Part shown: positions 1 to 64,000 of the stretch, piece after piece
Position numbering within the stretch: position 1 is the first letter of the stretch
Layout: each line of letters begins with the position of its first letter
NCBI GenBank assembly: GCA_964270895.1
Contig: OZ185436.1
Length of the DNA stretch: 64,000 nt
From: Podarcis filfolensis
Taxonomy: Eukaryota
Reading direction: 5' to 3' (one strand)
The notes under the pieces: model-generated
Databases searched by the model: none
Seen by the model: the letters and a program-made list of their open reading frames with translations, nothing else
What the model was told of the DNA's origin: nothing
Made by a program: the position numbers and the translations under genes

Positions 1-454
1 TCTGTTAACTTCATCCCTAAATGTTGAGCCATTTTGTTATTCTCTCCAGACAAGATGTCTGCTGTTCCTCTCTCTTGTCTCTACCCATCCTATAAGCAGC
101 TTCTGCATGAGTAAAGCCTTTGAACCCCAGAAACTCTAAGTGATCTTTTTAATCCAATTTATCCAAGCTGCAAAGTTTACTAAAACCACCTCTTTGTGGC
201 AGCCAATTTGTTTTATGTCATGCCTCATGGCAGCCATTTTGTAATATGCTATGCCCCTGTGGCAACCAAGTTATGACTGGCACCCACAGCACTTTTTCAA
301 ATTTTCAAATGTGTCCACTGACCCAAAAGGTTTTGTACCCAAGCTACCTCACTGGGCTCTTTTGAGGATAAAATGTATATTAAGGTGATAAGTAACAATG
401 ATTACCAGTTAAGAATTGAAAATTGAGATGAGACCCAACTAAGTCCTACACTGA

Positions 455-740
455 GTTGTTTCAACGTCTTAGTCATGTTCGACTCTCCGTGACCCCATGA
501 ACCAGAGCATGCCTTGGAAACTCTCACTTTCTTCTCAAAGCTTCTCCTTTTTTATGTCCATGGAGTTATCTTGGCATAATACTGGAGTAGTTTGCCAGTT
601 CCTTCACCAGGTGGATCACGTGTAGTCTAAACTCTCAGCTATGACCTGTCCGTCTTGGGTGGCCCTGCATGGCATAGATCATAGCTTCTTGGAGTCATTC
701 GAGCCCCTTCGCCACAACAAGGCAGTGATCCATGAAGGGG
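455..740 (-). mobile_element. RTE-BovB-related short element (3' tail joined to 5'-like sequence)
   Basis: Reverse complement of the BovB-type 3' end (cgactctccgtgaccccatgaaccagagc) followed by ccatggagttatcttggc...atccatgaagggg. Confidence 0.55.
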
Positions 741-834
741 CCTACACTAAGTAGACCCGCTGAAATCAATGGATTTATGTTTTTTGTTGGTAAGTGGTTA
801 ACAGTGTAATCTTGTAATAGCTATGCAGAAGTAA

Positions 835-986
835 NNNNNNNNNNNNNNNNNNNNNNNNNNNNNNNNNNNNNNNNNNNNNNNNNNNNNNNNNNNNNNNNNN
901 NNNNNNNNNNNNNNNNNNNNNNNNNNNNNNNNNNNNNNNNNNNNNNNNNNNNNNNNNNNNNNNNNNNNNNNNNNNNNNNNNNNNNN
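835..986. other. Assembly gap (152 N)
   Basis: N run. Confidence 1.
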
Positions 987-1165
987 CCCGCCCATATATT
1001 AAAGATTAAAAACATCCCTAAACAGGGCTGCCTTCAGATGTCTTCTAAAAGTCTGGTAGTTGTTTTTCTCTTTGACATCTGGTGGGAGGGCGTTCCACAG
1101 GGCGGATGCCACTTACCGAGAAGGCCCTCTGCCTGGTTCCCTCTAACTTGGCTTCTCGCAGCGAG
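987..1165 (-). mobile_element. L2 LINE 3' fragment
   Basis: Reverse complement of the same 3' sequence type as the L2 at 31.6-33.0 kb (agggccttctcgg..gtggaacgccctccc..agaagacatctgaaggcagccctgttt); abuts a gap. Confidence 0.65.
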
Positions 1166-2324
1166 ACAACTTCCATATAGTTGCGCACACTACAATTCTG
1201 TATCAGTTTACTTGGGATTATCCTTCTGAAATCAATGGGACTTCTAAAGAGACTTGCATAACATTGCATTGTAAAGGACCCTGATTTTTTTACTGGAGCA
1301 TTTAAGAATGTCAGAGTTGGAAACAGAATTGAATGGAAGCTTCATTGAAGTTTCGTTTTTCCTTCCATTAAACTTCATTATACCAAGCACAGTTTACAGC
1401 TTTAATCTGTCTCTTCTCAAAGCCTAGTCTGCCTTCATGCATGCTTGCTCTTCAATTTTTGTATGATCAGCAGATATACATAATGCTGAATCTACGTTGT
1501 TCTCTGCATCTGATTAATACAATTAGTAGGCAGTAGAGACCCAAAACACTGACCCCAGTAGGATCCTTCTTAAAATAACTCCTTTATTGGAGGTCACACT
1601 ATTAATGATCACCGTCTGCTAAAGGTCTGCTACCATTCTTAGCAAAGGATTTTCTTCCATAATTAGGACTCAGATACTCAACTCAGATACAGGCATGTTA
1701 ATGACTGAGAAATTAGAACATCAGGAAACCTATCTCTGTGTTGTCAGCTAAAGCATATCACAAGGGAATAAAATATCTAGAACAAGATTCAAAATTGCTT
1801 GTTCCCTTCTCAGTTTAAAGTTTTCCCCATTGACACTCCGGCTGAACAAGCTATGCTTTGCCATTGTAGGTTAAGAGCCATATGTTCCGTAGTTCAGGTT
1901 TGAACATGATACACAGGAGCGTATTCATCAGGAGTGTAGACCGGTCATGTATACAAGACGTTGATTATGATTTCCCTAAATGCAGCTGCAAGGCTTTGGA
2001 CCAAGACCAAAAGGTGGGAACACATCTCACAAATGCACTTGGGATGTGATCTTAAAACCTCATAATCACGTTTATGTTTGCACCACTGAGAGTCCAAGCT
2101 TTGCATTTTTCAACATTTCAACTCAGGGAAAGATGGCAAACTTGTTTTTATACCGCTTGGTTATTTTAAGCTTTTTATCCCATCCACGATCTATTTGCAT
2201 TGGCTTTGAGACTGGAATACATTTCACAGGTTCTTAAACTTTAGCCACTGGCGCACTTTTGTGCACAATTTATCATCCTCGTCATTTCATTTTGTATGCT
2301 GCCTTTCCATAGTTAAAACTATGC

Positions 2325-2457
2325 TCCATAGTTCCGTTGGTTAGAGTGTGAGGCTAATAACACCAAGCTGTATGGGAACAGCTATATATTCTTTCATTGA
2401 ACTAGATGGTCCTCAGGGTCCCTTCCAACTCTACAATTCTATGATTCCATGATTCTG
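2325..2457 (+). mobile_element. tRNA-derived SINE fragment with CR1-type tail
   Basis: A-box-like ccatagttccgttggttagag head and the CR1 3' end cccttccaactctacaattctatgattc. Confidence 0.55.
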
Positions 2458-2772
2458 TAACAATTTAGAGTGCTGGTGCCCACATGGGTTGGGAACAGGG
2501 TATCTGAAGGTATGCCTGCCTCCACATCAGCCTGCTCATATGCTGAGGTAATAAACTGAGGTTTCCGCTGTTAGAAGTGAGTTAGGGTGGCAGCATAGAA
2601 AGGCCTTACTCCATGATGGAATACAGAATACTCTACCCAGGAAGGCTTACCTACTAGCAACTTTGCTATCTTTTTAGGAAATACCTTTTTTCTGAGGCTT
2701 TTGGTAGTTAAGATTGTGGTAATTTTACTCCTGCTAGTTTTTATTCACTCTTTTTATGTTTTTTAATTTTGT

Positions 2773-2901
2773 NNNNNNNNNNNNNNNNNNNNNNNNNNNN
2801 NNNNNNNNNNNNNNNNNNNNNNNNNNNNNNNNNNNNNNNNNNNNNNNNNNNNNNNNNNNNNNNNNNNNNNNNNNNNNNNNNNNNNNNNNNNNNNNNNNNN
2901 N
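2773..2901. other. Assembly gap (129 N)
   Basis: N run. Confidence 1.
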
Positions 2902-2921
2902 AAATAGGAAAATTAGAAATA

Positions 2922-3161
2922 CAGTGGTACCTCAGGTTAAGTACTTAATTCGTTCTGGAGGACCGTTCTTAACCTGAAACTGTTCTTAACCTGAAGCACC
3001 ACTTTAGCTAATGGGGCCTCCTGCTGCCGCCGCGCCGCCAGAGCACAATTTCTGTTCTCATTCTGAAGCAAAGTTCTTAACCTGAGGTACTATTCCTGGG
3101 TCAGCGGAGTCTGTAACCTGAAGCATATGTAACCTGAAGTGTATGTAACCTGTGGTACCAC
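2922..3161. mobile_element. Tc1/mariner (Tigger-like) MITE, copy 1 of a tandem pair
   Basis: TA|CAGTGGTACC...GGTACCAC; same family as the copies at 20302 and 26266. Confidence 0.85.
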
Positions 3162-3172
3162 AAAAATATCTA

Positions 3173-3398
3173 CAGTGGTACTTCAGGTTAAGTACTTAAT
3201 TCATTCCGGAGGTCCGTACTTAACCTGAAACTGTTCTTAACCTGAAGCACCATTTTAGCTAATGGGGCCTCCTGCTGCTGCCGTGCCGCCGGAGCACGAT
3301 TTCTGTTCTCATCCTGAAGCAAAGTTCTTAACCCAAGGTACTATTTCTGGGTTAGCGGAGTCTGTAACCTGAAGCGTATGTAATCTGAGGTACCACTG
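3173..3398. mobile_element. Tc1/mariner (Tigger-like) MITE, copy 2 of a tandem pair
   Basis: TA|CAGTGGTAC...GGTACCACTG|TA. Confidence 0.85.
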
Positions 3399-3588
3399 TA
3401 ATAAGAGATGCCTCCAAAAGCTATGTGGTTCTCATCCTACCACATGCAAGATTTTGGAAAGCTTTACCACCCAAGTGGTATTCCATTTAACTGAACCTCA
3501 TCCTCATTCGCAGGTTGCTTTTCGTATTACCATTACGAATACCCTTTTCACACCATGTATATGCAGGCAAACACATATTCTGGAAAGG

Positions 3589-3748
3589 CATGGGCGTAGC
3601 CACGGGGAGGAGGGGGCAGCTGTCCCTTATCAATAAATGAAAATAACTAACTGAACAATTGTGTCACAGATAACTCAGTTCTGCCTCCCTCCCCCCCAAC
3701 ATAAAGCCTGCCCTCCCTCACAAAAAATAAATCCTGGCTACACCTATG
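3589..3748. mobile_element. hAT-type MITE
   Basis: TIR CATGGGCGTAGCCA / TGGCTACACCTATG, degenerate 8-bp TSD tggaaagg / tggcaagc. Confidence 0.6.
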
Positions 3749-4844
3749 TGGCAAGCTCATATAATTTAGAAAACAAGCACATTGTGTGATATAAACAGCT
3801 TTTCAATGTTGAATTGAACTACGAGCAATAAACTACAGTACTGGTTAATCAAAGCTTATGTGCCTGACCAGTGACTAAAACTGTGCTTTTTAGTTGCATA
3901 AGAAGCACTTTAGACAACTTTCTTCCCTTGACTAGAGGATGCTAATAAACGCCTTAGGCTAAATGGGCTGGGTAATTTGATGGAATGCGATCCTCTTCCT
4001 CTGAAGTCTCATCATGCCGAAATCTCTCTGAGGTATGGCAATGCAAAATGACACGAGGAAGGTTGGCACTTCACATTTTCCCTTTTTTAAAAATGTAAGT
4101 AGGAATACAATTTGGGGCAGAGATGTGCTTGTTAAATATAAACTAATCACATTCAGAGGAAAGATATTGCATGCTTAAGCATCTCTCAGATGGAATCAGC
4201 AGCCCTGACGATGAAAAAGTGAAATATACATGCCTCATCCAGATAGAACCTACCCATGTGGCAAGAACATTATAAAAAATATTGACCACTATTGAAGATA
4301 AGCTCAATGTATGTCAATATCAAAGAAAAATAGCTGAACCTTCTGAAAATGACTTTGAAAAACTGGATGATCAAAGAAAATTATGGATATTGATTGACAA
4401 GCAATTCCTTGCCGGAGCTGTACTCATTAGGGAGTTTTTGCCACACGTGCACAGAAAATACGAACAAATTGCCTTTGCTTTCTGGCAAAATTGCTTTAAA
4501 TAAAACCTAGCCTAGTTTGTGGGTGATTATTAGAATAAGAATGCAGGAAGGAAGGGATCTGTGAAAATCCATGGGTGGTACTTTCCACCACGATTAGCCG
4601 TGGGCAGGAAAGGAGAAATTGCTTTTTGGGGAGAGAAAGGATTTGGGCTCTAAGGATGCAGCCAATTATTCCCATCTTCACTTTACAGCTTGGAAGGCTC
4701 TTTGACACCAAAGTGATATTTTGGTGCAGGTGATGGAAGGCTTTGGATTCTTATGGATATGCATCAGAGGACACAAATCCTCAAACACCAAACTCCTCAA
4801 TCCTGCCCAATCCTTTTTGTATGAAAAGGGGCAGGTCCTCAAAG

Positions 4845-4975
4845 CAGCAGTGGTTAATCTACAGGCCTCCAGAAGTTGTTGGCCTCCAACTCCCATCAGC
4901 CCTAGCCAGCATGGCCAATGGTTAGGGAAGATGGGAACTGGGAGTTCAACATCTAGAAGGCAGCAGGCTAGCCTC
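4845..4975. mobile_element. Degenerate palindromic MITE (family of the copy at 34309)
   Basis: ctccagaagttgttggcctccaactcccatcagccc...gatgggaactgggagttcaacatctagaagg. Confidence 0.6.
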
Positions 4976-6446
4976 CCTCCCGCACCCCACTGTATAGGAT
5001 CCTTTTGCAGGAAAACAGGTGAGAGAATGCAGAGTCCTAGCGGCTGGTTGTATTGGTGGAGTGCAAAATCAGCACTAGACAGCACAATTCTCCTCTCACT
5101 GTAGTCTTGAAGGTTTTTGAAAAGTATCCATGATCTAGTAAACATTTGAACTAGGTTGCTTCAGTGTATTGGAACAGAGGGGAGGAGTGGACCTTAAAAG
5201 CTATTTAGAAACGTAGGTTCGTTCAAAACACAACAGCCAGGTTGCTAACCACCACTGGCTATTTTGAACAGAGCTTGCCAGTATTAAAATTTTTTGACAA
5301 ATTCTAAGTTTGTTTCCACATTCAAGATGTTGGTATTAACTTTTAAAGCCCTACACATCCATATAATCACCTAGCCCATATAAGCCCACCAGTTTGTCAA
5401 AATCTACATCAGAAGCCCTATTTCAGAGACGGAACCTTTTCAGTGATGGTACCTCAGTTGTAGATTGTTCTCCAGAGAGACACTTGGCCAGCAATGATTT
5501 TGCTTTCTGGCACTGTGTAAAGAGGTCTCTACCTTTCCATGGATATAAATTTTACTTCTACCATTTGTTTTATTGCTTGTGTTTTGCCATTTTTAAATTA
5601 TTGCATTATCTTGTCAGCTTCCTTGGAAGCCATCAGCTGAAATCAGCCTGCCAACGATTAGCAAATCAAAAAACTACCAAAGATTCTATTTTTTCTGCCT
5701 CATGTTTAGGCAGCAGCAAAACTCCTACAGACACCCCACTTTAATAATAAAGGAGAGCTATTTACAAAAGGGAGAGACTTTTTCAGTGGTCTAGCAGGCA
5801 CTTGGCAAGGAGCAAAGGAATAACTTCTTTCCCCTCAGACTTTGAGAAGCTGGGTTGTTTACGAAAAATGAAGGCAACATGGAGCAATCTACAACTTTGT
5901 TGGAAACCAGTATTTAGCTTATGGTAGCTGGAAGGAAGGAGGTGGGGAGAAGAGTGTGGTTCTAGCACTGGATATAAAGGCTTTCTGTGGAGAATTCTAG
6001 CTAAAGGCCCAGAAGGTTCCATGGGAACACAGTGACACTATCTTTGCTTACTCTCCCTGAAGCCCCTTCCACATGTTGCCTTTGGTGGACCTTGACATCT
6101 CAAATTTCAGGGGCGCCTGGTGAAACGCCAAAATCCAGTGGCCTCCCCCCTCTGAGCCGTCAATTGGAGTAATAGTGGTGGCGCCTGCTCCGGTGCCCCA
6201 GAAGCTCTGTACCTGGTGCGACTCCCCTAGAACTGTTTCTGTTTGAGGAAGCTTTAAATCCTCAAAAATCAAGTTACCCGAGTCAACTTTTGAGGATTTC
6301 AAGCTTGCTCTAGACTAATAAAGGTCACTCAATAATATATAGGTCACACAAATTTCAGTTCCTGCAGTTATACGTTTTCTTTTAAGCCAGCTGGTTACAA
6401 TTAAACAAAAAGCTAAAAGTAGGTTAGATAACCTCACCATCTAAAA

Positions 6447-6786
6447 CAGGAGTGGGAAAACTTTTTCAGACTGAAACCCACATTCCCGTCAGCGTGGTTG
6501 GAGCCCATGGCAGTGGTGGGTGACGCCAGAGGCAAAGTAGGAAGAGCAACAATTGTAACCTTTGTGTATTAGGTTAGTTTTACACCCGCCCTGCTCTATC
6601 CTCAATCCAGATAAGCAAGAGTTCCAGGATAGATTCCAGCCAGGCAAACACTCAAAAGTAGGGCTGGTAGGAAGTGGGACCTAGACAGACAGGTGCGGCT
6701 GAGGAAGTGTAGCCTAGGGAGAGTCACAGGGGCCCGATAGGCAGGCTTGGTGGGTTGCATTCGGTCCCTAAGCCTCCTCACCCCTG
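6447..6786. mobile_element. hAT-type non-autonomous element
   Basis: Ends CAGGAGTGGG / CACCCCTG, degenerate 8-bp TSD atctaaaa / acctgaaa. Confidence 0.5.
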
Positions 6787-8063
6787 ACCTGAAACAAAAT
6801 GCATCATTATCCTACTTTGGAGTTGGAAGAGAAGGCTACTCTGTAATACGCAGCTAAGAGCACAAAATGCATACAGAGTAAGTTGCTTCCCATCAAAAAT
6901 AAAGAACTGTATAATCACTGACAATTTCCTTTTGTAATCTAGGTGCACATGCTCTATTACTGCTAAGCATGTCATTTCCTCAGAGATTAACTGGCTTCTG
7001 CACATATCAGGGACTTCTTAGTGCAACTGAGTGCCAAGAGGCAACTAAGAAGGGCTGCAAGTTTTCCATATTTCTTTATGTACCCCCAGAAAATGAACAG
7101 TAGCATCATCTGCAGTTACATTGTACTAAACTGAAATTTCTCCTCATTACTTGTTTACTGTGCAGCTGCTCGGAAACATCCCCCTCCCCTTCTGCGATGC
7201 ATGAGAAGATATCAAAAGCAATCATCAAACCAAATGCATATTCCCTGCCAATTCTTGTCAGTGAACAAAACTGACTGCCCATTCCATATTCTTTAATGAA
7301 TTATTATGCAAAAGAAAAGAATGAAGAAAAGGCAGTTGCACTCACAGAGCTTTGCCTGCTAGTTGAACACAAACAGTTGGCGTTTTTGTGTTTTTTATTC
7401 CCTGCATTTCCTGATGGAATTCAAATCGTGTGTACATACAGTTCCTAGGCAAGTCTCTCATCCAGGTGCTGACAATAACCAAAGCTCCTTGACTACAGCA
7501 TGGCAGCTGAATCATGTGCCTTCAGAATATATTGTAATTTGAGACTTTCACCCCTCACAAATTTGTAACTAGCGTTAAGCATATGCCCCATGTTCAGGTG
7601 GGACACTTTAATGAAGTAGATCTATAATGCTTTAAGTGTTTCAACTACAGGGCGGAAATCTAAAATAGCTACAAACCCAAAACACCATTAATTGAACTAG
7701 GGCAGAATCCATTTACTATCATTCCAGGAGCTAAAAGCACTTCTGTCAATGCAAGCCCCCTTTAGATTGGATATCCCATTAAATCTTTTTTGCATTCTCA
7801 GCATGTGCTAAAGCATACTTGCAGACTAAAAGATCAAGAAAGGCAATACTCCCAGTGAAAGTGCTACTGGGAAAGATCCAAACTGAAAAATCAGATTGTA
7901 GCTTCCTCATTTGAGACCATTCCCTACCACTTTTCTCAAGTATCATCTAGATCTGAGGCACTGTACTTGCCTAGTGCTTGGTATGCTTTCCTAGTCACCG
8001 TACACATTTTTGTGTCTATAGGAGACACCTGAGCCTAATTAGAAACTGATTTTTAAAATGTAC

Positions 8064-8069
8064 TTTATT
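8064..8069 (-). terminator. MRPL22 polyadenylation signal AATAAA
   Basis: tttatt on the plus strand about 45 nt past the stop codon. Confidence 0.7.
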
Positions 8070-8111
8070 TACATGGTTATCACAAAAAAGGGAACAGCGC
8101 AGTGGGGAATA

Positions 8112-21123
<13,012 letters not shown>

Positions 21124-21343
21124 CTTCGCAGCCACAACCCGTCTGTCTATTTTACGACAGCAGAGAAGGGCGCTTCTCCCCTCCCTCCCCTCCGGAATGT
21201 CCTCAAACAGCCGCCGTAGCTCGGCGCGAAATGCTTTGCGGCACACGCGGGGAAGCAGCTGCAGCTGGGCGGCGCTTTGCGGCGGCCGCTGTGAGCAGCG
21301 AAAAAGAAAACGTGAGGGGGAAGCCGCCTGCGAAGGAGACAGG

Positions 21344-21512
21344 ATGGCGGCGGCGTGGCGCCCCGGGGCAGCCGAGCGGGTGCTGACGGCCTCGCCCAAC
21401 TGGTACTGCAGCCGCTGCAGCGACACCTCCCAGGACGGGCGCCTCTTCGGCTTCGCGGCTCGCAACAGCGTGTGCCTCCTGGAGATCCGCCCCTCCGCGC
21501 CCTCCTTCCACG
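21344..21512 (+). CDS. GEMIN5: GEMIN5 exon 1
   Basis: [27 protein letters not shown]..., donor G|gtacgg. Confidence 0.92.
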
Positions 21513-24500
21513 GTACGGAGCCGGCACCTCCGCTGCCTGCATCCTGCGCGGGGCTCCCTTCAAACTTCGGGCGTTTCCTTCCGTGCCCGAGTTCTCAGGG
21601 CGGGCTTTCGATTCTGGGGGAGCGGCTGAAGTAGAGCCTCCTTGTCCAGAGGCAGTATACTAGATACTTGGGATCCCTCGCCAGCGGGTGTCTCTCTACA
21701 GTGCAGCAGCCCTAAGCACACTTAGGACCGCATGCGCCTTCCTTTGCAAGTGTGGAAGGTCTCTGGTTCAGCCCCTGGGGGAAAGATCCTGCCTGAAACT
21801 CTAAAGCGTGGTTCCCAGCTGGGGGAAGGGGGCAATTTGATTTTTAAAGGGAGGGGGGCAATTCGAGAATGAGATTAACGGTGAATGGAATATAGAATTA
21901 GTCAAACCGATGTGGGGAAGGGTAAGACGCACTGTATGAGAAGACTCATTGAATAGCTACTAGAGCAAGGGTTTTTAAGTTGCGGTCCATGAACTCTCTA
22001 GGAGTCCGAAACCAAAAGATTAAGAATAACCGTACTAGAGCAATTGCATAATTGTGCCTCCCTTAGCAGGAGATAGGTTGTAACTTTTCACAAATAATTT
22101 TTAAATAAAAATTAAGAGAGAAGAGAGAGTGCAGCTTTAAACATAATTTGGAAGTTATGCTAAAAGTGTGTAGACGATAGGCCTGTGTTAATAATAAGCT
22201 TTGTTTCCCCCCCAAAATGCTTGAAACCAAACGTTGCTTTATTTTACAGCCATAATGTTTTCTCATCACAGGGGAGCTAGTCGGCCACACCGAAAGAGTT
22301 TCGGGTTTCTCGTTTTGTTCCTATCCTGGTCAGAACAGCTTCTGCGCCAGCAGCTCTGATGATGGAACTGTGAAAATCTGGGATACGCAGACATTGACTG
22401 TCATGACTGAACATACGTTGCATCAGGTAAAGCAGTTGACTGCAGTGCCACTGTCATTTGACAAATGGAGAATCAGGCGACATTCTCCAGGGAAACTGCT
22501 GCTGATGTCTACTCTACAGAACAGTGTATATACAATATACAATAGCTTTCCCAAAAGCATCCATGTTAATCTTCTTTCTCAATTCTCTCCCCCGTCCCCA
22601 AGAATACAATTTCTGCAGTGCACTGGTCGCCGAAAATGAAAGACTTGGTTGTGTCTGGTGATGAGAAGGGAATAGTAATTTGCTACTGGCATAATCGAAA
22701 TGACAGCCAGCAGTTCTTCCCAGAGCCCAGAACTATATTCTGTCTCACCTGTTCTCTGCACCATGAGAATTTGGTGGCCATTGGGTAAGTATACTAAGGC
22801 TGCATACATGATTTACTATAGTCAAAAATCTCATTATTTTATCCAGGAGCAACTCATAGGCACTTACTTCTTAGTAGACATACAGAATTCTGCTGTTAGA
22901 TTATTTATTTGGCCCTGCAGAAAGAGGAATACAGAATAAATGAAATTCTCACTGACTTGAGTGATTACATGTTTCACTCAGTTTTCACCAGGGGAACGTA
23001 GATGAAACTACGGTAGTTTGATCATCAGTGCCTGAACTTAAGGACTCAACTCTGTTCTTGGCATTCCCTAATTCATGAATAGTCTGTGGTTGCTTTTTTT
23101 GCAATGACTTTTGCTTTTTGAAGATGCCTATAACACATGTGTTTGTAGCTTCGAGAACACTGTCCAACTTTCTCGAAGCTACAAACATGAGTCTGACCAA
23201 ACTGCGGGAGGCGGTGGAAGACAGGAGTGCCTGGCGTGCTCTGGTCCATGGAGTCACGAAGAGTCGGACACGACTAAACGACTAAACAACAACAACAACA
23301 AATGACACGTGGGGGGGGGCATTGGTAGAGAAAGAAAAAACGATTTGAGAGAAAATAATTTTCACATGTCACATTCTAGATATGCTTATATATTTTGCAC
23401 CTGCTTTTGGATTCTGTAAACTACAGTGACACTTTTCAGAGTTAATACATCCTGCCAGTTTACTAAGTGGTAACTACAGGGTGGTACAGTTCTCACCTCA
23501 TTTTCCTCAATATAGATGAAAAGCAAAAACATGGCAGAAAACTATACCGCTTTGCAAGTGGTCATCTGTATTATGCCAGGGTTTGTTCAGATTTTGTGTC
23601 ACATAACACTTCTAGAGTGTTCACTCCCTCATAAGGCAAGCATCCTCTTCTGGGCCAGGATAGTAAGCATTGCTCCAAATAACTCAAAGTAATTTTCTTG
23701 TAAACCACTTGGAGTTTTTACTGGAGGCAAGCAGTATATAAATTTTGTTAAATTAATGGTTTAATTTAGCATTCTGACAGACCAGGGAAACTTAAGGTAG
23801 CAACCCCATTCACACTTCACTTTGTAGCAAATCCAGTTAGTCACAGTGGGACTTAAGTTGCAAGTACTGTAAACATTCATGAATTGGGCAGCAGTGTGTG
23901 TTTGTTGTTCTTCATGAACTGTTCATGAGCTGTTCTTCATGTTCTATAAATTTTTATATTTGCATCCTCCCTTATTGGGAACCAATGTTTCTAAAGTCTT
24001 TGCACCAGTCTGTGGGAGGAGGTTTGGATTGGGTGGTGATGCCCCTTTGCCAGGCTAAAGAGGTCACCACCAACAGAGTGTCTGTATCCTCTGAGTGGAC
24101 TTTGAAGGGTAATGGCTGATCAGCTGATCTTTGGGTACATCAAGCCCCTTTGAAGGCACTTGCTGGTTACAGTGATCTCCTTTGAATGTTGACAACTGTC
24201 AGTTGCCTGGCATCATTATTATGTTGGGTGGTTGGCAGTATTTTGTCCATGAACAGCGGGGAAATCAAGTATATATTCCACTGGCTGTATCCAGTTCCCC
24301 ACCCCTGTTCTAGACATATGTTGCTCTTTCTTTCCTTGTATAATGGGAGAGGAGGAATGTGTGTATGGAGGAGGGACAGTAGACTGCACAAAATATTTAT
24401 GGGTTGCATCTTGTGCTGACCTAACTCGGTAAAGCATTATTGATAGCTTGAGAATTCAGGCATCCCTCCCCTAATGTATGCCCTTTCTTTTAAGCTATAA

Positions 24501-27500
24501 AGATGGAATAGTGGTTGTGATCGACATCAGCAGAAAGGGAGAGGTTGTTCATCGACTGAGAGGTCATGATGATGAAATACACTCTCTGGCTTGGTGCCCT
24601 GAGCTTGGGGAGGAAGGTATATGTGGTCGACAAGATGACTTCCAAGGTATGTTCCTGTACATGGGGCAAAGGGGTAGTGTTTGTTCTTGTGATCATCACC
24701 CTGTATGTATTGGGTGCTCTAAGGGCGCCTGAAGACTATGTAGAAGATCTTTCATTCAAAAATAAAGTAGTACTGTTTAACATGATTTCATGGTACTCTT
24801 GGAAGAAGACACTCCTGTTGGAGGTGTGACGGAAGAGGCAGCTGTAACAAAAGGCTATTACTTGGCATCAGGAAGCAAAGATCAGACTATCCGTGTGTGG
24901 AGCTGCACCAGAAGCAGAGGTAAGTGTATAAAAATTTGATTTGTTTTCCTTTGGCAAGGCATTCTTTGTGCATGTTTCTCAGTTTGCTTGCTTTGTGCAT
25001 CACCATTTTGACAGTTCACAGCATAGTACTGACATGTTGTAACTGCATTTAGCATCCCTGACATGCAATGTTTTGCTTCCCTAAGCAAGTATGACAAAAC
25101 CTCTTCGGATGCCATGTAATTTCTGGCACTGTTGTCATCCAAGACTGAGTGAAACATGAAGACAGAGCAGTGCCTTGGTTGAAGTGAAGGAGACTCTTAA
25201 ATCGAAAATGCAATCCTTTGCATGTTCAGTCAGAAATAAGCATTCTATGGATTTTCTTCCTTCTAAGTGTGCAAGAAATTGAAACCTATGAAGTCTGGCC
25301 TAGCTAGTCATAAGTTTTGGTGCCTTGTACTTCAGATAATCAAGGGCCAGGAGTTAGGTTGGATTCTAAGAACTGAGGCAAGAACATTTCATAAAGTTCC
25401 TGGTTATTCATAAGGGCACTTCAAATACATGTGAAGAGTCAGCTTTTCATTTTGGAAGACAGTTGTTTCGTGCTGTTCTCTCCCTTGTCCTGATATCAGT
25501 GGAGCCTGGCAGCACTTGTGGGTAAGCATGCTGTAACCATTCCTTCTGTTTCTGCAGTGGTAATGACTCTGAAATTGCCTTTTTTGAAAAGAAGAGGTGG
25601 AGGTGTTGAAACACCTGTGAAAGAACGCCTCTGGTTAACACTACATTGGCCCCCAAGTCAGCCCACACACATCTTATCCAGCTGCTTTGGGTGAGTACTA
25701 AATGCAGTGCAACAGTAATAGAAAACTCAATGCAAGCATGGGATTTGGGAATAATTCCTTGGCGTTCTGTAGCCTCCCCGTTTCTAGAGACTTCCTCCTT
25801 TCTCGGCAGCCTGAGCCATATATAGAATGTGATGTGTGAAACTTGGTGTGATGCAGTCTCTCCCATTCTTAATGGAAGGATTTCGTGTATATTACCCTTA
25901 CCATTACCATGTCTAGTGTTTTTTTGCATGTCTTGCTGTTATTTTCTTCACAGAGGTGAGCTGCTGCAGTGGGATTTGACTCAACATGGGAAGAGGAAAT
26001 GGGAACTTTTGGGAGCTTCATCCGAAGGACAAAACCACTCCAGAATAGCGTTCAATTTGTGTTCCTTGCAAGTAGAAGCTAGGCAGCTACTTCTCTCCAT
26101 TTCAATGGACAGGGATGTAAGAACCACAAGTCTTAAAATACTCCAGAGTTTTATTGTTTTGGTGGGTTACCCTGCTAAGTTGCTGTCAGTAGCCATGAAT
26201 CTGTTCCTAGCAAGCACCTATTCTAGCATTATGCAAAAGCACACAACATCTCTCCAAAATAATTACAGTGGTACCTCTGGTTACGTACTTAATTTGTTCT
26301 GGAGGTCCGTTCTTAACCTGAAACTGTTCTTAACCTGAAGCACCACTTTAGCTAATGGGGCCTCCCGCTGCTGCTGTGCCGCCGCCGCACAATTTCTGTT
26401 CTCATCCTGAAGCAAAGTTCTTAACCCAAGGTACTATTTCTGGGTTAGTGGAGTCTGTAACCTGAAGCGTATGTAATCTGAAGCGTATGTAACCTGAGGT
26501 ACCACTGTATCCACGTATTGCAAATAACTCCGGAAGGGGAGGGTGCTGAATGAATTAATATGGCGTCTGTCAAGGGCATTTGAGGGTTAACTGTTCCCAT
26601 AATTCACCTTGACTCGCTTTCCAGCTTTATTGTCTCATTATCATTGTCTGTGGACCTCCCATGATTTGCTCCGGTCTTTGCCTTCTTCAGCCTTCAGTTG
26701 TTCACAGCTCAGCTATCAGTGCAAAAAGCTGTCTGTCTTTTGTGTTACCTGTGGTTTTGGAGATAGTTTTCCATCTTCTGAGAATTACTTTCCTTGATAA
26801 TGTCAATTTTATAGAAGCAAAAAGTGATTGAAAGTCCTGTAATCTTTTAAGTTTTCAGCCGGGAAATAATCAGACCCAGCCTGGCCTTTTTTTTCTTTTC
26901 TTTTCTTGTATTTTGTGGAGACAGGGAAATGATTTTGGTCTGCAAGTTCTTAAAATTCCATATAGGGCCACTTAGTCATCTTTGGAGCAGATATCTGCTC
27001 ATCAGCACTGCTCCCCTTTTGTAAACGGCATGCTTCTGGAGAAATGTTTTGTTAATTCCCCCCCCCCAAAAAAAACCTTTAACTCCCCCCCCCCCCAATC
27101 TCTCTCTTTAGGTGAAGTGCTGGGACCTGGCAACTTTAAATTGCTGCTGGACGTTGCCTTCTCTTGGGGGTTTTGTGTACTGTTTGGCCGTTTCCCCCGT
27201 GGATACAGGCTGCCTTGCTGTAGGAGTTGGGGATGGCATGCTTCGGGTGTGGAACACCACGTCTATCAACAATCACTATGATGTGAAAACCTTTTGGCAG
27301 GGCATTAAATCCAAGGTCACAGCTGTAAGTGTGTGCTTTGATGCTTCTCTGTTTTTTAAAAAAGTTCTTCTGATTCCGAGATTGATATTGGTAGCAACCT
27401 AAATGGGGTACGACTAATGCTTGCTGTACCAGGAATGTATGGAAGCACCTAGAGTAGCAGAGTCCAATACCTGGCAGATTTGTAATAGTAAAAATAAATA

Positions 27501-30500
27501 CATTTTCTGAAATGGCAAATCTGATTTAAAATGATTGGCTTTCCAATTAAAATTTTCGCCTTTTGATAACCTGACGAATGTGGAAAGCAGCACCTTGTAT
27601 GGATAGAAATGAATCCCAGACATCCACAAAATGTTGAAAGCCTTGTGGCTCTTTCTGTTTGCAGTTGGCCTGGCACCCAAAGAAAGAAGGCTGTTTAGCT
27701 TTTGGAACAGATGATGGGAAAGTCGGCATCTATGACACCTACTCCAACAAGTAAGAAATGACTTGGCTTTTGTTGGTCTGTGTGAGTCGGCAGATTATAA
27801 CCAAACTAAAAAAAAATTGAAGAAATGTTATAAAGGTGGGGGGGGGAGTATTTTTTAAGGAGATTATAGAAGGTGGATAGGATAGAAGTCTACAAAATTC
27901 ACATTCTAATGCAAGAAAAGGAACTGTGTGCTCCTGAAATGTCATGCCGAAAATATTTACAGATATTCCAATAAACATAATTTTCTGAATAAAGCTTTGA
28001 ATTTGTTTTGAATATAAAATGTAAACCTTTTTTGTTAAGCTGATTTACTTCATTTAAAGTCATTCATAAGGTTAAAATCTGAGCAAAACTGGCATTGGAA
28101 AGCTCACAGTGATTTACTATTCTCTGAATTGAGACTCGGCATAAAAAATTGCATATGCAAAACAGAGCACCAACAGTCTCCTAAAATTTGCCGTGGTGGA
28201 ATGCAAAAGTATCTTGAAAAGTTCTGCCGTTCTAACTTTTGCTTCCTAACTTGCTTAGCCATTTTCACACTTTGATTTCTGTTTGCAATCTTTTTCAATT
28301 ATGCTTTGCATTTTACACTAGATAATGCATGCTCGGCAAGCTTTCTGTTAAATATGACACCCAAATTCTCCTTTAGGCCCCCACAGATCTCCAGCACCTT
28401 CCACAAGAAAACAGTGTACACGTTAGCTTGGGGACCTCCCGTCCTTCCGTTGTCCTTTGGTGAGTCGGGGGAATCCATCTAGGATCGCTGAAATAGCCTT
28501 TAAGAAGCTAACTAGCAGACAGTGGGGTGTCTATAGTCTCCAGCGTTAAGAATCAAAGCATAGTACAATACTTGTTTCCTCCTGCTCTGGAGGGTAGGAC
28601 TTGAGGCAATGGATTCAAATTAGAAGAAAGGAAATTACGACTAAGAATTCGGGTGGGGGGGCTTTTTGACACGAAGAACTGTTAGACAGTGGAACAGACT
28701 CCCACGAGAGGCGGCGGACTCTCCTTCCTTGGAGGTTTTTAAGCAAAGGTTGGATGGCCATGTGTCGTGGATGCTTTAGCTGAGATTCCTGCATGGTGGG
28801 GTTGGACTAGATGACCCTCGAGTCCCTTGTTTTATTACTTCTGATACATTCTATGTACTGTATGCCTGTCCCTGCATTCTCCAACATTACTGTGTACAAA
28901 GAAAAACAATTGACGTTTAAGGGTGGGGCAGTAGCGCATCTGGCTTAATTCTTCAGTGATTTTGTTGTCATGGGGAGAAGAGCCGTGTTGCATTAATGTA
29001 AATCATTGCATGGGGTTTTGCTAGCAGGATTTAATTAGTTGAATCCCGTCCGATATGTTTTGCTAAGCTGGTTAGCACACTTCTTTCTGCCAGTTGTATT
29101 CAAGGTGTCTGCTTTTAAAAAGAATAGCCGGTTTAATTTCTTTGTTTCTCTCTTGCAGGAGGGGATGGTGACAGACCTTCAGCAACTTTGTATAGTTGTG
29201 CAGGAGAGGGGATTGTCTTTCAGCACAATCCTTGGAAACTTGGTGATGAAGCCCATGACATCAACAAACTAATCAGAGAAACTAATTCAGTCAAAGTGAG
29301 TAAGAATTTACGGGCCATAGGTGAAATTCACCTGTTAAGTCTTCTCCATCTGTTCTGTGTTGTGCTCGTGGCAGTGCAGCCTTTGATACTGATGGGCTGA
29401 GTTAGGTGTGCTGCTGCTCAGGGAACCGAACAATTTGCAGTACAGTTTCTGAAGGAAAAGAGAGTTGTCAGTTCAGCTGGAATTAAAACTGTGGGCCAGG
29501 AAGAGCCTCCAGGGGGTTGGGAAGCTGAGGGAGTCCAGAGGCGAAGAGGCTGAAGGAAGGACAAGGGAATGGCAGGGCCTCTGAAGACCTAGTACGCTCA
29601 AGTTCAGGAGGTGGAACAATGTGATCTGAAAAGCAAAGACCTAAGAAAAGGATTGGGGTTTGAAACATGGAACTGAAGAAAAGTGAAACCATGATTAAAT
29701 TAGAACAGCAGGGAAATAGCGTAGGCATGAGGGGGAATGGGAATTGTGTACTATTGGAGGAAGGCAGTGGGAAGGAAAGGGAGTAAAAGGATCAAAGGAC
29801 TGCTAGGAATCTGGAATGGGAGTTTGATGGAAGAGAGAGTGTGCACACAGTGTCATCGCCATGAGTGTGTATGGGGCTCTGAGGAAAGAGAACCATCTTT
29901 TCCTTCCTTGTTGAGCAATGAAGAATGAAATCAAAGAAGAGGTGCTGGGAGGAAGGCAGCCACAATTGAAGTCAAAACTGTCTAGGTTAATTGTAGGGAC
30001 ACTTTCTGAAAGACATCTTTTTGGTCTTCTGTACTACTATTTTTTTTTTGTTGTTGTTGTCAGGCTTTATTCTAAATTTTAAGCTATGGAATTTATTCCC
30101 ACAAGAGCTAGTGATGACCATGAACTTGGATGACTTTAAAAGAGAATTAAACAAATTCATGGCTATTGATGGCTGCTGCCCTTGATGACTATGTATGTCT
30201 CTGAGGCAGTATGTCTGTGAATACCAGTAGCTGGGAAACTGCTGGAGAGGAGAGCCCTCTTAAGCTCAGGTCCTGTTTGCAGGCTTCCTATAGGCATCTG
30301 GTTGGTCACTGTGAGAAGAAGATGCTGGACTAGATGGGCTACTGGACTGATCCAGCAGGCTCTTTTTGTGTTGTTTTTCTCTTTCCTTTCCAGCTTTCAG
30401 CTATTCAATTTATTATTAGTTTATTTGTATTTTATATAGCATTGCATGGATCAGTTGTTTTGTTGTAAGCCGCTTTGAGCATGGTTTTTGTGTGTGTGGA

Positions 30501-33500
30501 AAACCAGCATACAAATAAGATGTATGACTGATAAACAAAACTTTGAGGTGTTGTTTTTCACTATATATAGGGTTTTTTTAAAAAAAAAATGTTTTGCCAT
30601 TTATTTGATACATTGTGGACCATTTGGGGCACAATCTTGTGGAAGAAAGCTACGTACAAATAGGCAGATGAGTGAATGAGAGCAGAATGCCATCAGCTGT
30701 CACTACAGCACTATGACAGTAACCCTGAGAGGATTACTGCAAGAGCAAAGTAAGAGGTTGCTGGCAAAGGGGCTGAATTTCACACTTCCAGTTCTTAAGC
30801 TGCAGGCTGCTACTCTGATTTCCATCCATCCCACAATTGCAAATCTGTTGTAGATTTAGCACACTTGAAATTCCAAACCTTCAATTACGAACTTGAGCAG
30901 ATGTTTTAAAGACCTCCCCAAACCTCAGCACATCTGTCTCTTGTTGGGGTTCTCTTTCTGCATGTTGGGGCATTGCATCGTCTCTTGTGGTGAGGCTGCC
31001 ATCCATTGTTCTTACTCTTCTGTAACCTATTTGCACAGGAAAGCCTGGATGAACAATTGACATGCCTTTGGCTTCTGGGCCAGCCATGTGTTGGCTGGGG
31101 CTGGCCTGAAGCTTTTCATAGTCTATAAGCACTCAGAATTTAGTTTCAAAGCTATAGCGTGTGCCTCCTTCTTGGCGTGAGCAAATGTCCTTAACGCCGT
31201 TCTGCCGAATTAAGGAAATAAGCAAGGAATGAGAGGCCAGAGAACAGGGGTAGAACAGAGGTTTTGAGCTCCCCCCTTTTGGCTTGTCGGACAATGGTGT
31301 GTCTCCTGAATTTTCCTGTTTACTTTTGTCATAGCGTTCTACATTCAGGGAGAAGTTGCAGTTGCTTTATAGGTTTCACACATCTGCGGCAAGATGTGTG
31401 GCTTGGAAATCCAACTACAAATGGAAAAACGTAATCAAATGGTTTCAGGCGATTGTAGGGAGGCGGTAGTTATATGGCCGCAAATGGCTTTTCCCCGCTG
31501 GTGTATCTTGTGCCAGGCCATGTTGGCATGTTGGCTGACTGAAATTGTTCACTTGTGAAAATTGGTGCAGGAATTTCATGGATTCCCATCTCCTTTGTGC
31601 CTCCGCTCTTAACCCAGGCAATTTTGGAAGAAACTGATTTTCTGGATCCATTTCAGTCAGGGTTTAGGCCTGGTTTCGGCACAGAAACTGCTTTGGTCGC
31701 CCTGTATAATGACCTCTGTCGAGAGAGAGAGACAAGGGAAACATGTCCCTGTTCTCCTCAACCTCTTAGCAGCTTTCGATACCATTGACCCATGGTATCC
31801 TTCTGGAGCGACTGTCCGAACTAGGAGTGGGTGGCACCGCTTTGTGGTGGTTCCATTACTACTTGGATGGTCGTTTCCAGCGGGTGTTGCTTGGGGAATG
31901 CTTTTCAGCCCCGTGGAACCTCCAATGTGGGGTTCTGCAGGGCTCAAACCTATCCCCTACATTGTTTAACATCTGCATGAAACCGCTGGGTGGGGTTATC
32001 TGGAGGTTTAGAGTACGTTGTCAGCAGTATGCTGATGACACTCGGCTCTATTTCTCCTTTACATCTGCAGGTGAGGCAGTGGAAGTGCTGGACCTAGTGT
32101 CTTGTCTCAGTAATGGACTGGATGAGAGCCAACAAACTGATACTCAATCCAGATAAAGCTGAGGCACTGTTAGTGGGTGGTTCTCTAGACCAGATAGGTG
32201 GGAGATCACCTGCTCTTGTTGGGGTTACACTTCCTCTGAAGGAGCAGGTTCATAGTTTGGGGGGTCCTCCTGGATTCTTTGCTGTTGCTCAAGGCTCAGG
32301 TGGTCTTAGTGGCCCGGAGTGCCTTCCATCAGCTTTGGTTGGTGGCCCAGCTGTTAGGACAGGGATAGCCTAACTACTGTTGTCTATGCTCTGGTAACTT
32401 CAAGGTTAGATTACTGCAATGTGTTATACGTAGGGCTGCCTCTGAAGACAGTTTGGAAACTTCAGCTAGTGCAGAATTCAGCACCAGGTTGCTCACCAGA
32501 GCCAGATGGTTTGAGCATATTACGCCGATCCTGGTCCGATTGCACTGGCTACCAGTTAGTTTCCAGGCCCAATTCAAAGTGCTAGCTTTGACCAATTAAG
32601 CCTTAAATGGCTCAGGGCCGCAGTACCTCATGGACCGCCTCTTTCCATATGAACTTACCTGGTCCCTGAGATCATCTTCTGAGGCCACTTCTTTGTGTGC
32701 CTCCTCCTCGAGAGGTCAGGAGGGTGGCAACATGAGAACGGGCCTTCTCTGCAGTGGCTCCCTGTCTGTGGAATGCTGTCCCCAGGGAAGTTCACCTGGT
32801 GCCTTCATTATCCACCTTTAGATGTCGGGCAAAAATGTTCCTTTTTAACCAGGCCTTTGGTTGATTTGATTGTGGGGTGTGGTTTTTGTTTGGGGGGCAG
32901 TTATTGGGTTGTTTTCATTTTGATTGTGTATTTTGTGGTTTCATACATTGCTTTTATTATTTGAACCGCCCTGAGACTTCTGCATATAGGACAGTATATG
33001 AATTCTAATAATAATAATAATAATAATCAGATCTCATGTATTTTATTTTTTGCTGGTTATATAAAAAGAGTGTCGGGACTATTGAGGTAGCTCTCTACTT
33101 CTTTGTCTATTTCATTTTAGCACAAACTACCAGCACACACAGAGATCAGCTGGAAACCAGATGGCAGCATCTTGGCTATTGGTAATGAAGATGGGTATGT
33201 ACTAACATTTAGGTTCATGCTAACTTTATATATGCAGTAGGCATTGTTGGTTTAAGGTCAGCACAGGGTGTACTTAACAACCTTCCAAATCTAACTTAAT
33301 TTTAAACATGACAAAAATAGAAGTGGCTTACTTGGACATACTAAGCTGTTTAATTTTTATTTATTTTTTTGCTAGCCTAAGGAGTTGCATATATTGTTTT
33401 GGGAAGGCAGGTGGCAAACGTTTTTGTTTGCCACATTATTCAACTTGTTAATTGATCATCTGTTCCTTTCTCCCCCTCCTTTATTTTTAATATTGCAGTT

Positions 33501-36500
33501 CTATTGAAATACTTCGGGCTCCTGACTTGAAACTCTTGTGCACCATCCAGCAGCACCACAAGCTCATCAATGCTATTCGCTGGCATCACGATCATGGGGC
33601 ACAGCCAGAACTGAGTTACATGATAGCTTCTGGCTCAAACAATGCTGTCATTTATGTACACAATATCAAGGGTGTCATAGGTAACTCTTGCTCATGCTTT
33701 TAGAACCTGCCACCAGTCACTCTGTTCAGACAGCAAACTGGCGGTGCTGCTATTTCTCCTCTTCCTGGGCATGTTGGCTCCTTCGTAGCTTCAAACACTA
33801 AAAGGTTCTTCCTTCTCCGTTTTTTTGAGCGATGCTCTGTGTGTATGTGCGTCATTGCACAGATCTGCTTTTATGGACGTGTCAAGAGATAACAGCAGCT
33901 AAGTCTGGAAACCTCATTTTTTGTGTGGTACAGAAAACACCTGTGTTCCTGTAAAACTATTTTCTCAGTGAAGTTTGGCATTCATGGGAGATTTCTGAAA
34001 AAACTGTAAACTATATGATAAAATTAGCCTTAATATTAGCATGTTGTCTTGGGTTTGGGGGGCCACTGGAACTAATGGGGTAATGGAGAACTGAAATGAT
34101 GACAGTAACACAGAACTAGCATGTTCAGGAGCTGATTGCGCAGTCAGAGATCCTAGATTTGACAGAAATTAGGTTATGCCCAACCAAAATCATGATCCTG
34201 GTCTGGTAATACCTGCTCAGATGAAACCATGAATCTTGGTAGATTCAAATTTGCTGAGCAAATAGGATTCAAGGAGTATATTGTTATTGAGTCACCATTA
34301 GCTTTGACCAGGCATAGGCAAACTTGGCCCTCCAGATGTTTTGAGACTACAGCTCCCATCATCCCTGACCACTGGTCCTGTTAGCTAGGGATGCTGGAAG
34401 TTGTAGTCCCAAAACATCTGGAGGGCCGAGTTTGCCTATGTCTGGCTTTGACAGTACGCTTTGCTTCCCTTACGTTGTGATGATTGCATTCCCCCCCCCC
34501 CAGTATTGTCGTGTTAAATCCACTGAAGTCAAACTCTTCAGAAATTCAAGCATTAATATTGTTGCTGTCTTGAGAGAACTGTGCAAGAAAACTATCATTG
34601 GGAACACATTACTTAACAGCTAATGTGTACGGCATTAGCCATTGTGACAGAAGATTTCTAGAGTGTGGACATGGGCTACTGTTCCCTTGTACTTGCACTG
34701 CCGAGGGTCTCTGACCAAATAACATTGGCATCTTTTGAAGCAATTTTTATTCTCTGACATGCATTTAGGAACATTTGTCCGGCTGCTTCCAACACCATGT
34801 ATTTTGTCTTTAGAAAACTCTCCAGAGAGACCTGTGACAATAACTGAACCCTTCCGTACTTTGGCGGGGCACACAGCTAAGATTACTAGCTTGTCTTGGA
34901 GCCCACATCATGACGGGCGGCTCGTATCTGCTTGCTATGATGGCACTGCCCAGGTATGATTGTGAAAGGGTTGTGATTTTTGTACAGTTCTCCCCTCTGC
35001 CACCGCTAATTAAACAGATAAGGGATTTAGGGATGCCTATTTTGCTCTTCTTTTTAATCAGGGAGAGTTGTATCTTGAATAGTGGCTTATTTTGCTACAT
35101 TTTGTACAGAGTACGCAATATGTGTGTGCTTTGTTAGGTGTTAAGGAGGCATGTGTGTAAATAAATGGAGGCAGCTGCCATGAAAGGGTCCTGCTTTAGG
35201 ATATTTTGTAGGTGAAATCAGCACTTGTATAGACAGGTGCATTCTTGTATTTTGTCTTTCTTTCAAAACGTAAGTAATAAGAAAAAACAACATAAGTTTC
35301 TTCCTAAGTGTACTTTGGTGTGTGTGTGTGTGTATATAGAATACAGGAAGTGTACTTTGGGTGGGTGTGTACACACACACACAGAGAGGAAACTGACCTT
35401 GTACAAATATGCCATGAGCAAAAAATGCCACATTAAGAAAAATGGGATGTGGGTGAAGAGAATGCCTATACATATAGTAGGCAATCTTTGCCTACAGACT
35501 CTGTTGGAAGTGCTGCTTGCTGTACTCCAAAGTGGGGTCTGGAGACTCAGATGCTCCTCCTCTGAGGTGACCCAGTTGCATTAGCCTTCTTACTGCAAAC
35601 AGGAAAAGTTTTGACTGCTTTTCTTAATGAGAGGTTATTTTTACAGGTTTGGAATGTTCTGAAGGAAGAGCCTTTGCACAACTACAGGGGACACCGGGGC
35701 CGGCTGCTTTGTGTACAGTGGTCACCTGTGGAAGCGGACTCCATTTATACTGGAGCAGATGACTTCTGTGTTCATAAATGGGTAGCTACAAAGCAAGAGC
35801 ACAGCCGCCCTCCCCAAGGTCAGTAGATTGCTGATGTGTTGCCACCAGGGGGCTAGGAAGGGGGTGAGGGGAAGTAGATGCATTTGCTTCTGCATTTAGT
35901 TCAGTGTTTCTCAAACGTAGCCCTAGTGAGTGTTCCTCAGTCAGCAGGAATTGAGGCCTCATGAAGTGTGGTGAAGATGAGAGCTCACCTGGCAGCATAG
36001 ACAGAGCTCCAAAGAAGGATGATGAGCACAACTCATCAGTGCAATTCGTCTGGTGCACCCTCCTTGAGTGAGGGTGTGTGACTATTCTCCCAAGCGCATT
36101 TTGAACGCACACAGCTTTTATTTTCAGGACATTTCTGTTATTTTGTAGGTAAGAAGAACATTGAATTGGAGAAAAAGAGAAACACTCAACTCAAACCAAA
36201 AGCCAAGAAGAAAAAGAAGCCCTTGGGAAAGGTGCCTTCAATACCGGATGTAAGTGACTGGGTGAATGGTGGCGAGAACGCGAAAGAGTCTTTCTTAGAG
36301 GAGAATGGCCTGTCAGACCAAGAGGGAGAAAAGGAGCAACAGGAGCAGGAAACAGTTGAAAGGATTTCCATGGAAGGTATCTACTTCGTTTGTACGTTTT
36401 CTTACACCATCTGTCCAAAGATTCCCCAGATCTTGTTTAAAGAACAGAAGGTCCCTCTCTGGTCTGCAAATGGAACTGTGGATATAATCATTTTAATACC

Positions 36501-39500
36501 AGTTCAAAGAGCGGAGATTAACTTTTAAGTGGTTATGAGAATGGCTGTCATCTTTATTCATTTTATTTGAAATTTGAATACCGAAAACAAAGTAGGACGA
36601 ACCCTTGGCACAAGTAGGATCTCTGCGCTCTTAGTTTCTGTAGCTCTGAAATCAGACTGTGTTATCTTTGAGGTAAACTAAACTGAACTGGAAGTTGGCC
36701 TACACTTCTCAGCTCTCTTACACTTTACCTGTTTTTCAACCAGCATTGAAAGCCAGAGGCCATGAAATATTTCATAGGAAATAAGAAGCATGTGAACATC
36801 AGTTCTATTTTGCCCAGCTTTTATTTATTTTTTCGAGTTTCTGTTTCCATAGCATGTATAAAATTGGCCATTTTTATGCTAGACGTTATGCAAATGTAGT
36901 TTTGTTATTCACTGTAGTTCATAAGGATTCTCCAGTGTGTTCACCGCTTGCCTGTGTGACCGATATTCCAAAACCACATGTGATCCACAAGACCCCGCTT
37001 GTGAGGAAGGATCAGTTTAAACCAGGTAGGTATGTATGCTGTAGGAGAAATCTAGGGAGGCTACATAGGATGGGGACTTGTTAAGCCTTCTTTGCTTTAA
37101 AAAGGAAATACATTTGCTTGTATTACTAATTGTGGTTTAGCGCACCTGACCGTCAGCCATGCTGCTTGGGGCTTATAGAAGTCCAAAATACCTGGCAAGC
37201 ACCAGGTTGGGGAAGGCTACTTTAGCTCTCAAATAATGATACTTTATGGTAGGCAAACCTGAGGTTAGCTATTCCCATTCAGTGAATATGTCAGCATGCT
37301 GTGCCCATAAATCCTGTCCAGTGTGTTTTGGAAATGAATTTCTTGAAGCCTGTGGCTAGAGATTCCCACTTGTAGCCTAGAACAATATTATGGCAACTCT
37401 CTTCTCAGGAACAGATTCTTCTATGAAGAGGAAAAAGCCTCGCTCCATCCTACCTCTCAGCACATCTATGGACCATAGGTCAAAAGAAGACCTGCACCAG
37501 GACTGTATGAGACTAGCAGCTTTCTTGCACTCCAAAGGTATGGGCAGCAAATTCAGTAACGATGGCTACGCTTGACTGTGCTCAGCTGAAATGTGTGTAC
37601 TGTTAAATAACACAGGTTGAAAATATGCAAAGTAGGCCAGGGTGTCTTTAATAGATGAATGCATATGAAACAGTAAATTGCCATTCCAGAGATTAAGCAG
37701 AAAATCTACTTGCGAACAAAAGGACATCAAACTGAACATAAGAAGAATGTGTGTATGGGAGAGCCTCAATCTGAGTGATCACCTGGAATCTATTCTTGGG
37801 GGGGAGGCCCATAAAGTAATTATGGTTTTAGGCCACAAACTTCACTGAGTTCTTCGTATATTAATAGTGCTTTATAAGTAATCGAGAACTGTAAAACTAC
37901 TCAAAATATTTTACCCTGTCGTGAGGAACATAAACATATATGTGAAACAGAAGGTGATCGTCTTTTGTTTTCTTTCTTATAGCTCAGAATGAAGATATAT
38001 CCTCTTGTTCAAAGGATCCTATCCATTTGGGGCTATTCACAGACAGACCTGCCCTGTACAGAATGATAGAAGCAGAAGGTTAGTCCTTGAATCCTAACTC
38101 AGGTTTTCCCACCTTCTTTTTTTTGGGGGGGGGGTGAAAAACATGGTGGGATATCTAGATATTTGTGTGGCTGTTTAGTACCTAGTGAATCCATCAAGCT
38201 TTAACTTCGAAATAAGTGGCTCCTCTAAATTCTCTTGTATGACGAATTGCCTAATATTCATTCCAACTACAGAAAATAAGGGTGGTGTGGGTAGGGTGGG
38301 TGTTTAAGGGGCTGAGGTGGCAGCATGGTCTCAAAATTTCACCATTAAACTGAAGAGCTCATAGTAGAAAGCCAGTTGTGTTCCAGCGGTGACTTGAATA
38401 TTTTATTGTTGTTTTGCTGTACGCATTTTTCCGTTCTCCTTCTGTGACGCTAACCAGGGAACACGTTTGGTTTCCCTCAGGAAAAAGCCACTTGGAGAAT
38501 GGACACCCGGAATTATTTCAGCAGCTCATGCTGTGGAAAGGAGATCTGAAAAGTGCTCTTCAGTCCGCTGCAGAAAGGGGAGAGCTGACAGACCAGCTGG
38601 TGGCCATTTCGCCAATGGGTATGTTTTGATATCCCTCACCCCGAAAGAAGCACCTGCTACTTTGCTACCAAGCAGGCTTAATCCAGACACAGCAAAATCA
38701 GGCTACTCTGAGGGCTTAGTGGCTGGACTCCGGAGAACAGAATAATTCTAAAGTGGTTTCCTCCCCCACAGTTAAGAATCCTGCGTTATCTTTACACTAC
38801 AAGACAAGAATGTTTTTCCGCTCTTGTAGGAAGTCCTTTCTTGTATGTGTTCACTTCATTGTTGTATTATAATTTTGCTGTCACTGTTTCAGCTGGCTAT
38901 CAGACCTGGGCATGGACTGTAGAAGCCTTCGCAAAGCAGCTCTCTTTTCAAGAGCAGTACGTTAAAGCCGCATCCCATCTCCTCTCCATTCATAAAGTGT
39001 ATGAGGCTGTGGAGCTGCTGAAATCACACAACCTTTTCAGGTTACTATACTCCTGTTGTTTTGATGGGTTACAATGTAGAACATCCCCCCCCCCCCCCGG
39101 CCGCTTAAAAACTAAAATACATTAAATCCTAGTTATTAAAAGTCCTGGGAATAGTGAACACTCAGATCCATTCCTTCAGTTGCATTTCTGGATATGTAAC
39201 GAAGGAAAATGTATTGCCAGATAAATCCATAGCTGGCAGCCTTTTAAGTGGCAGTGGGCAAAGATGGATATCAAGTTTAGCGCAAGGGTGTAATAAAGCT
39301 GGTATAGGAGCTGGTATAGGAGCTGATGTAGTTACTTTTCTCATTTTAAATAACACTGTATTCTGTTCCACCTGGTAAAGAACCAATTCACACGTGTTCA
39401 AGCCCCAAAAGATCAAGTGATTACTCGCTTGTACATGAACCATTGCAGATGAATGGTCATAGATAGGTCATATATGCCTGTTACTACGCAGATAAAATCC

Positions 39501-42500
39501 TTCCAGTGACAGTAATTCACACATACATGAAAGACTTGCCAACTTTTGAGCAATCGTGTGATTTCTCTACTGCTGTGCATGTGTATGTGAGCCTGTAAAG
39601 TTCACAGATAATGCAACAGTGCTACAAGTTATTCAAGTTAGACTTGCTGGTTTAGTGAATGCCTTGGCATCTGAATGAAGTAGAATCAATTCATGATCAT
39701 TGTTAGGATCAACTTCCTTTTGAAGTAAACGGAAGCATGCTCGTTTTTCCTGTGCTTTAGTCAGTGGCGTAGCGTGGGTTGTCAGCACCCGGGGCAAGGC
39801 AAGTAATTTGCACCCCCTAACCCGTGGATTTGCACCCCCTAACCAGTGGATTTGCGCCCCCTAACCCTAACCCCCAGATGCTGCGCCCGGTGCGGCCGGC
39901 CCCCCCTGCACCCCCCACGCTACGCCACTGGCTTTAGTGTGGTGTATCTAAATGGTTTTCTCATTTCCTCCAGGGAAGCCACTGCAGTTGCCAAGGCTAG
40001 GTTGCGTCCTGAAGATCCCGTTCTAAAGGATTTGTACACCAGCTGGGCAGCAGTGCTGGAGAAGGATGGCCATTATTCCATGGCAGCCAAATGGTATTGG
40101 TGCAAGCAACACTTTTCTTACTTTAAATGAGAGCAGTTTTGAACCTAAGAGCCAGGATCTCCTAAATAGTTTGGTTGTTTTGGAGTGCCTTCCTTCCAAC
40201 ATGAGATGATGGAGGGCACAATCATTTAATTGGTGCAGAGTACTGTAGAACTGTGATCCACGGATTTGGGAATGTGACAGCCAGCTCAGTGCTGTTCACT
40301 TCAACCTGATCTTTGCCATTCTCAATGTGATGTGCAGTAATGGCCATGGTGAATATTGAATCACTTCATAGAATCGTAGAGTTGGAAGAGACCACAAGGG
40401 CCATCGAGTCCAACCCCGTGCCAAGCAGGAAACACCATCAGAGCACTCCTGACATATGGTTGTCAAGCCTCTGCTTAAAACCTCCAAAGAAGGAGACTCC
40501 ACCACACTCCTTGGCAGCAAATTCCACTGTCGAACAGCTCTTACTGTCAGGAAGTTCTTCCTAATGTTTAGGTGGAATCTTCTTTCTTGTAGTTTGGATC
40601 CATTGCTCCGTGTCCGCTTCTCTGGAGCAGCAGAAAACAACCTTTCTCCCTCCTCTATGTGACATCCTTTTATATATTTGAACATGGCTATCATATCACC
40701 CCTTAACCTCCTCTTCTCCAGGCTAAACATGCCCAGCTCCCTTAGCCGTTCCTCATAAGGCATCGTTTCCAGGCCTTTGACCATTTTGGTTGCCCTCCTC
40801 TGGACATGTTCCAGTTTGTCAGTGTCCTTCTTGAACTGTGGTGCCCAGAACTGGACACAGTACTCCAGGTGAGGTCTGACCAGAGCAGAATACAGAGGCA
40901 CTATTACTTCCCTTGATCTAGATGCTATACTCCTATTGATGCAGCCCAGAATTGCATTGGCTTTTTTAGCTGCCGCGTCACACTGTTGGCTCATGTCAAG
41001 TTTGTGGTCAACCAAGACTCCTAGATCCTTTTCACATGTACTGCTCTAAAGCCAGCTGTCACCCATCTTGTATTTGTGCCTCTCATTTATTTTGCCCAAG
41101 TGCAATACTTTGCATTTCTCCCTGTTAAAATTCATCTTGTTTGTTTTTGCCCAGTTCTCTAATCTGTCAAGGTCGTTTTGCCCAGAGCCTCGTAGTCTCT
41201 TTTGACTTGGGTGGTTAAGTTGTCTTGAAACAAAGTGTCTGCTGGTGAAATAAGAGTTTCTTTTGTTTATGGTTCCCTTTCAGTTACCTGGGAGCTGCCT
41301 CTCCCTATGATGCAGCCAAAGTGCTGGCTAAAAAGGCTGATACCACCTCCCTTAAAGCTGCTGCCGAGCTGGCTCTGATAGCTGGAGAGAAAGATCTGTC
41401 AACAATGTTCTCCTTCAAATGCGCCCAAGAACTTATGTCTTCCAAGAATTGGGTTGGGGCACAAGATGTCCTCCAGCAGCATGAGAGTTTGTTGGTCAGT
41501 GTGTGTTACTCCTTTTACTGTTGCACCATGGATGACTGGAGTTGTATCACCTGTTCAGTCCTGTGCATATTTGTACAGAGGGAGATACTGGTTAGCTTTG
41601 CAAGCCCAAGTGATCATTCCTACTCAGGGTAAATGTGAAAAAGTGATTTCTTTTTCAAAAAATCTGAATTTTAAAAGTGCTCTTATTAATGTATATTGTG
41701 TCATTTAAAACAATTGGTTTAAATAGTATATCTCTTTGTAATTCAAAGAACTTATTAAACTTTACCATCTTAATTGCTTGGAAACAGAATCCATGACTAC
41801 AAATAGAGTTAAAGCCTTCTTTTTCATGGAAAAGTTATCAATAGCACAACTTATGAGATGAAGTATCTCAAATGTGACAACAAGTTATACAATACAGTCA
41901 ACCATTCAACATGGTAATCTACTTCTTGTTTCAAGTAGAAACACTGTTTTCACAACTATTGGCACTTGCCTCTGAAGTGTTTTTTAGTTTAGACACTTAT
42001 ACTTCATGCAGGTCTGCTTAGTTGTTGTACGTGTATATATACAACTAGAGCCAAACAGAAATCCTGTACAGTCCAAATACATACTTACTAAGGAGTACTC
42101 TTCATTCAATACAGTGGTCTTATTTTTTCCTTATTGTTGTAAAATCAGAATTTCAGTTCCTGCCATAGGAAAATTCTGCTAATAGGAAATACCTTCATTA
42201 TTTAAGTTTCCTAAATATTCCTAACTCTCCCAAGAGACATTTGTATTTGTGATGTGACATCTACCTTTCAGCCATATAACCCCATTGAATACATTGCATC
42301 AAGTTTTATGAGAAACGTTCTGGGTTGCTTTTCCTTTTCTGTCTAAATGAATCGGTCCCTGGGTGCCTTGTTCCTCCTGACTATGGTTTTAATCTATAGG
42401 GACAAAGGCTGGTGTTCTGCGTCAACGAATTGCTCCAAAAGTGCCTTACCGAAAAGAATCTGGTGGAAAACCGAAGCCCATCCCTACCTTGCTACCACAG

Positions 42501-45500
42501 CTGGACAGTGAAGCAAGAATGCTCTTTCGCAGAAATGGTGGCCAATGTGTGGCAGAGCATATTTGGTGTCGATACTGCTGAGCAGTCCAAGGACCTGCTT
42601 GAACAGCTGAGAACTATTGAGTATCCTCCCGCTACTAGCCATAGTCATCCCAGGCAGGTAATTTGTGTGTGGGCTCTGCCTCTGTGGTCTCTCTGAATTG
42701 GAGAGAAGGTTGAGGAAATGTGATCTCACTGGCATGAATACAGTGCAGGATTAATCATAGTTCTTAGCCATGCTTTGCAAAATGGGTCAAGAAGTTAGTT
42801 CTGTAAATCCCCATTTCAATCAATCCATTTTGTTCCTGCTGTATTTAGGAAAAGTACTGGTAGGACGACTTTATGCTTCATGGTGTATGCATTGTGTGCT
42901 TTGAGAGAGAGCTTGCATCAGTTTTCTTGACTTGCGTGTTTTCCATCATTTGGCGTTGTTTGCTAGGCAGGGGCGTCTTGAAGGAGTGAGCCGAGTGAAG
43001 AGACTCTCATCTCCCAAGGACTAGATGTCCCACTGGGCATTCAGCATCCTGTTGAATTAAGTGGGACTTGCTTCTGAGTAGGCAGGCATGGATGTTGCTG
43101 AATACCAGGCTGGTTCTTTGGTTGCCAGCCCCTTAAATTAATGGTGCAAGCCTTCACATACTGTCTACTGTGGACAGGCTTACGTGATAGAAGTTCATGG
43201 GGTAGAGAGACAGCTAGACAGATAGAGCTTCATTTCCTGCTTCAAAACCGTATTTTTTTTGGTAAAAACGGTGCTTTTAAAAACAGCCCCTGTGATCACC
43301 ACAGCTAAAAGCATCAAGCCACTTTCTACAGCAGGGGTGGCTACCTTTTTTTGGTCCACATTGACTGACCCACGGTCAACCAAAGTGTCAAAGTCCACAC
43401 TCTGGAGCTCCCAGATTGCCACCAAATGCAAACTTCACTTGCTAAGGAGCAACTGGGGGCATATTTTAAGGCTCCTTGTTGTTCTTTTGGAGCCTGTTTC
43501 ACACATGACATCACATGACACTGGGTCTGGGGCAGATGGCTATCACTCAGGGGGAGGAACCAACTTGCGGAAACCAGATTAAGACCTCTGGTGGCCCTGA
43601 TTTGGCCCATAGGCCAGAAGTTCCCCATGTCGGATCTTCAGAAACCTTTTTTGTTTTCACGGTCCCTCCCACCCCACCCCCCTCTCTCACTAGGTTTTGT
43701 TCCATATTTCTCATGATCTCACACTGGCAATTCTGAGCCATCAGACAGCTTCCTGGGAGGAGACAGTGAAAGCCACTCTTGCAGCTGTGACCCGTAGCTA
43801 CGATGCTGGAAACTTCAGACTTATGCAAGAAATCTGCAACCTCCTCCTTCCTACAGGTATAAAAACTCATCCCACATTTAGGTCAGTTTTTATATAAATC
43901 CATTGGAACAGATCAAGACTTCGAGCCCCCCAACTTACAAAGTTCCTATCCAAGGATGGTATTCTGGTAACTTTCCTATAAGAATTTTGCTTTCTTGGAT
44001 CCCGTCATTGGCACCTCTGGCTTCCCTTTTATTCGTTGAAAGGGCATAGTTCAGTTTGTCACTTAAGCAATATTGAGCAGAGGCTGCATTTGCATGTAAT
44101 GGGACGCCAAGGTTCTTGGGTTAAGAAACCGTACTCTGCATGCAACCATGTTCCTCCAGCTTTGATGCACATTGATAAGCAAACCAGGAAAAGGGATAGC
44201 TGTGTTGCATCAGAAGCTAGGACCATGAGTTTGTATCCATCTCAATCATTGCATACACAGAACACCTACTGTTGGGGCATCGGTACTTCCCCTGTGAGGG
44301 CACATGGAGGAGGAGAGGGAAGGAAATTTTCATCATGCTCACATAATGATTTAGTTGGATACAACCCATGACTTTTTGCCCTGGTACACCACAATCCATA
44401 AGCTTAGCAGAGAATTAAGCAGTTGTACTGAACTGTTGAAAGGGAGAGGACTGCTTACGTCCTCCTTGTTCTATATAGTATGCAGATAATCAGTGCAGTG
44501 TTCTGGAGAAGTTCTGTTGTGTAAACCAACGCATTGTTTTAAAAAATAACTAACATTCCACTCTGTATCTGACCCTGATTAGGCTGGCATAGTGAGACAT
44601 CTACAAGGCCACTTCCAATGACACTTCTTGTATTTCATTTCCACCAGTCAAAAGGGAACTGGCCTCTGCTTAGTGACGGGGATGTCTTCTGTGTTCTACT
44701 TCTTTTGGATACTACTAAGTTGGAGCTTTGTCACAGATGAAAAACTGGGAGGGTATCTAGGAGGAGGAAGTGCTACATTAAATCACCAGTTATGTAGTCC
44801 CTCCTGAGTGAATCAGGGCAAGCAGCCCATCACATGGCTGCCTTCCTCACTGTGCCAGCCTAGAAGGTATGGTAAGTGAACCCATGTTCCTTTCCAACTG
44901 TGCATATATTATGTTTTGACAGGTTGCGCTCATCTAAGAGAGAAGCTGGACAGCACAGATTTGCAAAGTATGGCAGCCTGCAAAAGCCTGGAGGCATTTG
45001 TAGCTTATGGGCAACTATACGATCTCTGGTGGAACCCGGAACCTGTGGATTTGCGTGTCGTGGAACAACCAGGGCTGACCTCTGAGGCTTGCACTTTTGA
45101 GCTGTCCACTCCTGGCCAGAGTAACAGCGAAAGAGTCTCTTTGCCTGAAGAAACTGAAGTTGAAGATCCGCTTTCAAGCGGGCAAAACAATTGCACACAC
45201 TCAGAAACTGATTCAGTAGCCAGCTCAAGCCTATTAGTGGAAAGACAAGCAAAACTGAGGGGCTGCAGAGTTCTCCTTTCAGAAGAATATGCTGCAATCC
45301 AAAGTACAAAGAGAGAGATCTCTAGAATTCAGCAGACTTTGGCAGACATGATCAACCAACATCAGAAAAACAACCTCCACCAAAGTGCCACCAACAGCCA
45401 AGATTTAGCGGAATCCCCGGCAAGCCAGAGTCAGACGTAAGTGGTACATTTTAGTGATGATGGTAGTGCTCAAAGCTGGCTGTGGAATCCCATTGAACTA

Positions 45501-46982
45501 GGCCCCAATTCATAAATTTATGTTGTGTGATAGTTGTAAAAAAAACCACGCAAACCCTCAGACCTTCTAATGGTGTGGTTGGGATTACTAGATGAGAGAA
45601 GTTCTGTTGTACTTGCAGAAGTTGTTCCATGTTTGTATTGATTTAGTTGGGTATGACACATGGAAAAGGTGTTAATAGTCTCTCCACTCAGTGTGAGCTT
45701 TTCAGGGGAGACCTTGGCTGTGAATATTTGATACACTAACCCTGAGAGAAACCTTTGACACACTTCACAAAAAACTGATCTGATTTTTTTGCTTCAGACA
45801 AGTTGCTGCATTGCTTCTATAGTGGTATTTATTACACGGAAGTCAGTTTCATAATGTTTAATGACACAAAGTTATCAAGCCTTACAATCACACTTAAATA
45901 TTCCCAACCTGCCACTCACTTTAACTTAGAAATTAAACTTTTTTTGTATTTTTGAAAATGTGATCTCTTAAAACTTCTTTACAGTAAGGAACAAGTGAAT
46001 GAACCAGTTTCTCTGCTAGATTTGACAAAACAACTAACAGAAGCAAATCAGAAACTGGCAGAGTTCCCAGATAGTATAAAGGTAAGTCTGACTTTAACAT
46101 GGAGCAAAATCCTTGTTTCCCTGCTTTACTTAGCTTGTAGGAAACCCAGCCAGATGGGCAGGGTATAAATAATAAATTATTATTGTTATAACTTGACAGA
46201 AGGAAATCAAGAGATTAGGGTCTCCTTGAAGACATGTTTGAAGATGCTTGTTTTGTTGTAGCAGTAGGTGGCTAACCTGTGGCCCTACAGATGTTAAGAT
46301 TCAATTTCAACAGGGAGAATGGGAGTTGTAGTCCAGCAACAGCTGAAGGGCAAAATCCTGGTTTTTACAAGATCAGTGTGGTTTAAAAATCTGCATAGCA
46401 CTTGTTTCAAGCTACCCTTTCAATGATGTCAATGACTGGTTGGCAAACAGCTGACTTGTACAGCTTCAAGTTGGAAAAGTGAATGAATTCTAAAATATGT
46501 GACCCCAGAATATACATGTGTGATAACCTATGAGCAAGCGAGTTATGTTCACCTGAAATATGCAGCAGTCATCACTGAAGATACCCATGCAGCTGAAAAG
46601 CTGCTTACTGCAGCAGCACAGTGTAGCTTTAAAATATTGTGCTCTTTGGAATAGCACTAAATCTGGCAGTCGTTATATTGATCGTATAATGCAGCTGGGA
46701 AATGTGGTAAGATATATCACCTCAGCTTGGAGTTATACATAGGAGTTTCCAGTGTGTAAAAAAAATTCTTTTTTCCAGGTTTCTCCCTTCCCCGACGTAC
46801 TTGAGTGCTGTCTTGTTGTGCTTCACATGAGTGTCCAGCACCATGAAGTAGTTCCAGAATTACAGGAGAAGTCATTAGAACTACTTAGAAAATACAAAGG
46901 AACTCACATTTGTAAGGACGAAATATGTCTCATTCTAGAATGGATGAACAAGATACTTCTACATAGTCATGCCGGACCGTGA
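21344..46982 (+). CDS. GEMIN5: Gem-associated protein 5 (WD40/TPR SMN-complex RNA-binding protein), complete spliced CDS, 28 exons, 1522 aa
   Basis: Join of the 28 exons listed separately = 4569 nt. All introns are GT-AG and phases are consistent. Motifs [78 protein letters not shown] and [11 protein letters not shown] match GEMIN5. Confidence 0.96.
22272..22426 (+). CDS. GEMIN5: GEMIN5 exon 2
   Basis: [15 protein letters not shown]...[11 protein letters not shown]...LHQ. Confidence 0.96.
22603..22784 (+). CDS. GEMIN5: GEMIN5 exon 3
   Basis: [23 protein letters not shown]...LVAIG. Confidence 0.96.
23140..23300 (+). mobile_element. 5'-truncated RTE-BovB 3' end with fold-back inversion
   Basis: gagtctgaccaaactgcgggaggcggtggaagacaggagtgcctggcgtgctctggtccatggagtcacgaagagtcggacacgactaaacgactaaac(aac)n. 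Confidence 0.85.
24495..24646 (+). CDS. GEMIN5: GEMIN5 exon 4
   Basis: [35 protein letters not shown]. Confidence 0.96.
24806..24919 (+). CDS. GEMIN5: GEMIN5 exon 5
   Basis: ...[26 protein letters not shown]. The acceptor is weak (ttggaag|aag), so the start could be 24809. Confidence 0.85.
25558..25690 (+). CDS. GEMIN5: GEMIN5 exon 6
   Basis: [15 protein letters not shown]...[11 protein letters not shown]. Confidence 0.96.
25954..26116 (+). CDS. GEMIN5: GEMIN5 exon 7
   Basis: [10 protein letters not shown]...[14 protein letters not shown]...SMDRD. Confidence 0.96.
26266..26507. mobile_element. Tigger-like MITE
   Basis: TA|CAGTGGTACC...GGTACCACTG|TA. Confidence 0.9.
27112..27324 (+). CDS. 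GEMIN5: GEMIN5 exon 8
   Basis: [21 protein letters not shown]...[10 protein letters not shown]. Confidence 0.96.
27665..27750 (+). CDS. GEMIN5: GEMIN5 exon 9
   Basis: [28 protein letters not shown]. Confidence 0.96.
28377..28459 (+). CDS. GEMIN5: GEMIN5 exon 10
   Basis: [22 protein letters not shown]. Confidence 0.96.
28565..28827 (+). mobile_element. CR1 LINE 3' fragment
   Basis: gactctccttccttggaggtttttaagcaaaggttggatggcc...gttggactagatgaccc; same family as the 40.4-kb copy. Confidence 0.8.
29159..29295 (+). CDS. GEMIN5: GEMIN5 exon 11
   Basis: [27 protein letters not shown]...[12 protein letters not shown]. Confidence 0.96.
30103..30365 (+). mobile_element. Older CR1 LINE 3' fragment
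   Basis: ttggatgactttaaaagagaattaaacaaattcatgg...ggtcactgtgagaagaagatgctggactagatggg..tgatccagcaggctct. Confidence 0.65.
31613..33028 (+). mobile_element. 5'-truncated, frameshifted L2 LINE with reverse-transcriptase remnants
   Basis: RT motifs across shifted frames ([60 protein letters not shown]); ends in (TAA)n. Confidence 0.92.
33121..33194 (+). CDS. GEMIN5: GEMIN5 exon 12
   Basis: [25 protein letters not shown]. Confidence 0.96.
33499..33680 (+). CDS. GEMIN5: GEMIN5 exon 13
   Basis: [24 protein letters not shown]...[13 protein letters not shown]. Confidence 0.96.
34309..34444. mobile_element. hAT MITE, intact with perfect 8-bp TSD
   Basis: TIR CAGGCATAGGCAAACT / AGTTTGCCTATGTCTG, TSD GCTTTGAC on both sides. 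Confidence 0.92.
34814..34953 (+). CDS. GEMIN5: GEMIN5 exon 14
   Basis: [41 protein letters not shown]. Confidence 0.96.
35647..35818 (+). CDS. GEMIN5: GEMIN5 exon 15
   Basis: [27 protein letters not shown]...[10 protein letters not shown]...HSRPPQ. Confidence 0.96.
36149..36376 (+). CDS. GEMIN5: GEMIN5 exon 16
   Basis: [10 protein letters not shown]...KAKKKKKP...[10 protein letters not shown]. Confidence 0.93.
36918..37025 (+). CDS. GEMIN5: GEMIN5 exon 17 (divergent linker)
   Basis: [36 protein letters not shown]. 108 nt, phase 1-1, tgtag|...|gtaggt; the position matches the poorly conserved linker exon. Confidence 0.75.
37409..37537 (+). CDS. GEMIN5: GEMIN5 exon 18
   Basis: [27 protein letters not shown]. 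Confidence 0.95.
37983..38078 (+). CDS. GEMIN5: GEMIN5 exon 19
   Basis: [18 protein letters not shown]. Confidence 0.96.
38481..38618 (+). CDS. GEMIN5: GEMIN5 exon 20
   Basis: [23 protein letters not shown]...AAERGELTD. Confidence 0.96.
38893..39040 (+). CDS. GEMIN5: GEMIN5 exon 21
   Basis: [40 protein letters not shown]. Confidence 0.96.
39762..39930. mobile_element. hAT MITE, intact with perfect 8-bp TSD
   Basis: TIR CAGTGGCGTAGCGTGG / CCACGCTACGCCACTG, TSD GCTTTAGT on both sides. Confidence 0.92.
39974..40093 (+). CDS. GEMIN5: GEMIN5 exon 22
   Basis: [24 protein letters not shown]...DGHYSMAAK. Confidence 0.96.
40366..41180 (-). mobile_element. Young 5'-truncated CR1 LINE (ORF2 C-terminus)
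   Basis: The ORF at 40296-41015 gives [54 protein letters not shown], the classic CR1 ORF2 end; CR1 tail ttccaactctacgattctatga. Confidence 0.95.
41284..41494 (+). CDS. GEMIN5: GEMIN5 exon 23
   Basis: [17 protein letters not shown]...[16 protein letters not shown]. Confidence 0.96.
42400..42657 (+). CDS. GEMIN5: GEMIN5 exon 24
   Basis: [12 protein letters not shown]...VWQSIF...IEYPPAT. Confidence 0.94.
43333..43630. mobile_element. Degenerate hAT-type non-autonomous element
   Basis: CAGGGGTGG start and ggccctgatttggcccataggccagaagttcccc end. Confidence 0.45.
43694..43856 (+). CDS. GEMIN5: GEMIN5 exon 25
   Basis: [29 protein letters not shown]. Confidence 0.95.
44923..45436 (+). CDS. GEMIN5: GEMIN5 exon 26
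   Basis: [26 protein letters not shown]...[13 protein letters not shown]. Confidence 0.95.
45985..46081 (+). CDS. GEMIN5: GEMIN5 exon 27
   Basis: [28 protein letters not shown]. Confidence 0.95.
46779..46982 (+). CDS. GEMIN5: GEMIN5 exon 28 (last coding)
   Basis: [16 protein letters not shown]...ELLRKYK...HSHAGP*. Confidence 0.93.
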   Translation, partial: VSPFPDVLECCLVVLHMSVQHHEVVPELQEKSLELLRKYKGTHICKDEICLILEWMNKILLHSHAGP

Positions 46983-47164
46983 AAGCTTTCTGAAATAATG
47001 TGCAGAAAGAAAACCCAACCTACCAGAAGTAGGTTTTTTCTATTTTTTTTCTAGTGCTGTCAACTTATTTTCTATTTTGAGGCAATACTCTGTGGAAGGA
47101 TTCTCTAATGTACATTCTGTAACGTACATAGTTTCTATGAACTTTCTGTGCACGACAATTGACC

Positions 47165-47170
47165 AATAAA
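47165..47170 (+). terminator. GEMIN5 polyadenylation signal AATAAA
   Basis: First AATAAA about 180 nt after the stop, followed by a T-rich tract; a second AATAAA lies at 47378-47383. Confidence 0.65.
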
Positions 47171-47497
47171 TAGTATATGTTCTAAAAATGAAATTTATTT
47201 TTTCATAACTGCTTTCATAAGCAAATTTTGCAAAGATTTGAGGATGGATGCTGCCTACTGCACGAAGGGACCTGCAAGGGCACCTTTAAAAAATGCTAGT
47301 ATGGATGATACAAAGCACAGTTGACCGCTCATCATTGCAACCTTGTGAAGGTATCTTACACCAAAAGTAGGATGGGGAATAAAGAAAAAAACCGTGCATG
47401 GATGGTGCTAATTATAGTATGCGTATCAATTAATCTTGAGTATAAGGTAAGGCAAGATATTCTAGACCTCCCCTCAGTATACCATTTTCTGTAAGTA

Positions 47498-47682
47498 CAG
47501 TGGTACCTTGGTTCTCGAACTCAATCCATTATGGAAGTCTCTTCGACTTCCAAAACATTCACAAACCAGGGCGCGGCTGACTGGCCCCGGAAACAATGCC
47601 GACAGCCAAAATGGATGTTTGGCTTCCAAAAAATGTTTGCAAACCGGAACACTTCTGGGTTTGTGGCATTCAGGTACCACTG
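47498..47682. mobile_element. Tigger-like MITE between the GEMIN5 and CNOT8 poly(A) sites
   Basis: TA|CAGTGGTACCTTG...CAGGTACCACTG|TA. Confidence 0.85.
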
Positions 47683-47980
47683 TACATTATATTTGCCACA
47701 AGTCTTAGGAGATCTAAGGAGACAGAAGCCACTAGCTGAGGGTGGGGTGAAAAACAGCAGCCTTTTAAAACCCCCAAAGATCCCAAAAACTCGCTTGATA
47801 TCACTCATTGGCTAAAACTACTGAAAGGCGGGGGGCTAGCTTATCTCACAGAAATCAGTTGGCGGATTAAGGCATGCTGCCAGCTTTGCTTTGTAGCTTT
47901 TGATCCAGGAGACCTTTTTAAAACACAATTTCAAAAGAAGTGTGGAAAAAGTCAGAAAGTCTCATGCCTTAAGAAAATTC

Positions 47981-47986
47981 TTTATT
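47981..47986 (-). terminator. CNOT8 polyadenylation signal AATAAA
   Basis: tttatt on the plus strand, about 950 nt downstream of the CNOT8 stop. Confidence 0.6.
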
Positions 47987-48933
47987 TTACAAAATTAAGA
48001 ACCAATCATATATACATGAGCATTTAACTGCAACCAGTGAATACTTTTACATAATGGGGAGTTATTAAGCTTGTTAAAAATACCACACTATCAGGATTTT
48101 TTCTCTCCCTCAAACAGATTTTGGTTTTCAAGATTGTATGAAATTTGCTATTAAATGCACTTTTAGTCTGTAACCATTTAACAATTTTGGGTTGCTCTTT
48201 AAAGTACTATAAAAGGGACATCTAAAAGCTGAACTAGCCTTCATTGGTAGGTACGTGTGATTTTATCCATTTACTCAACAACTTGGTAGAAGGGTAACTT
48301 GGAATTAATTTTCGGTCCACATTGTTAGTGTAGTCTCAATCATGCAGGCAGTTTTGATTCTATGGTAGTTAAGATGAAGCATACTGCTATATGACACACG
48401 GCCCGGCAATCTAAAAGGAGAAGCTAGCTATAATACAAGCCAGCACAACCCTTACGGCTGCTACTAAGATGTAAGCATCTCATGCATTATGTCTCCACCA
48501 CCAGGGCTGAATGGATCACTTTCACAGAATTACTTACACAAAAGATAAAAGCTAGCAGAGGGCTTAGGAACACATCACCCTCACAGAGAGCAAAAAAAGG
48601 TTTAAAATAAGCTTTCAAAAGCTAAATCTGCAAGTGCATGAGAGAACTGCAGCACTGCTGAAAGTTCTGAAATGACCTGCGCCTTGCAAATTCAGCAAGT
48701 TTTAAAAGAAAACAGAGGTATATACACTGTAGTTTGTATCTGTTTTTACTTATGAGCATGACACTCTACCAGCCATTATGAAACTGCTGATTAGAATCAG
48801 CCAAGATTCATAGCAAAGATGCCTTTTGCCCTCTGTAAAAACGCTAGTTCTTCTGCCATGTGTTTGAGATGTAACACTTTAAAGGAGGAAGCTTGCCCCA
48901 TGGACCCATGTTCTGTTGAACAGCATTCTGTTG

Positions 48934-49083
48934 TCACTGCTGCAAATTGTTGATAATAGCCAGAATACTCATTTTCTCTTGAGCTGCTTCTACATCTTCA
49001 CTCTGTTTCTGAGCCACTCCCGTACCAAGGCCATAGAGTCTCCCACAGTACTTTGCATCATCAATTGTGTCCTCAAAGAACAA
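48934..49083 (-). CDS. CNOT8: CNOT8 last coding exon
   Basis: [49 protein letters not shown]. Confidence 0.97.
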   Translation of the reverse strand: MFFEDTIDDAKYCGRLYGLGTGVAQKQSEDVEAAQEKMSILAIINNLQQ

Positions 49084-52000
49084 CTGCAAAACAGAAAAAA
49101 ATACACGTCACAAGTTGTTTCATATGACTAACCAACTGCAGAAACCATGGAAAGGGAAACTCTGTCTAGTGAAAGGAAAGCTGGAGATACCAAGGTGGTT
49201 AGAATTTGCTGGCAAGCTACTGTACACTCTCACGATTTGGTAGGAGACAAGACACGCCTACCTCTTTCATTCTGAAGAATGCCATCCCAGTGAGTAGCGA
49301 GTCTGATCCAGCTTGGTGCTGCCGTCCAATCCGCTGTAAATCCAGCTGGTCAGCAACTTCCTGAAGGCCTCCCTGCAAGAGAGAAGAAATCAGACCTAAT
49401 CCACCTCACTTCTTGTCTTCTCTGCCTATGACAATTAGAGAGCTCACAGCATTTTACAAGAATTTCAAATCGAAGGCCAAGGGTTAGACTTGTATTTATT
49501 AATAAGGTTAACCTTGGACAAGAATTTATAGTTACTATACCAGCAAGCTTTAGAAACTACAGTACAAACACAGAGCTATCAAACAAGTTCAATTTTGCTA
49601 TCGGCATATCTTAATACACGCCTCAGGATTGGCATTTGCCTCCAAACTCAATTTGATCAACCCATGAGTCATAAATTTAAGTGAACAGTAATAAAAGTGC
49701 AGTTCACAAAATGTAAAACAAAACAAAAAAATTCTAGGTTGCCAGAGGCCAGTCGCGAACTTCTTTCAGAGTACCACATCAGATCACAGGAAGACTCCCT
49801 GTAACACTGGTGTGAAAACAGCTTGGTGAATGAGGCATATGTGCATGATTACTCACACAGAGCAAGGATCGAGTGCACACTTCTGCCATTTGTATTGAAC
49901 GACACCATGGTACAGTAGGTTGCCACTCACACAATGGTTGTTTATTGCAAGGAGTATGTGACACTGGTCATCAAATAGTAGGCCAGTAGCAGGGAACCAT
50001 TTTTCTGTGGGCCATATTAACAGTGGCTGAGGCTGAGTCAGTGTCAGCTCTTTTTCTCCATCATTGTTTTCCACACCCTATACCCATCTCTAAGAAAGCA
50101 TAAAGGCACCTTGGTTTTATCTGCTTTCAGCTGTCCCTAACCCCCAGTCTCTCTTTCTGTCCCTTCTTCAGCTCTATTCAACCCTCCATTGCAGTTACCA
50201 GCCCACACTCCCTCTCAATGCAAGGAAGATTCCCACACACACCCCTCATCTTGGCAAAGCTCATCTGCTCTGCTATCAGGGAGATTTGGTAGTCTGGTTA
50301 ATAGGAAGGAAGTGATGGAACACTGTGAAGAATTCTTATCTCATTATACATGACAAAGCCATTTTTCACCTTCTCACCCCTTGCTTTTTCCTGTAAGACC
50401 TATTGCAGTCGTTAAGAGTCGTCAACAGGCTCTTCACAGCTATCTGCCAATCACCCATTCCCACCACCCTTCTGAGTAATACCCCTCCCCACCTTCTCAC
50501 TATATAGAAGGATCTGGCAACTTCTGTTTCAAATTTTGCAATTACAGTAAAATCAAGTACTGTACCTTCAGGTTTTTGCAGCTCTTCATGAGGTACTTAA
50601 CGTCATATATAGATGGAAAGAAAAGGTTCAAGATATGAAAGAACTCATGTTCTTCTTCTGGAAGCCTTGAATCTGTCAGAAGTTTTACCATATAACCGAA
50701 GTCATAGCCACTGAGGAAGGAATTATGCAAAGACAGATCAACCAATGGTTTAAATGCATTATTTTCAAACCTGGTTGGTACTACTAAAATGCTGTTACTA
50801 GGAGATATCCTAGAAGCAGTTACTAAAAAGCACCTTGAAGCCAAGGTTATCATTATTATCAACATTAATTAACAGTACATGCTGAACGCTCAACTACTGC
50901 AGATTTCTGGCAGGGAAAGAACATTTCCCAAATAGGGTCTTTTTGGAATTCATAGTGAATCATGTACTTAATTTAATCAACCAGCAAGCACTTGAGTGCT
51001 GGTAGTTCTGAAAACTAAAAACAAGACAATGCTTCACAGAATTGTAGCATTGGAAGGACTCCAAGGGTCATCTAGTCAACCCCCTACAATGAAGGCATTG
51101 TTCTGCAGGGGGACGACTAATAAGCTTATATTTATTTGCAAAGGGCACAGAACAGAGATGCAGAAGACTACACTGTGGAGTCTTACTTTAGCACAAAGAA
51201 TTTCATCACCTTTCCCATCTCTCATAATTACCTCACTCAATAACCCGTTCAAGTTAAGGGGACTTAAGCAGAAGGGGAGGACGGAAAGCACTTGCTCCCA
51301 GCTTCTTTGTCAAAGGCCCCCAACTTAAGTTTTATGGGATATGCAAACTCTACAATCAAGCATAAATTTTTCACAACATAACGTAAAAGTGGCTAAATGT
51401 TAGAAGTGAAATGCTATTTGACAAACCTGTGAAATGAAAGCCACTTGACATTGTCACAGAGCACCACACCAGAGGTCATAAGTAGTTCAGCAAAATGCAA
51501 GGTATCAATCCCTTCTTCTTCATGCTTCTGAAACTGCAGTCCAGAGCTTGCAAGAAGGTCTATTGAATCTTGAGAATACATATCTTCCCTAGTGAGAAGA
51601 GCAAATAAATGTTATAGATCAGGTCTTCACTGTGCCTAAATGAATCAATGGAACTTTTATAATATTTATTTATAACCCTCCTTTTCTCCCAATGAGGCTC
51701 AAGACAGATTACAGATAAAAACAAAAACCACTAAAAACACAGGAAAAAAACCAATCATTTAAAAGCAATTAAATATTAATAGAATTAAAACTATATACAT
51801 ATATAAAATCAGTATAAAACATGGAAATTATTACAACAGAAACAGCACGACAGTAGCCCTTTCATTAAAAGAAGTCAATTCCCAAAAGCGTCTTGGAGCA
51901 AGAAAGTCTTAAACCCACCCCAACCCTGCTTCAGAAGGACAGCAAGAAGGGAGCCAGTCTTGCTTCTCTAGGGAAGGCGTTCCAAAGTCTGCGAGGAGCC

Positions 52001-54104
52001 ACCAAGAAGGCCCTCTCCCATGGCTCCACACAGCATGCCTGTGAGGGTGATGGGCCTCCCCCTAAGATATCAAAACCCAGGCAGGCTTGTATGAGGAGCA
52101 GCTGCTATCCCTGTGCAAAGTGAGAGCACACTTCCAGACTCTCCAGCATAAACTCCTCACTGGGGAATGAGAAAGGAAAGTCCACAAAGAAATAGGAGAT
52201 TGGGAGTGTGTAAGTACAAAGGCCCCAGAACATTTGAGTAAATGCAGGGCCACTATGTGTACTTTTACCATGAAAAATGCCAGCTTCTTGCCATATACTT
52301 GGGGTAAAAAAATGGAAGGCATTTTTGTTTTGACAATATTTTCCAGCTGGATAAAAAAGTATCTCCTTTAGGTTTAAAAACAATAAACATTTGCCTTGAA
52401 TTGTTTTTTGTGCTGCTTGTATGGCATATTTGCAAACTACCATGAGAAGCATGTAAAAGGCAATTCGTAAATTAAAAAGTTATAATGATACTTACAAGAA
52501 ATACTTTTTCCTGATTAGGGTGATGGGCCTGCTAAAGACTTAAAGCCCGAACAATTTGGCAATAATCCTAGGTTTAAAAGTGATTTTTAGTAACATTTTG
52601 ACAAAAAACCCATCGTTCTGTGCTGGCACATTGATTTGAAACATAACCCCTTCATATTGAGATGGGATTTTTTCCTAGCTGGCAAGCAGCTCTTCCTCCT
52701 ATGTGGGAACAACCTTTCAGAGAAAAACTGATTCACACATTCCCCAACTTTGAAGACTTACGTAAGATTGAACTTGAAGTTAAACTGCCATGTGTTGATC
52801 CCAGCAGGGTATTCGCCTTTCTCATTTGTGAAGGTCAGGCCTAGCTGGATGATTTTCAGCAGATCAACATTGCATCGGAGCAACTGATACTGATAGTCTA
52901 TAGAGCTGCGAAATTCACCTATTGGTCGAACAACCACCCCAGGAAACTCTGTGTCCTAGAAAAACAAAGAGAAGTCCAACCCAAACCTTGTAAGTTCTAT
53001 TCACAGATATAACACACACCAATGCAATAAACACCACAGACTATCTCCTGAATTCTGCACTTGCCGGCTTCCTGGCATCAGCGTCACGAAAAGTTAATTA
53101 AGCATGCATAAAATAATGCCTATAGCCAACTGCAGTTTCTCTTTTTGTGGCCCTTTTCCTTCTTTGGTGAAACATCTGCCCCCCCCCCAGCCATTCTAAA
53201 ATGGGAGATAGTGAGAGAATGCCTGCAGCACTACAACTGCATAGCCACTCCTCCCCCTGGATACAGAGGCACATGGTGATTCAGATGCCCTTGGCAGCTG
53301 TTTTTCCAGCCTGTTGCAGGCACTATCTGTGCACTATCTGCAAAGTGAATCCTTCATGTGCCATTGCCCCTGAATTCAACGGAAGGAGTAGAGATACAAG
53401 GTGACTGGGAGGGACAAGGGAATGAAGGACAACAGGAATGCAACAACAACAAAAAAAGGTTTTCTTCGCCTACAATTTAAACAATTTAAATTTAAACATT
53501 ACCAAACTTAAAACCATGGAGAGACCTGGTCTGAACAAAGACATTGGATTCTTATCTCATTATACATGACAAAGCCATTTTTCACCTTCTCACCCCTTGC
53601 TTTTTCCTGTAAGACCTATTGCAGTCGTTAAGAGTCGTCAACAGGCTCATCACAGCTATCTGCCACCACCCATTCCCACCACCCTTCTGAGTAATACCCC
53701 TCCCCACCTTCTCACTATATAGAAGGATCTGGCAACTTAACCTCATTGCAAAAGGAACTTTGTACTTGCTTATAGCTTCATCCCCTACAGCCCAAACCAA
53801 TGAAGCTAGGCATTTGCTCATCTGATATCTCAATCTGCATTAAGGACACTGAAAATCCTCCTAAATTTCATCAGGTGTTATATCACATCTACCAATTAGC
53901 TGAACACACTAATTTAAGCTATAATAACTCATTTGTCTACATATAAATCCTATATTTAGAAAGCTGAATACTGGAAGACATATTTACCATTGCGATGTAG
54001 CTGTAACTAAGAACTATTTCCCGAATTTTTCTCATTTCCTCTTCTAGATTATTTGCCCATACTTCGCAGATCACCTGACTGTTTTCTGCAAGTGCCGCTG
54101 GCAT
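48934..54104 (-). CDS. CNOT8: CCR4-NOT deadenylase subunit 8 (CAF1/POP2 family, DEDD nuclease), complete spliced CDS, 292 aa
   Basis: complement(join(48934..49083,49262..49372,50566..50710,51427..51588,52762..52955,53988..54104)) = 879 nt. Starts [31 protein letters not shown], contains DTEFPG and [11 protein letters not shown], and ends [12 protein letters not shown], which is CNOT8-type rather than CNOT7-type. Confidence 0.97.
49262..49372 (-). CDS. CNOT8: CNOT8 coding exon 5
   Basis: [37 protein letters not shown]. Confidence 0.97.
50332..50531 (+). mobile_element. Penelope-like element 3' fragment, copy A
   Basis: About 98% identical over about 191 bp to 53548-53738, which carries the Penelope ORF end. 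Confidence 0.75.
50566..50710 (-). CDS. CNOT8: CNOT8 coding exon 4
   Basis: [48 protein letters not shown]. Confidence 0.97.
51427..51588 (-). CDS. CNOT8: CNOT8 coding exon 3
   Basis: [53 protein letters not shown]. Confidence 0.97.
51660..52110 (-). mobile_element. L2 LINE 3' fragment
   Basis: Reverse complement of the L2-type tail (agggccttcttggtggctcc..ttggaacgccttccc), A/T-rich tail. Confidence 0.55.
52762..52955 (-). CDS. CNOT8: CNOT8 coding exon 2
   Basis: [42 protein letters not shown]. Confidence 0.97.
53490..53738 (+). mobile_element. Penelope-like element 3' fragment, copy B
   Basis: 53498-53569 translates [23 protein letters not shown], the GLNxDxGFLSHY-type C-terminus of Penelope GIY-YIG ORFs. 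Confidence 0.75.
53988..54104 (-). CDS. CNOT8: CNOT8 first coding exon (whole exon 53988-54170 including 5' UTR)
   Basis: [39 protein letters not shown], acceptor catatttag| at 54170. Confidence 0.96.
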
Positions 54105-56899
54105 CCTGAGGGATTTGCACCACAATCACAAGAGCAGGGTGGGAGCGCCAAGATGTCAAGATAAACCACCCTAAATATGTAGGGAAAATGACAAGTGCTT
54201 ATTCCAGCAAGATATTCATTTCAGAGAAAAACAGGGAGAAAAACATCAGGGACAGGGAGTCCAATCCTATACATGGTTACTTAGAAATAAGTCACAGATG
54301 GCAGAGTTCCACTCAAGACTTCCCCTTTCTCTCCCTGCATACCCTCAAAATCAGCTCTAGGGGCTCTCCCCAACCCCCAGATCAGATTCTGAGGGGAAAC
54401 AATAGCAAAGCTGTAGCCACTGTCTGGTGAGCAAGGTTATCAGTGGTTTATTACAGTATTTTGTATCTTCCTTAAGGGTATAAACACTAAAACGATTGCA
54501 TTTTCTACATTTGTGTTTTGCTGTTTCGAAACAGGCGTTTGTGTAATTCTTATACTGACTGGAAGACAGATCCGCTTTCTCCAGCAACACCCCAGAGACT
54601 ATGCATAAGGCTTGTGCCCTGGATCCTTGTAGACTGCAGCAACTAGAGACATACAGGACATACTCCTTCAAGGCTCCATATATTGGCCACAGGATGTTCT
54701 TTTTGAGCAGGCATTGTACACAATTCTGCCACAGCATGCACATTTTCCAGTGCATCTTGGATATTACAATTTAAATAGATCCATTCCACACAATGCAGGA
54801 ATTGGGCCTTGTTGTGGCACTTACCCTTTGAAATTTCCTCCTCTTGAATATTAAACAAGTCTTCAGTAGTCTTTTCAGTGACTACTGAAGACCTTCTTTC
54901 AACAGCCTTTTTAAGTTGAGATCTTTTCCAGTCTGATTTTGTGCATATCAGAACTGTTGTTAAGATATTTTTGAAGATATTTTTGCTGTTTTGCCTCTTG
55001 TTGTTTGCTGCCCAGGTTCCTCTGGAATGAAGGATACGATATAAAATTAGTAAATAAATATGCATCTTGACCAGAGAATGTTAAGATATGCACATTCCTA
55101 AAAGACTGGTGTTTTAAAAAAAGAAATTCAAAATGCACAAGGCATGCATTGCTGCTTCTGCCTCCTGAAAAAGTCCATTGAAAATCACTCTTATTTCTTC
55201 CCATGCAAAGGCAAAAGGCAAAGAACTTGGGAGAAGAATATTTATTTTGGGTTCACAGAACAGGGTTATTCAATGTGGCCAAGTTTGTGGGTGGCACCAA
55301 TTTCTTTTACAGTAGTGAACACCAAAACAGATCACAAAGCATTTCAAAAGGATCTTTCTGAATGGAGTGAAACAGCAACATAGGAATTGGCCTCCACAGT
55401 CACTTATGAACTCACTATTAAGACCATATTCATGGAAGACAATCTTACTCAGCTACAAGTGATCGCCAAAGAAGGAGGCGGCAAATGAAGTTGTTAAGAG
55501 TAGTATGATGAACTTTGGTGCAAAAAATATCAATTTCATATATATACCAATGGAGGCTGAACTGGTAATAACTACCCAGGAAAAAAATATTTCCATTTAG
55601 AAAAAGAAAGATGAAACATAATACAGGTTTATAAAAACTAAACACAGTATAGAGAAATCAGAAATAAAAACACATTTTTCCCTCTCTTGTAATACAGTAA
55701 CAGAATGTTAAACTATGGAATTCACTACCACAAAATTGGTGACGATATTTACTTCCAGTCTCAAGATCTAGTAGTAACTTGGCTTCCTCTCTTATGGTGC
55801 TATATTTCACACTATTTTGTCTAACCTTTTGACTATGAAAACTTTAGGCTTCTCAGAATTGCTTGTTGTGAAACAAGGATTTTGTTTTAAGCCTGCTGCT
55901 CTGAGTGTTCCTAAACACAACCAAGTGAACATTCTTTTCACTATTTTATATGAATCTGCCAGAATCTTTTTCTAAACCCAAGTAACCTTCAGTAAAATTA
56001 TCTGCCCTAAAAACCATGCCATTATTCTGAACATTCTTCTTGCATTTCCTTATTTATATTTGCTTTTCAGAGTAGCAGTAACAGTACTAAAAATGCATAA
56101 AAATCAACAGGATTTTTGCCTCACAAGTTTGAGAAGAACAATCTTTGCCTTCCTACAGATGCTTCAAACTGTGCTGTTTCCAAAATATTCTCTCTATGAA
56201 ACCCAAGTTATATCTTAGATATTAAGAACTTTCATTATGTATAATCATTTTTAACCCAACAGTCTTTAAAGAAAACCTCATGTAACAATCTCAAAATTCT
56301 TAAACTATGTCCACTAGTTCCAAGTATATTATTATATTTGTTAATTACGCTTCACCACGACACTCCAGAGTGTTACATCTAAAATAGGCAATACAATACT
56401 GTACAGTACATCATTTTAATCAGACTGTTCCGCCTCACCCAAACAGCAGGTAATACTGTTTACTGATCAATCTACTTCACATTCTGCTTTCAGTCAGTTA
56501 TACAAATCCAAAAAAGCAGGATTTCCAAATTATTCCAAATCATCCCTCAAACCCCTTTAACAAGGCAAACCACCCAGACATTTCTTTGCCAGAATTAGCT
56601 TCCTATGCTCCACCCCAGAAGTTAAGGAATATCTGTATTTTCTTGCAGCCTTTGCTCTCCCTCTTTGGTTTTCTCCTTGCCCTGGAAGCTTCCACCCCTC
56701 CAAGCATCACCCGCATCCAACACCCTCCTCCATTCGTTCACCAGTACTTTTCGGCTACTGTCTCAACTCCCCCGAGCGGGAATACAGACTGGAGTAAAAA
56801 AAAATACCAATTTTCTGCTTAAATGCGAGGCCTCCTTCGATCTCCGTAACAGGGAAGGAGGCCGGGGGTTAGAAATGTAAGGAAACAAGGACGAAGAAA

Positions 56900-57860
56900 C
56901 AAATCGGCTTAATAAAGAGCACAATATTCTTACACGCAAGAGAGTCTTTTGTCGCGACGAAATCTAGACCGACCTGGACTATGTGACTTCGCAGCAGAAG
57001 CCTCTCTCGTCCCTGATCCCTTCCAACAGAGAGGGAATATTCTCTCTCACGAAAGAAGCATTTGCAGGACAACTTGCGCGCGTGTGTGTTTCTCCGCCCG
57101 CCCCCCGCGATGCAAGAAAAACCTCTCCGCGCGGAAGTTTAGGCCCTCGCTTCTACGTGCCTTGCGCGGAAGGAGGAGGAGGAAACGACGACGCCACAAA
57201 CCTCTGAGGTGCTGGAGCCCCTGCTCTGCCTTCCCCACCTTGGGAGCTACGCAAGCGAGAACCGAGGGTTTGAAAAAAACACCACCCACAACCAGGAAAT
57301 CCGGTCAGCAAACAAAGGAGCTTTCCCGCCCGAGACCCTCCAGAGGCTCCTCCCCCTCCCCGCCCTCTCGACCCCCAACCTCTCCTCGCCTGGCCTAAGG
57401 CCTAAATGCGAGCCCAACGCCTCACCAGGAGCGCGGGGAAACCGAGCGCCGGGCCGTTGCTCCTTTCCGCCGCCTTGGTCTTCCTCTGGTGGGGTCCCTT
57501 CTAGGCTACCGATTTTCCATCGCTCGATGGTTTGCTGAGCTGGGCGTCTTTTTCTCTCTATCGCTCTGTTTTTCTCCCTACACGCATGCGCTCTAAGCGA
57601 GCCTTTCTGGGGCAGGAAGCATCCGGCTTTCCGTAAGAGACGCCGGAAAGAGGAAAGAGAGTGTTCACTTTTGCACGTGAACACTGCCTGCAGCGGCTCC
57701 TCCTCCCCGCTGTGTTCCAACTGCGCCTGCGCCTGGGAGGCGTTGGGTAAACCCAATGAGCAACGCGTGTCCTGTCGAAAGGGATGGCTGAGTTTTTTGT
57801 TTTATGCGTTATGGAGCAGGACTCAACGGCGGCAGAGCCCGCCCAGAAAGGAGGAGAGGC
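56900..57860 (-). promoter_or_regulatory. CNOT8 CpG-island promoter with probable non-coding first exon ending at 57426
   Basis: CpG-rich. NRF1-type ACGCATGCGC at 57582-57591 and TGCGCCTGCGC at 57722-57732, CCAAT at 57752-57756, and a minus-strand donor CTG|gtgagg at 57426/57425. Confidence 0.7.
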
Positions 57861-58140
57861 AGCTATGAAAGCGATCGAGCTGTTTTGTTTTGATTCTGGC
57901 AAACTCTGCTTCAGCAGTTGATGCAGCAATCCGAAAAGCACCCTGGTTTGGGAATAATAATAAGCCCCCTTGAACCCCGTGCGATTCATTCCCATAAGAT
58001 TTATTCCCGAGTGAGAATGCATGCTAATGCGCCATGACAGTAATGTTAAGCACACTTGAGACCTGGTTCTGGACTTTGAAGTAAATCCATTTCAGGTCAC
58101 TGGGAGTCATTCCCAAGTAATTGCATTACAGTCTTTAACC

Positions 58141-58770
58141 TGATACGGAAGGGGGGGCATGTCTTCTTCACCTTCTTCTTCGCTACAATATATCAATTTC
58201 TTTCCAATTGTCAATGTCAAAAGGGACTAAAATCTATAAAATTCATAGAAAATCAACGTGCCAATTTGCTCAATTTCTCTAGGACTCCATCACACCTCCC
58301 CTGTCCTCCATAATCCCTCAAACAAGGTGTCAAGACCCTAATCCTGTCAAATCACTCTGCCTCCAGGAAATGCCAGTACATGGACCATTGTCTTCTCATC
58401 AGGATGTGCTTATCTGCGCATATCTCCAGCTCTGCATATTCCCCCCTCCCTCCTCCATATGTTAATCCTGTGTAACCCAACCTCTTCTTAATGTATTCAT
58501 GATGTAATCTGTGTAACCCAACCTCTCTTTAATGTATTCATGATGTAACTGGGATGTATTTTGCACTGTATTCTGGGACATGGAGGGAAGTTTCAAAAGT
58601 TTATGTCACCCCTTTCTTGCGGTTCAATCTCGCCTTGAACCTGTTGCGCAATAAACGTGGATCTTCTGCAGCTTGCTCCTGTCTCCGGCTGAGCTCATTT
58701 TCCTCCGCAGGGACTAAGTCCGACGAGCTGGGTGGCTGAGCAGCCTCGCACCCAGATTTTTACCGTAACA
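58141..58770 (+). mobile_element. 5' LTR of an endogenous retrovirus / LTR retroelement (about 630 bp)
   Basis: Imperfect terminal inverted repeat TGATACGGAA...TACCGTAACA (8/10), AATAAA at 58650-58655, a tandem duplication in U3, and a PBS 2 nt after the end. Confidence 0.8.
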
Positions 58771-58772
58771 GA

Positions 58773-58790
58773 TGGCGCCCAACGTGGGGC
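58773..58790 (+). promoter_or_regulatory. Retroviral primer-binding site, tRNA-Lys1,2 type
   Basis: TGGCGCCCAACGTGGGGC, the 18-nt Lys1,2 PBS known from betaretroviruses, some lentiviruses and foamy viruses. Confidence 0.92.
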
Positions 58791-60178
58791 TTTGCGGTTC
58801 TCCTGTGTTGCTGACCAGGGGCCCTGAAATCTTCAGCCGGCACCGGGCCATTTTGCCTGGGAAGATCCTTTGGACCCCCGGCCATCTTCCGGGCGGTAAT
58901 CAAAGCCCCAGGAGTTCAGCCGGGGAGCAAAGAGGGATCCAGCCGGCTTATTCGTCGATCCCGGGATCATCATAGAAGACACGTGAGTATAAGGAAAAGG
59001 AAAAATCCAGTGCACTGGTGGGAAGGGGGTGGAAGTCTCCTGGCAACTGAATTCTCTGCCCTCCTCTCTATCGCTCCTTCTTGCCTTTCTCTTGGTCCGG
59101 TTAGTGAGAGAGACCGTGGACCGCTGCTCGACCCGAAAGGGGGGTTCTGAGCTCTATCTCTTAACTCTTAAACCCTCCAGCCAGCCGCACCAATTGGGAG
59201 CCCGAAAGTAAGACGGAGAGAGCCGACTTGAAAGACAGCCGACTCTCCGCAACGGGCATCTCAGTTGAAAGCAAGGGGTTGGAGCTCTCTTTCCGAACTT
59301 CCCTAGCGCCCGGCAAGGGGGCAGGAAGGGGTCTGGCTTTCTGTCTCAATCCCAGCCGCACTGGTCGGTGCCACGTAACACGTGTATCGTGCGTGAGCCC
59401 GCTTCCAAAAGCAAGGGGGATTTTCGGTTCAAAACTCTATCCAGGGATCACCCGATCTGGCACCGCACGGCGCGGGCGTTCAGTAGGGCCCCTTTTCCTG
59501 AGATTGTGACGATAGGTAGGAGGTTGCCAGGAGGGATAGCCCATGAGGAATTGGGCGGGATCGGCAGAGTGGAAAGGAACCCCAGGTTATTAAATAGGAA
59601 ATAGGAAAGGAATAGAAAAAGGAACCAAGTGGGTGGAGCTCGTTAAACCGTTAGGAAGTTGCCAAGCAACAAGGAAAAGGAAAACCCTAAATAGCCCCCT
59701 GTACAAGTTACCCAAATCCTAATCAACCCCTCTCTTTCTCCCTTCTCTATCCCAGACACCCCCCCCAAAAAAAGAAAAACAACAAAAAAGCAACAGCAGC
59801 AATGCATGCATATATAAAGGGGTACCCAGTCAACCAAGCGTTGTGAGCCCTGCCAGTTTGATTAACTGGTGGTGTGTTTGAAGAGGCAAGGAAGCTCATA
59901 AAACCATGTGGGACCTTCCTACTAATTTCACTTAATGAAGCCAAAGGAAGCGGCCCAACTCCTTGCGATAACCAACTAAAGAATGAGAATACATATGTTT
60001 ACATATTGTCTGTTATGTGTGTTGTCTGTTAATACATATATGAGAATATGTATGTTTACATGTTGTCTGTTATGTGTGTTGTCTGTTCCTTCTGTCTCTG
60101 ACAGACTGCCTTTCTTAAGTGTGCATAGTTTAAACTACAAGCTTGCTTCAAAATTTAAATCTAGGGAAGCCATGCTGG
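58791..60178 (+). mobile_element. ERV internal leader region (no recognisable gag), ends at an assembly gap
   Basis: Follows the PBS. GC-rich structured start, donor AC|GTGAGT at 58982/58983, 3' splice site ending at 59755, TGTCTGT-rich repeats typical of retroviral leaders. The right boundary is uncertain. Confidence 0.6.
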
Positions 60179-60311
60179 NNNNNNNNNNNNNNNNNNNNNN
60201 NNNNNNNNNNNNNNNNNNNNNNNNNNNNNNNNNNNNNNNNNNNNNNNNNNNNNNNNNNNNNNNNNNNNNNNNNNNNNNNNNNNNNNNNNNNNNNNNNNNN
60301 NNNNNNNNNNN
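60179..60311. other. Assembly gap (133 N) between the ERV leader and the tubulin tail
   Basis: N run. Confidence 1.
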
Positions 60312-60450
60312 GAGGAAGAGGAGGATTTCGGCGAAGAGGCCGAGGAGGAAGCTTGAGGCGAGTCTGCTGGCAGTTCGGGAAACAAAACAGAAAAGTCAAT
60401 AAATCCGCACAAAAATAAAAATTGAAAAACAGAAAAAAACAAAAACAAAA
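60312..60450 (+). pseudogene. TUBB: 3' end of a class I beta-tubulin retrocopy (C-terminal tail, stop, short UTR, AATAAA, decayed A-tail)
   Basis: 60312-60356 translates EEEEDFGEEAEEEA*, identical to the TUBB (beta-I) isotype tail. AATAAA at 60398-60403, A-rich tract at 60411-60450. The 5' part is hidden in the N gap. Confidence 0.8.
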
Positions 60451-62009
60451 TGAGAATGAAGGGTGCAAATGTTTGTTATTTGAGAGAGGCTCCAAAGAGT
60501 CTTCCTCCGAGTAGCTTAAGTGAGGAGTATGATTTTAAGTTGATGGTAGATAATGTTATGTTGCAACCTTTGAGTTTGTGATTCTACATCCGTGTTCCAG
60601 TCCTTTTTCCAGTATTTTGAAATGTGCTGTGAAGAAACTAATGTTTCTGCTGCAAAAGCCTAGTTGAGCCAACTGCTCTCTCAAGCTAAAATGCAGTGTA
60701 TGTATTTCATTAAGCACATGCCTATGAAAATAGGTGTTCCTTCTAAGAAAATTGTTAATAAAAGGTAGAAGCTTTGATAGACAACAATTGTCTATCTATA
60801 GAGTCCAGTCCTGATATCAGTCTCTAAGATCAGCCAGGGTTTCCTGGCTTCTTATTGGAAAATGCCTCCCCCACTTGTTTCAGTCTCTTTCAGGTTCTCC
60901 CCCCCCCCCTTCTTACTTCTGTGCCAAATGAATTTACTCCTGAGCAAGCTTCCTTCAACAAGGGAGGGCGGCACATTCTTTGCTAAAAGTACCCGACATC
61001 TCACTTTCCTATGTATCGTTATTATTATTTTTTAAAAGTCTTAATTAGGCGTACTATTCCTATGCAAGTTCAGAAACATTATTAACTTTTGTATCCCTTT
61101 TAAATCAAATCCAGGACATCATTTCTGTAGGAACTTGCACTCTTAGTCTAAGGAAGTAAACTCTCACTCAAACTAGCTTCAAGATCTGCTAAAAGGGTTC
61201 TGTATAAAGCTGGGTACTTTTATTTTCCTCTTCCTTAGTACATGATAGGAGCATTGATTGTGCTCTCTTCCCCAGTAGTGCCTGTGTACATAAGTATGTG
61301 TGTGTCTCTTTGGTAGTACAAATCTTGCTGCGAAATCTTGCTGTGAACCCTATATTTTGGAGGGTTGGACTAGATGACCCCAGGGTCCCTTTCAACTCTC
61401 CCAATTTGTGGCTGTGTGGAAGGACATGTGTCCGCAAGCATTGGAGGGTAATTCTTAAATTCTGGTGTGGTGATGGAGTTGAAATTCAGCCTAGCTTTGC
61501 TCTTTAGTTTTAAAAGGTGAGAGGTGAAGCTGTGATGTTTTGAAGCACAACTGGTAATATCAAGCATTTGAGTGATTACAGTGTTTATCATTTTGTCTAC
61601 TATTTAAAAATCAGACTTCAAAGTCAATTCAAAGTTTAAGCACATACAAATACATATGGGCCTTGACCAATCCTGTAAATAAAGGGCAGGAAAAAATTTT
61701 TGTCTGCAAATGGTAAGGCTGAAATGTTAAAAAAAATCCTATGAATTCTGACTCTCTGGCCATTTTTTCCCATATATAAGGGCGTGGCATTGTTCCGCGA
61801 ATGACCAGAGGGAAATCACACAAAATGATAGCCCTTTCCTGTAAATAAAGGAAGGAAACATGATCCCTTAGAAAATTTCTAGCTTTGGTAAATGCTTGAA
61901 TTGCGGAGTTTCTTGTTTTGTTTTAAATCTAACCCTATTTTTAAAAATCTACTCCTTACCCTTCATTTCCTTGATTCAAATGGTAATTTAGCCAAAAGAT
62001 TCAACATTT

Positions 62010-62222
62010 TCAATAGTATAAAAGGTTTGCTGAGACATGAACTCTGCACATGCACAGAGGCTAGATCAGCTAAAAAAAGGAAAAGAAAAAGAGAGAGGAA
62101 GGAGAGGGGAGAGGAGGTTTGGAGAGCTTGGGCTGCAGGGAGAAACATCCAAATTTCCTTATGTAAAACTTGGAACCATTGAGGGAAATCACCCTTAATG
62201 TGTCCTTTGCTCCAGGGGCTAC
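62010..62222 (+). other. Candidate promoter / non-coding first exon of the next plus-strand gene (FAXDC2 expected by synteny)
   Basis: TATAAAA at 62017-62023, DR1-like TGAACTCTGCAC at about 62038, consensus donor AC|GTAAGA at 62222/62223. No FAXDC2 coding sequence was recognised. Confidence 0.2.
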
Positions 62223-62886
62223 GTAAGACAAAAGAGTTAAGTACTGGACCGTCAAAGTCAGGGGGTTGCCAAGTTTCAAATCTTAACCTGCCAAATTCTT
62301 TTCATAGGTAAATATCAAAGCATTCCCCCCCCCCTCAATGGGATGTAAATCACAGACTTTGTTTGTGTGTATTTTAGGAACAGCATTTCCTGACAGGCTT
62401 CTCACATGAAATAATTTTCCCTTTTAACAGGATATGTGAACCCCGATAACAAAGTGTTTGTCCCTTCTTTTCTCCCACAGCAACTTTCTTTCTGTTCTGT
62501 AAAACAAGTCTGAATCCCTGCTATATTAGTGACTTCCATCTCTTTGCGGCTTTGACACTTTAAGTTACAAGTAATTAAGTTACAAGTTTTCATTTATTTA
62601 TGTCTATGAAATTAATTGAAGCACAACCAAACATTGTTTGTGGAATGGTATTTGTTTACCTTTTGCCTGAGCATTTCTTATTAATTCTGTCATTTTGGCT
62701 AGTTCAAGGTACTTACACAACCTTAAATTGCCATTCATTTTCTTGGTATTAAGTCATTTCCCAGTATTTTGCTATTAACATCCTAGCCGATATTGTCACA
62801 TCAAGAAACACTCTTTTATTTTCATTGTTACTTCAGATTTCTTAAAATTGTGTGTCTTAGCATTTATTTATGGTTCCTCATAGGTC

Positions 62887-62888
<2 letters not shown>

Positions 62889-62918
<30 letters not shown>
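62889..62918. repeat. (TG)15 microsatellite
   Basis: Pure TG run. Confidence 0.95.
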
Positions 62919-62922
<4 letters not shown>

Positions 62923-64000
62923 ATTATTATTTTAACCTTGTATTTTTTTTTACAGTTCTCTTTCTCTACATATGGAGTAATTTTTTATTTAATAATATGG
63001 GAGGGAGACGATAAAAACCAAAGTGAAGGAAAGCAAACAAACTTAGCAGATAATAACAGTAATTATATGGAAATGTGATAATAATATTGAAATGAATAAA
63101 ATGCTTAATCCGCTAAGATTTTTATTATTTGCAGCTTCCCACGGAAACTGAAGGACATCCTTTTTGCCTTTCTCCCCTTCCCTTTTCTAACTCTGTCTTT
63201 TAAGTCCCCAAAACCCTGCCCCTTACAGGATATCACTTCTACAAATGTGTTACTACAGATCCAATTAAAAGCTTCGCCACCACAAGACCTGCAACAACAA
63301 CAGACACCAAAGTTTTCAAAGTGGCCACAGCTATCTCTTTCAAAGGATATAGACTGCCGGGGGAGTGGGCCTGACAAAGGGGGGAGGAGTTGAATTGCAA
63401 GGACATTTTCTCACTTTTGAACCTCAAGACTGTGCTCTGGCATTGAGAAGATACATGCGTAAAAATATCACAATTGTCTCAAGATATGCAACTGATACTT
63501 AATTAGTTTGTTTTGTATTATGTGTTATTACGTAGGAATGTTGAAATGTGTCTGACAGTGTGTTATTTCCACAAATGGGGGGGGCTATTTTTGTGGCTAT
63601 TTTTGTGTGTAATTGTTTTTATGTTTAATGTCTTATTCCTTACACCCCAGTGGAGGATTCTCATACATTTTATGCCTTTTAACAGATCAGGCTATTATGT
63701 AGTCCAATGTTTAGAATTAGATAAATTTATAACCACATTTCGTTGTTTCACCTGGCACTCTGCCAACTTCCCTAACCATTTTAAAATGTGCTAAAACTCA
63801 CTTTACCAAGGAGGAGCTTCAGGAAGGTGTATATGCTTTGGTTTAGCAGGAATAATCCCTTATAGAGTTAAATTGACTTATTTGGACAAGTGCCCCTTAA
63901 GAGTGGTTTTGCTTTAACAGATTGGTTTGAAAAGTTGAGAACCATGGGGCAAGATAAATTCAAATTGGACTCAGTTTGAATTGGGCAAGTGTATCCAGGC

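What the first reader, a model, noticed from the sequence alone, without database searches (positions are those of the whole stretch)
58141..60450. Possible chimeric transcription unit: retroviral LTR, spliced leader, beta-tubulin tail and poly(A)
Seen, all on the plus strand and in this order: an LTR, a Lys1,2 PBS, a splice donor (58982), a strong 3' splice site (59755), a good-context ATG just before the gap (GAAGCCATGC, ATG at 60172), then after 133 Ns the TUBB C-terminal tail, stop, AATAAA and an A-tail. No gag, pol, env or 3' LTR is visible. Established: retroviruses can capture cellular mRNA 3' ends by recombination during reverse transcription, and LTRs can drive retrocopies. The beta-tubulin acidic tail is the site of polyglutamylation and of MAP and motor binding. 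Inference: this is either an ERV that transduced tubulin mRNA, or a TUBB retrocopy that landed in an ERV leader and supplies its poly(A) site. Either could make an RNA, and possibly a short peptide ending in a free tubulin E-hook. The frame across the gap cannot be known.
Basis: partly seen in the sequence, partly recalled or inferred. Interest (0 to 1): 0.85.

Follow-up and report, generated by a model that had tools for sequence, protein, structure and literature searches.

The report
Tubulin mRNA scrap inside young provirus
A 215-base piece of the end of the host's beta-tubulin gene sits inside one copy of a common non-coding endogenous retrovirus, most likely pasted in afterwards by a LINE-1 retrotransposon, so it is probably an ordinary dead retrocopy and not a virus that captured and spreads tubulin.

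Summary
The listed features are there, but they do not form one special unit. The LTR belongs to a complete 7.2-kb provirus whose 3' LTR lies 714 bases past the window end. It is one copy of a young, non-coding, gamma-like ERV family. PBS, donor, acceptor, the ATG at 60172 and the 'A-tail' are family sequence. The only foreign part is 215 bases (60214-60428) identical to the end of an intron-bearing beta-tubulin gene 45 Mb away; 0 of 29 sibling sites carry it. It ends 22 bases after AATAAA, has almost no poly(A), and is flanked by a 19-22-base duplication at a TT/AAAA site with no ERV sequence lost. Young L1s in this genome make 14-19-base duplications with the same spacing. Best reading (0.8): a near-tailless, 5'-truncated LINE retrocopy nested in the provirus. 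Capture by the ERV's own reverse transcriptase is the rival (0.12). The ATG at 60172 is out of frame with tubulin, so an E-hook peptide is unlikely. The splice was not seen in two thinly covered RNA runs. The scan's notes held no earlier report of this; one loosely similar fungal case gave a literature lead. Low interest.

The parts
58137..58140 (+). Left copy of the 4-bp target-site duplication of the provirus (repeated right after the 3' LTR)
58141..58770 (+). 5' LTR, 630 bp, TG..CA, AATAAA at 58650. Its partner 3' LTR lies beyond the window at window-equivalent 64714-65352 (G000:C2:59584714-59585352), after a purine-rich PPT-like stretch; 2 substitutions and 2 indels between the two LTRs
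58773..58790 (+). Primer binding site for tRNA-Lys(CTT)
58980..58988 (+). Retroviral major splice-donor motif; family-wide (37 of 39 copies) and identical in 4 of 4 coding relatives checked; use not shown
59735..59756 (+). Polypyrimidine tract and AG acceptor motif; family-wide (37 of 39 copies); use not shown
60172..60174 (+). ERV-family ATG (28 of 29 empty siblings); here it opens a 31-codon frame out of phase with tubulin
60193..60216 (+). Left copy of the duplicated ERV target; starts at the TT/AAAA site of the empty allele; one homopolymer run is 2 bases longer than in the right copy; last 3 bases shared with the tubulin piece
   Evidence: own-genome copy of this place
60214..60428 (+). 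Beta-tubulin insert, 215 bp, 100% identical to the parent gene (G000:C2:14.73 Mb, minus strand): last ~46 codons (in-frame Met403 codon at 60228), TGA 60354-60356, 72 bp of 3' UTR with AATAAA at 60398 and 60414
60426..60447 (+).
60448..64000 (+). Rest of the non-coding internal region of the provirus; continues to window-equivalent 64713 with a 36-codon env-end remnant at 64534-64641
57000..58000 (.). Context: host CpG island, probable promoter of CNOT8 (first coding exon on the minus strand at 53985-54104), about 0.15-1.1 kb upstream of the 5' LTR

Best explanation
A 215-base copy of the 3' end of a beta-tubulin gene lies inside one copy of a non-coding ERV, flanked by a 19-22-base duplication of the ERV target, and was most likely reverse-transcribed from tubulin mRNA into the already integrated provirus by a LINE (probably L1). 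Step 1 (shown): a 7.2-kb non-coding LTR element with near-identical LTRs and a 4-bp target duplication integrated beside the CNOT8 CpG island. Inferred: it was mobilised in trans by a coding gamma-like ERV family that shares its LTR end, PBS and leader. Step 2 (inferred): a LINE endonuclease nicked the most A-rich TT/AAAA site of the element. The long T-rich primer annealed at the A-rich end of the tubulin mRNA, at the start of the poly(A) tail or just inside the UTR, which would leave almost no tail. cDNA synthesis stopped after 215 bases and rejoined through 3 shared bases, duplicating the target. Consequence (inferred): the piece is a dead, promoterless pseudogene fragment. It adds a poly(A) signal 2.3 kb into the provirus, which would cut genome-length RNA short and hinder further spread. 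A tubulin-tail peptide is unlikely.
For: Single copy: 0 of 29 sibling sites, 0 of 60 longer loci; the 3' UTR is found only at the parent gene and here. No ERV sequence is lost; 19-22 bases are duplicated, starting exactly at TT/AAAA. That site has the highest A content of the 17 TTAAAA sites in a 7-kb sibling (18 of 22). The insert ends 22 bases after AATAAA. L1 machinery is present and young: 131 of 131 scored matches at 95-100% amino-acid identity, more than 50 with open frames of about 1,200 aa. 16 of 20 young L1 copies show 14-19-base duplications (1 of 380 shuffled pairs reaches 12), 17-33 bases after AATAAA. An older L1-clade family also shows duplications (6 of 29 at 12 or more, against 1 of 812). 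The closest siblings match without a substitution from 60006 to 60178 and from 60448 to 60885, so no change of parent lineage is seen at the insert. Other family copies took secondary insertions too: a CR1-type LINE and a Copia element. These hallmarks are the ones Tan et al. use to separate L1 from LTR retrocopies (PMC5131818, passages). Tailless retropseudogenes are reported in the green anole (PMC5322556, passages).
Against: No real poly(A) tail: at most 1 untemplated A, whereas the young L1 copies mostly end in runs of about 8-13 A. The duplication is at or just above the upper end of the local L1 range, and its two copies differ by 2 bases in a homopolymer; empty alleles also vary there (6 of 20 parsed differ from the common pattern). 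The insert lies wholly in the last exon, so intron loss cannot prove an RNA intermediate. The real mRNA 3' end was not seen, because the read tool skipped 60411-60462. The insert is in sense orientation with 3 shared bases at each end, as capture also predicts. The ERV family is mosaic elsewhere, so it recombines often. The site has two T's about 10 bases upstream, partly fitting the Bov-B signature (PMC13295347 passages), so the LINE clade is not fixed. Local L1 targets are looser than TT/AAAA. No independent read or contig was shown to span either junction.
Confidence: 0.8

Rival explanations
1. LTR-mediated retroposition: a co-packaged tubulin mRNA was copied by two template switches of the ERV reverse transcriptase (A-rich ERV stretch to poly(A) start, then back through 3 shared bases), and the chimera integrated as this provirus.
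For: Sense orientation, both LTRs intact, short shared bases at both joints. The ERV family is young and mosaic, and coding helpers exist. The mechanism is documented in fish, chicken and mouse (PMC5131818 passages). Insert and LTR ages cannot be separated (0 of 215 and 2 of 630 differences).
Against: In Tan et al. all 15 Drosophila cases replace part of the element and lack TSD and L1 site (median shared stretch 6 bp). Here nothing is lost, and a duplication of L1 length starts at TT/AAAA. No lineage switch at the insert. No second copy.
Confidence: 0.12
2. DNA-level templated insertion: a break at the A-rich site was patched with sequence copied from the tubulin gene (or its RNA) on the same chromosome, without a LINE.
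For: No intron junction in the insert, no poly(A) tail, short shared bases at both ends, donor on the same contig.
Against: Repair patches usually leave deletions or very short duplications (general knowledge, recalled). They do not predict an end 22 bases after AATAAA or a 19-22-base duplication at TT/AAAA.
Confidence: 0.05
3. Assembly or sequencing chimera.
For: No independent run was shown to hold the junction (where the tool leaves out these stretches).
Against: The own-genome copy is continuous in a 125-Mb contig. Both flanks are adjacent in siblings, and a clean target duplication is not what mis-joins produce.
Confidence: 0.03

Closest known systems
L1-mobilised 5'-truncated mRNA retrocopies (processed pseudogenes); hallmarks as in PMC5131818, PMC4476161, PMC2912911 (passages read)
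   Same: 5' truncation, end near the poly(A) signal, target duplication of 15-20 bases, TT/AAAA site, short 5' microhomology, single copy
   Different: No poly(A) tail; too short to show intron loss; nested in a provirus; host is probably a lizard (inferred from repeat types recalled and genome size, not from a call)
Tailless retropseudogenes (PMC5322556, passages read; reported there in therians and the green anole)
   Same: No A-tail, 8-35-base target duplication, L1-type target, A-rich RNA end matching the primer
   Different: Most described cases are small RNAs; this is a 5'-truncated mRNA end that stops at a plausible cleavage site, so priming at the first A's of a true tail is equally possible
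LTR-mediated retrocopies (Tan et al. 2016, PMC5131818) and transducing retroviruses; HERV-K/FAM8A1 as cited there
   Same: Host mRNA piece in sense orientation between two LTRs; short shared bases at the joints
   Different: No part of the element is replaced, L1 hallmarks are present, no spread to other sites
Non-autonomous derivative of a class I (gamma-like) ERV
   Same: Two LTRs, 4-bp duplication, PBS, PPT-like stretch, major donor, env-end remnant; LTR end and leader 80-86% alike to a family with Gag_p30, RT/RNase H/MLV-type integrase and TLV_coat
   Different: No gag or pol; a tRNA-Lys PBS where gammaretroviruses typically use tRNA-Pro (recalled); no family name could be tested, as no repeat library was on hand

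Membership tests
Canonical poly(A)-tailed L1 processed pseudogene | Parent gene with introns elsewhere | tested here: met
   100% match to a gene with coding exons over 3.7 kb at C2:14.73 Mb; residues 94-444 match a 444-aa beta-tubulin without a difference in the printed alignment
Canonical poly(A)-tailed L1 processed pseudogene | Intron loss | tested here: inconclusive
   The insert lies wholly within the last exon
Canonical poly(A)-tailed L1 processed pseudogene | Untemplated poly(A) tail | tested here: not met
   At most 1 untemplated A; hence not filed here but as near-tailless
Tailless / near-tailless LINE retrocopy | Target-site duplication of 8-35 bases | tested here: met
   19-22 bases, against the empty allele of siblings; local L1 range 14-19
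Tailless / near-tailless LINE retrocopy | L1-type nick site TT/AAAA | tested here: met
   The duplication starts at TT/AAAA; 17 such sites per 7 kb on both strands
Tailless / near-tailless LINE retrocopy | RNA 3' end complementary to the primer, no tail | tested here: met
   Parent and target share A-rich sequence at the 3' joint; which RNA end was primed is not shown
Tailless / near-tailless LINE retrocopy | Active L1 in the genome, able to act in trans | tested here: inconclusive
   A young L1 family with full-length ORF2 is present; trans activity not tested; Bov-B not excluded
LTR-mediated retrocopy / transducing retrovirus | mRNA piece in sense between two LTRs | tested here: met
LTR-mediated retrocopy / transducing retrovirus | Part of the element replaced; no TSD or L1 site at the joints | tested here: not met
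   Nothing lost; duplication at TT/AAAA
LTR-mediated retrocopy / transducing retrovirus | Microsimilarity beyond chance at both joints | tested here: inconclusive
   3 bases at each joint; the 5' triplet occurs at 1.9% of exon positions; also expected for truncated L1 products
LTR-mediated retrocopy / transducing retrovirus | Further copies of the chimera | tested here: not met
   0 of 29 and 0 of 60 loci; one genome only
Non-autonomous class I (gamma-like) ERV derivative | Paired LTRs, short TSD, PBS, PPT | tested here: met
Non-autonomous class I (gamma-like) ERV derivative | No coding capacity; cis sequences shared with a coding family | tested here: met
   0 of 17 window ORFs with a Pfam hit; only an env-end remnant by tblastn; 16 of 20 other Lys-PBS loci share LTR end and leader, 15 of them with long frames, typed on one copy
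Non-autonomous class I (gamma-like) ERV derivative | Placement by RT phylogeny | not testable with these tools
   The element has no pol; the class is taken from the related coding family (best PDB matches are p80 RT/RNase H chains, E 8e-167, far above the foamy-type Pol chains at 2e-43)

The most novel reading that the evidence does not exclude
The ERV captured the tubulin mRNA end by template switching, and the resulting provirus, sitting just downstream of the CNOT8 CpG island and in sense to the FAXDC2-like gene 30 kb on, acts as a gene trap. RNA from the LTR or the island splices to the 59755 acceptor and ends at the tubulin poly(A) signal, and leaky scanning or reinitiation at the tubulin Met403 codon makes a free 42-residue helix-12-plus-E-hook peptide that could compete for tail-modifying enzymes and MAPs.
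Probability: 0.03. Interest if true: 0.65.

Novelty: new member of a known kind. Interest (0 to 1): 0.15.

Why it matters
It matters little. It is a clean, very young example of an mRNA retrocopy in a probable lizard genome, with the empty site known from dozens of sibling proviruses, and it fits the published suggestion that lizard L1 can act on other RNAs. It could serve as a dating or population marker. The provirus itself, beside the CNOT8 promoter island and upstream of a FAXDC2-like gene, is the likelier source of any effect on host expression, with or without tubulin. Only proof of capture before integration, or of a translated free tubulin tail, would make it notable.

Tried and rejected
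Tubulin in sibling proviruses: none. Pfam on 17 ORFs of the element: no hits. Rfam on 56500-64000 at E 0.1: no hits. Pfam Transposase_22 search of the genome: 0 matches with silent controls, so uninformative; L1 was found by other routes. Sequencing-run search: no RNA holder listed; the best DNA share was 0.68, which the ERV part alone can give, so no evidence on the junction. Read laying (2 RNA raw-read runs, about 12% and 6% read; 2 DNA contig runs; window 58500-60800): no 58982-59756 joint, but depth at the acceptor bin was 0.12 and 0, and these animals may lack this provirus. A 59078-60112 joint had 2 reads in one run, below the listing threshold. The tool skipped 60411-60462, and DNA contigs gave no cover over the tubulin part, so the junction, the mRNA end and polymorphism stay untested; 92 loose ends were not shown. 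Tubulin-tail reads there cannot be told from parent-gene reads. Paper searches: beta-tubulin + processed pseudogene + direct repeats + polyadenylation gave 0. Searches listed no report of a tubulin retrocopy in a reptile ERV; only listings and find-passages were seen and no supplements were read. The supplements of PMC5131818 and PMC5322556 hold case tables that may bear on how often duplications occur in LTR-mediated cases and on the anole data. bioRxiv 10.64898/2026.06.26.734816: passages only, no mention of tubulin. No fold, complex or protein-homolog job was run, as no protein is in question. In the first TSD scan one row was an artefact of overlapping windows and was dropped, leaving 29 of 30. 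The LTR-end offset was off by one and was redone.

Full report
Observation. The PBS complements the 3' end of host tRNA-Lys(CTT) genes: ARAGORN called Lys(CTT) in 2 of 4 loci taken from 15 pattern matches. Three statements are wrong or incomplete: the 3' LTR exists, the A-tail is not a poly(A) tail, and the frame is known.

The element. The window lies at G000:C2:59520001-59584000 of a 1.5-Gb genome. I take it for a lizard from repeat types that I recall; no call names it. A second LTR lies at window-equivalent 64714-65352, 629 of 640 columns identical (2 substitutions, 2 indels), with the same 4 bases on both outer sides. The LTR search scored 40 of 841 candidates, all 96-100% alike. Of 20 LTR loci examined, 14 were solo LTRs with a 4- or 5-base duplication, 5 belonged to full elements and 1 was not parsed. 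The internal search scored 40 of 95 candidates. I fetched 37 of these whole, plus the tandem pair at C2:0.86-0.88 Mb. Most are about 7-kb two-LTR elements, and the frames of 250 codons or more that were found lay outside the aligned element or in secondary insertions. Those insertions include a CR1-type LINE (clade label recalled) and a Copia element. None of 17 ORFs of the window element hit Pfam. tblastn with a relative's gag, pol and env found only a 36-codon env end. Of 52 exact Lys-PBS sites in the genome I fetched 20 that were not siblings. Sixteen share the LTR 3' part and leader at 80-86%, and 15 of those carry long frames. One was typed as Gag_p30, protease-RT-RNase H-MLV-type integrase, and TLV_coat. 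So the element is a non-autonomous derivative of a gamma-like ERV; mobilisation in trans is inferred. Two LTR substitutions in 630 bases mean a very young insertion, under about 1 million years at an assumed 2-3e-9 per site per year (inference).

The insert. The tubulin 3' UTR matches only two places: here and an intron-bearing gene at C2:14.73 Mb, whose last exon encodes residues 94-444 of a 444-aa beta-tubulin ('class I/TUBB' is recalled). The match spans window 60214-60428, 215 bases, 100%. At this site none of 29 siblings holds tubulin; 28 show the two anchors 18-48 bases apart and in one the right anchor was not found. The window's own copy has 262 bases. No tubulin was found in 60 longer loci. 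The own-genome copy shows no loss of ERV sequence. The A-rich target is present twice, 60193-60216 and 60426-60447, a duplication of 19-22 bases depending on how 3 shared bases at the 5' joint are assigned. It starts at TT/AAAA, and the left copy has a homopolymer two bases longer. At the 3' joint 3 A's are shared, or 1 A is untemplated. The right copy begins 22 bases after the first AATAAA. The closest siblings match without substitution over 173 bases left and 438 bases right of the insert, though the family is mosaic elsewhere.

Mechanism. Tan et al. (PMC5131818, passages) list TTTT/AA site, poly(A), TSD and 5' truncation as L1 hallmarks. They report that in all 15 Drosophila LTR-mediated cases part of the element was replaced and these hallmarks were absent. 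This insert has three of the four hallmarks and replaces nothing. I tested whether the host has such machinery. A frame 19 kb past the window matches human LINE-1 ORF2 (E 1.5e-73) and finds 131 copies at 95-100% identity, more than 50 with frames near 1,200 aa. Of 20 such copies, chosen for long frames and mostly outside contig C19, 16 have 14-19-base duplications (median 17; 1 of 380 shuffled pairs reaches 12), set 17-33 bases after AATAAA. Against the reading: those L1s carry short A tails and looser targets, the tubulin duplication is at the top of their range, and intron loss cannot be tested. The missing tail fits priming by an unusually T-rich primer; the site is the most A-rich of 17 TTAAAA sites in a sibling. 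Tailless retrocopies are described, also from the green anole (PMC5322556, passages; PMC4476161, passages). Bov-B cannot be excluded: its reptile signature is three T's ten bases upstream of a TA nick (PMC13295347, passages), and this site has two. PMC2912911, PMC3747384 and PMC5381506 were seen as passages only and give background on TSD length, relaxed RNA recognition and lizard L1 diversity.

Transcript and peptide. Donor and acceptor motifs are in 37 of 39 family copies and the ATG in 28 of 29 empty siblings, where its frame varies from 15 to 60 codons, so none is tied to tubulin. In the window the ATG is out of phase with the tubulin stop and closes after 31 codons. A tubulin-frame Met codon at 60228 could give 42 residues, but 13 ATGs lie between the acceptor and the insert, and five of them open out-of-phase frames that overlap it. 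In two RNA runs no 58982-59756 joint was listed, at very low depth and in animals that may not carry this provirus. Reads on the LTR U3 were abundant in one run and some ended at 58670, 15 bases after the LTR AATAAA, but only 6 of 410 reads were 99% or more alike, so they come mostly from other family copies. Nothing shows this locus expressed, and nothing shows it silent.

Context. The provirus starts just past a CpG island (57000-58000) that likely drives CNOT8 on the minus strand (first coding exon 53985-54104). FAXDC2-like exons lie on the plus strand at window-equivalent 94.7-98.3 kb (gene name recalled from synteny and a fatty-acid-hydroxylase hit below the Pfam cut-off). Whether the provirus is inside that gene's 5' intron is unknown. 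Any trapping would come from the provirus's own acceptor and LTR poly(A) signals as much as from tubulin.

Verdict. A real feature, ordinary in kind: a near-tailless, 5'-truncated LINE retrocopy of beta-tubulin nested in a young non-coding ERV (0.8); ERV capture 0.12; repair patch 0.05; artefact 0.03. New member of a known kind; interest 0.15. No report of this case was found in the searches, which cover open-access text only.

Noticed in passing
window 11240-11317 (-), 21000-50000 (+), 53985-54104 (-); L188:5455-5559 (+); L189-L190 (-): Host gene order: ribosomal L22-like exon, GEMIN5 exons, CNOT8 first coding exon, then past the provirus fatty-acid-hydroxylase (FAXDC2-like) and LARP1 exons.
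   Followed up: partly
window 57000-58140: The provirus integrated just downstream of the CNOT8 CpG island, in sense to the FAXDC2-like gene; a GT donor-like site at about 57631 on the plus strand could splice into the ERV acceptor. Untested.
   Followed up: partly
L037-L039 (G000:C2:861759-884878): LTR-internal-LTR-internal-LTR tandem with 11.2-kb period, each unit carrying the same CR1-type LINE insertion; the closest relatives of the window element around the insert.
   Followed up: partly
L100:3669-9828: A Copia-type element nested in reverse orientation in another family copy.
   Followed up: partly
L166-L185: A coding gamma-like ERV family with a tRNA-Lys PBS shares LTR end and leader with the non-coding family; 4 of 20 Lys-PBS loci are unrelated to it.
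   Followed up: partly
G000 contig C19 (L192-L200 and rows): More than half of the 131 young L1 hits, and many Lys-PBS sites, fall on the 43-Mb contig C19, suggesting a repeat-rich sex-limited chromosome (inference).
   Followed up: no
L113-L118, L124 (small contigs C77 and C54): Closely spaced, about 1.1-1.3-kb repeats of beta-tubulin 3' coding pieces on two small contigs, some beside a whole last exon; a tandem partial duplication or an assembly artefact.
   Followed up: partly
window 17654-18359: 67-bp minisatellite, 10.5 copies, 94% alike.
   Followed up: no
window 58463-58548 and 59983-60087: 41-bp tandem duplication in the LTR U3 and a 57-bp-spaced duplication in the leader; the leader one is present in the siblings aligned.
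   Followed up: no
window 59078-60112: Two reads in one RNA run join these positions with 4 other letters between; below the listing threshold and probably from a sibling with a deletion.
   Followed up: no

Follow-up and report, generated by a model that had tools for sequence, protein, structure and literature searches.

The visible sequence at 60312-60450 on the plus strand of the analysed DNA (one stretch of 64,000 nt, hereafter the window) most likely represents part of a processed pseudogene, truncated at its 5' end and derived from TUBB, the gene for class-I beta-tubulin. Such a retrocopy had been proposed in a preliminary description of the same DNA. The proposal is favoured by the coding tail, by the succession of UTR, AATAAA and A-run, by the uniqueness of this A-run and by the jump in base composition; a clear target-site duplication, in contrast, is not demonstrable. 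A start codon, tubulin domains and a promoter of its own are all lacking in the visible fragment.

Coding tail and isotype identity

Translation of 60312-60353 (+) yields EEEEDFGEEAEEEA, which corresponds to the last 14 codons of class-I beta-tubulin and is followed directly by a TGA stop codon (60354-60356). In a search of the complete set of PDB chain sequences, with the N-run read as X, the stretch matched just three entries, all of them beta-tubulin. EEEEDFGEEAEEEA agrees in 14 of 14 positions with residues 431-444, the C-terminal end, of 6i2i_B and identical chains, entitled "Tubulin beta chain / Beta1-tubulin". Since the match reaches the last residue of this 444-residue chain, the TGA occupies the position of the tubulin stop. 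In the isotype table of PMC7464520, the tail of betaI/TUBB is likewise EEEEDFGEEAEEEA, and the tails of betaIIa, betaIIb, betaIII and betaIVa differ from it. Judged by sequence, 60312-60353 is thus the tail of class-I beta-tubulin (TUBB), as supported by both the PDB match and the review table. Earlier statements that the 45 bases after the gap encode this peptide plus TGA, and that all 14 TUBB-defining residues are matched, are hereby confirmed. The isotype-defining tail and stop that a functional beta-tubulin gene should possess are accordingly present at 60312-60356.

Glutamate (GAG or GAA codons) accounts for ten of the 14 residues, and one might suspect that GA-rich sequence of low complexity has produced the match by chance. 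This is hardly conceivable. Based on trinucleotide frequencies of the window itself, the 14-mer with its stop is expected by chance 1e-16 times per window, and no other stretch in all six frames of the window has at least nine acidic residues in 14 codons. Furthermore, the residues other than glutamate (D, F, G, A) agree as well, as does the stop, and a poly(A) signal and an A-run then follow.

Putative 3' UTR, poly(A) signals and A-rich run

Downstream of the stop codon, a 3' UTR-like stretch of 41 nt (60357-60397, +; 51% G+C, three CpGs) leads to an AATAAA hexamer at 60398-60403 (+). A second AATAAA is located at 60414-60419 (+), 57 nt from the stop and already within an A-rich run that spans 60408-60450 (+); both hexamers were read directly from the sequence. 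The order of stop, short UTR, AATAAA and A-run is therefore present as previously described. The UTR length given at that time, about 55 nt, is appropriate for the second hexamer but too long for the first, which lies only 41 nt from the stop.

The A-rich run contains 30 A in 38 nt at 60412-60449, and its purest part is 60433-60450 (16 A out of 18 nt). Tandem Repeats Finder detects (AAAAAC)2.7 at 60435-60450. At least 29 A (or T) per 38 nt occur nowhere else in the 64 kb on either strand. A poly(A) tract after the signal, typical of processed pseudogenes, can thus be recognised, its interruptions being due in part to the AAAAAC repeat. That the run is not clean poly(A) (30 of 38 nt) nevertheless counts against the retrocopy reading. 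The initial portion, which includes the second AATAAA, probably still belongs to the UTR. Both C residues in 60433-60450 are members of one AAAAAC repeat, so a single substitution followed by slippage would suffice to produce them. The run as a whole, 60408-60450, probably consists of a terminal UTR portion and a poly(A) remnant after it. The preliminary description had contrasted an undecayed tail with an interrupted A-run, a conflict that largely disappears once the UTR portion with the second AATAAA and the AAAAAC repeat are considered. Exact scans of metagenome contigs, a collection that holds no vertebrate genomes, returned zero matches to a 27-mer of the UTR and to a 26-mer of the tail-coding sequence, a result of little weight.

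N-run and sequence to its left

The 5' end of the tubulin fragment is hidden by an N-run of 133 nt (60179-60311). The window contains three N-runs in total (152, 129 and 133 nt). The other two, at 835-986 (152 nt) and 2773-2901 (129 nt), lack exon-like flanks; the latter abuts a SINE-like repeat, further copies of which are found at 2917-3161, 3163-3391, 20296-20518 and 26256-26505 (85-93% identical). Owing to their irregular lengths and to the contact of one of them with a multi-copy repeat, the N-runs look like assembly gaps of estimated size rather than masked exons. The previous claim of severe 5' truncation with at most 44 more codons consequently holds if 133 nt is the exact length, and is conditional on an estimate otherwise.

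If the gap were in reality much longer than 133 nt, or if the contig starting at 60312 were mis-scaffolded, a longer tubulin copy could be concealed here, either a retrocopy or retrogene of full length or a true beta-tubulin gene. Besides the N-run lengths, this unlikely alternative can draw on the fully intact tail peptide, stop and CpGs, as expected under selection, and on the fact that assemblers often break within multi-copy genes. On the other hand, the left contig is AT-rich and CpG-poor up to the gap, with no tubulin, CpG island or tubulin start, and a genuine gene would need several kb within a gap estimated at 133 nt. Moreover, the only strong A-run of the window is found precisely where a poly(A) tail would be expected, and a genuine gene does not encode the tail; the left and right flanks are also alike in composition. 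In vertebrate beta-tubulin genes, this part of the coding sequence is located inside a single long last exon, so that a lack of introns would be expected here in either case.

The absence of visible tubulin to the left of the N-run, already remarked upon, is borne out by two approaches. No Tubulin or Tubulin_C Pfam match was obtained in nine plus-strand open stretches scanned at 58993-60177, and none of the longer plus-strand open stretches at 57000-60178 has a tubulin-like reading. The GTPase and Tubulin_C domains that precede the tail in a functional gene are accordingly missing from the visible sequence. Provided that the N-run really measures 133 nt, a TAG in the same frame at 60162-60164 leaves no open reading frame of note. 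The hexamer GCCATG, with which the left contig ends, was considered as the beginning of tubulin sequence and set aside as a post-hoc 6-mer.

A tandem duplication occurs in the AT-rich DNA left of the gap (59983-60087; period 57 nt, two 48-nt copies, 94% identical). Each 48-nt copy starts with ATGAGAAT, the 8-mer that also follows the A-run at 60450; this coincidence is not significant in a shuffling-type control. Comparison of 58000-62500 with the whole window revealed no further copy of the fragment or of either flank. An Rfam scan of 56000-64000 gave only a single sub-threshold chance match, and no tRNA genes were found in the window.

Base composition and probable age of the insertion

The coding tail has 58% G+C, compared with 34% in the 200 nt left of the N-run and 38% in the right flank (60451-60650). 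Similarly, the CpG observed/expected ratio reaches 1.0 in 60312-60410 (six CpGs in 99 nt) and is 0.2 in both flanks; across 20 kb of the window interior it amounts to 0.27. Directly after the A-run begins AT-rich unique sequence, where G+C and CpG ratio fall at once to flank values, an indirect hint that similarity to the parent locus would stop at the poly(A) site. The right flank, similar in make-up to the left one, is AT-rich host DNA. The fragment of about 100 nt, GC- and CpG-rich between poor flanks, thus has the appearance of foreign DNA that arrived fairly recently. Such a compositional island in CpG-depleted DNA is expected where part of an expressed gene has come in not long ago.

Intact CpGs and an unchanged tail peptide suggest that the insertion is probably young. 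Near-identity to the parent gene could also have caused the assembly to break inside the fragment. The intact tail, stop and CpGs might instead result from purifying selection, if the gap were underestimated and the tail belonged to a beta-tubulin retrogene that is complete and intact, or to a TUBB gene that has been relocated, beside the CNOT8 promoter region. We regard this as very improbable. In such a case, the lineage would possess an extra class-I tubulin gene of its own, possibly using the CNOT8 promoter region. The explanation of the A-run given above, together with the intact CpGs, argues for a young insertion rather than for selection on the tail.

Upstream LTR element

An LTR-like unit with TGTTA...TAACA ends and an AATAAA near 58651 is located at 58045-58770 (+). 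Two nucleotides after it lies a primer-binding site (58773-58790, +), 18 nt in length and an exact match to tRNA-Lys1,2. These features identify 58045-58790 as the 5' end of an LTR retroelement or an endogenous retrovirus. From the primer-binding site to about 59700 the sequence is GC-rich with a CpG ratio of 0.69. There is no copy of a second LTR within the window and no gag, pol or env Pfam domain in the open stretches after the primer-binding site; the element is therefore truncated, non-autonomous or continuing into the gap. The putative U3 contains a 41-nt tandem repeat (58463-58548, 2.1 copies, 93% matches), which may be a duplicated enhancer-like block. At 59760-59800, where G+C drops from the level of the LTR element to that of the flank, a C8 run is followed by the A-rich, C-interrupted tract AAAAAAAGAAAAACAACAAAAAAGCAACAGCAGCAA. 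The LTR element could end with this tract, or the tract could be the tail of a different retroposed sequence.

The element bears on the question of how the tubulin fragment arrived. Instead of LINE machinery, cDNA or DNA might have been captured at double-strand-break repair, a small piece from the end of the parental gene might have been duplicated at the DNA level, or the LTR element might have brought along or generated the fragment by a retroviral template switch to co-packaged TUBB mRNA. These routes, quite unlikely when taken together, are compatible with the position of an LTR and exact primer-binding site 1.4 kb upstream on the same strand, with the second LTR absent from the window, and with the fairly intact CpGs of the element's internal part. 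They would also suit the lack of a demonstrable target-site duplication. Nevertheless, about 380 nt of AT-rich, CpG-poor sequence resembling the right flank (59800-60178) lie between the GC-rich part of the LTR element and the gap, and the A-run is not followed by an LTR. The ending in AATAAA and an A-run is the trace expected of poly(A)-primed copying, and an end at a poly(A) site would be surprising for a copy made at the DNA level. Insertion of the LTR element into a longer tubulin retrocopy was likewise considered and rejected: upstream of the LTR there is no tubulin-like reading, and a second LTR is not found.

Proposed origin of the fragment

According to the retrocopy reading, TUBB mRNA would have been reverse-transcribed by a LINE-1-type enzyme, with priming on the poly(A) tail where the chromosome was nicked. 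Copying would have passed through the UTR and reached the last part of the coding sequence before an early stop or fall-off of the enzyme. A short 5'-truncated fragment, dead on arrival, would be the outcome. The N-run probably covers the actual 5' junction. A candidate target-site duplication, the 9-nt AATGAGAAT at 59982 and 60449, was discarded, as matches of at least this length arise in 20% of random 500-nt stretches of the window.

Genomic neighbourhood

The first coding exon of CNOT8 (MPAAL...) lies on the minus strand at about 53985-54107. This single exon scores 68 bits against CNOT8 and 45 bits against CNOT7 in the PDB comparison, which supports the earlier assignment of CNOT8 as neighbour. 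About 3 kb upstream of this exon, a CpG-rich region at 57000-57800 (observed/expected 0.85) presumably contains the CNOT8 promoter and a 5' exon. The tubulin fragment, situated on the plus strand and thus opposite to CNOT8, is 6.2 kb from the first coding exon and about 2.6 kb beyond the putative promoter region.

Relation to known retrocopies and implications

Processed pseudogenes of beta-tubulin in human are textbook examples (Lee, Lewis, Wilde & Cowan 1983, Cell 33:477, as cited in PMC2275610). As is proposed for the fragment described here, they are reverse-transcribed mRNA copies located away from their parent, ending with UTR, poly(A) signal and A-tract. Here, in contrast, only 45 nt of coding sequence are visible, the 5' junction is under the N-run, a direct repeat is not demonstrable and the host is apparently no mammal. 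The human copies of the 1983 study are reportedly near full-length, with demonstrable flanking direct repeats. A closer parallel in structure is provided by 5'-truncated LINE-1-mediated insertions, where poly(A)-primed copying stops early and retains nothing of the template but its 3' end, as proposed above.

Among lizards, about 404 retrocopies, 187 of which are retropseudogenes, have been counted in Anolis carolinensis (PMC3136929; also tabulated in PMC5470649). Retrocopies were linked to LINE-1 content in that work, those of Anolis being about ten times rarer than human ones (PMC3136929). These products of RNA-based duplication show that copies such as the one proposed here are to be expected, though more rarely than in human. 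With 14 visible codons, the fragment is probably too short for a protein-similarity screen of the Anolis type, and is thus probably uncatalogued.

The fragment is an ordinary genomic fossil, a very small addition to a known class, and has little importance beyond annotation. It may explain the assembly break at this point. As a second copy of the TUBB 3' end, it is relevant to mapping of tubulin reads and to the design of TUBB probes in this genome. The two AATAAA hexamers, lying on the plus strand upstream of CNOT8, could in principle act as terminators of read-through transcripts. Finally, the retroposition was probably recent, which suggests that some poly(A)-priming reverse transcriptase has been active in this lineage.
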